The position numbers and the translations under genes are program-made. Shown piece after piece: positions 1 through 64,000 of a DNA stretch of 64,000 nucleotides. Source of the stretch: Takakia lepidozioides (taxonomy: Eukaryota; Plantae; Bryophyta); contig CM060733.1 in NCBI GenBank assembly GCA_030704615.1, forward strand, positions 15,562,001 to 15,626,000, given 5' to 3'. Within the stretch, counting starts at the first letter, position 1; every line of letters starts with the position of its first letter. The notes beneath the pieces were generated by a model. That model saw nothing but the letters and a program-made list of their open reading frames with translations. It searched no databases and had not been told where the DNA came from.

Positions 1-1916
1 GCTTCTTATAGTTCTAGCTCGGCTAAAGCAATCACTAAGACTTGCCTTTTAGACCTACTTTTACTATATATATTAAGTAGTCCCATAGTGGACTTAAGAG
101 ACAAAAGCCTCTCTAAATAGAGAGTTACTTTTAATGTCTCTAACTTTATCACAAGTCTTGGTCGTAACCACTGCCGTGTGCTATAGCATTCATTCTAGTA
201 CCATTGGTGTGATGTTTTCATGGAATCCAATGGCCCCCTTTTTTGTTCTTTGCTAGGCCATGTGAGTGGGTGTGTGATTGTGCCTCCACTATGGCTTCTT
301 GAGGGTTTTTTGTTTTTTCCCTCCTTATCAGAAATAAATTGAAATTTATTCCCCAAAAAAAGAGAAAAGTAGTGCCATACTCTCACATTACTATGCTTCA
401 TTATCAAGAATATCAATTTTGGTGCACTCAACATTATTTCCGGCAACATTGTTTCAATTAGTGCCTTGAGCCAAACTTACGCAATAATGACATGGTTTCT
501 GCAACATCAGTGTGATGTTTTAAGTAGCAGAGTTGTGCACAAGTGATATCCAAACACAATTCTGAAAATATAACTTGGTTGTTATCTCAAAGGATGTCAT
601 TTTGCTATAAATTAACAGATTACAAAAAAGAATAGCTTTGCATATAGGCATGTACCTCAGCCATGGACATCTAGTTCTAGTCAATTAATACTTTGGAAAG
701 CCCAATAAATGACAGAGATTGTGGTGCATGGTCTAGCATTTCACTTTACTCAAACTGTGGATACAACCCCACCCAGTTCAGCATCCAGTTCAGCTCTCAA
801 TACAGGTGCCATTGGCAGTAATGAAGAGTGGTGCTGACGTCCTAACTTGATAACGTTGGTGGAGCTTAATTCACATCATATGGTCATACTAGTCACTTCG
901 AGAAATTGGGTTATCCACTCATACAAATGTACTGACAAATCATGTATTCATAAGTTTTTCTTACATCTTTCTGGAATGGTGACAGGAAAACTAAGCCAAG
1001 ACTCTCAGTTATTACCAGTATAAAAAGAGGATGCAGTGATTCTGAGCAGCTAATCCATCCAAGAACATGACAATTGAGGATGGAAGAAAGGAAAAACAAG
1101 ACCTCTTTTTTCACAACCAAAAGCTCCCCACTTTGACTTCATTTTATTGTCCAGACCATCAAAGATAATTTCCCAAAAGCCCAATTGTTATGCGCATACC
1201 TTTGAGAGATAATTAATGTTTTTATAGAGACCCTTATATGTGAGGGAGGGCCTACTACACAGTGGATTTGAATTTCTAACCCATATACTAACTACAAGAA
1301 AAAAACAGTTTTAAGATTCAAACAGATTTTCATATTGCCGTGTTTTTTGTGGGTTTTTTTTTTTTTTGAAGATGAAGCCAGGCTTGTTAGTATTGTGAAA
1401 TATCATCATTGTGGATGTAAACTAAATATCAAGCTCATACTAGCACAGCTATAGACTTCTCTCATTTAGGTTTAATTTAGTACAACCTACCAGCAATAAA
1501 ATATATTTATATCAGTTCTCTTTTACTTTGGTTTATTGAGCAAAGGTGTACTCACAAATCTAATGTTACACAGAAAATTCCAGACAATTTGTATGAAACT
1601 CCACACATACTGAGTTCAAAGCTCCAAATGCCACTGGAAGATATGTCAAAAGAATATATGACAAAATCTGTTTAATAACATCACTTAGTTCTCGAAAGTC
1701 GCAAAAAACTGTTGCGTGGACTTGTCTTTGACCACCACAGTGACTCTTTAGACTATAGACTATGACATCTATAGACTAACTTTGACATTGGGTTTGGCTA
1801 CTATCCTCTGGACAGGCCCACTTGAAATCAAGTGGAAACCTAACCGAAAGCTCAACCCAACTCAGCACCTTTTAACATCTAAGAGAAACCTTTTCGCATC
1901 TGAGAGGAAAAGCATG

Positions 1917-4900
1917 TCAGATAAGAGGCACATATCGCACACCCATTTCTTTAGTCTTCACCACCGAGCCATCCAATAATTTGTCAACAATCATCAAGTC
2001 CTGCAATCATCCATCAAACTGACGTTTGGTTAAGCCTGAAATCAAAAGAAGAGGAGTTTCTCTAAAGGATTGTAGGTGATTTAATGGTATTGGGCTACAA
2101 TTTAAGAATTAGATATGGCTAGTGCTTTGATGAAAGTGACAAAGAAAGAAATGAGGGTGATTTTTCATCACACAAATGTGTTTGTCACCACAAAATCCTT
2201 TCCCATTGAGATGGGCAAAGTCCCCTTTCATTTTATTACTCTTAACTTCCCTTACAACAAGTCATGTAGCAATATGGCAGAATTACAATCAGAACCACCA
2301 TGGGGAGAAAGTAAATGACTTGAAAGATATCCTTGAGGTGAGGGAAGGATAATCCACCTGTGCCATGGTTCCAACCGGGATCACCATGCGGCCACCAGGT
2401 TTAAGCTGATGCACTAGCGCCTCGGGCAATTCTGTTACATCCATCCCAACCCGTCATTTATAAATGTTTATATTGAGATCCACATTCTACAAATAACGAT
2501 TACATCACATGACTTGAGATACAGTGACCACAATTTTGAAGGATAGGTTCAAATGCTCCCACCTGCTGCAGCAGCTCCCACATGGATCGCATTATAGGGT
2601 GCCCCTCCAGGAAAACCTTTCTTGCCATCCGTATCTGCACATAAGTGTGTGCCATTTACTCTCCTGATCTGACTGCCTATAGTAAATTAAGAAAAAGCCC
2701 TAAAACCTAGAATGCTTGTTCCCAATAACAATGGATATGGTAGCATTGTGGGCCAAACTCCTGAATGCTTAATACTAAGACACATTCCTACAAGCAAGGG
2801 TGGTACTCTCACAATAACAGTAGATATTATAGCAATCATGCCAAAGAACCACAGGACACATCTGATTTTCCTTAGGTCATAATCCTCATAGTGTGAATTA
2901 CAGTACACATAGAACTTGAGAGTCTAAAAGATCAAAGGGTATGAGTGAGAGAGAAAGAATAGATGAGTACAGTGAACATCAAGACGGCCTGTGTTAAGGA
3001 GGAATCCAGCGGGTGTTTGTTTGATTGCGTTCAATGACCTGTCCACAAGCTGTGGAATGTGCTCTACCCCTACGGTCCTTCCTGTCTCCCCTACCTGCAA
3101 AAAGAGGGCAGTCCCAAGAAATCGGAACCATAAACTGTTTTCAATAGCCCATCCTCCATAAGATTACTTGAAAGCCAACATAAAACTCCTTTAGTGTATC
3201 AGAATACTTGACTGTAAAGCTTTGATTCTTTCAAAACTTCTACTTCAATCTTCAACCCTAATTTCAAGATGTATCCTTGACATCTTGGAATCATAGCAAT
3301 TCATGCGACAGCATCCCAAGTCAATTTCTAAGAGAAGACATTTCAATTCTACATATCTGCAAACCAAAACTGTCCACCTCTGGCTTCTACTGTCTCTCAA
3401 TTTTCTTTCTAACTCGATCGCAAAGGCATCAAAGTGACAAGCAGAAATGAAAAGGAAGACCCAAAAAAAGGTATAGGAGACAAACCATGAGACCAAACAC
3501 AGCTGTCAAGTAGCCAGAGCCAGAGCCCACATCCAGGACATGCATGCCTGGCTTCAAGTGGTCCGCCAGCAATGATAAACAATACCCATGCTGTCCCCAT
3601 AACATATCAAGGTAATCTCAGTACATAGTAAGCTAAAGTGGCCCTCACCAAAAGGGCTAGCAAGAGGAGGTGGATGGTTGTATATATCTAACTATACCTT
3701 CTATCTTTTCCTCATCTCTTGGCTTGAATTTCAAAAAATTCTAACTTGGTTTTGCATTGTGAGATCGGTGTCCATGCCAGATTCACTTCAAAGGGGTTAC
3801 TAATAGTGCTAAAAGTGCTAAAAGTACTTGTATTCTGAATCTCAGAAAAACTGCCTAAACTGGAGTGACCATCACTCCAATTAATTCTGGACTCAAGAAA
3901 TTCTTACCATGTGGGGAGCTGAGATTGTAGCTCCATATCCTGCAAAAATCCCGCCATCCACCATAGCCCTTGTTACCATACTGCCTTGTCGTAACACACA
4001 CCATGTGCACAGACACAGAGATAGAGATATGACAGTACGTGCACAAGCAATATGGTTAGGGATTGAGACAAAAGACCAATCCTTTGAAGTATTTAACTAC
4101 TGTAAATTGATCATTTTCTGTAACAAAAGAGCAGAAATGCCCTTTGAAAGAGTCTACAAAGTGACCACAAACACCCCTCCAGTTTCAGTCCTTCGCATGC
4201 ATGTGGGGAGAGAACTAAAAGGCACCAGGTGTAAAATTGTCTAGTGCAGTTTCTAGTTATCATTTCATAGATAATAATATTACATAGAGTTAAAGAATAT
4301 CAAGAATTCAACTATGGTCCAACTGTGCAATATGCAAAACAGCCAAAGTCCGTCCTTTGGAAAGGAAATCCCAATAATTTAGATCGCCTGTCCATCTCTG
4401 TAGCCATTGTGACATTATTATATCAGCATATCCTTGTCCCTCATGGATGAGCACTAAGAATTGGGCTTCTTGTGCCCAATGAGAATAATTTAGTTATTGG
4501 TGACTCTCCTGCCTTTGAGATATGATCATTGTGGCAGTATTCTATGTCCCTTAGAGATTGAGAAGAAAAGTTGAGCTCCTTGGTGACCTACGAGATATCA
4601 AGAGGCCCCATAATCCAGTTGCTGGTAATTTTCCCTGCCCTAGCAGATGGAGGCCCACTACTCTGGGATGTTAGTGATGTAATGGGACTACTGGTGAATT
4701 TTCATGCATTGCACTCATCTATTGCACACTACAAGTAGTATGTCAGTTCCATACTACCAGAAATATGGAGCTGCCACTGCGCGTCTCCATCTCACTCATA
4801 TCGGCAAAGAGCAGTGTAGCTGCATGCAGAGAGGTAGAGAGAGAGACGCTGATGACTCTGGGGCATCGTCGGCTGGCAAGCCACCTATAAGTCTGAGTGC

Positions 4901-5125
4901 AGTGTAGCAATGGAGCTAGTAAGAGCAAGAGAGAGACCTATGACTTGCGGAGCATCGTCGTATGGCAGGCCACCTATAGGCACAAACAGCTTCCGGTCCA
5001 CTTTAGACATCGCTGAAGCAGCCTCTGGGGAGGTAACAATGCCATGCTCTGCAATTAAGCCCACCAAACTTTTTGAGTCTCTTTGCCCATGCCCACAAGT
5101 ATTTTGCTCCCCAAAAAGTACCCCC
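1917..5125 (-). CDS. PIMT: Protein-L-isoaspartate O-methyltransferase, multi-exon
   Basis: GT-AG exons read by hand: ~5125-4938 ([39 protein letters not shown]), 3939-3908 ([10 protein letters not shown]), 3590-3486 ([38 protein letters not shown] motif), 3094-2971 ([17 protein letters not shown]), 2634-2563 ([21 protein letters not shown]), 2431-2358 ([20 protein letters not shown]), 2000-1917 (DLMIVDK..VRYVPLI*). Phases are consistent. The start codon is uncertain: ATG at 5090 would need one extra A in a homopolymer, otherwise there is an upstream exon. Confidence 0.9.
4831..4891 (-). repeat. Degenerate intronic duplicate of the 3' end and donor region of the first PIMT exon
   Basis: gagagacgctgatgactctggggcatcgtcggctggcaagccacctata resembles gagagacctatgacttgcggagcatcgtcgtatggcaggccacctata (4931-4978). 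Confidence 0.65.
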
Positions 5126-7515
5126 TAGTCACCCACAGCAAAAACAAGACACATGACTCTGTGGATACGCATTCACCAGGTACAAACTCCATGCTGCTCT
5201 GCGGGTACACCCAATGTTCTCATGGCTTTGCTTATAAGTATTTCCCTTCCAAATATGGTAGCGCCATCTCAGCTTGGACCCCCTCATTTGAAGCAGTTAC
5301 GCATAGTGAAAACAAGGCCCGATACGCAAGCCTGGTTGAATTCCTCCTTCGCTCGAGTTATTTTAATGTACATGACAACTGACTTGTCACACGATATGCC
5401 AATACCCAAGACTGATTATGGGTCTGAAAATCTCACATCCTGGTGATAGGAGAAATTCTGGTGCATTCCAGGCTTTACAGTTGAAGTCTTGAGGATGCAC
5501 TTTATTGCCAGGCTTAGATACGACATAATCAACATACACTTACATAAGCAAGTCGCATCCTGGTCTAATGTAAGAAGATCGCATTCTAGTGCACTCCCTT
5601 TGTGCACAAAACTGTGCAGTATAATGCTAGGCTCACAGACCAAGATCAACACATCATACGTACAAGGAAAGGCACTCGCTCTGAAAATCTAGGCACGTTC
5701 ATTACTCTGCAGAGTGCATTGTAAGATCAACACATGATACGCACCAAGGAAAGGCAGTCACTCTGCAAATAGAGGTAAGTTCGTTGGACTGTGAGACTGA
5801 GTGACAAAGAAATAACACTACCATACGAACAAGAAGCACTCACTCTGCAAATTAGAGACTAGTTCGGTGTAGTTCTGGCCATGGCATCTCCAGGCCGTCT
5901 CATCCGCAGGACGAGACGGGCACCGCAAGTCAAATGGCTTCCCTATTGTGACTGACTGTGGCACACCCCTTACAGATAGAGGAGCGCGCAAGAGCCGAGC
6001 ACAACACGATGAGAGAGAGAGAAAAACACAACGTTCGAAAGGCCTCGAGAAGGACCACGAGAGCGCACAACACAGACTTTAAGAGTTCGAAAGAGAACGT
6101 GAAAGCTGCAGTAGATAGTGGGCAGTGGGTAAGGAAAGCTGAAGAGAAGGAGACACAGATCACAAGCTTCCACTGTGAGCTATATAAGGTCTACCTCCCA
6201 GAATGTGCTACTGACAAACGTTTAAAATGTGCAATTTTGTAAAGACAAATCTGTCAATGACCTCGCCCGACGCCCCTACAGACAGATACAAAATTGATAC
6301 TAGCATGATGATATATATTGATTCGTCTCTGATGCATTTGATGCCTCCTCCCCATACCGCGCTTGCATGTCAACTTCCAACCTATCATCGATCCACACGT
6401 GGACCCACGTGGCCTGCCCCCTCGTGCCATGGACCTCCAAACAGTCGGCAAACATGTTGACATGGGTGAACGCCATCGACTCTGCCCAAAGATTCCTCTC
6501 TCACTCCTCCATGATCCATCCCTCATGCAACCCCACAACATGATCTTTCATGATGCTGATGGGCATGCGTGCAAGCTCAAGATATACACTGTCAGACAGG
6601 CTGGTTCGTGTCTCCAAATTGGTTCGTGGCTCAACGACAGGCCCGGGTAAGTAAATCAGGCTGCCTCCTCCGCACTCTTCGAGGCCATCTTTCATCACAT
6701 CAATACTGTAGCATCTCGATTGACAGGTTGCCAGTTGCCGCCCACCCTCCTCTACCTCCGCCTGATCTTTTGGCGAGGAAAAGGAATACTTCACCACTCG
6801 GCATTGTGCACTATGCACTGTGCAAGGTGCGGATTTGAACGAAGGATCTCATGTGTTGTGTGGCCAATGATTGTACTCCAATGTGAGTCACTAGTCACGA
6901 GTCACAACCAAGTGGGACACTGATCAGCAATTTGTATTATATCACATGCCCTCTCTCTCTCTCTCTCTCCTCCGCTATCATCGTCATCGCCTCCATCAAC
7001 GCACCGATTCAATGTCGAGAAGGACGCCCTTGCCCTGTCATGTGTCAAATCTCTTCTCTACTATTGTTGGGATGTTGTGCCCGTCTTGCCCTCCATCAGG
7101 GCCCTGCTTCTCCTCCCTCTCTCTCTCTCCCTCTCATTCACAGCCAAGTCTCTTAGTTGATTATTTTTTTGTTTCCCCTTGACAAAAATTAAAGGGGCAC
7201 CGCCCTTTTTGGAAAACAAAATTACAGCAATTGGCAACAAACCGTGATAAGATCATGCACTAAATGTTTATGCCCAACTATTTTGTGTAGACTTCATAAC
7301 TTAATTGATATAAAACAGTAGCCAAACTGGGCACCTATGGTTTCCTCGACTCTAAGTAATTGAGAGCGGAAAGCAATTTGAACCCCTATAACCCAATGTG
7401 TCATTCATCAAACTGCAATATTTTATTTTATTTTATAGTTAATTAAAGGGAAACAGCCAACCGCTCGCAAAACAAACTGCAATCATATGTGATCATCGTT
7501 CGAATCTCCTCAAAT

Positions 7516-7776
7516 CAGCGTTTTTTTTACTGGCGAATTTTCGCCAGATTTGGACCTCAAAAAATAAAATGGAATATTCTGTTGCAAATCCCCTGAAATC
7601 GCCAAATTTCTCCATATTAAAAATAAACTAGGGATGAAATCGCCAAATATGGATGATATAAATGGATTATGGTACAGAGGTGGATGAATTTTGGTGGATA
7701 AAGAGAATGTACCGCTATTTTCTGCAAAACTCTGTGGTCACTCGTGCTGTTTTCCAAATTTCTTAAGAAAACACTG
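7516..7776. mobile_element. hAT-type MITE, copy 1
   Basis: Ends cagcgtttttt...aagaaaacactg. 8-bp TSD cctcaaat/cctcaagt. Internally homologous to 29213-29472. Confidence 0.8.
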
Positions 7777-8772
7777 CCTCAAGTATAAAAACTAGCATAA
7801 AAAAAGAGAAAGACCACCATTACAGTGTCACTGCCAGTGTGGCCCTTTCCCTCACCAATTTTTTTTGTCTTGGCATTATATAGCAGCCACGAGGCGAAGT
7901 GGCTCTTAGTTACGCCGGCTTTGGCCGGGGTCTTCTTCTTCGTCTATGGGGGGACTCAAGCGGATCTTATCCACATAAGGTTCGGTCGGAGTCTTCCGTC
8001 GGAGTCTTCTCTCTCTATGTAAATAAAAGGGGATTTCAGTAGGTGGCGAGCCGGTTGGATAGTGCCACCTGGTGATCCTGGGCTCAAATCCTGTTACCAG
8101 ATATAACCTTTTTCCGTTCAGAGACGTGGTTACTTGGAAAGAGCCTCCCACTGTTGGATTCTCTTTAAGAAAAAAAACATTTGGTGGATTTGAAGCAAGT
8201 TCCTTACTTCCCTTATCCTTCCTTCCCTGGGAAAGATGTCAGTTTTTCCGCTCACCGTTGGAATTTGTTTTCTTTTATTGGATTTCAAGTGAGTCGGTTG
8301 CTTCGTTCGGCCAGCTTCCCTTACTATAAAAACAAGTCCATATACAATAGATTATATGTGAAGTTAATTAGCGCCGTCGCAGGGCAGGGACGGGACGGCG
8401 TGAGCATCGGCGTGGGAGGGGGGGAGGGAGACAGGGAGAGGGAGAGAGAGGGAGGGCAGGGCAGAGGGCGCGCACGACGGCTGCATCACTGCATGACGCC
8501 AGTGAGGATGGCGGATCGCTTGGTTTCTTGTGCAGGTCGCTTGTCGTTTTGTGAGGCCCATGATCTTTGGCCGCCCGACTCCAGAGAGAGGGCTGGCGGC
8601 TACATGCCTCTAAAAAGACAAACCCAGAGAGGAAGCCGGGGATGAAGCTGGGGATGTGTAATTTCTGCGCATTGACTTTGACGATATGCAATAACACGAT
8701 TGGATTAAGATGAATATATAAAAGCTGCGTGGCGGCTAGAGCCTAGAGACTTTCAACATTCCAATTCCAGAT

Positions 8773-8917
8773 GGACTCTGGAGGGGGATCTTATATCATT
8801 TGAAAGTGGTAGTTGCAGTGGGGGACTTAGATATCGCTAAGTTTGTTGGACTCTGGAGGGGGATCTTATATCATTTGAAAGTGGTAGTTGCAGTCGGGGA
8901 CTTAGATATAGTTTGTT
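8773..8917 (+). repeat. Tandem direct repeat, 2 x ~75 bp
   Basis: ggactctggagggggatcttatatcatttgaaagtggtagttgcagt...gtttgtt occurs twice head-to-tail. Confidence 0.9.
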
Positions 8918-11900
8918 CGTCAGCAGAGCAAACAGTGTTTGTATATTCGGAGATACAGCTTTGAAAATTCTTCAGTATCTTGCGGAGAGATAAAATGCGA
9001 AGGCACATGACATGCGGCTGGATCTTTCAAATGTAATTAAAATATATGTCAACTTGGAATCTGGGGAGAAGTTGCAAGCGAGGATGAAAGGTTCAGTCTC
9101 AATCCAGCCAAGTTGGCAACCTCTAAACGAAGCAAAAGTTCTCCAGCCACACGATGTAACCCCTGTCAACCACCAGAATTTAATGGTGCCACCAGATCAT
9201 CCAGTGCAAAGTAATGCAGATCATGGTGTGAAGACAATTGGAATGCTAATCTGTGTTTGATAATATGTACAAGTCTCATCAGGGTCGCCAGGAGTAGAGG
9301 CAGGCTGCTCACGGACTTCACGTGTGGTTGCCACTCCCCCAGTCTCAACCTTCACAAACGATATGTTATTTTGGGCGATGTACTTCAACTTACAATAATA
9401 ATCGCTAGCCACAGTGATTCTCCTCCCAGATTCATGAGCTGGTTCCTGTTGGCAATCAGTGTTCAAATTTATTTCGACCCAACTGCTAAAAACTTGTAAC
9501 GTTTTGAAGAAAACCTGCGCATGCGCTCAAAAGAAAGCTGCATGGCCAGGAGTGGGCTGATCACTTAGCCTTCACGTGCTCTCAATTCCGGGGACAGGTT
9601 GAGTCAAACTGTTTGAAATCCTGCAGATTGATGAGAATAGCACTGACCTCTGCATAACTAATTAACCCCTCTCAAAATAGGGAGAATGAAATTAGTTGGG
9701 AACAATGTCAGCTCAAGTCTGAGGATTATTGGCCACTCTTACCAATCTGTGGCCCCTCTGTCCATCCTGAAATGGAGAGACAAACATAGAAGGAATCCCT
9801 TGAGTGATGAACTCTGTTCCATATGCCTTGCAGGGGCCCCAAGATGGATGATACTAGTTTTATTATTATATATTACCAGCTGGCTAGTATATATAGGTAT
9901 ATACGTCCCATATACGTATAATGACCAGAAGGCGGTCCAAGCCTGTTCTCAAGGACATTGAACATGGATGCAAACAAGTCCCCATGGATAAAAGATGCGC
10001 TCAAAATCGCCTTGGCATCAAATGCAACATACCCGGAATAACAACACACAATGAAACACCGGCTTGTGCCGCCAAGGCATAACGCACTAACTGAGCACAC
10101 GCATATCTCTCTCGACAACCATCAACACACACATCCCGCACATTGACCCAATATTGCAAAACTAGTGCAATTGCACCGTCGCGCACATCGACCCAATATT
10201 GTAAAACTATTGCGAAGCAATTGCAGCAAGTTTTGAATATGAGCAAGGCAATGTGTATATAGTATTATGTAGTTATGTAGTGTGGGTGGGCGTCCCCCTA
10301 GTGTCCCCCATGTCTTTTCAAGTGCACAAAGCCAAGTTTAGGAATGCACAAGTTATGTGAAGGCTAAATCCGGGGGGGTTGCAAGTGGAGGCAACATGAT
10401 GTAAATAAACTAGGCTTGCTTCCAAAAACATCTAACATTATAGTAATGGGCCACCTTCTCACATGATGTGCATGAGCACAGCTAAGTGGGCTGTCAGCAA
10501 GTGAGGCTGCTTGTGAAGCTTCATGGGCTCTAGAAGCATCAAGGCATGGGGGGGCCAGGCTAAATATGGAAGTGTCAGTCCTTCTTTTCTCTTTTTTTTC
10601 CGGTCAGGGTTTTTCCCTAGCCAAATCTATTAATATAATCCACTAGTTGCTAGATGCTTTGGATGTCTTCCATTTGTTTCTAGGCTTCATCCGTGCTGAG
10701 GAGGTGTTGTTTGCCCCCTTCCTAGCAATCCACATATCGAACAAAATGCTCCTATGGAGTTAACTATGTCGAAGATCGCCAGTTTTACCTTCTCTGATAG
10801 AAGCAGGAAGCTGATGGCCATTTTTGTCAAGATGCGCAAAATAATTCCCCTTGGTAAGCAAAGGAGAAATTTTTAATGGGTACCTCATTGCCACAGCACT
10901 CGATTTTTGGACTGTTAACCCTCTTTTGGGATGTGGCCAAGCCCTAACCCTATTTTGTACCCCCCTAACGCTATGTTTAGTTTATCTTCTGGGTTCATCG
11001 TCAACGTTTTCAAAGGTTAGACTCACATGCTTGCCGATGCAAACATGAGCCTTGTTGGGAGCATGTAGCTGACTAGACGCAGGACCCACATACAACATGC
11101 GCTCAATTGGAAGCCTGATGAAATTGTTATGAATTGAAGTGGATCATGTCACTGTGTCTACTATCTGAAATAGCACCCAATCATCCTTCAATTCCATATC
11201 GACAATCCAGATTGAATTGTCGATAGTGATGACTTCAAGAGCTCCCCCCGCAACCCATCAAAAAAAAAGGAAAAAAAAGTGATAGAATCATATAATCAAC
11301 CCCGTGGTGTTGTGGTGGCTGATTCCCAAATCTAGCTTGAAGTTGATGGAGCTCCAGTGAAGCCCATTGCTCATAGGTTTCGAGCTGATTAGATACTGTG
11401 TAAGCGAAGATTCATTCCAACTTCTAAGGGCCGAGTGTCCCGGGACCAGGATATACTCCTTGGATGCAAGTACGCAAGGAGTATCAACACTGCACTGGAC
11501 TTGGTAATGTTATGGCCATGAGACATTTGTGGCAGTCGGATAAAATCTCTGGATAACTGTAATATGACGTGGTATGAGGAGAGGTGTCAGAAATGGTGTG
11601 CTCAACTGTAGATGGGATATTTCTAGAGCCTAACTTGCAAATACGTCGACATTCCAGTCAAGATTATCCTGAACAGTTGGACGTGAGGAAGAGAGAAGAG
11701 AGAAAAGCGTTGGTCTGGGTGGGGGAGATGCTGCTGCTCTAGTGCACCGGGATGCATCACCACCTGACAGGTAACCGCTGCTGTGTCTTCCAGATAAAGT
11801 GAGTGATCTGTGGACCGCTCTGTCGACACATTCTGTGAACGTGATGACAAAATGATCCTGGACACATTCTGTCTAAACACGGATAGTCAAAGGCAGCAAT

Positions 11901-12370
11901 GATGAAGGCGCTGTGTCCCCACTCATCTTGGTGGGAGAGCCGCATTCAAGACCCTTGAAGAGGATGGCCACACTGGGTAGCCGCTCCAGTTCCAGACGTG
12001 GTCCGTGGCTGGGTGTCGACACTCTCTGCCTCTGTCGGAGCCGTTTCCTGCACAGTAAGCGACAACTTGTCTAAATATCTGGGCGTGGGGTCTGACATGG
12101 TGGAGAATCTGTTTCAGGCACCTTCATTTATGGCGATGATGAAGAAGAAGAGAGAGGAGAAGGAAGGCAGGAGGGCGCATGCACGAGTAGGAATGCACTA
12201 TGAATGGCCTCCTGCACCACCCTTCGTGCACGGAGGAGCCGCCCCACGCCCACATGTTTTCTTTTATCTGTTTTCTTCTCTTCTCCAGAGCAAAACTCTG
12301 CAGGGAATTACACTGGGACCATTGTTAAATTTTAACCAGGGTTCAGGTATGATCTCTGATCAACTGCTTA

Positions 12371-13053
12371 CCGTCCCTGGACAACCGTTTAGGCATTTTG
12401 GCGCCTAATAGATAAATCAATGAATCTGAAAATTAGGCATGTTTTGAAAACAATCTCTCAAATTAGGCATCTTCATGCTATAATTTTTTAGAATTAGGCA
12501 CATGAGAAGAGAAAAAAATTATTTTTTTAAGAATACAATTACAAAATGGACACCCTCCAGCGACCTTTCATTTCCTTTGAAACCCTAAAAATGCCCCCTC
12601 TTTGTTGTAGGAGTCTCCAAGGCTCAAGCTGGTACAGGCAAGCTCTCCCTTCGCTCTCACACTTTAGGTGAGTTGAATATTGATAGTCCACACTAGTGTA
12701 GGCACGTTGGTACAGGGCTTTGATACATTGGTCATTGCGTAAGCTGGTTTTCATATTGCTATGCTGGTGCATGGTGAAACTTCTTACGTAATGGTACTCT
12801 TGAGTTGTGGTAGGCTGGTAGGCTAGTTATTTCCACACGCATATATTTGTATTGATTTTTGTTCAAAGAAATTTCGATCTTATTACAAACAACATGAGAA
12901 GAGGCTTGCAAGTTTTTGGGTGGAATTTTTGGGCATTAGGCACTTTGGTCCCATAATTTCCCAACAATTAGGCCAAAATCTGAAAAATTCACATAATTGA
13001 TTAGGCACTTTCATTTTGAAATAATTATCGCCTAAACGGTTGTCCAGGGACGG
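12371..13053. mobile_element. Non-autonomous TIR transposon (MITE), superfamily unclear
   Basis: Perfect 24-bp TIR ccgtccctggacaaccgtttaggc ... gcctaaacggttgtccagggacgg, with repeated subterminal (aa)ttaggca motifs. No clean TSD. Confidence 0.8.
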
Positions 13054-14200
13054 AACTTACAAAAACGGCAGTGGCCTTTCTAATTGTAGATTTGTTTTCT
13101 ATTTGAAGATGACCTGGACCTAACCCTGGTTAGAAGCACCAGGGGTACATATGCCTAGCTCTGGGAACCCAAAAATGGAATCTTGAACCACCCTATTTTC
13201 ATGTGGTTTTGAAAAGAATTTTGACCCCTCAGAATTAGCTTGGCTCTACTTCCTCTCCTTCTGGCAAGGGGGGATAATATATAATATTATGCAATGACAA
13301 TAATAGTAATATATATGACGCCTACCAAAGAAAGCGTAAATTATGGTGTCTCTTGATCTGAAGGGCTATGCTTCCAGTATTCCGGTGGACGCCTTTGTGA
13401 CACCAATCGGTGTATTGAACCCACAACCACTTTCGAGGTGGTATGTGCCCATTACCATGTGGTTGTCTACATAAAAACATAGCAGGAGGGATGTGAGAAC
13501 ATGAGAACGCAGTATGGTCATGCTTTAAAAAATAATAATAATAATAATGGAAACACTAGACCGCTCACAAATCAGGCCCCTTATTAGTTGTAGTGAGAAA
13601 TAACCTTTTTCACAGTAACCCCTCAGAATAGTGTCAACACGGAGTAGTACCATATAAAGGAATTAATATACATTACTTAATTTACAGGGAAAATAATGTA
13701 GGCCCATAGCCCATTCGCCACCAAAAGGAAAAAACAAAACATGCCGAAGCAGCGACTTCTGGTGTCAACCTCTATGGCACCCTTTCAGAGGTTATTTTTC
13801 CTTCTATGTTCACCTGGGACGTCTTTGTCCATGACACCTTTCTATAAAGTTTAAAAATAAAATAAAATTTAAAAAGAAAATAAAAATAAAAATGCTACCA
13901 CCAAACATTCCTTCAACTTGTGTAGTCCAAACCATTCACTAGTTTTCAGTGTTAGAGAGCAATGACACAGACTATGTAAGAATGGCTACAACTTATCAAA
14001 CCTGCAAGCAAACGTCACATCCTTTCTTTCCAATGTGCAGTTCAAAAGTGGTAGCCCTAAAATGGCCGCATTAACCTATCTTTAGCAGGAGCCATGACCA
14101 AGATGCCTTGACCTTTCTGAGGTCAAACCAAGCATGTAAAACAGATCTCAGCTTCTTCTTACCAGTTATATTTTGAAACCAACTCTTCACTAACAAGAAC

Positions 14201-14274
14201 GCCTGGGTGGTGTAGTTGGTTATCACGCTAATCTAACACACTAGAAGTTCCTGGTTTGAACCCGTGTTCATACA
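14201..14274 (+). pseudogene. tRNA-Val pseudogene (CAC-type body, anticodon mutated to AAC)
   Basis: About 10 substitutions relative to the copy at 15281, disrupting the acceptor, anticodon and T stems. B-box is GGTTTGAAC instead of GGTTCGAAC. Confidence 0.85.
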
Positions 14275-25063: not shown

Positions 25064-27933
25064 ATGTTGATTCCACTGGCATTCCTGGCGGTGATGGAGG
25101 GAGGTCTGACATTGCTTCTCATCAGCAGGATAGAACCGTTGACGATGCTGGGAAGAGCCGTTTTGGATCTGTTGAAGACCACCAAAGGGGCCGCGATATC
25201 CAAAACCCTAGCTGCGACCTTTGTGGTTCTGCTGGCTTCAGATGTTGCCAGTATCTGCAGAATTCAGAAGCGCATCAGGAATGCGGGCTCCTCACATGCT
25301 GATCAGTTCATCATCCGATCCCAGATGCTGGAAGCCACATTGATTGGTGCGTGTCTACCGAATTACATGAACTTTAAAGCATTTGTTGTATTGATGACCT
25401 AGACCATTAGTCTGCACATCAGGAGATCGGTTATGACATTGTGAAGCATGCTAGCACTGTTGGAGAATGTGGAAACCCTGATAGAGCTGAGGTTTGGAAG
25501 AAGAAATACAAGAGCTTTGAAAGTAATGTAGGGGCATTTTAAGGTTCATCGCAACTTTGTACGCATATCAGCCCGATGTACGGCTAAATTTTCTAGTATG
25601 ACTAAACCTTGGATAGTATTCTTCTTCTTCACATCAGTAATGGAAACTTTCCTTGTTCAACAATGAGCTCAATTTCACTAAAGCTCTTGAGTTCCAACAA
25701 TAGCTATGGAAAGCAAGTTGCGTTATTAACTGTGTCATGGGATACTTTTGCAGTTTTTTATTTGGTTATCAAATTAAGAATAGGAATTGGTTCCGGATAG
25801 GAGCAAAGAAGGAAATGGAGTTTGGAATGATGGAATGAGTCTGCAAGAGGAAATCACCACTGATTCACAAATGAGTAGCTTGCCAAATTTACACAGGCAT
25901 AAGCTTTGCTGTGGGTGTGCAGGATTTTGTCTTTTGCTTGGGCTGGTGGTGGGTAGTTTGCATACATACTTGAAAGAGTTGGAGGGGCTGAAGCGTAACG
26001 TTGATGCTCTTAAGAAGCAGTCTCGAGGTAACATCTCTCTCTTCTAAGATGGACTATTAGGGGTTACATGGAGGGGCTGAAGCGTAACGTTGATGCTCTT
26101 AAGAAGCAGTCTCGAGGTAACATCTCTCTCTTCTAAGATGGACTATTAGGGGTTACATGTCCATTTTTGCTTAGCTGGCTGGATTTCATGAATGAATTGT
26201 TGGTGTGGTGATAATTGTGGAAATGCTGAGCTTAGCAGCGATCCCATGGCAACACGTGCTGCCAGCTCTGTCTATCTCTCTCTTTCTGCTTAAGGAGTGC
26301 ATGTCAGCATGCTCCAAAACAGCCAATGTGGCTGTTTGGGGTGAGTTTGGCATCCCTTCCTTAAGCTCCCGACGAGATGAATTCAAGGTCAGGTGGTGGG
26401 GTCAGTTGCAACACATGTCCAACACCAGATACCCTAAGTTAATCGACTCTATATCTTGGAAACAGGACCGCCCTGTCAAACAGACTAAGTCCTGGCAGAA
26501 GAGAGTAAAAGATTCTCAAGGATCTGAATCTGGACCCGCGAGTCTTGACCTTGCTGGATAAATCTGACTCGTCCAAAGCCATGTCTGTTACCAGAAAATT
26601 GTCTGATGCAAATGAAGTTAGGCAGAAAACTTCCCTGAACCTGTTTCCAGTCTGTGACATGGGGGAGGATATCATGGATGACAGGGTCTACCCACTCTCC
26701 GCACCAGACTGAAATTTAAACTCGGGGCAGGAAGCCAACCTTCGAGCAGTAAACAGAAGCAGAGAGGAAAGGGAGAGTGTAATTGCCCGTTGTGTGGGCA
26801 ACCTGAAGACAATATTCATTTTCTGATTCACTGTCCGGGGTACTCTCACCAGAGAGAAGCTCTCCTCCAATCTATCAAGAGATTTGTGTCTGTACCTCTG
26901 TTTACCAACTTTGAAAGTCTCGAGGCTGAGCCAAAAGCCCAGGCCCTTCTGAGGCCTAGTGTTTGGGCAAATCACACCTAGCAGATTGATGCTTGTGTGA
27001 AGGGATTTCTAGAGGATATCTGGAAAACCCGAATCAATTCTATGTATAAAGGTAAGTCTTACTACCAATGTCAGCCCCTGACAGAGGTAGGTTCTGTCCC
27101 TTTGGTTTCCGCTCAAACTGGGCGCGGGGTCAATGGCCACAAGGCTATGGCAAACAACGTCTTATGAGTACATTCTCTCTTTCTGCTTTCTAATCTCCTG
27201 TAAATTCCAATCCTTAAGAACAATTATTGGATTCCTTGCAACTGGAGTGCCATGGCAACCTCCCACTTTGAGATCACTTGGTCTTATAGCCTTCTACTAT
27301 TGGTGGATGGTTAGTATAGGGTGGTACTCTCAGGCGATATGTCACAGCCAATGTTCATAGCGGCTGGTCTACAAGTACATCATCTCTTCGCTCACTGTCA
27401 CAGTAGATACCAGGTCATAAGCATATCAAATTTCTGAAGGACCTTGGTCAGTAAGCTTGCATTATCTATTTCATTGGTTGTTTATTTCCCAGGTGGTGCT
27501 TCATGACCTTGACGGGCATAAGTATCTCTTAGATCTGATTAGACTGCTCCATGAGCTCCTTCATGGAATGTTCATATTGACTGCAATAATTTTCTTACAA
27601 TTGTTTGCACGTGTAGGTGCCCAAGCTGAGTACCTGCGGCTCCAAAGTGAGCAAAGTCTAAAGGACACAACAGATGAGTCGGCAGCAGAAGTAAAAAGCT
27701 TGAAAGATGTAATATCAGATTTGAGACAAAAATTGGAGAACCTACAGCTGGACACTCAATCAAAGGAGAGAGAGGCCAAGGCTGCCAAAGCTAATGCCCA
27801 AGCGCTAGAGAAGCAAGCTGAAGGGTTTCTTAATGAATACAACCGATTGATGGATGACAACGAGAATCTTCGCAACCAGTTGTCAACGTTTGATCGGAAG
27901 TACGCCAACTCTACCATGAAGAAATACTCGTAG
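25064..27933 (+). CDS. B-cell receptor-associated protein 31-like (BAP29/BAP31) ER membrane protein, 3 exons
   Basis: Exons 25064-25346, 25923-26027 and 27617-27933 with GT-AG sites and consistent phase. TM segments, LEATLIGF, and coiled coil ALEKQAEGFLNEYNRLMDDNENLRNQL. Confidence 0.9.
25980..26157 (+). repeat. Perfect 89-bp tandem duplication spanning the BAP31 exon 2 donor site
   Basis: tggaggggctgaagcgtaacg...tctcgag|gtaac...gggttaca occurs twice. Confidence 0.95.
26292..27173 (+). mobile_element. 5'-truncated LINE in BAP31 intron 2
   Basis: ORF2 C-terminus (CGQPEDNIHFLIHCPGY), family 3' end, and 15-bp TSD tctctctttctgctt (26277-26291 / 27174-27188). Confidence 0.9.
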
Positions 27934-28954
27934 CCATCTCTTGTGTTCTGCAAGGCATTGTCCACTCTTGCATCCCAGTTTTGTCCTCAGCCAGTTCTGG
28001 CCATGGGGTCAATGGTCACATAGCAACATCAAGCAGATTCAAACAAATACTTCTTGTTGTTGTCTCCCTTCCCTAATGAGTTCCTAGACCTTACAACCGG
28101 GAGCTCTACTGAAGTGGAACCAAAGATAGTGGCAAATGACAAGTATGGTGCCCTGGCTACAGAATATGAGGATGAAATGAATGCCAAGTGTAGTAGTTGC
28201 AAAGGGCTGATGTTGAAGCTTGTATTAACACCCATGGCTGGTCGTGTTGGTTGGTGATTGTCTACATGCAACACCTGTTGTGGTGATTTCCCTGGTCTCA
28301 GGAGGAATTTTTTCTGGTAGTTGTGAGTACTAGCCAACACAGGTTGGAGAGTAGCTTTGTACGGTATGTCACTGCATTTTGTGCTCTTTGAGCTTACTGT
28401 AAAGTTGAGGCACAAATACTAGCAGATAGATGCACATGAATCTTTCTCACAGTTCAGTCATACACGAGAGGCAAAGAAGAGTTCTACACCCACGAATAAG
28501 CAAGGGGAAGAGGCTTGTTATGTAGGCTGCCATGCCCAGAAACCATGCCCACTTGCTCATTCAAGTGGATCTGACTAAGCAGCTACCCCTCCTCTTGCCG
28601 TGGACTTACTAACGATGGTCGGTGTTGAGGCGCAGCCCAAAGCATTCTCGTGTGTAGAGTCAAAGAGGCGAGCAGCCAGATCGCTCATCTACAAAGTCAG
28701 ACGTAGTGTCGGGTCCCACGCAGAGCAGAGCAGAGGCCCAGAGGGAATAATACTACATTAACTCGAGGATGGCAGGGGTGTGCTCTGTGCTCCTTGTTTG
28801 ATCATGAGCCCTAGTTTCGAAAGTTGGGATCATGGTCTACCTCAGTGGCTTTTAAGTTTTGGGGGCCACAGGACGACTTGGGGGGCTTCCTGGGGAGTGG
28901 ACCAGTGTTGGGCGGGTATATATGTTGACATATATACCCGGCCCGGCCGGGTAA

Positions 28955-29196
28955 TAATCAGGGTATCATACTATTGAGACCCGCCACCCAAATTTTTGGT
29001 GGACCCGGCTTGAGTTAGAACCGGCTAGGTCCATCTCGCCACTTACCCGGCCCAAGCTAGGGGCCAACTTGGCTTAATCAGGGTATCATACTATTGAGAC
29101 CAGCCACCCAAATTTTTGGTGGACCCGGCTTGAGTTAGAACCGGCTAGGTCCGTCTCCCCACTTACCCGGCCCAAGCTAGGGGCCAACTTGGCTTA
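28955..29196 (+). repeat. Tandem direct repeat, 2 x 120 bp
   Basis: taatcagggtatcatactattgagac...gggccaacttggct occurs twice with 3 mismatches. Confidence 0.95.
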
Positions 29197-29212
29197 TTAC
29201 ACGGAACTGGAC

Positions 29213-29472
29213 CAGCCATTCTTTTAGTGGCGAATAATCGCCAGATTTCGACCTAAAAAAAAAATCGAATATTTTGTCGCAAATCCACTGTTTTCTCATG
29301 GATGAAATCGTCAAATTTCTCCAAATAAAAAATAAATTGTGGATGAATTCACCAAAAATAGATGATATATATGGATGATGGCACATAGGTGGATGAACAG
29401 AATAAATGGCTATTTCTTGCAAAACTCTGTAGCCACTCGTACTATTTTCCAAATTTCTTAAAAAAAACACTG
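29213..29472. mobile_element. hAT-type MITE, copy 2
   Basis: Homologous to 7516-7776. Right end aaaaaacactg. 8-bp TSD aactggac/aaccggac. Confidence 0.8.
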
Positions 29473-30730
29473 AACCGGACTTTAACCTTGAAAATCAGTC
29501 GAGTAATAACTTTTGAACAATACCTTGAGATTTTATTAGAACCTGGCTGCATTCATGGGTAGTAATTATGTAGCCACATGGGTTCGCATTTAAGAGAACG
29601 GTTAGTCAAAGGCTTTTGGAAGAAAAACCCACATATCCAGTTGCAGGACTCCTATTTCTTTTGTTTTTTGTTTTTTTTCCTTTTCTGAACCAATTCTGGT
29701 CCTCTTAATTGTGATTCTTCATATTTCATTTTGTTTCCTTTTATTTATTTATTTTCTTTCTGGTCCTCTTAAAATCTTAATGTATCATAACTGAAAATCA
29801 GGTTATATTGATAACCGTTGTATTGGGATCCGGTGGTGTTCCACTTGGATAACTTGAGAACTTTTTTTTGGGAGACACTTCTATTGATAACCTCTATCCG
29901 CCACAATTTCCAAACCCCTACTTTATATATAACCACCTCCATACCAATTTAATCAAAGATGCCTTACCCGACCCTTCAATATGCCCAAATTGTCATACCC
30001 GACACTGGAGTGGACCCTTGGAGTTGAAGTGCATAATATAGATGGGGCATATTACAATGTACAAAAGTCCACAGGCTGAGCTCACCCTATGCAGTGACGT
30101 ATCGCCTCAAAGCGAATTTACGCGGTGAGGTTGACAGGCTTTTATTTAGCACAGAAATGCCGCTGTCTCTCTCCTCATCTGTTGCCCGATTCGAAAGCTG
30201 CTGGATGTACATGGCCTGTTCTTCCATATTCCGAGATTGCAATATCTCGGTCATATGTGGAGAGAGTTGGATTGTTATTCACAAATCCTGATTGTGGAAC
30301 CTGCCTCAGATGTCACCCGACCCTAGTTTGAAGGGGCAAATGTCAACAGGCTTGACCTTCTAAAAGTCGCGGTTGAGGATCCGCTGGAAACAACGAAACA
30401 ACCCACTATGTAGCTTCAACTAAGTTGACATCTAGGTGACCGCCTCAAAGCTTATCTACAGTGAGGCTGGCAATCGTATATATGCAGCACACTCCTGGGG
30501 TTGCCATTGTGCCAAGCTAGTAATAAGACGTGGAGCCTGTACACGTTAGTAGTAAATTCTCAGTAATTTCGCTGCTCAGCCGCCTCTAGGCTGACTCCCT
30601 CTCTCTACTCTCCAGTTTCTGTCTATAGATACTTATTACTCGAGAAATCCTGCAGAAAGGCAGCCCTCAGTTCAGATTCACAGTGCGGTGTAGACGCTTT
30701 GTTTTGCCAAGAGATTCTGAGCAGGGTATC

Positions 30731-32073
30731 ATGGCCACCAGCAAAATTTCATTCGACAGGTGGGTTCTGCTTCTCAGTCAGCTGATGCTCTTAGGAGTTA
30801 TGCCATGGAGCATGAGAGCAGACTCAGTAAAGGGAGGCTACTGGGAGGCTGGAGTGTCTGCATCGACGAGTCAATTCAATGCAAACTTCAACACGCACAT
30901 ACTCTATGCTTTTGCAGTGATGGATAGCACCTCCTTCAACGTGGGGGCCCCGACTGATGACAACGGGCAAATCAGTAGTTTCACCTCGATAGCCTCCGCC
31001 AGCAATCCTGCCGTTAAAACACTTCTCTCGATTGGGGGCGGAAACTCAAACTCTACGGCGTTTGGTAATATGGTGAGCACGGCAGCCAACCGCAAGGTCT
31101 TCATAAATAGCAGCATTTCTCTAGCCCGTCAGTATGGATTCAACGGCCTCGACCTTGACTGGGAGTACCCAAATTCAGACACAGACACAGCCAATCTGGC
31201 AACTTTCCTAGAGGAATGGAGGGCTGCGGTTGTGTCCGAGTCCCAGAGTTCTGGGAAATCAGAACTCCTTCTTACAGCAGCTGTATACTACCTTCCAACT
31301 TTGATCTACACTGGGCCCGGCACCCAAAAATATCCCATCAGCGCCATCAACAGCTATCTTGATTGGGTAAACATGATGGCGTATGACTATCACGGAGGAT
31401 GGGAAAGCAGTCAAACTGGAGAGCACACTGCCCTCTACGATCCTAATTCGAACCTCAACACCGACTATGGAGTTACAGAATGGCTCAATGCGGGGGTCAA
31501 TGCATCCCGGTTAGTGATGGGTCTTGCGTTCTACGGTCATTCCTGGACACTTTCCAACAGTTCTCAGACAGGTGTTGGGGCTCCAACCAGTGCGGCGGGT
31601 AGTGTCTACATTTACTCGGACATAGTCACCTTCAATCAGGACGCAACTGTTGTGGAGGACAGCACAACTGTATCCGAATACAGTTACAATTCAAGCCTCA
31701 CTTGGATTGGATATGACAACCCCAACACTATAGGGAGCAAAGTACAATATGCTTATGGAAAAAGCCTTCTGGGCTACTTCGCCTGGGCTCTCCATCAAGA
31801 TGACAGCAACTGGTCAATGGCCAAAGCAGGTAAATCAGGCTTAATGAATTATTGTCCTCATATTTCCAGTAGTAGGAACCTCCAACTCTCCTGATCTACC
31901 TATGCTTTGCACAGCATCTTCTAGTCATTGCTGCCCACATACTGGACTTGACGTAAGCACCTAGATTAATCTCGAAAGCGCTCCAAATTTTGCGATCACT
32001 GACACTTTCGCCTCATGAATTCTAACTAAAGTTGTTTGTGCGATTGTGTGTGGTTGCAGCGTATGACGTTTAG
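30731..32073 (+). CDS. Class V (GH18) chitinase, secreted
   Basis: Signal peptide, [17 protein letters not shown], intact catalytic [38 protein letters not shown]. Exon 30731-31829 plus a probable short last exon 32060-32073 (AYDV*). Confidence 0.93.
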
Positions 32074-34189
32074 GCCGATAGATCTATTTCGCACCCTTTG
32101 TGGCAAACTGGCAATTCGTTCGTGCCTCATGTCCAGGACATCGAGAACATGAGATAGTACACGACATCATTTTGACGCATTCAGTGTAGTACGTTCAGTA
32201 AGTCGGCTTCTTAGATTTGGAAGCAAACAAGCATGAGGGTTAAATCGAAATTGAGGAGAACTTCCTAGTATCGATTGCGAGATCACTAAACCTGAAAAAG
32301 TAGGCAGCAAAGGATCAAGATCATAACAGAACTCGGAAAAAATCTTCTCTTGACTGGGAATGTTCCATGCTTCTTCTTCAAGATGTATGAGGCATCTCAG
32401 ATCATTGGACCACGTAAGAGTTTTTGAATCTGAACTACATGACTTCAGTTGTTGGAAGGATTCCACAGGACATTCCATCTCCTACCTATCTGGCAACGAA
32501 TTCCCAAAACTGAAAGTGTTGTCTGCTTCCATAGGAGTCGTCGTTACTTATTTTACAGATCAACGGGCCAGAGCTATTTAGATCTAGGGTTGATAGCAGG
32601 CTAACCTAAAAATACCTGCTAAGGAGGGATGCTACATGGAAGATCCCCTGTGGGCGGGTCAGTACTGTTGCCTCTGTATAGAATGTACCCTAAAAATCAA
32701 AAAGGTAAAGCAGGACGGTGTTCACTAACAGGGAAGACTCTTGATTAGTGCCATACTACAAATTTTTAGGCCGTTTGACTCTAATGCTTAGTTCAAGCAA
32801 GTGCATTTATATGTATATCTCTAACACAAGACTAAGGCCAGGAAGGCATGGAAGGTAAGGTAGGCATGGATTGTTTGTTAACAACTGTTCGAAGGAGCAG
32901 CAATGCCAGGAGAATCCAATTGCTCCCTGCCTTTGATAATTCTTGGGGAAAGGGCGATTCATCTGTTGGAGAACGTCAGACTGATGCTTCGGCATCGTCG
33001 TAGTTTTAGGAAGGGCAAATCCAAGGCCCAGCTTTCTTTTGACCCCCCTAAACGCAACAGAGGCAGTATGTAGGACTTGCTGATTTGCTTCTTAGTGCTT
33101 CCTTGTCATCTTTGCAAGACAGATGATAGCTGGTTTTGTGTTCCAGCAGATCCTATCCTTCTGCTTCTCTGGTTCTCTGCTGCTTACTGTGCTCGGTGCA
33201 GTGTCTCGGTTCTCGTCCTTATGGCTTTGTAAGGTTATTTTTTTCCTTACCTTCAATAAAGTTTAAAAAGGGCTACAATTCCAAAACATAAAATAAAATA
33301 AAAAGACTAAATATCGAGAGAGTACTAATAGACACATGGATTATTGGCGTCTTCCAGCTTGGAATGCCATCACAATAAGGTGAAGCTTTGATATGTAGTT
33401 AGCCATACTTATACCATAGATTACTTCAATTCGGAAAGAAAGGCGTCCAAACTCATTTTGTAAGAGAATATCCCAACCTTGAATTCGTTGTATCCCAAAC
33501 TAAGAATTTGCTTTCCGAACAAGCTTCAAGCATGGATATAGGGTTTTAGGGGCATGAAGTTTATAAGAAATAAAAGTAAGAACCACACAAACATATATCC
33601 CAACATATGTCTAATATCAGATATCTAAAGTTAATCGACTATATATCTTGGAAGGAGGATCTCCCTCAAACAGGCTAAATCCTGGCGGAAGAGAGTAGAA
33701 GAGATTCTCAAGGATCTGATCTAAGCCCGTAAGTCTTGACCCTGCTGGATAAACCTGACTTAGAGGCTGTAGTGTCCAAAGCCATGTCTGTGGCCAGAAA
33801 ATTGTCTGATGAAGTTAGGCAGAAAACTTCCCTGAACTTGTTTCCAGTCTGTGGACATGGGAGAGGATATCATGGATGACCTCAAGGGTTTAGCCACCCT
33901 CGGCACTGGAGAGTCAATTTACTGGCACTGATTTCATTCATAGCACACTGAGGAGGCTCCACATCTACGATGAGCATGTACCGAATCAAGAATAGTTTTC
34001 TGCACTGGCCACTTCTAAGGTCACTGTTCCAGAGACTGTAGAACCAAGAGACTAGCAGAATATTGGACAACCTGGCAGTTTAAAAAGAGAGACAATTTAC
34101 CAAGTAGTAGGAGTACAGCTATGTGAATGCTGCTGTGAGAAATGCTTTGGGCAATCTCTCCTTGAGGAGCTGGAATTGGCCGAACCAAT

Positions 34190-35525
34190 CCTCTCAAGCA
34201 ATTGCTGGCTTCAAGAGTTTACCATGCCCAAATTGAACACCCTCAATCAGCTCAATTGCAATGAAGACAACCCTGCGGTTGGCTGAAGTTTGGTCTCTCC
34301 ATACATCTCCTCTGCAAATGTAATCCTCTGTTTGACATGATAGGAAAGAACAATAAAAAGGTGTTATCGAATAACAACTGCTGCAAAACCTATAGAAGGA
34401 GCTTTCAGGTTCTCGAAATCTTTCTTTTGAGTCTGGACGGTTTTGGTTGAGACTTCGCAAAGAGAGCTACAGAAAGAAAAAGGTTTCAGATTATCAGATG
34501 GACTTGGGAGACTAGAAACATTCTTGGAGGTCTGACATTGGGGCAGTTTAAAGGTAAGCAAGCAGTCAACTCCAATAGATTGTATAAGAGGGTTCTGTCC
34601 TACAAGTAGAAAAACCCAAATCATTTGACCATAAAACCTTGTCTCCATGGTAAAAGATGCGCAGCAATCACATTTGCCATCGGGTACTGCAACCCTGTCA
34701 GCATGCATCTAATCTTCTTCCCATGTTGGTGATGAGTGACCGTAGTTCCATACAACTTCACAAGATTTGGTCTGAACCCCAGGTCTCTTAAACTAGTTGG
34801 TGTGTCGCCCTTTGAAGGAGTGTACAGTAGCTAAAATTATCCGTGGACAATGACATCCCTTGCCTGATGGAATTTTGGCCTTCAATGAGCAAGTAAACAT
34901 TCTCCATGACATTGTGTAGAGCTACAACAAACAAAAAAGGTGAAGAAATCAAGAATGAGACACTGTCAAAGCATACAAGGAAAAACAAGATCACCACAAA
35001 TACAAGCTGGGAATCGACTCACAGTGCTACGGACTTTCATACTGCAAGCCAGGCAGGCAAGATCTGCAAAGGAGCCGTGAAAGTGACTTCAAACAAAAAC
35101 AGAACGAAGCAAGAACATGCCAAACAAGATGTCAAAGATAGTACGGATGACTGTCTGTCAGAGCCTTCTAGGTGGGGAGAAGGTCAAGGAGAAAACTGAA
35201 TCCAGATATTCTAAGAAGCTGCAGAGAAGGGCCAGCCAGTCAGCTGCATGCACAGAAAAGACCAAGTTCAGCAACCAAGAGCATCGTCTCGATAAGGCCA
35301 TGACAGACATGACGAGGAAATTGGACGTAATTACCAGAAGGAGAATCATACACAGCTGGGTCAGAATCTGGATAGATGCCCACCCTCTGCGCTGACAGCA
35401 GACTGATAAAGGATGGGCTGAAGAATGCTGAGACCCACATGAGGGAAGCAGGCCAATAGACCTAGAATTGTGCACAACTGCTTCTGGTTTTCCAGTTGGG
35501 ACAATGTACATGAATGAAACCCTAG
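34190..35525 (-). pseudogene. HNH-endonuclease-like gene remnant, copy 2
   Basis: Exon 34921-34638 is paralogous to 19237-18953, with a 1-bp deletion near 34815. Confidence 0.5.
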
Positions 35526-35734
35526 CAGGTCAGAGGTGGACACAATGAATCATGCAAGAGGAATAAAGCGGCAGAACAAGCATAAGCAAAAAGCAAGGTA
35601 ATGGCAGGTGCAGGCACTATGATACGGAATTGGTCTCTGAAGGCTTTTAGGCCCTTTTTGGCCCCGTTTATAAACACTGATAATCTGTTGCAAGATTTAT
35701 GCTCATTCATTATTTTCCCTCGGACTCTATCCCA

Positions 35735-36725
35735 ATCAGCAAAGCTTTGGGTCTCACTAAATTTTTCCACTGCAGAGGGATTAACACTCAAGTTAAAAGG
35801 ACCGTGCTTGGTACTGTTATAAGGCCGGCCTTGGAGTACGCATCTGCTGCGTGGGTCGACAACTCCAACCATGCTAGAGCCCTAGAATCCATTCAGGCTG
35901 CAGTCCTCAAAGAAAGCATGTCGGCTTGTTCTAGATCAGCTAATCTGGCTGCTCGGGGTGAAGTTGGCATACCTCCCTTAAGCTCTCTACGTGATGAATT
36001 CAAGGTCAGGTTGTGGGGTCAGTTGAATCGCATGCCAACTACCAGATACCCTAAGATAATCGATCTACTTCTTGGAAGCAAGACTGTCCTGTTAACCAGG
36101 CCCAGTCTTGGCGGGAAAAGGTAGATGAGATTTTCAAGTATCTGAATATCAGTCCTGATGAAGTGACCCTACTGGATGAAGCTGACCTGGAGGGGGTTGT
36201 GTCCAAAGCCATGTCTGATGCCCAAAGACTGTCCGATCAAAAGGAACTTAGGCATAAAACTTCCCTGAACTTGTTTCCAGCCTGTGACATGGGCAAGGAC
36301 CTTAAGGATGATCTCAAGGGCCTACCTACCTTTGGCACTAGACTTGAAGTTTAAAGTCGGCAGGAAGCCTAAGATTCTGATACATTGTCCGGGATATCCT
36401 CACCAGAGACTGACCCTCTCCAGGACAATCAAGAACATTGTCTCGGCACCTCAATTCACCAACTTTCAAAATCTTGAGGCTGTAAAGCCCTGGCACCGTA
36501 GGGGTGTCACTTCTGGGCTGCTCACACACAGCAGGTTGATGCTTGTGTGAAGGGCTCCTAGAGGATATCTGGAAAGCCCGAACTATTGTTTGTATCAAGG
36601 TAAGTCATACAACTGGAGTGAGCCCCTCATAAAGGTAGTTTCTGGTCCCTTTTGTTCCTCCAAAACTGGGCGCGGGTCTATGGCCACAAGGCTACGGCAA
36701 ACAAAGTCTTATGAGTACATTCTAT
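35735..36725 (+). mobile_element. 5'-truncated LINE (longest copy in window)
   Basis: VIRPALEYASAAW...ALESIQAAVLK...GIPPLSSLRDEFK is a non-LTR RT C-terminal/thumb signature. Family 3' end present. Confidence 0.88.
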
Positions 36726-37183
36726 CCCCCTCAGCTCTTGGGTCACCACAGACCGCATGCCTGCAATGGAGCAGGTAACTTGGACACTATGAGTTGTAGT
36801 AAAAACATACAGCAGCAAAAAGCAGCCGACATGCAACTGCAACAAATATGCATCAACCTTCATCATACGTGGGTCACCTGTGTGGAGGCCTTCTGGAATC
36901 ACGTAGTTTGCGTTGCTTTGTGGATCTTCCGATTAAACACTTTTACACTTGCAGGATGCAGCCGAAAATCCTGGTAACAGCAGCTGGAGTGATGTCCTTC
37001 CGTCATCACATAATTCCCCTCCATTTCTCTGGAGCTTGACAACAGCAGGGCTCTCCTTATGCATTCTTGCCACATACTTGGAAATTTGGAAAACAATGAA
37101 TAGGATATGGCTTGATCAAGCCTGCAGACAGGCCTGCAATGCTAAGGTAAGGTGCAATCCAGAACCCCAAGCTTCTTGAGCTC

Positions 37184-37271
37184 ATAACAACATTCTTGTT
37201 CTTGCAAAGCATAGGGGCTTTTCAACGGACCCAGATGCACATACCCTTTGCAAGGACAAGAAAGTTGTTAT
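37184..37271. repeat. Inverted repeat/hairpin, 26-bp arms
   Basis: ataacaacattcttgttcttgcaaag (37184-37209) pairs with ctttgcaaggacaagaaagttgttat (37246-37271), 2 differences. Confidence 0.85.
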
Positions 37272-37418
37272 ACAGCTAAATAAGCATGGGGCTTCCCCAT
37301 TCGATTTCTCTTTGCAAGCGAAGCACGTCAACCCCGTCAAGCCCACCGTTTCAATAACCCTTCGTACTTATTCGAACCAGGAAGGAATGGATCGCATAAG
37401 GTCCTCGGGAAATGAAAT

Positions 37419-37597
37419 TTAGAGATGAAACTTCCGGTGAGAACTAGTAGTTATGAGTTCTGCACCTAAAATAATCGAAGTGTTTCTTGGGAAGGCCACC
37501 CCTAGGATGAGAAGACGCAACACACTGACCAGCGGCTATTGTCTCTGTATCAACTCCTCCACGGACTCGTATGAGCTGCTCAGGCGCACAAGAAGGC
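37419..37597 (-). repeat. Inverted copy of a VPS33 exon plus flanking introns (source 44521-44721)
   Basis: Reverse complement matches gctcatacgagtccgtggaggagttgatacagaga...ttcgattatt.caggtgcagaactcataactactagttctcaccggaagtttcatctctaa, with small deletions. Confidence 0.92.
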
Positions 37598-37710
37598 CCC
37601 TCATAAAGGTAGTCACACTACCGGAGTGAGCCTCTCACAAAGGTAGTATCTGTTCCCTATTGTTCCGCCCAAACTGGGCGCGGGGTCTATGGCGACAGAG
37701 CCACGGCAAC
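37598..37710 (+). mobile_element. LINE 3'-UTR fragment
   Basis: tatctgttccctattgttccgcccaaactgggcgcggggtctatgg is closest to the reverse complement of 40540-40640. Confidence 0.8.
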
Positions 37711-37872
37711 CTCCACCTCACTTCTTACCTTGAGTTTAATGTAGATGAGTAAAACATGTTGTGCTGCATGCACACGTCACAGGGCTACCAGTGTTTACTA
37801 AACTTGCTCTGAACAGACCTACTCACCAGATCACTGGACACCTTCTAGCAGGAGAGAGGGAAGCAGGAGAGG

Positions 37873-40800
37873 ATGGCGCAGCTACCAAGTCTGGACAATG
37901 CGCCCATCAATCTCTCATCTCTGAGGTAACTTCCTTAACCCATGGAGTTTTTTTCAGAACACGGAAGTTTAGTCATAGGTCCTTTGTCGGGTTGCAATTC
38001 ACATTTGTATTGAGCTGGTGGGCTTTCCTATCTGCGTTTTTGGGAAGAGGAAGGAGAGAGAAAGAAGTAAATTCACTGCTTCCACGAGAGGCCCGAATGA
38101 CCTTTGGGACTCAAACGACAAAGAAAAGCAACAGAGCACATCATACCCAACAAGCGTGCACGGAGAGAGTTCGCTTTCTGATGGCGGCTTTAAATATATG
38201 CCGTGTGGCAGGGAGGAAGCACAGAAAGAGCTTGTGGAGGTTCTAAACTCTGTGAGTCTCTCTCTCCCTCACGGTCTTTGTCTTCATCTTTGTCCCTTGC
38301 AAGCGGGCTTGTCAAAACACTGTTCAACTCTAGGGCTTCAATTAACGCAACTGGACTTTGAGTTTTCTATGGTAAGGCAGACACTCTGGTCAACATGGAA
38401 GCTAGAACTTCCTTGTAGCGGAATCATGTGGTTTGGGCTAATGTCTCAATGTGGTTTTGTGACATATAGGCTGGAGATAATATTGCAGAATTCTCCACAT
38501 TGCCCTTCTTGCATTTGAACCCAGCTCCACTATATTGGACAGGCTATAGGATTTAAGGTCGAGTAGAGATTTGATACTTCCCAGGATCCAATGACCTCAA
38601 ACCATTTTCTTGATTGTATTCATGTTTTTGCTGCATTTTCAAGCTCCCAGCAACTGAAGCTCATGAAAGAGTTGAAAATACGGAATGTCTACAGTTGTCT
38701 ATTATCTTATGCACAGCAACTTAACAAATAGTTTTGAGATTTAATCAGGGAGACGTTCATAGGAGATTTTGTATGTATAGATGCGGGGAAAGAAGGTGCT
38801 GGTTTTGGACCCCAAGCTCAGTGGCCCTCTTGCTCAAATTGCTCAAACATCACTTTTGAAGGTATTTTTCTCATGGCCTCATGTTGAGGATGCATAGACA
38901 AATGTGATTCACAGAAGAAGAATGTCCTCCCTGTAGTCTTGGGGCTGTAAACCCTACACACCCTAGCTGTACTGTGGTGACAGACATGAGATTGGGTATG
39001 TATCTCGACGACTGACTTTCTGTTGGTGGTTTTTTCTCTCTCTCTACTCCATCTGCAATTATGCCACAGGAACATGGAGTTGAAAATTTGTATCACTTGT
39101 CAGCTGATCCTGCACCATCAGAGTGCAAGAATGTAGTGTTCTTAGTGCGTCCTCGAATGGCTCTCATGAGGCAGATTGCAGCAAACATACAACAAGACAA
39201 TCGGCAGAAACTTCAAAAGCATTATTCTGTCTTCTTCATACCCCGCCGTACTATTGTGTGCGAAAAGGTACCTCTCCTCTCTGTCCTTCACAGTAGCCTC
39301 CCTCCACTCTGAGGTGCTGCCCACCCCTCCCTGCTGGTCCCAACTTGGCAAAGTGGCCAGAATTGTGAATAGTTTTCTCTTGCTCCCTTACCTCCGCTTC
39401 AACAATGTTGCTCAATGACTGTATTATCTCAAAGGACAATCTCTATCCTCCATGGCTTCGGCTGGTGTCTTCTCTCTCTACTTTAAATGGTTTTTGATAA
39501 GGTATGGTAGTTCATCGGGTAGATTAGAAATGTTTTTTCTTGGAGGATGAGCAGTAGAATTTAGGGTTAGGACTTCTGCCCCATCAAAAAGCCTGGTGCA
39601 GGGCAGGGTCTGTGGGTAGAAGGCCACAAGAAGCTCATTGAGTACAATTCTCCAGGCCAGCTGTTGGATTAATATTCAATGATGTGTAAAATGGACTGTA
39701 AATGGACTGTGCATGAGCTCTGTAGCAAGTTTGTGCTGAGTTTTGAAACCTCTGTGACTAGCCCAGGACGGTTAGTACTTTGGATGGATCAGTGTGTCAT
39801 GCTCACAGGGGTGAGTCCATCAGTACATCTCTTGTGCCTATATCTTGTCTAGAAGTTTGTTGGAAATTTCTTTGGTCCCATATGCGCTCTTCTGTTTCTT
39901 TCCCATTTTAAAGGAAGTTCCTTTACTATAGTTAGTCTTGCATAATGGCAGTGCCCTCTTCCTATCCCGTTCAGTTCAAACTGGACGCAGGGTGTAAGGC
40001 CTTGGCTTCTGTAGTCGAAGTTCTAACAAGTACACCTCTTTCTGTTGCGAAGGTTTTGGAGGAAGAGGGAGTGCATGGAGACGTGACAATTGGAGAGTAT
40101 CCTTTGTATTTCATCCCGTTTGATGAAGACATTCTGTCCTTAGAACTCGAGCTTGCTCTCAAGGTGCAAACCTTGAAAGGCCCTTTTCCTGTTTGTTTCC
40201 GTTTTTACAAAGCCACTTTTAGCTTTCAGGACCAGAATTGAGGCACACTGTCTCCAAGCAACAACTGGGTTGGTTGTCTCGGTTGCCTTTGTCCTCTGGC
40301 CCTCCCCTTAGTAGAGGTGGTTGTTTTGCTATCTGCTCTCAATTTTCTGCCATTGCAGGAGTGTAAAGTGGATGGAGACTTGAGTGCTTTGTGGTATGTT
40401 GCACGGGCGATTACCAAGCTTCAGGTTCCACCTTACTTGCTGTGCTCCCTTTTGGTTGTTGAGAGAGAGAATGTACTCCTAAGACGTTGTTTGTTGAGAG
40501 AGGAGAGAGAGAGAGAGAATGTACTCGTAAGACGCTCTTTGCCGTGGCCCTGTGGCCATAGACCCCGCGCCCAGTTTGGGCGGAACAATAGGGAACAGAT
40601 ATTACCTTTGTGAGGGGCTCACTTCGGTAGTGTGACTTACCATGATAAGGACAATTAGTTCGGGGTTTCCAGACATCCTCTAGAAATCCCTTCACAGATA
40701 GAGAGAGCGAAAGCTGGTCATGTCAGCTTTTTGTCTTTCCTACATGTGGTGGAGGAGGCATTATCATTGCCATCCTCAACCGTGTCGTGCTTTGCGGGCA

Positions 40801-43800
40801 GGGGCTGTGTTACTTTTGAATCTGTTCGATTTTTGTTGTTGTTGCCATGAAGAAAGTTGTTAGCTTGACCACACTCCCCTAGTTTGTCAGCATTTGGTGT
40901 ATATCTCGTCTCTTCCAGGGTCATCACTACTTGGCCTGCTGAGGTTTCGATCAAGTTTTTGGTTTTTAGTTTGTGCTGGGGCATTTCCCCTTCATCCCAA
41001 AATAAAATGAAACCGATAGAGAGAGAGAGAGCGAGTTTTCAAAGGGGAGTTGGGCTATGTATTTCTGATACCTTCAATGCAGTCTAAACTCCCCATTTGT
41101 ACTCCAAGAACTTTCTTTTATCGTCAAATTTGAATTGAAATTCTGTTTGAATCTGAAGTAATGCCATGGATGTTGGGGATGCATTATGTGGTATTAAATT
41201 TGTCTCATGGTATTGTGGCAGGAGATGTATGGGGTAATACCCCACATAAAGGGAAAGGGCAAGGCTGCAGCACAAGTCTCTGACATTCTCGCTCGAATGC
41301 AGCGCGAGCAACCACCTCCTGTACCTGCCTCTGTATGTTATCTGCCTCAGTCTTCCTTTTTGGGTGTATCAAAGCAAGAAGCCCAAATTCTGCTAAAATC
41401 TTCTGACTAAATTGATAATGTAAGATTTATTTTGTGTCTGTCATGCTTGCTCTAGCCTAATGCATAGGGGGTGCAAATACAGCACAACAATAGTGGCCAA
41501 CACGTCCAAACAATAATGGCCGACAAGATCTGCACAATCTTTGGTTGTGTTCTTTTGTTGGTCTCTGAAGTTACATTACTTATTCTGGTGTGTAGGCAAG
41601 GCCACCTGAGATTGACACACTACTCCTTCTCGACCGGCAGGTAACCCAGTATGCCCTGTTTTGCCGGCTGTGCTATTGCGGTGGCTCAGTCACCTGTCTG
41701 AAGTCCTTACTACGTTCTGTCCCTCAAGTCCATTGCAGGTCTAGGTTGGGTATATCTCCGTGTCTCCAGATACATTAAACAGTTTCTTTCACTTTTTCTA
41801 GTCTCCTGTACTCAAATGTCTACCTGATGAGCACCTTGCTTGCATACTACAATCTCTGTACCATGAGCTTCCCCGCTTCAACCCACCATGGGGTCACATC
41901 TAGAAAAACAGGCTACTTGAAGATGCTTCTATGTACAACAAACATGGGGCCCGAAAGACAACTCACTCAAATTCGACAAAGATAATCTCCTCGAATAGAT
42001 TGTGATGAGATTAAGATTGACATGAGGCAGATTGATTGCTGTGTCCCTCTTGACCGTGTGTCTGTGTTAAGCAGTTTTCCTTGCCAGCTCGAAAGCTCAT
42101 GGCAGGATTGGTGGATGGGGTAGGTTGACATGGTAACACCCATGTGTTCACAGCTCACGTATGAGGGCTTAATTGATGAGGTCCTCTCCCATTCTTACCC
42201 CTTTTTGGCCTACTTCTTTTCCTTCTTGATAGAGGTTTACCAATGCTCCATGGTCCTAAGTGAACCTGGGATTTTTGGCAACCCTTGTTTTGGACTGAGA
42301 CTGTCTGATTGAAAATAGCTTGTCTTAATGCAACTGTTGTCTGTGTGAAGCTTGTGGGCCTAAGTTAGAATTTTGCAACAGGGAATGTTTATTTTGGGAG
42401 TACTTTCTACATGCAGTTTTTGCAAATAAGCAATGGTGCAGTGGAGCTTGATCCCATCATCATGGGAGGCCAGCAGGGCAGCACCAAGAAAGTTAAGGTG
42501 CTACTGAACTCCAGGTACTCTTCTAACTCTTATGGGACACTAGTTTGAGGTTATATTGCTAGGCCTGATACCTTCTCAGGAAGTTAACTCAAAAATACTA
42601 ATTTGAAAGACGACGTGTGTTCTTTGGCATTCTTGTGTGTGCAGTGACAAATTGTATAGGGAGCTTCGGGATCTCAACTTTGGGGTCGTTGGCCAGGTGT
42701 GCGCCTCCTCCTTGTGGTCTCACTGCTCATCTTTCTGCCTCTGGATTTCTGACACATCGTAAATATAGAGAACCACAAAATTTAAGGTCGGGCTGACTGG
42801 GAGATCAAATTGATTGTGCTATGAGTCTGCTGTGTTTGTGCAAGGTCGTAGGTTTTGCGCCAAAAGGCCACTGCCATGAAACAGGACTACACCGATGTCA
42901 CTAATACTGTACTCCCTTTACCTTAACTGATGGGTCGTCATCGTCCTCTATGGACATTAGAATCTCTCTCTCTCTCTCTCTCTCTCCGCTCGTTGGTCCA
43001 TGGGCCATCAGGGCCTTCTGTTATGAAGTACCATTCATTTCATTTCATTTCATTTTCTTTTGCTCTCTCATCATTTCCTCCTTGGTTTTCTACGGATTGG
43101 TTTATTTGATGTACATTCTTGTCAGATAAGGTCTTTGGGCAAGGTAGGCAATTTAGTGCCTTCACTCACTTTACTCTTATTGGTATGAACCAGCAAAATC
43201 AGTCAGTTTCCGACCTGAAAGACTTTGTGAAGAAAATGACTGCACTTCCTGAGATGACGGTGAGTAGATATCCAACATTTAATGTGGGGTGGTTGCAACC
43301 ACATGGTCAGTAATTTATTGTGACTAAGGTTTAGCTAACAAGGCTTTAGATGGATACTGTAGAGTAATTGGCAAGATAAACACATGGACCTAATAGTCTG
43401 CATGGGGTGGATAGGGGGAGAGAGAGGAAGAACAGAGAAACTGCTTATGTCAGCTAGACCCAGAGAGCCTATGGGACATGGAATGCGTACCAGAGAAAAC
43501 CAAAAGAACATGCCTTGAACCCTAAATTTGGTTTGGAGATGGACGGCCTCAGATTCTCACCGAATAAGTGCACATACTGATGTTTTATGTAAGAAAATCC
43601 AGCGTCAGAAGATTCTGGCATGGCCTATTGGAGTTAGTCGGTTGCAGGAATCATTCCTAGAAAGTACCCATTTTTATTGCTCTTTCAGCACAAGTGGAAG
43701 TTGAAAGAGAAGTCAAGGGTGTATTTTTTGGGTGGACAGAGACATACAAATATAGCCCAGCATCTGTCGACATTTACAACGAAACCATCTTTTCTGAGCC

Positions 43801-46800
43801 GCCTGAATATTGAGCAAACTTTACTGGAAGGCCAAAGTTATGATGTGTATGTTTCCTCCAACCCCACTTCTCCTGGTGCTGCTGTTCATCCTTTAAAGCT
43901 CTTCTTTACCTTGGATGTGTTATTCCATTTCATTATACATTGTTTACTAGCTCACATAGATATACAGTGCTTTCTCTGTGGCCTCAGGCCCCCTGGCCTT
44001 TGAATCTATATGGCAGAGCTGAACAGACCCTTTGAAAAAATGAACGTACGTACATACATGGTTAGTAAGACTGGTGTCTCTTTCCCCCCACAAAAGGGAA
44101 AAGAACATGAACTGACAGTCGCCACATCGCCTTTCCAAACTTTGAGAAGCTTGTGACTACACGAAAACTTCTGTGATTGCTTCAGTCTTAATTAAGGAGT
44201 TACTATCTGCATAAAATTGATGCCAGAGTTGAGGGATTTCTAAGAATATCTCGATGCAGAGTTAGTCCACTACTGAAGCAAGCATTCTGCTATGGCCTGC
44301 ATTTTGTTCTCCTCCCTCCCCTTTTGCCACCTCTCTCCCTTTCCAGCCTTGTCCAGATGCAAAGGGTCTGTGGTCGAAGACTCCGGTAAGGGAAGTCTAA
44401 TTAGTATATGATCAGGTCTCTGCCGTTTTCTGTCAACAGCGTAACTGGCTGTGCAGCTCTTACGTGTCGACGGATATAAATATGCTCAAAATGCAGAACG
44501 AAATTTTCAATCCTGACTTGGCCTTCTTGTTCGCCTTCTTGTTCTGAGCAGCTCATACGAGTCCGTGGAGGAGTTGATACAGAGACAAGAGCCGCTGGTC
44601 AGTGTGTTGCGTCTTCTCATCCTACTCTCACTGACTAGTGGTGGCCTTCCCAAGAAACACTTCGATTATTTCAGGTGCAGAACTCATAACTACTAGTTCT
44701 CACCGGAAGTTTCATCTCTAACAACTCACACATGTCCTCCTCCCTCTCTTATCTTCATGAGTGGAACGTATCTTGTTATCTATCTACTCATGCAGGTTGG
44801 GGGTGGGGTGCCAGGTACAGAGTTTCGGTTGTGGTTTAGTGTTTGTGTTTGTGTGGTCCTTGACAGGGACAAGATATGGGTCGGTTGCAGGAGGGAGGTG
44901 CTTCATAGCTATGGATTTGAACACATGTTCACTCTCAACAACCTGGAGAAAGCTGATCTACTTAAAAAGCAGGTGTGTTCTTCATTGAGATACTGTCAGA
45001 ACAGATTTGTGTAGACCCCAGAAAGGTGTCATATCAGCGAGGAGTGGCAGTTGCGCTCTTTGTGGACCTGTGTGTCTTCTTTCCTGTTTATTTGACTGTT
45101 CTATGCACACTCAACGTTTGAGCTACTAATTGCATATGGGTGAAGCTAGGGAGAGCAGCTGGATGAACCTTGGGCTCCCAAGGACTTCCATACTTATAAA
45201 TATTGGCAAATCACTATGCCAGGATGTTGTAAGTCAGTACTGGCCCGTTCCGTTTGGCCTGGGTAGATAGATAGAATTTTAAGATTGTCCGCCACCTAGT
45301 TGTGAAGTCAGAGGGAAGTGATCAAAGGTTTTAGAGATTGGACTGGTTGGCATCAATTTTACTCAGATGACGGCAAGGCCTTTGTGGGCGAGCCAAAAAT
45401 CTTTAACGTATTAAATCATCCATCCTCATGCGATTTCTGTATGTTGAAATTGGGAAAATTTGTGTTGCAGGAGGCAAAGAGTAATTGGGCAACGATCAAG
45501 AAGGGGTTTAAATTGGTAGTGGAAGATATCGATGATATCAAGTAAGTCTGCACTCGTCATTCCAACCTGACAAATATGTATGGAGTTTTGGTCTACCATG
45601 TAAGTATAGTGGTGGCAACAGTGACTGTCCAGGTGACTCAGATGTATTATAGGCTTTCTTTTTTAGTATATGCTCTAAAATGTTGTGCTTAGCATTATGG
45701 AAGTCCCAGTCCATCAGTGTTTTTTTACTCTGGCAAATTTTCCCTGGAAAATGACTCAGCTACTTGTACAAAGGAATTGGGGTAGAATCCGAAAAATTCA
45801 CCAAAAAACGCCAGCTGAATATCAGGAGCCTGATTTTTCCATCGTGGGCCCATTAAAACGTGCCACCTGTTATGTAGCCACTTTTCTAACCCTGTCACCT
45901 CGTTATTCTCGCCACTTGCACTGGGTAGAATTCACATGTGGCCCCTCTGGTGACTTTTGAAAAATGGAAAAAAAAAACAACTGCAGTCCATAGACCAGCT
46001 ACTATTTTGTGATGATTGCGACGTATATGGCCTTATTTGGGCTTTTGAAGGGCGTGACATGAGCAGTCCAAACGACATAGCCTACGTCTACTCTGGATAT
46101 GCGCCATTGAGCATTCGACTTGTGCAGCATGCCCTCAAAGGTGGCTGGTATGCTCACTTTCATTGGATGCTGGAGATTTCATGTTCTTTATGAGTCATCT
46201 TTGGGTGTCTCTGTTGACCTTCTCAGCATATCCAGGTTCAACAAATGAACATTTCCCATCATATGCTCGTAATCAATTGCCTTAATGTCTGTTTTGTTGC
46301 AGGAGATCCATCGAGGAACTAGTTCGATTGCTTCCTGGACCATCATTTGAGAAGAGACAAGTGGGTGCCTTTCTTTGCTTCAGACTCTTATATGGCAGGT
46401 CACGGAGGGACTGAAAATTAAGAGGCTTAAGCTACTATAGAGTCTGTGACTGTTGATTGTTATACTGATTGAACCCATTTGCTGAGAATACCACTTGTTG
46501 TATTTTGCTGGCTCATACAGGGTGAAAATGCTGGCGGTCCCTCACCAGAGCCTACACTTGAGAGCTCTCCAGCACCTGACAGGTACTCCTTTTAGCTGTC
46601 ACATGCTGTATTTCCTAATGGATTCAGTTGGCTTCTATAATTTCATCCTTTCTTTTTGGTTCTTTTTTCGTTTTTGGCTCGGAAAGGGGGAGAATCAGCC
46701 ATTCTCTTTCTTTCCTCGGTCCTTTCCCTCGGACGGAATTAATCTCTTTCCTCTTTCATTTTCCTCTCGTGTTCCTGTCTCTCCCTGCCAGGTCTACTAC

Positions 46801-47790
46801 AGCAAACTAGCATGGGCCCTGTGACAAGGATGAGACTCACAAAATGAGATTTGATTCTCTTTCTCCCTTCCTATCAGGTAGGTCATAGCTCACGTTTTCT
46901 GTCTCCCTTGCTGTTTTACTTTTTCCATGGACTCTTCAGGGCTCCCGGTAAGCTGTCTGACCTTCCCGTGGGCATTATCAAGTTTCTTTCTCTATCTCTC
47001 TCTCTCTCCCCACAAAGGGAGGGAGAGTCCTTTATCAAGGTAAGTCTTACTACCGACGTCAGCCCCTGACTGAGGTAGGTTCTGTCCCTTTATGTTCCGC
47101 TCAAACTGGGCGCGGGGTCAAAGGCCACAAGGCTATGGCAAACAACGTCTTATGAGTACATTCTCCCCACAAAGGGGAGGATCTTTATGGTCAAAGTACT
47201 AATAGGGAATTGGGTATATAGGACCCCATAAGGCATGCGAATTAAACCTGCAAAGGGCATCCAAACTGAGTCACAGCAGAAAGCTCTCTCAAAGTAGTTG
47301 GTGTGGGGTAACTGAACAGTGGGACAGCTGGGGATGCACGGCGGCTGGTGGTGTTGGTCATATTCATCGGAGGGGTGACATTTGCAGAGATATCTGCTCT
47401 TCGTTTCCTTAGTGCTCAGGTTTGTCCAACTCTCTGTACTAGTCTTCAGCTAATCTCAGTCAAGGCTTGTCAAGTCTACTTCGCTATGACAGCTCCCTAC
47501 ACTGCTCAGAGCATAGAGAGAGGTCACATAGACAGCAGTCTCTGATTATGGTCCCTGTGCGTCTCCCCAGCTTCTATGCAGGCTCCAAAAAATCTTCTTG
47601 CAGCTTATGAGTACCCTCCTCATTTTCACCCATGCTGAATGATTCATGATGGCATTAATATATTTGCTGATTTGTTGCTGGGTTGAGCTTTCAGGAGGGG
47701 ATGAAGTACGATTTCGTTGTGGGAACCACAAAGCTCATCAACGGTTCTGGCTTGTTGAAGACTCTCATCGATGATCCTTCTGCTTCATAG
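37873..47790 (+). CDS. VPS33: Vacuolar protein sorting 33 (Sec1/Munc18 family), about 20 exons
   Basis: Exons encode MAQLPSLDNAPINLSSLR, RGKKVLVLDPKLSGPL, YSVFFIPRRTIVCEK, YPLYFIPFDEDILSLEL, IDTLLLLDR, VDMVTPMCSQLTYEGLIDE, LYRELRDLNF, RHTNIAQHL, EVLHSYGFEH, PNDIAYVYSGYAPLSIRLVQ, VIFIGGVTFAEISALRFL, GTTKLINGSGLL...SAS*. Confidence 0.95.
40461..40695 (-). mobile_element. LINE 3' fragment in VPS33 intron, with duplicated 3' terminus
   Basis: Reverse complement of the family 3' end. gtctta.gagtacattctctctc occurs twice, flanked by (GA)n. Confidence 0.85.
45715..45983. mobile_element. hAT-type MITE in VPS33 intron
   Basis: cagtgttttttt...aaaaaaacaactg with perfect 8-bp TSD cagtccat (45707-45714 / 45984-45991). 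Confidence 0.88.
47030..47161 (+). mobile_element. LINE 3' fragment in VPS33 intron
   Basis: Family 3' end. TSD tctccccacaaaggg (47005-47019 / 47162-47176) next to a (TC)n tract. Confidence 0.85.
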
Positions 47791-48384
47791 CAAAGCACAG
47801 CCTTCTACATCATCCCACTCCTCCATAGCATAAACTTATCTTTTGGACCCTGGCAAGAAGCAAGGTTTCAAATACTCAATTAACACCTAGTTGAAGATTT
47901 TCGTTGTCAGTCAATAGATGCAAGCGTGTATCGTGTTACATATAATTCTCGTAGAATTAACTAGAATAACCCGAGATGGCCGGGAAAGGGCAGATGGGCG
48001 ACCGTTACGGCCGAAGCCCATACCCTTCAATGATGATAAATTATGAATGCTGGAAATTGTATGCACGCAGATCGAAAATGACCCTTGTATGTAACCGTCA
48101 GCCCACCCCCATGCCCCTGCTTGCAAGAAGCCAAAACAGTTGGAGAGAGAGGCGGATCAGGGCGGTTGAATTACTTGTCGAATCTGAGCTTGATGGAGCT
48201 TGATGGAGCTTTTTCCTGGCGGTGCTTACAATTAATATCTCGATCGAATTCAGTCATGGAATTTGAAGTGCGCTCCTCCCAACATCTTTATAACTACCTG
48301 CACAAAGTTCCGTTTTTGATTCCAAATGCTATTAAAAAAAAATACTAATCACACAATACGGCCCTCCAGCTCCCAAGAAAGGCT

Positions 48385-48624
48385 ATAGTTTGTCATTTAC
48401 CCTTTTGTTATTTACCCTCCAAAAAACAATTACCTGCGGGTAAAGGGTATATGGATTGTATTTACCCTTCAAACGGGTAAGGGTAAGGGTATCTCAGATT
48501 ATTTACCCATCTGAAGGGTAAGGATAAGGGTAAAGAAAATGGGCCAACCCGAGTAAATTATTTACCCTTACCTTGATTTACCCGCTGCATAAATTCGGGT
48601 AAATGATTTACCCACACAACACTG
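48385..48624. mobile_element. Probable decayed hAT-type MITE rich in TTACCC/GGGTAA motifs
   Basis: More than 10 (t)ttaccc/gggtaa motifs in both orientations. Right end cacaacactg; left end degenerate. Confidence 0.4.
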
Positions 48625-48873
48625 GTTACAACGGTTGAGGTACGAGCACTTGAGTTATGCCTACAACAGTCTCCCTTCAAGAATCAAACCCGAAATCTCA
48701 ATCTACCCTCCACAACATGACACCTTCTTGGATTCTAAATTATTTAACAGCATCTCCACCCTAGACTGAACCCAACCAGCCAATGGAATCATGGCGATAT
48801 ACAAATTGGGACCGGGCGAAAAACGTCCACACCCCTCCCTGAACCCTATATCCCATAAAGGGCTTGCACAATA

Positions 48874-49983
48874 TGTCATTCAGAGCCCTGAATCCGAGCG
48901 CAATGTAGAGTGCCCTAAACCTGCCACTAAGTCAACGTGACCATGAGAGCGGGTCCACACGAGTATAAAAATGCCAAAGGGAACGAACGAGACTGGGCTT
49001 GAGTGCTTGGGGTTAGATCTAAAAGCTTGAATGCTTGGAGTTGAGTGCTTGGAGTTAGATCTGAAAGTTTGAGGGTGTTTTATAGTTGGCAAAACATCAA
49101 ATTAGCATCATGGCACCTTCTGCTGATCATACCCGAGTGGAGAAGTTAGATGGTCACAATTTTCATACATAGAAGATTAAGATGAAGTTCATTCTTCATG
49201 AAAAAGATCTGTGGGAGATCACATCAGGAGAAGCGGTTGCACCAGTTCAACTGCAGCCTGAAGATGGAAAGATCATAGCCGCAGGGTTGACTCCTGAGCA
49301 ACAATTTTTTACGAAGAAAGATAAGTTGGCTTGAGGAACCATGTTGTTGAATGTAGCATATTCAATACTTCATCATGTTGCACATGCTAAAACTGTTAGA
49401 TAAGCATGGTTCAATCTATGTGTCAGTTTTGGAAGAAAGCATGTCATCAATCGGCTCTATCTTAACCAAGAGTTGTAAGATAGAAAAAGGAAGTTCAATT
49501 CAAGAAGAAGAAAACCAGAGTCTGTTTCGTTTGTGGCATAAAAAGTCATTATGCACGTGAATGCTTCAAGAAAAGCTAAACGATGAGAAGAAGGAAAAGT
49601 TACAGAGTGAAGTTTTATGGGCAATTATGGCTGACAGAACTAAACTTTTTGTTGTAGCTTTGTCAATCTCTCCTAGTTGTAGAGATGTGTGGTGAATCAT
49701 TGATTCAGGAACATCTCAACATATGACGTTCCAAAGGAAAGCATTCTCAACCTTCAAAGAACTCTTTGTGGGACACAATGTGTATCTTGGAGACAATAGT
49801 CCTACTAGTCTTGATATACATGAAAAGGTACTGTCATGTTTCAATTATCACTTGGAGTGTCATAAGAGATCGGAGATGTTCTCTATGTTCATAGATTGAT
49901 AAAGAACCTATTGTCAGTTAGTCAGCTAACTGAACAAGGTCTTATGGTTGAGGATTCTACCAGTCATTGTTGGTTGAACTAAG
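48874..49983 (+). mobile_element. Ty1/Copia retrotransposon, 5' part (degenerate PBS, gag, protease), pseudogenised
   Basis: PBS-like gtcattcagagcc near 48875. ATG 49110 MAPSADHTRVEKLDGHNFHT*KIKMKFILHEKDLWEI; protease IIDSGTSQHMT; VLYV..LIKNLLSVSQL. Multiple stops. Confidence 0.88.
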
Positions 49984-50310
49984 TGTCAAGTTATTTTACC
50001 ACTAGTGTGAAACTAGCTAGGAAATAGCTAGCTTTTACATATTGACATTTGGGATTGGCCCAAGTGTCAATCCAGGGGTCAAGGCAGATTTAGGCCCTGG
50101 AGTGGTTATCTTCACGGCAAGCGCGGAAGGCTCATCTTTCTCGAGTTGAGCCTCACCGCGCCTAGCTATGGCGCCGTAGTGTGGATTCCCCATGGCGTGG
50201 GGTGCACTTGGCTTGACTTGTATTTGAGTGATGAGGTTATATATGCATGAGTTTATGCTTCAGCTTTGTGAGCTCGCATGAGCTTGTGCTTGTATTCTTC
50301 TTCTTTATCA
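49984..50310 (+). repeat. Terminal repeat A1 (327 bp)
   Basis: tgtcaagttattttacc...ctttatca matches 61217-61541 with 1 substitution and one 2-bp indel. Contains TATA-like ttatatat near 50237. Confidence 0.95.
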
Positions 50311-51736
50311 CTCGAGAAAATGAGAGCTCGTATCTGTGAGTGCCAGATACGAGTTAGTTGTAGCACTTGTGGTTTTTGCTTGAGAATGAGAGAAACCAAG
50401 TTGTTTGCCCCAAGCCAAATCAGCCCTTTCGTTTGGTCTTGCAATCCTTCACACAATGAAAGCTCGCATTCCCAAGTCCAGTTCTCAGCTTTGCCACCAA
50501 AGCCACTATAACCTGCTCTTGACTGGTCCTCTTCCCAATCGTGCTTGCTCATGCATGTACACAATCTGAAACCATCAAGGTGCTCTGGAATTACCTGCAG
50601 CATGGTGCTTTCAAAGCTCTGAAGCTGGATCGAAATGCCAAGGTCTACCACCTCGTAACCCACATCGCCTCCGCTTCTAACAACCAAGAGCTCCACGGTG
50701 CTCCACTTTGTGGAGTATGGTGAGATTGGGTTTCAATCTCGAGCTTCAGCATTGAGAGGGCTCTTGTCATGGCAAGAGCAGGGCTGGAACATGAGCTAAG
50801 AGGTGCGGCAAGGCCATGGAATGTGCACCTAGGGTTTCAGAGCTTGGAAGAAGAGCTCTTGCACCACAAGAGAAGTGTCTTGTGGCTGGAAATGTAAGCC
50901 TTAGGGTTTCAGGAGCTTGGCAAAGGCTGTGGAGTGCTTAGTCTTGTCTTAGAGAGCATCAAGGAGCCAAGGAGCCAAGATAGGGGGCTGATATCTCTTA
51001 TGTGAAGAGGTTGCATGTGTGGAGCATGTATTCAGCTCATTGAAGCTTCCATCTTCAAGCTTGGAGGGCAAGCAAGGAAGTGGGAAGGGCTGACTTCCCT
51101 TATGTGAGGGCAATGCATGTGTAGAGCATGCTATCAGCCTGATGAAGGCTTGCACTTTCAGGTTTGTGGGTGCAAGAAATGAAGCAAATGATTCTCTTAT
51201 GGTGAGAGTGGGGCATGTGTGGAGCATGCCTTCAGCCCATTGAGGCTCTTGTTTTCAAGCTTAGAGAGCTAGAACGGAAGGTCTAGGGCTGGTTTCCACT
51301 TGGAGTGAAAGAAAAGCACTTGTAGGGCCTATGTGAGTTGGGGTTTCAAATTCAAGCTTGAAGGGAGCGCAACTCTTGAAGCAGCAGGTGTAGGGGGCTG
51401 GAATAGGCTCTAAGACAGATGCTATGGCCAAAGAGAGTGCTTGAATGAGTGCTCACAAGGGCTGGGAACCAGCAGGGCTTGGTTGTTTGCCATTGAGTTT
51501 AGTGGCGTGTTTGGGGAGGCTAAGTGAGAAAGAAGGCTTGGTTTGTGGCAACCACCTCATGGCTTAGGGCTACTATGGTGGTGTGTGGGAGCCGAAAGAG
51601 CAAGAATACCTTGCTGATTTCCTCACAGCCGCCATAGCTCGGTGGAAAGAAGCCTAGAGTCCAAGAGACACAAACCCTAGCTTGGCGTGGCTAAACCCCT
51701 TGGAGAAATGGCTAAACTGCCAGCGGCCATGGATGG

Positions 51737-52750
51737 GACTGTGACGGGCTGTGCCCATGGCCTTTGGGGCTGTGATGGGCTGTGAGGGCTGACAGGCCGT
51801 GCCTGAGGCCTTTGAGCTGTGACGGGCTGTGAGGGCTGTGACAGGCCGTGCCCTGAGGCCTTTGGGCTGTGAGGGGCTGTGTCAGGTGCAGGCTGTGTGT
51901 GACGGGCTGTGATGGGCTGTGACAGGCTGTGCTGGCCGTGGGGCTCTGTGACAGGCTGTGGCCTGTTGGGGCTGGGGCTGTGGGGCTGTGACAGGCCGTG
52001 CCTGAGGCCCTGTGACGGGCTGTTGTGGGCTGTGGACTGTGTGAGGATCTGTGAGGCTGTGAGGGCTGTGACAGGGTGCTGACGGGCTGAGGCTGTGACG
52101 GGCTGTGTGGGGCTGTGCCCAGTGCCTGTGGGGCTGTGACGGGCTGTGCGGGGCTGTGACGGCTGTGCTGGCCTGTTGGGGCTGTGACGGGCTGATGGGC
52201 TGTGAGGCTGTGACAGGCCGTGCCTGAGGCCTTTGGGCTGTGACGGGCTGTGAGGGTTGTGACGGCCGTGCCTGAGGCCTTTGGGGCTGTGACGGGGCTG
52301 TGAGGGGCTGTGTCAGGCCGTGCCTGAGGCCTGTGGGGCTGTGAGGGCAGGCTGTGAGGGGCTGTGACAGGTGTGAGGGCTGTTGTGAGGCCTGGGGCTG
52401 TGACGGGCTGTGAGGGGCTGTGTGTGCCTGGCCTTTGGGGCTGTGACGGGCTGTGAGGGGCTGTGAGGCCGTGCCTGAGGCCTTTGAGGCTGTGACGGGC
52501 TGTGCTGTGACAGGCCGTGCCTGAGGCCTTTGGGGCTGTGACGGGCTGTGAGGGGCTGTGACAGAGGCCTGGCTGTGAACAGGCCGTGCCTGAGGCCTTT
52601 GAGGCTGTGAGGGGCTGTGAGGGGCTGTGACAGGCCGTGCCTGAGGCCTTTGACTGTGAACTCAGGCTGACGGGGCATGTGACTGTGCCTGTGGACTGTG
52701 ACAGGCTGTGGCCGGGCTCTGTGTGTGCCCACCTGTGGGACTGTGACGGC
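51737..52750. repeat. ~1 kb GC-rich minisatellite in the retroelement leader
   Basis: ~10-bp units gggctgtga(c/g) interspersed with the higher-order motif acaggccgtgcctgaggcctttg. Confidence 0.95.
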
Positions 52751-53479
52751 TGTACCAGTGAGCTGTGTGGGCCTGTGCTGGTCTGTGGTGGCCCGTGTTG
52801 ACCTGTGGACGGCCTGTGCTGACTCGTGGAGGCACTGGTGGACTGCCTAAGGACTGGCATGTGGTCTGGAAGGCCGAATTTTGAAGCTCGTGGAGGGCGG
52901 TTTGAGGAGTATCTTCATGATATTCCCATGGTCATGCAAGTGAGGGAAGAGAGGAGAGGAAGAGTGTTGGGATGAGAGCATGCTGGGGTTAGGCATTGCT
53001 TTAGCTTCTTCCTCGTAGTTTCCACCCTCTCATTAGGCCAAGACCTTTCCGTAGGTGGAGGCAAGAGTCAGTCCGGGTTTGGGCTGGGGTGTCCTTGCAG
53101 GAGCAACACCGTGGAGTTGTTTTTTGGTGTGGGGGAGTTGTCGTTCTGATTTCTTGTGTTTGGATCCCCTCCATACCTGCATGCTTGACTGTGCGCCATG
53201 CTAGTTTTGTGTGGGCGCTTGTTTTTATAGGTGATTGGTCCGGATTTGATCACCGGCCAGTCCTAGAGCATGCTGTCGATGGTGAGGCTGGGTGATGACC
53301 AGCCAGACCATCATTGTTTCTCCTGTGGTGAGGTTGGAGGTGATGACCAGCCAACCATAGGAGTGCTTGCGGTGGATGCAGGTACAGGTGTAGGCTATGT
53401 TAGGAACTTAGTATTCCAAACCATAAGCCGCAACAGTTTCTCTACCCGGTTACCTTGTGGAGAGGGGGTTAGGGACATG

Positions 53480-54900
53480 TTCATGACCGGTTGAGTGTCA
53501 ACACGGAGGTGCCACTAGTTGCTGGGGACAGTGCCGGTTCGAGCACTAGCGATACTAGTGGGTACACGAGACGAGGTGTGCGGTTTAGGCCACCTTCACC
53601 TCCTGTGTCTTCCACGGAAGGTTCTGATTCGGATTGTGAATCAGGAGGACTCATACCGGCGGTGCAAGTTGTTTCTTTGCCATTGTTGTGGGACACAATG
53701 GAGGAGATGTATGGAGCTACCAAGGGCCACGAAGGTACTCTGGGGCGGTGGGCACCATCGAGTTGGATGATTTTATCCAAGAGTTTGATAGTTGGTGTGA
53801 TTTGCAGCAAATGCGCAATCCACAACTATTTACGCCTTTCATGGCATGGAAGGGGCTGTTTCAGCACCTTGAGGGGCCGCCTATGGATGATTACCATGAG
53901 TTCAGGCGGGGGCATGAGGTTGAGATCGAGGAGTGGAGGATGTACTGGTCACCCGACTATGTCTCCATCACTAGGGGCACTAGAGCCACGAGGGCAGTGG
54001 CTACACCTGCCGCTGCTGCACCGGCAGCTTCAGCAAGTAGCAGTGGGACTGGTGGTACAGTAGCTACGACGTCCACCCAAGCCACTACCGCACCAGCACT
54101 AGCACCCGTGCCTGCCTTCAACCCTGTTGTGGAGTTCTTCGAAGAGTTGAGAGGGAACTACCAAGGGGTGAGGACAGAGAAGTTGCGGAGCTTGCAAGAG
54201 TTCCAACGGAAGCCGACCGAGAGCTTGAGGGAGGCTTTCACTCGCATGAGGCGCTTGATAAATGTAACCCAAGGGGTTACGGAAGCTCAGGCAGTCCAAT
54301 TCTGGTATGGGATATTGGACAAGGAGCTGAGGAGAAGGGTGCGGGATGCAACTCTCCTACAAGCGGCCCAACCCACCTTAGCAAATGTGTTTTTTGCTGG
54401 CAGAGCGGATAGAGCTCAACATGGTGGAGGAACGAGTGGTCATGGTGGGATTTGCTAAGAGACACCACGGGGTAGTGGTGCTCCTAGCCAACCACTACCT
54501 CAACGTGCTCAAGGCAACAAGGGGGCTCAGGTGAAGCTCAGGGAAGGGCAGAGAGGACCTCAGATGCAGGGGTCTCTCCCTTCATTTGCTGGCCAACAAC
54601 GGGCGGATGTGGTGTGCTGGACATGTGGAGGACCCCATGTCAAGAAGGATTGCCAGAGGGAGGCAAAGGGCCGGCACATGCAGCCTGCACAGTTGCAGTG
54701 TGGGCATTGTGGCAAGCACGGGCATGGAGAGGCCCAGTGTTATGGTTTGCATCCTGAGTTGCGCCCAGGCCAGTTCCAAGGGAACAATGGTGGCCGGGGG
54801 CGAGGTGGAGCAGCCCAGAGAGGACGAGGTGGCCAGCCACGAGGCAGGCCAAGGGCAAGCTCAACGTGGCCAAGGACGCGGAGGTCAGGGTGTTGACCAA
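53480..54900 (+). CDS. gag: Gag (frameshifted in this sequence) with two zinc knuckles
   Basis: ELDDFIQEFDSWC, LQEFQRKPTESLREAFTRMRRL, AVQFWYGILDKELRRRV; CWTCGGPHVKKDC and CGHCGKHGHGEAQC. Confidence 0.8.
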
Positions 54901-55599
54901 GGCATGGCCAACCGGCTTCAGCAGCTAGAGCAGAGGCTCGCTGCCATGGCTACAGCTCAGGTGGTACCGGCTCTAAGGCCGGATGGTCCACCTCCTGCTC
55001 CTGAGGGAGGAGATATGGGAGGCATGGGATTCATGTGTGGAGCAGCACTACCACTAGTGCAGGTGGAGTCTGCTGCAGCCGTGACTCGAGGAGCAGCACG
55101 AGTTCCTGAGCCACGAGGTGCAGAGGTGGAGTTGGATCCACAGCGTGGGGAGGCAAGCCGTCAGGCTAGGCTTCCTCAGTCATTCACATTGGCGGAGACA
55201 GTGTCGACGCCATCCATGGCACCTAGTTCTCGCCCGACTGTTACCGAGGCGGAGGTTACTATGCCATTGGGGAGAGCTACACGGGTAGCACCACTACCTA
55301 GTGTTGCCAAGGCTACGGCAGCTAGTGTGCTGCTAGGAGCGGCCACATCTCTGTGTGCCAGGCTCCATTGTTCTCGGCTACCATGATTGCGACGCCGGGG
55401 GTAAGACCAGCTGAGGTGTTCAGGCTGGCAGCTACACTCTGTGAGAGTGGGGAGGTTACTTCATCTTCTGCGGAGATAGTGGGAGGTGTAGTGCCGGAGG
55501 GATCCTCGGATTTGAGGGTCAAGACTGCCACGGCGGCGCCATGGCAAGCTGCAGCTGCCAGGTTGATGGAGCTGCCAGCTAGGCCAGCCATTGAGCGCG

Positions 55600-56060
55600 C
55601 CATGGTGACACCTGGAGTTGTCATGTTAGACAACCAGGATGGCATTTTCTGTTTGAGTGGACCGGCAGGCAAGAGGTACCGGCCACTGCGGTCTTGTTGG
55701 ACTCGGGAGCTCAGCCATGATGCTGGGCAGAGCTGCTATTGCAGGCTTGGGCCTCACGGAGGCGGATATGGAGCCTTGTCCTTTCCAGATACAGACGTCT
55801 CTGGGAGGATCGGAGCAGGCTCGGGGCATGACACGGCGTGAGTTATGGCTATCAGACTCTACGGCCGGATCACCCTACAGATGGCTCAGTGATGCGAGCC
55901 AAGGCCATTGTGACAGACGCGGTCTCATACGATGTCCTGGTTGGGGGCAGTGTTGTACCCCATGGGCTTCACCCTGGATTTTTGGAGGAGTCAGCTTCCT
56001 ATAGGCTGCATGGCAGTCAGGGGAGGGCACCGGCGTGTGCAGCTTCCTGTGACGTTCATA
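55600..56060 (+). CDS. Retropepsin aspartic protease domain
   Basis: VLLDSGAQ at 55691-55714; AIVTDAVSYDVLVG. Confidence 0.8.
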
Positions 56061-56409
56061 GGAGGAGTTGCGGTTGCCCAGCGAGGCAAGATGCGACACT
56101 AGCAGCATTCACAGCGGCAGTGAGTTGGCCTAGAGAGTTGCTTGAGGGCAATGCTCATTCAGAGGATGTCCACCTCCGGGAGAAGCAGGATGACATGTAT
56201 GGTATGGCGGAGTTGCTACCATGGTGCTCAGACTCCATTGTGGGGCACGAGCAAGGATTTGCAGCGGGATGCTGATCGACGGGTGCAACAAGCCTGGGTG
56301 GAGGCTTTGTACCGTCAGGAGAGGAGAGAGTTGTGGGGATTGCACCAGGACCACCTCAGTTGTCTCCATTGGACACCACACCTATTGTGTGGCAGTATCC
56401 GGATGAAGC

Positions 56410-57345
56410 ATTTGTCTTCTGGACTTGTTTGGCGGGATCAGCACCGGATTGGCTGCTGTGTTACAGGCAGGTGTACGAGTTCGGCGTTACCTGTATGTGG
56501 AGAGGGATGATGAGACTGCACGACGCGTTTCACTTCGCCATGTTGCTCAGTTGGTGCAGCGGTACCCTTGCAATTCGTGGATATCAGCAGGCCTTGCCAG
56601 CAGACATTTTGTTGCTGGGGGGCGCAGGATTTGGAGCGGGTTGGCTCCATTGATCTGGTAGTGGCAGGTTGGCCCTGCCAAGGGCATTCATCAGCCGGGC
56701 ATGGCAATGGATTGCGAGACTCGAGGTCGGGTCTGTTTTGGGAGATGGTGCGGTTTTGCGCACTTGCAGCTTCATCAAGCTGTATCTCCAGCATACATCT
56801 TGGAGAATGTGCCACTGATGGGCGATTCTCGGGCCAGGGTGATGGCCAGTGTGCATCAAGTCCGGTCGTGGCTTGGGTCAGCAGTGTTGCTAGATGCAGC
56901 TACAGTGGGGTCACGGGCTCATCGTCACGGCTATGGTGGACTAACTTGATGCCACCCGCACTGCTCAAGCGTGCATTTGATGGGGTGCAGCGGCCAGCAC
57001 ATCTCACAGTGGATAACATTCTGGACACAGGGAGGCAGTCTCAGCGTGTGAGACACGATGACCGTTCGCCTTTGGCAGTGGTCAACAAGGTGGGTCAACC
57101 ACGAGCAGCATTACCTACACTGCTCAGCTTCCCAGGATCGCATGCTTTCCGGGATAGTGGACCTGGCCTCCTGTGGGATGCTCAGTTGCAGCAGTTAGTG
57201 GAGCCTAATGCTGACGAGCGTGAGCGGGCAATGGGTTTTACCACTGGTACCACGGCGGTGTCGTCTTTCTGAGGCATCACGTCGTCAAGTGTTGGGGCAA
57301 GCAATGGATCTCAATTGCTTGACCTGGATTATCAGCTTGGCTCTG
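56410..57345 (+). CDS. C5 cytosine DNA methyltransferase domain, Dnmt3-like, inside pol
   Basis: Motif I LDLFGGISTG; YLYVERD; motif IV IDLVVAGWPCQGHS (catalytic PC); GLRDSRSGLFWEMVR; motif VI YILENV; motif VIII LLDAATVGSRAHR.RLWWTNL; motif IX ERERAMGF; motif X RRQVLGQAM. Spread over several frames by short indels. Confidence 0.92.
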
Positions 57346-57759
57346 GCTGAGCAACGCAGAGTGCGGAGTACACTTCCCTCAATGGTCTCTCTGCCTACCG
57401 AGACGGTACAGGCAGTGAGTGGGGGCGAGCATGTGAGGACCACGGGGTGCATGCATCCATGGCACACGTGGGAGGTGCTCGAGGTTCAGAGGGATTGGCA
57501 GCCAAGGCGGCTGTGATGGATGAGGTTGGGGATTTTCTCGGGTGAGGAGGTCCTCAAGGATGAGATGATGGGGCAGGATGAGGCCTTGTCATTGACTGAG
57601 CAGGCAGGGAGTACTGCTCAAGAGGTTGCAACATAGCAACCACTGGACGCGTCCTCTACCTCTAAGCCCACTGGACTTAAGGTTGCAGTTACGGAGGACA
57701 ATTGGGAGCCTGACATTGGACCCATTGTCACCGGAGGAGAGAGACGACGTATACGGCGG

Positions 57760-59125
57760 TTCCTGAGGGCTTACAGGAATTGCTTTGCCTTCAGTTTGAA
57801 GACTTGGGAGCACTGAAGGGTCAAGAGATCCGTATTGAGTTGGCCACTGACACGCCAATCTTTCGGAGACCCTATAGATACAGTGACATGGAGAGGTCTT
57901 TGATTCAGATGAGGACTCAAGATCTCTGGGAGGCAGGTTTGGTGGAGCTCTCTGGTGGAGAGTATGCTTCAGCCACAGTGATGCCAGCCAAGAAGGATGT
58001 CTATGGCAATTGGACGGAGAGACGTATGTGCGGTGATTACCGGCCTGTAAATCGTCAGACCAAGTCCGATAAGTATGCCATGCCAACACCAGAGGAGATC
58101 TTTGATGCCATCGGGCATGCTAAGGCCTTTAGCACTTTGGATTTACGATCCGGATATCACCAGTTGCCAATCAAGGAGGCGGACAAGCAGAAGACGACAT
58201 TCTGGGGGATCAATGAGCACGGCAAGGATTGCCTATATCAGTGGCGGTTCTTACCATTTGGGCTTAAGAATGCTCCTGCAGAGTTTCAGAGAGTCATGGA
58301 TAGGATTCTAGCAGGGGTGGACTTTGCTCGGTGCTACATAGATGACATCATCATCTTTAGTGTTACGATGGAGGAGCATGAGAGACACCTTCAGGTGGTA
58401 TTGGCGCTTGAGAGCGCACGGATTGAAGTTGCATCCGGGGAAGTGCAAGTTTTTCCACAACCAGATTGAGTATCTGGGTCACATGATATATCCTGGAGGA
58501 TTGGGGGTACAGCAGACTAAGGTAGAGGCCATTGCACAAATTCCACGCCCCACGGATGTGAGCCGAGTTCGAGCTTTCATGGGGTTGGCAAACTATTATA
58601 GACGTTTGTCAAGGGATTTAGTACCATTGCAAAGGCTCTAACCAAGCTGACCAAGGTGGACCAGGAGTGGCAGTGGGAAGATGAGCAGGAACGAGCTTTT
58701 CAAGAGCTCAAGGCGAGGTTGACCTCGGCGCCTATCCTGAGACGACCTATCAGGGGGCGTCCCTTTCAGCTGCATACGGATTGGAGCATGCTGGGGCTTG
58801 GAGCGGTGCTCACACAGGTGGATGATGAGGGAAGAGAGTTTGTAGTGGCTTATGCTAGCCGCTCAAACAACGTGCAGAGGCTAAGTACAGCTCATATGAG
58901 GGAGAGTGCTTAGCTGCAGTGTGGGCCGTGGCACACTTCAGGTGCTATCTATACGGCAATCTTTTCACCCTTGTCACGGATCACCAGCCACTCAAGTGGT
59001 TGATGGAGTCAGACAAGCTTACGGGAAGCTTGCACGGTGGGCACTTATACTCCAGGAGTATGACTTTCAGGTTGTGCATCGACCGGGTTTGGTCAATCGG
59101 GATGCGGATGGATTGAGTCGCAATC
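57760..59125 (+). CDS. pol: Reverse transcriptase and RNase H (Ty3/Gypsy type)
   Basis: RRPYRYS, RMCGDYRPVN, FSTLDLRSGYHQL, LPFGLKNAPAEFQR, YIDDII, YLGH; TDWSMLGLGAVL, YASRS, LVTDHQPLKWL, ADGLSR. Confidence 0.95.
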
Positions 59126-59479
59126 CATGCATGAGCCAGCAGGATGACACTGGAGCTCGGTGGCATGGTGAGACGGACGAGGAGATGGTGCCGGGATGGC
59201 ACGCATCTGCATTTTTGTGTATCTTGGCATCGGGAGGTCAGATTGGACCTACAACAGGGATGACTGTAGACGGAGTGTCTGAGGACCCTGAGGCTAGTGA
59301 TGAGCTAGGTGGTGCCAGAGATATACATGAGGATTCGGCTGTGTTGGACTACCTCCGCACGGGAGACACGGCAGCCATTGTGACTGCCAGGGAGAGGGAT
59401 CGGATCCTGCAACGAGCCAAGAGGTTCAAGTGGGAGGGGATACACCTACTTCGAGTGTGGGAGGATGGTCGGGTGAGGA

Positions 59480-60600
59480 TTGTGCCTCACCCCACACAGC
59501 GTGCACGGTTAGTGCGGCATGCCATGAGGAGTTGGGGCATTTGGAGTGCGACGCACTCACAGTTTACTGCAGGGGCAGTATTGGTGGCGTGGTATGCATA
59601 CAGAGGTGCAACAGTTCGTGGCTAGGTGCATGGTGTGTGACAGGGTGCGTGCTTCATTCAACGCCCCTACACCACAGTTGCATCCTTTACCAATCATGGG
59701 ATTGGGCTACAGGTGGAGTCTTGACTTCGCAGGACCGTTGCCACTGACTATGCGCCACCACAGATATGTGTTGGTGATGGTGGAGCACTTCTCCAAGTGG
59801 ATTGAGTTGGTTCCATTGCCTGACAAGGCTAGTGAGGGGGGCTGCGTATGCATTCTTGGATCGTGTGCTTAGCCGATTTGGTGCTCCAGCTGAGGTACTC
59901 ACGGACCAAGGGAGAGAGTTTTTGGGGGGAGTTTCAGGCTTTGTGTGATAAAGCCTTGATAGACCACCGCACCACTTCTCGGGATCATCCTGAGGCCGAT
60001 GGCTTAGCAGAGAGAGTTGTTCAGACGGTGAAGAGGGGTTTGCGCAAGTATGGCTTGCAGAAGGGACACCTAGGAATTGGGATCTTCAGGTTCCTTGGTT
60101 AGCCATGGGCTACAGGTTCAGCAAACAAGCATCACTTGCCTCCTTCTCACCATATTTCCTTCTCTTTGGCCGAGAGCCGGATTTGCCTGCAGCCATTCGT
60201 AGGGACACTGCTCAAGTCCTTAACCTTGACGATCCGGACGTGTGGGTACGTGCATGTGATCAGCGTGCAGAGTTGTTCAAGAAAGTCATGCCCATGGCTT
60301 TTGAGAACCTTGCCATTGCACAGCACCGTGATACGTTGAGGTATGCCACTATACGTGGTGGAGGATATCGTCCTGGGGTTCGGAGGTTTAGCCCTGGTGA
60401 CTATGTTTATTTGCAGCAGACTGCTCCTACGACTCTGGATGTTACTGCAGGGCGTGTTATTCTGAGGGTTCGAGAGGTGTTGCCCTCAGGGGTCCTGATC
60501 TTGGAGGGTCGGGATGGCATGACTTGGAAGGACCATGTGCGTAATTGTGCGCCATGTCACCTTCCCAATGTCGATGGCAGAGTTGACCCAAACTTGGCAG
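59480..60600 (+). CDS. DDE integrase
   Basis: HEELGH...CMVCDR zinc motif; LDFAGPLP; VEHFSKWIE; TDQG; HPEADGLAERVVQTVK; SPYFLLFGREP. Confidence 0.92.
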
Positions 60601-60619
60601 TGGTACCTGCAGGTTTGAG

Positions 60620-60767
60620 GTGCATGCTCTGTGGGTCTGCCAAAGGGGGGCAGCCACCATGCTGGTGTGTGATCGATGCTCAAGGGGGTTGGCATATGGG
60701 ATGCTTGACACCACCTCTTGAGAAGGTTCCTGACGGAGATTGGTTGTGTCCACACTGCTTGGGATAG
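60620..60767 (+). CDS. C-terminal PHD finger of pol
   Basis: CMLC...MLVCDRC..GWHMGCLTPPLEKVPDGDWLCPHC (C4HC3, with a local frameshift), then TAG. Confidence 0.9.
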
Positions 60768-61016
60768 TGGCAGTGGACATGACTGGAGGCAGCTAACAAG
60801 ACATGGGAGGCCAAGCTCATAGGAGTCAATACATGAGATCCCAAGCTCAAGTTCACAGGTTGCAAGACGGCGACTAACGATGGGGCAACTCTTGCACCCG
60901 GCCTCTTGATCTATCGAGTTTGAGTGTAGTAGGGATAGTGGTGGAGGACTTAGTGAGGCTATGGTCACTATCACATCTTGTGGCTACCTGGACTTAGAGG
61001 GACCTAAGCACCAGCT

Positions 61017-61026
61017 AGGGGGGCGA
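61017..61026 (+). promoter_or_regulatory. Putative polypurine tract
   Basis: aggggggcga immediately precedes repeat B1. Confidence 0.55.
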
Positions 61027-61214
61027 TTGTGTGGACTAGTGACTGCCATAGTGGGCAGCATAGTGGCAGCCTAGTGACTGACTAGTTGTAGCCTAGTGGT
61101 TGGACTAGTGGCTGGACTAGTGGTGGACTAGTGGTATACTAGTGTGTGGTGTGCACATGTGTTGTGTGGTTTTGGACAGCGAGTAGTTGTGTAGCGATAT
61201 GTATGCGCACGACA
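61027..61214 (+). repeat. Terminal repeat B1
   Basis: ttgtgtggactagt...gcgcacgaca matches 61542-61730. Confidence 0.95.
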
Positions 61215-61216
61215 GC

Positions 61217-61541
61217 TGTCAAGTTATTTTACCACTAGTGTGAAACTAGCTAGGAAATAGCTAGCTTTTACATATTGACATTTGGGATTGGCCCAAGTGT
61301 CAATCCAAGGGTCAAGGCAGATTTAGGCCCTGGAGTGGTTATCTTCACGGCAAGCGCGGAAGGCTCATCTTTCTCGAGTTGAGCCTCACCGCGCCTAGCT
61401 ATGGCGCCGTAGTGTGGATTCCCCATGGCGTGGGGTGCACTTGGCTTGACTTGTATTTGAGTGATGAGGTTATATATGCATGAGTTTATGCTTCAGCTTT
61501 GTGAGCTCGCATGAGCTTGTGCTTGTATTCTTTCTTTATCA
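61217..61541 (+). repeat. Terminal repeat A2
   Basis: Near-identical to 49984-50310. Confidence 0.95.
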
Positions 61542-61730
61542 TTGTGTGGACTAGTGACTGCCATAGTGGGCAGCATAGTGGCAGCCTAGTGACTGACTAG
61601 TTGTAGCCTAGTGGTTGGACTAGTGGCTGGACTAGTGGTGGACTAGTGGTATACTAGTGTGTGGTGTGCACATGTGTTGTGTGGTTTTGGACAACGATGT
61701 AGTTGTGTAGCGATATGTATGCGCACGACG
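61542..61730 (+). repeat. Terminal repeat B2
   Basis: Near-identical to B1 (1 internal substitution, 1 indel, terminal A vs G). Confidence 0.95.
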
Positions 61731-63540
61731 TAAGGTAGTTCAAGATGCAAGATTGTACAAGCTGTTGGGGCTGTCCAGGCATTACATGTGGATTGTAATG
61801 CTACACTCAAGCAGAGTGACCTCGAACATCAGAGACTTGGACATGTCTCAATCCAAAGTTTGGCATGCATGTCAGCTAACAATCTGGTTGAAGCATGGAT
61901 CTTAAAGGAGATCAGGTTTTGAGCGTTTGTGACGGATGTGTGTATGGTAAACACCATCGCAACTCATTTCCAAAGGATGGAGGTTCTCGAACAAAGAAGG
62001 TTCTTGAACCGGTGCATACTGATCTATGCGGTCATATGTCGTCTGAATCTCATGAAGGTGCAAAGTATTTTTTGACCTTCACTGATGAGTTTTCATAGAA
62101 AAAATTTCTTTACATGATGTAGAATAAGTTTGGAGTTCTCGATAGATTCAAAACATTCAAAGCTTTGGTGGAGAATCAAACTGGAGAAATGATCAAAATA
62201 CTTCGGTGTGATGGCGGTGGTGAGTACATCTCAAGGAATTTTAATCAATTCTATAAGGAGAATGGTATTGTGAAACAATCAATCACACCATATACGCTAA
62301 AGAAGAATGGAGTTGCATAGAGGACGCTTGTTGAAAGTGTGAAGAGTATGTTGCAACACATGAGGTTGGACCACGTTTCTGGGTAGAAGTAGTGGCGACT
62401 GCAACATATCTCTGTAATCGACTTCATACTAAGGCAATCTCTACAAAGACACCTAAAGAGGTTTGGAAGGGTGAGAAACCTTCAGGTGATCATTTGCGCG
62501 TCTTTGGGTATGTTGCATTTGCCCTCACAAAAAAAAGTATGCCCTCACATATTCCAAAAGAAGTAAGGAAGAAATTGGATGCAAAAAGCATCAAGTGTAT
62601 CTTCATTGGTTATTGTGAAGAAACCAAAGGGTATAAGTTGTATAACCCTGAGAGCAAGTATGTGATCATCAGTTGTGATGTGATATTCAATGAGTCTAGG
62701 AACTTTAATCAAAAAACAGTAGTTCCAAGTTTGGACCATGAAAAAAAGAACTTGGCTCTAACACATGAAGATAAAATGGAAGTGAAGATTGTTGAAGAGA
62801 TAGTTGAGGTTCAAATGGAGGAGGCACAATCTATAATGATTGAAAAATCCTCAAAGGTTTCTTCTGCCTATTTCATTGACAGTGATGAACCTCAAAGTGT
62901 GTCAGATGCAATGAGGAGTGGGACTCTTCACACTAGAAGGAAGCTATGGCATCTGAGTTTAAGTCTCTTCAGGATAATAAGACTTGGAGTCTTGTTCAAC
63001 TTCCATCTGGACGGCAATCTGTTGGCTGCAAATGGATTTTCAAGATTAAGTACAATGCAGATGGTTCTGTAGCAAGGTACAAAGCGCGCTTGGTTGCAAA
63101 GGGGTTTTCGCAAATTGAAGGTATTGATTACAATGAAACCTTCTCCCCTGTTGTACGGATGAAGTCAATTCAAGTGATTCTAGCGTTTGCTGCTGTTGAA
63201 AATCTTGAGGTACATCAGATGGATGTATGTAGAGCCTTTCTCAATGGAGATCTTATGGAAGAAATATACATGGACCAGCCGGAGGGATTTGCTGTTAAAA
63301 GGAAGGAGATGATGGTTTGTAAGCTCCTAAAGTCCTTGTATGGTTTGAAGCAATCCCCTAGGGCATGGAATGCTAAGATTGATGCATATTTCATGGCTGA
63401 AGAGTTTGAGAAGAGCTATGCTGATTATAGTGTTTACTATAAGAGGGCTCATGGAAACTCTTCTGTGATCATAATATTGTATGTTGATGATTTGATCTTG
63501 GTCTCTAATGACTTGACTTTGTTGAAACACATACGGAGTG
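61731..63540 (+). mobile_element. Ty1/Copia retrotransposon, 3' part (integrase, RT), pseudogenised and truncated
   Basis: HQRLGH, CDGCVYGKHHR, VHTDLCG, LRCDGGGEY, KLDAKSIKCIFIGY, RYKARLVAKGFSQ, HQMDV, KSLYGLKQSPRAW, YVDDLIL. Confidence 0.93.
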
Positions 63541-64000
63541 TCAATATCTCAAATGAGATTGAGATAGTGGTTGTGTGATCATAACAAATTGACTTTGTTG
63601 AAACAAAGACAAAGTGATATCTCAAAGAGGTTTGAGATGGTGGATCTGAAAGAGATCCTGTGATCACGTGTTAATGATCAGTCTTTGTTGAAAAGACAAA
63701 GTGATATCTCAAAGAGGTTTGAGATGGTGGATCTGAAAGAGATCTTGTGATCATGTGTTAATGATCAGTCTTTGTTGAAAAGACAAAGTGATATCTCAAA
63801 GAGGTTTGAGATGGTGGATCTGAAAGAGATCCTATGATCATGTATTAATGATCAATCTTTGTTGAAAAGACAAAGTGATATCTCAAAGAGGTTTGAGATG
63901 GTGGATCTGAAAGGGATCCTGTGATCATGTGTTGATCAGGCTCTGTTGAAAAAGACAAAGCGATATCTCAATGAAGTTTTGAGATGGTGGATCTAAAAGA
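63513..64000 (+). repeat. Tandem array, ~87-bp unit, about 5 copies plus a degenerate leading copy, running off the window
   Basis: ctttgttgaaaagacaaagtgatatctcaaagaggtttgagatggtggatctgaaagagatcctgtgatc... starts at 63593, 63683, 63770, 63857 and 63941. Confidence 0.95.

Follow-up and report, generated by a model that had tools for sequence, protein, structure and literature searches.

Some retrotransposons encode a cytosine methyltransferase of their own. An algal and a dinoflagellate example, of the kind mentioned in the initial annotation of the DNA analyzed here, are documented in the available text of de Mendoza et al. (2018) (PMC5890265). The closest described system is KnitGypsy-Dnmt3 of Klebsormidium nitens, which those authors called an acquisition in the K. 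nitens lineage. Like the Takakia element described below, it has a Gypsy domain set, a nonpermuted Dnmt3-type domain between protease and reverse transcriptase (the order PR-DNMT-RT, as in KFL_009030040), and a signature of purifying selection, and its repeats are DIRS-like in the order A-coding-B-A-B, according to the legends of their Figures 1 and 4. When the Klebsormidium domain was tried in yeast no methylation was seen, a result the authors considered inconclusive. SymbioDIRS-Dnmt3, from the same study, shares with the Takakia element a Dnmt3-type domain and the A-coding-B-A-B repeats, but it encodes a tyrosine recombinase, whereas the Takakia element encodes a DDE integrase; its methyltransferase carried out de novo CG methylation in yeast.

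Several other systems resemble the element in part. Tf1/sushi elements and Tcn1 chromoviruses (PMC6317226; bioRxiv 2022.12.06.519325) likewise have a self-priming site complementary to the interior of the LTR, some of them together with a readthrough in-frame stop. They differ in carrying a chromodomain, in placing the stop between Gag and PR-RT-IN, and in having an ordinary pair of LTRs, and no methyltransferase is mentioned in the available text of these sources (the word is absent from that of PMC6317226, PMC12885004, and PMC9985172). Foamy virus and HIV-1 integrases cut the palindromic LTR-LTR junction (PMC1180852, PMC1905944). As far as those accounts go, what is cut in such two-LTR circles is the site where the ends were joined, and a canonical provirus results, whereas in the Takakia element the palindrome is encoded inside the LTR that reverse transcription would define and insertion yields a permuted form. 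EpiLTRs and DAM-LTRs (bioRxiv 10.64898/2026.05.21.726589) are, like the Takakia element, Gypsy-like and combine a methyltransferase with a chromatin reader, but theirs are DAM and DNMT4-like domains with a chromodomain, and the available text of that paper sets them apart from streptophyte Gypsy-DNMT3.

Here we describe a Gypsy-Dnmt3 element of the moss Takakia lepidozioides, located in a stretch of 64,000 nucleotides (the window; contig CM060733.1, positions 15,562,001 to 15,626,000). The kind itself is already known from KnitGypsy-Dnmt3, as are the domain order and the A-coding-B-A-B repeats. What is added here are relatives in liverworts and Sphagnum, a chlorophyte sister lineage, a stop codon after the methyltransferase, and the anatomy of the element ends. 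Our literature searches, with subscription papers, Repbase, and Dfam outside their scope, returned no account of land-plant or chlorophyte Gypsy-Dnmt3 elements, of the readthrough stop, or of the integration route. Marchantia and Sphagnum are absent from the searched supplements of PMC5890265, and the KnitGypsy-Dnmt3 account, in its available text, does not include priming sites, the palindrome, a 4-bp duplication, a PHD finger, or an integration model. Retrotransposon DNMT3 in “streptophytes” is mentioned in the available text of PMC12344493 and bioRxiv 10.64898/2026.05.21.726589, and the supplementary trees of these two papers may contain land-plant sequences already.

Anatomy of the element and identity of the methyltransferase

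The Ty3/gypsy element carrying the methyltransferase (DNMT) domain spans window positions 49984-61730 (Table 1). Every C5-methyltransferase motif named in the initial annotation was recovered at its place and in canonical order between 56419 and 57312: LDLFGGISTG (56419-56448), AGWPCQG (56664-56684), YILENVP (56794-56814), GSRAHR (56908-56925), RLWWTNL (56928-56948), ERERAMGF (57216-57239), and RRQVLGQAMDL (57280-57312). The motifs of this copy are split over two reading frames, and one uninterrupted piece of the domain matches PF00145 with E 1.4e-8, above the curated cut-off. The assignment to Dnmt3 rather than DRM, also made at the outset, is borne out by an intact natural relative (L001), for which human DNMT3A and DNMT3B are the top solved matches by sequence (E 3e-11) and the best solved matches by predicted fold (pTM 0.79; Foldseek E 3e-15), with alignment to DNMT3A over motif I to X. 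In the sequence comparison, the bacterial enzymes HaeIII and HhaI and a methyltransferase chain with differently ordered motifs rank far lower than DNMT3A/B. DRM, the permuted Dnmt3 of plants, was rejected for the window domain because the motifs are not circularly permuted.

The placement between protease and reverse transcriptase (RT) was likewise correct, with the protease D-S-G at ~55700 and the RT match (PF00078) starting at ~57800. The further claim that the domain is collinear within pol stands for the order PR-DNMT-RT but not for a single reading frame shared with RT, because a conserved TAG at 57634 intervenes. The Gag of the window copy is 50%-53% identical to Marchantia ORF1.

Table 1. 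Features of the Takakia Gypsy-Dnmt3 element, in window coordinates
Feature	Position	Strand	Basis
Left target-site duplication, TAAG	49980..49983	.	Sequence; identical 4-mer after the right end
Repeat A1 (TGTCA...TCA), at the left edge of the insertion, contains the putative self-primer	49984..50310	+	99% identity to A2, 1 substitution
Putative self-primer, complementary to the primer-binding site; candidate RNA 5' end	50130..50145	+	9-nt perfect match ending at A position 162
Primer-binding site (PBS), self-priming type, immediately 3' of A1	50311..50325	+	Covarying match in relatives
Low-complexity tandem array, long 5' untranslated region	51740..52760	+	Repeat families D1 and D12
Gag, frameshifted, two CCHC-type knuckles (54615-54638, 54699-54725)	53715..54770	+	PF03732 weak, below cut-off; motifs
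Aspartic protease region, frameshifted, D-S-G at ~55700	55620..55990	+	Motif; aligns with the part of relatives that carries the protease
Dnmt3-type C5 cytosine methyltransferase domain	56410..57375	+	Canonical order of motifs I-X, including catalytic PC and ENV
Conserved stop in type I readthrough context, TAG-CAA-CCA, ending Gag-PR-DNMT	57634..57642	+	Same frame as the beginning of the RT ORF
Reverse transcriptase (YIDD at 58335) and RNase H	57795..59100	+	PF00078, PF17919, PF17917
DDE integrase and H2C2 zinc finger; acidic residues in LDFAGP (59720), TDQG (59895), ERVV (60010)	59480..60410	+	PF17921, PF00665 weak; motifs
C-terminal PHD finger	60610..60767	+	PF00628 weak in the window copy, above cut-off in intact relatives
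Polypurine tract adjoining B1	61017..61026	+	Equivalent tract before B in 7 related loci
Repeat B1 (TTGTG...CGACA)	61027..61214	+	99% identity to B2
Palindromic B/A junction GACA-GC-TGTC, candidate integrase attachment site	61211..61220	.	Identical in L017, L022, L037; one base off in L016
Repeat A2	61217..61541	+	99% identity to A1
Repeat B2, right end of the inserted element; terminal CA of B1 is CG in B2	61542..61730	+	99% identity to B1
Right target-site duplication, TAAG	61731..61734	.	Sequence

In most respects the element is a regular member of Ty3/gypsy: it has the order PR-RT-RH-IN, a DDE integrase, TG...CA ends (the last base of the window copy differs), and a 4-bp duplication, within the 4-6 bp typical of that group. 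In place of one full LTR per end it has A-coding-B-A-B. Other groups were considered and rejected. DIRS, Ngaro, and PAT do not fit, given the rve and H2C2 DDE integrase, the 4-bp duplications, and the lack of a tyrosine recombinase. Chromoviruses carry a chromodomain at the position occupied here by the PHD finger, and it was on this C-terminal difference that the Tcn1 chromovirus clade was excluded. The Phygy clade was excluded because the target 4-mers do not follow its NCGN preference. Troyka elements, considered because of the split repeats, have CG...CG ends and a 3-bp duplication and are confined to animals (available text of PMC12440569), which sets them apart from the ends and 4-bp duplications seen here.

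The window copy is broken. Frameshift-aware comparison with the closest natural proteins placed six frameshifts (at ~56409, 56569, 56621, 56754, 56927, and 57267) and no in-frame stops over 56321-57477, and 12 frameshifts, again without in-frame stops, in the part from RT to the PHD finger, for a total of 18 over these two parts. Decayed relatives show the opposite pattern (1-2 frameshifts and 4-13 stops). The element is covered at high depth by contigs of several studies, and among the matches listed (12 of 37), contigs X1, X5, and X6, which come from three runs of different studies, have indel differences at or near several of the frameshift sites. A further run, X12, possibly of RNA, reaches part of the stretch but misses the methyltransferase core and was left out of the evidence. 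The 18 frameshifts are likely to be assembly errors, and we infer that the copy is a young insertion seen through an assembly with indel errors.

Distribution and phylogeny

Of 2026 candidates, 61 proteins matched the uninterrupted piece of the window domain. Marchantia polymorpha accounts for 13 of them, Calypogeia fissa for one, and Sphagnum for two, and the best matches share 50%-55% identity. A profile search returned 88 proteins out of 7980 and extended the range to Klebsormidium nitens, Scenedesmus, Haematococcus, and Chromochloris (Hariotina was also found), and 499 domain representatives, inspected in part, have E up to 1e-30. No fern, lycophyte, or seed-plant names occur among the matches of these protein searches, in a class of proteins that is often unannotated. 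IMG/VR yielded only three weak, short matches among 29 candidates. The single GTDB locus (L037) is a plant-type Gypsy-Dnmt3 element in a cyanobacterial bin.

Two arrangements of the domain predominate. Among 178 proteins, 55 have it after the protease or before RT and 74 between RNase H and integrase; in 16 the domain stands alone, and 33 are without it (35 of the 178 have PR-DNMT without RT). All named members of the PR-DNMT-RT type are streptophytes, including Klebsormidium KFL_009030040 with the same order as in Takakia, and all named members of the RNase H-DNMT-integrase type are chlorophytes. In a domain tree built with a quick method from element domains only, with no host DNMT3 outgroup, the window sequence falls in a 22-row clade with liverwort and Sphagnum proteins (SH-aLRT 100), and the RNase H-DNMT-integrase type forms a 75-row clade (SH-aLRT 100) that includes one protein scored as PR-DNMT-RT type. 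The RT tree (FastTree, with a weak root) splits the same two architecture groups. The Klebsormidium sequence is a distant branch from the window in both the domain and RT trees. Both sequences lie outside the chlorophyte clade, although the deep forks are weak and the trees have no DNMT-less Gypsy outgroup.

We are highly confident that the Takakia element belongs to the Gypsy-Dnmt3 (KnitGypsy-Dnmt3) lineage. The chlorophyte elements with the domain between RNase H and integrase are a sister lineage. The initial annotation had proposed a retrotransposon-encoded Dnmt3-like enzyme, and this has held up well: the domain is not confined to one copy but is kept across copies and species, in liverwort, moss, and algal elements. 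A separate capture in land plants, by contrast, is much less probable than membership in the lineage described from Klebsormidium.

Some individual sequences deserve mention. Marchantia gene models of ~1280 aa (P0189-P0197), on autosomes and the V chromosome and annotated as hypothetical, are Gag-PR-DNMT ORFs of the family of the Takakia element. The chlorophyte lineage is large, with the order RT-RH-Dnmt3-integrase-PHD in P0107, P0117, P0119, P0081, and 70 further proteins. L037, from a genome bin labeled as a cyanobacterium and probably a contaminant there, is a contig of 9285 bp whose two ends are identical over 127 bp. Read as a circle it gives B-A-internal, either a collapsed repeat or a one-LTR circle, and L016 is permuted likewise.

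A conserved stop after the methyltransferase

In all 20 loci that hold both sides of the spacer following the domain, a stop in the context stop-CAR-YY is present; 15 of these are one family, so that about five lineages are represented (13 of 33 loci were excluded because one spacer side is missing, and L005 was dropped because of a nested insertion). The spacer stop is the sole in-frame stop in L001, L015, L016, L017, L022, L023, and L037. The strict form, TAG-CAR-YYA, is found in the window, L001, L015, L016, L017, and L037, and arises in 1%-2% of shuffled spacers. The relaxed motif arises in 14%-21% of shuffled spacers, and 15 of the 20 spacers (the one family) carry CAA-CCC rather than the strict form. 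UAG-CAR-YYA drives readthrough in tobacco mosaic virus (PMC3542737), and in Tf1-group elements the ratio of Gag to Gag-Pol is set by in-frame stops (bioRxiv 2022.12.06.519325), in both cases according to the available text. The stop is not universal, as P0041, P0068, and the Klebsormidium model each have one continuous ORF.

Going by the reading frames, the methyltransferase domain is the closing part of a Gag-PR-DNMT ORF and thus outside Pol proper, and the Marchantia gene models do terminate after it. This differs from KnitGypsy-Dnmt3, whose domain is described, in the available text, as part of the Pol ORF, whereas the Takakia element has the readthrough-type stop behind it. On this arrangement the methyltransferase would be made one to one with Gag, in excess of RT and integrase. 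As a separate observation, L001 has a second single in-frame stop just 5' of the methyltransferase (L001:3192-3194) in a copy that is otherwise open.

Repeat ends and a proposed route of integration

The initial annotation took near-identical terminal repeats as a sign of recent activity. The near-identity stands, with one substitution per pair (A, 327 nt; B, 188 nt), but the repeats are not a simple LTR pair, being laid out as A-coding-B-A-B. L022 has this layout despite repeat sequences unrelated to those of the window. In contigs representing other copies in the organism of the window, the end of A is followed by either the primer site or B, which means that the window copy is not alone in having this layout.

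The ends follow a consistent pattern. In all four insertions with both ends seen (the window, L022, L027, and L007), 4-bp duplications directly adjoin A on the left and B on the right. The target 4-mers recorded for the window and related loci are TAAG, AAGG, CACA, ATGT, CATC, AACG, GTGT, and AAGT. Five of five B/A junctions read GACA-NN-TGTC, four as a perfect palindrome, and a G-rich tract lies 5' of B in the window and seven related loci. The bases after A complement a stretch 160-195 nt inside A, with perfect matches of 9-16 nt in eight of nine elements (in one of them at a second, deeper site) and a 6-nt match, at chance level, in the ninth (L013). This complementarity is seen in three unrelated sequence versions. 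The match in the window was reached by 2 of 300 shuffles, and the self-primer pairs with the primer-binding site in the predicted fold. The A/B junction varies in the manner of a ligation scar: it is flush in the window, has one extra base in L022, and retains part of the primer site in L027.

In LTR elements, priming at the primer-binding site and the purine tract fixes the ends of the cDNA. Priming after A and before B makes the cDNA begin with B and finish with A (B-A-internal-B-A). The inserted form differs from this cDNA in that the first B now stands at the opposite end, a change that calls for A to be joined to B and for a cut at B/A. We propose that the minus strand is likely self-primed after A and the plus strand primed at the purine tract before B, giving a linear B-A-internal-B-A cDNA, and that the ends of this cDNA are likely joined. 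The integrase would then make a cut, staggered by 2 bases, in the B/A palindrome that lies in the upstream repeat, producing an A-internal-B-A-B insertion with a 4-bp duplication. A cut after CA on both palindrome strands leaves 2-base 5' overhangs, as in processed retroviral ends; there is a CG just inside the end of B. Judged from the pattern of the ends, we regard end-joining of the cDNA followed by an internal cut at B/A as the probable route, with moderate confidence. A difficulty for such a circle is that it holds two equal palindromes and should also yield A-B-A-internal-B, so that some bias has to be assumed: this mirror form is absent in the window and L007, and in related loci B precedes A at none of seven left ends.

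The absence of the mirror form is accounted for by another route. In split-repeat elements of the DIRS/PAT type, RNA run-on and template switching have been proposed. If the RNA of the Takakia element ran into B2 and template switches at B/A completed both ends, A-internal-B-A-B would arise with no end-joining or internal cut, and insertions would be A-first alone; SymbioDIRS-Dnmt3 does have the same repeat layout. That route does not account for the retention, across families, of a self-priming site behind A, which covaries, and of a purine tract ahead of B, the pair that sets where the cDNA starts and stops, or for the primer-site remnant at the A/B junction of L027, of a kind that aberrant retroviral circle junctions may hold. 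We consider DIRS-like template switching unlikely.

A broader reading can be put forward tentatively, and we hold it to be somewhat less than an even chance. A green-plant-wide LTR clade would have shifted its integrase site away from the ends of the cDNA and into an LTR-internal palindrome, making end-joined (circular) cDNA obligatory and converging on a DIRS-like form with a DDE integrase, and a Gag-level Dnmt3 would methylate this intermediate, possibly marking which palindrome is cut. The occurrence of Dnmt3 in both split-repeat DIRS and split-repeat Gypsy elements hints, speculatively, at a link of methylation to the end-joined intermediate.

A few copies depart from the general layout. 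L027 is a rearranged copy, and L028 looks to be the same insertion. L007 and L008 end in a single B, possibly from a one-LTR circle or from B-B recombination. In L007 (5945-5970), only 11 bases of A are left, apparently because the part between two copies of a short sequence common to both its ends was deleted, and the target duplication is kept.

Possible role of the methyltransferase

With a Dnmt3-type domain closing the Gag-PR ORF, the enzyme is likely made and packaged at the level of Gag, and RT, RNase H, integrase, and the PHD finger are likely produced via readthrough of a leaky stop. The protease likely frees the methyltransferase in the particle, where the enzyme likely methylates new cDNA. 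A methylated copy would arrive host-like in its marking, or be protected while extrachromosomal, following the proposal in the available text of PMC5890265 and in line with the CG activity of SymbioDIRS-Dnmt3. Readthrough, packaging, and the activity and target of the enzyme, as read here from sequence, seem to us slightly on the likely side. The explanation as a whole, that is, an element of the Gypsy-Dnmt3 lineage with a Gag-level methyltransferase, readthrough, self-priming, and end-joining with an internal cut, we would put at a little better than even.

Between families, dN/dS is 0.12-0.19 for the methyltransferase domain and 0.03-0.10 for RT (four pairs in each case, with dS near saturation, at 1.3-1.9; the domain values are from relatives, as pairs with the window copy are not computable). 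The domain is, by these ratios, under purifying selection between families and does not evolve neutrally. Within one decayed family the values are 0.49-0.72 for the domain and 0.39-0.94 for RT. The SAM-binding, catalytic PC, ENV, and RxR motifs are retained across green-plant lineages; by a crude pattern, PC was found in 103 of 133 domains, with about a fifth lacking it. The observed/expected CpG ratio is 0.52 in the element, 0.32-0.38 in the neighboring Copia element, and 0.43 in the rest of the window, and there is accordingly no CpG depletion in the element, relative to neighboring DNA, as a mutational trace of CG self-methylation.

Some of these observations would also suit a domain kept for a noncatalytic or non-cDNA job, either within the Gag precursor, as a structural segment or one that binds RNA or DNA, or as an enzyme acting with the PHD finger on the insertion site or host chromatin. 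Gag-level amounts exceed the need of one cDNA, the Klebsormidium domain was negative in yeast, the element shows no extra CpG loss, and constraint on the domain is weaker than on RT. Against this, the conservation of the motifs named above across green-plant lineages speaks for catalysis, and the chlorophyte lineage has the domain inside Pol, which fits a particle enzyme better than a part of the capsid. Such a role strikes us as improbable, though worth keeping in view. That the domain is a functionless passenger, a piece of host Dnmt3 captured once in the window copy or an assembly chimera, might be suggested by the frameshifts, but it is refuted, to the point of being barely conceivable, by its high depth in contigs of several studies, its same position in liverwort, moss, and algal elements, its purifying selection, and the 499 representatives.

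What had been reported as an oddity of one alga becomes an old lineage of chlorophytes, charophytes, liverworts, and mosses. In Marchantia polymorpha there are many uninterrupted ORF1 copies, annotated as hypothetical genes, so that the role of a transposon's own methyltransferase is testable in a model land plant. The element ends suggest a nonstandard route of LTR integration that would have to pass through two-LTR-like circles. There are practical consequences for annotation as well: LTR finders that assume one LTR pair will misplace the ends of Gypsy-Dnmt3 elements, and some of the DNMT3 genes counted in seed-free plants may be such elements.

Other features of the window

The Gypsy-Dnmt3 insertion interrupts a Ty1/copia element (49100-49983 and 61735-63578) whose integrase-side and RT parts resume on the right with SH3-like and RVT_2 domains, and an 87-bp tandem repeat (63518-63936) lies within the Copia RT region. 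Elsewhere in the window are a host gene (30731-31894, + strand) for a class V (GH18) chitinase that begins like a signal peptide and whose matches point to Streptophyta at large, where the element trees suggest a seed-free land plant, an F-box-like gene in two frames with a weak KIB1-4 beta-propeller match (21255-22242, - strand), and an exon resembling, by a weak match, the C-terminal coiled coil of BAP29/BAP31 (27421-27933, + strand). Dispersed repeat families occupy 14400-47200, including ~1.6-kb-scale duplications 15.7 kb apart.
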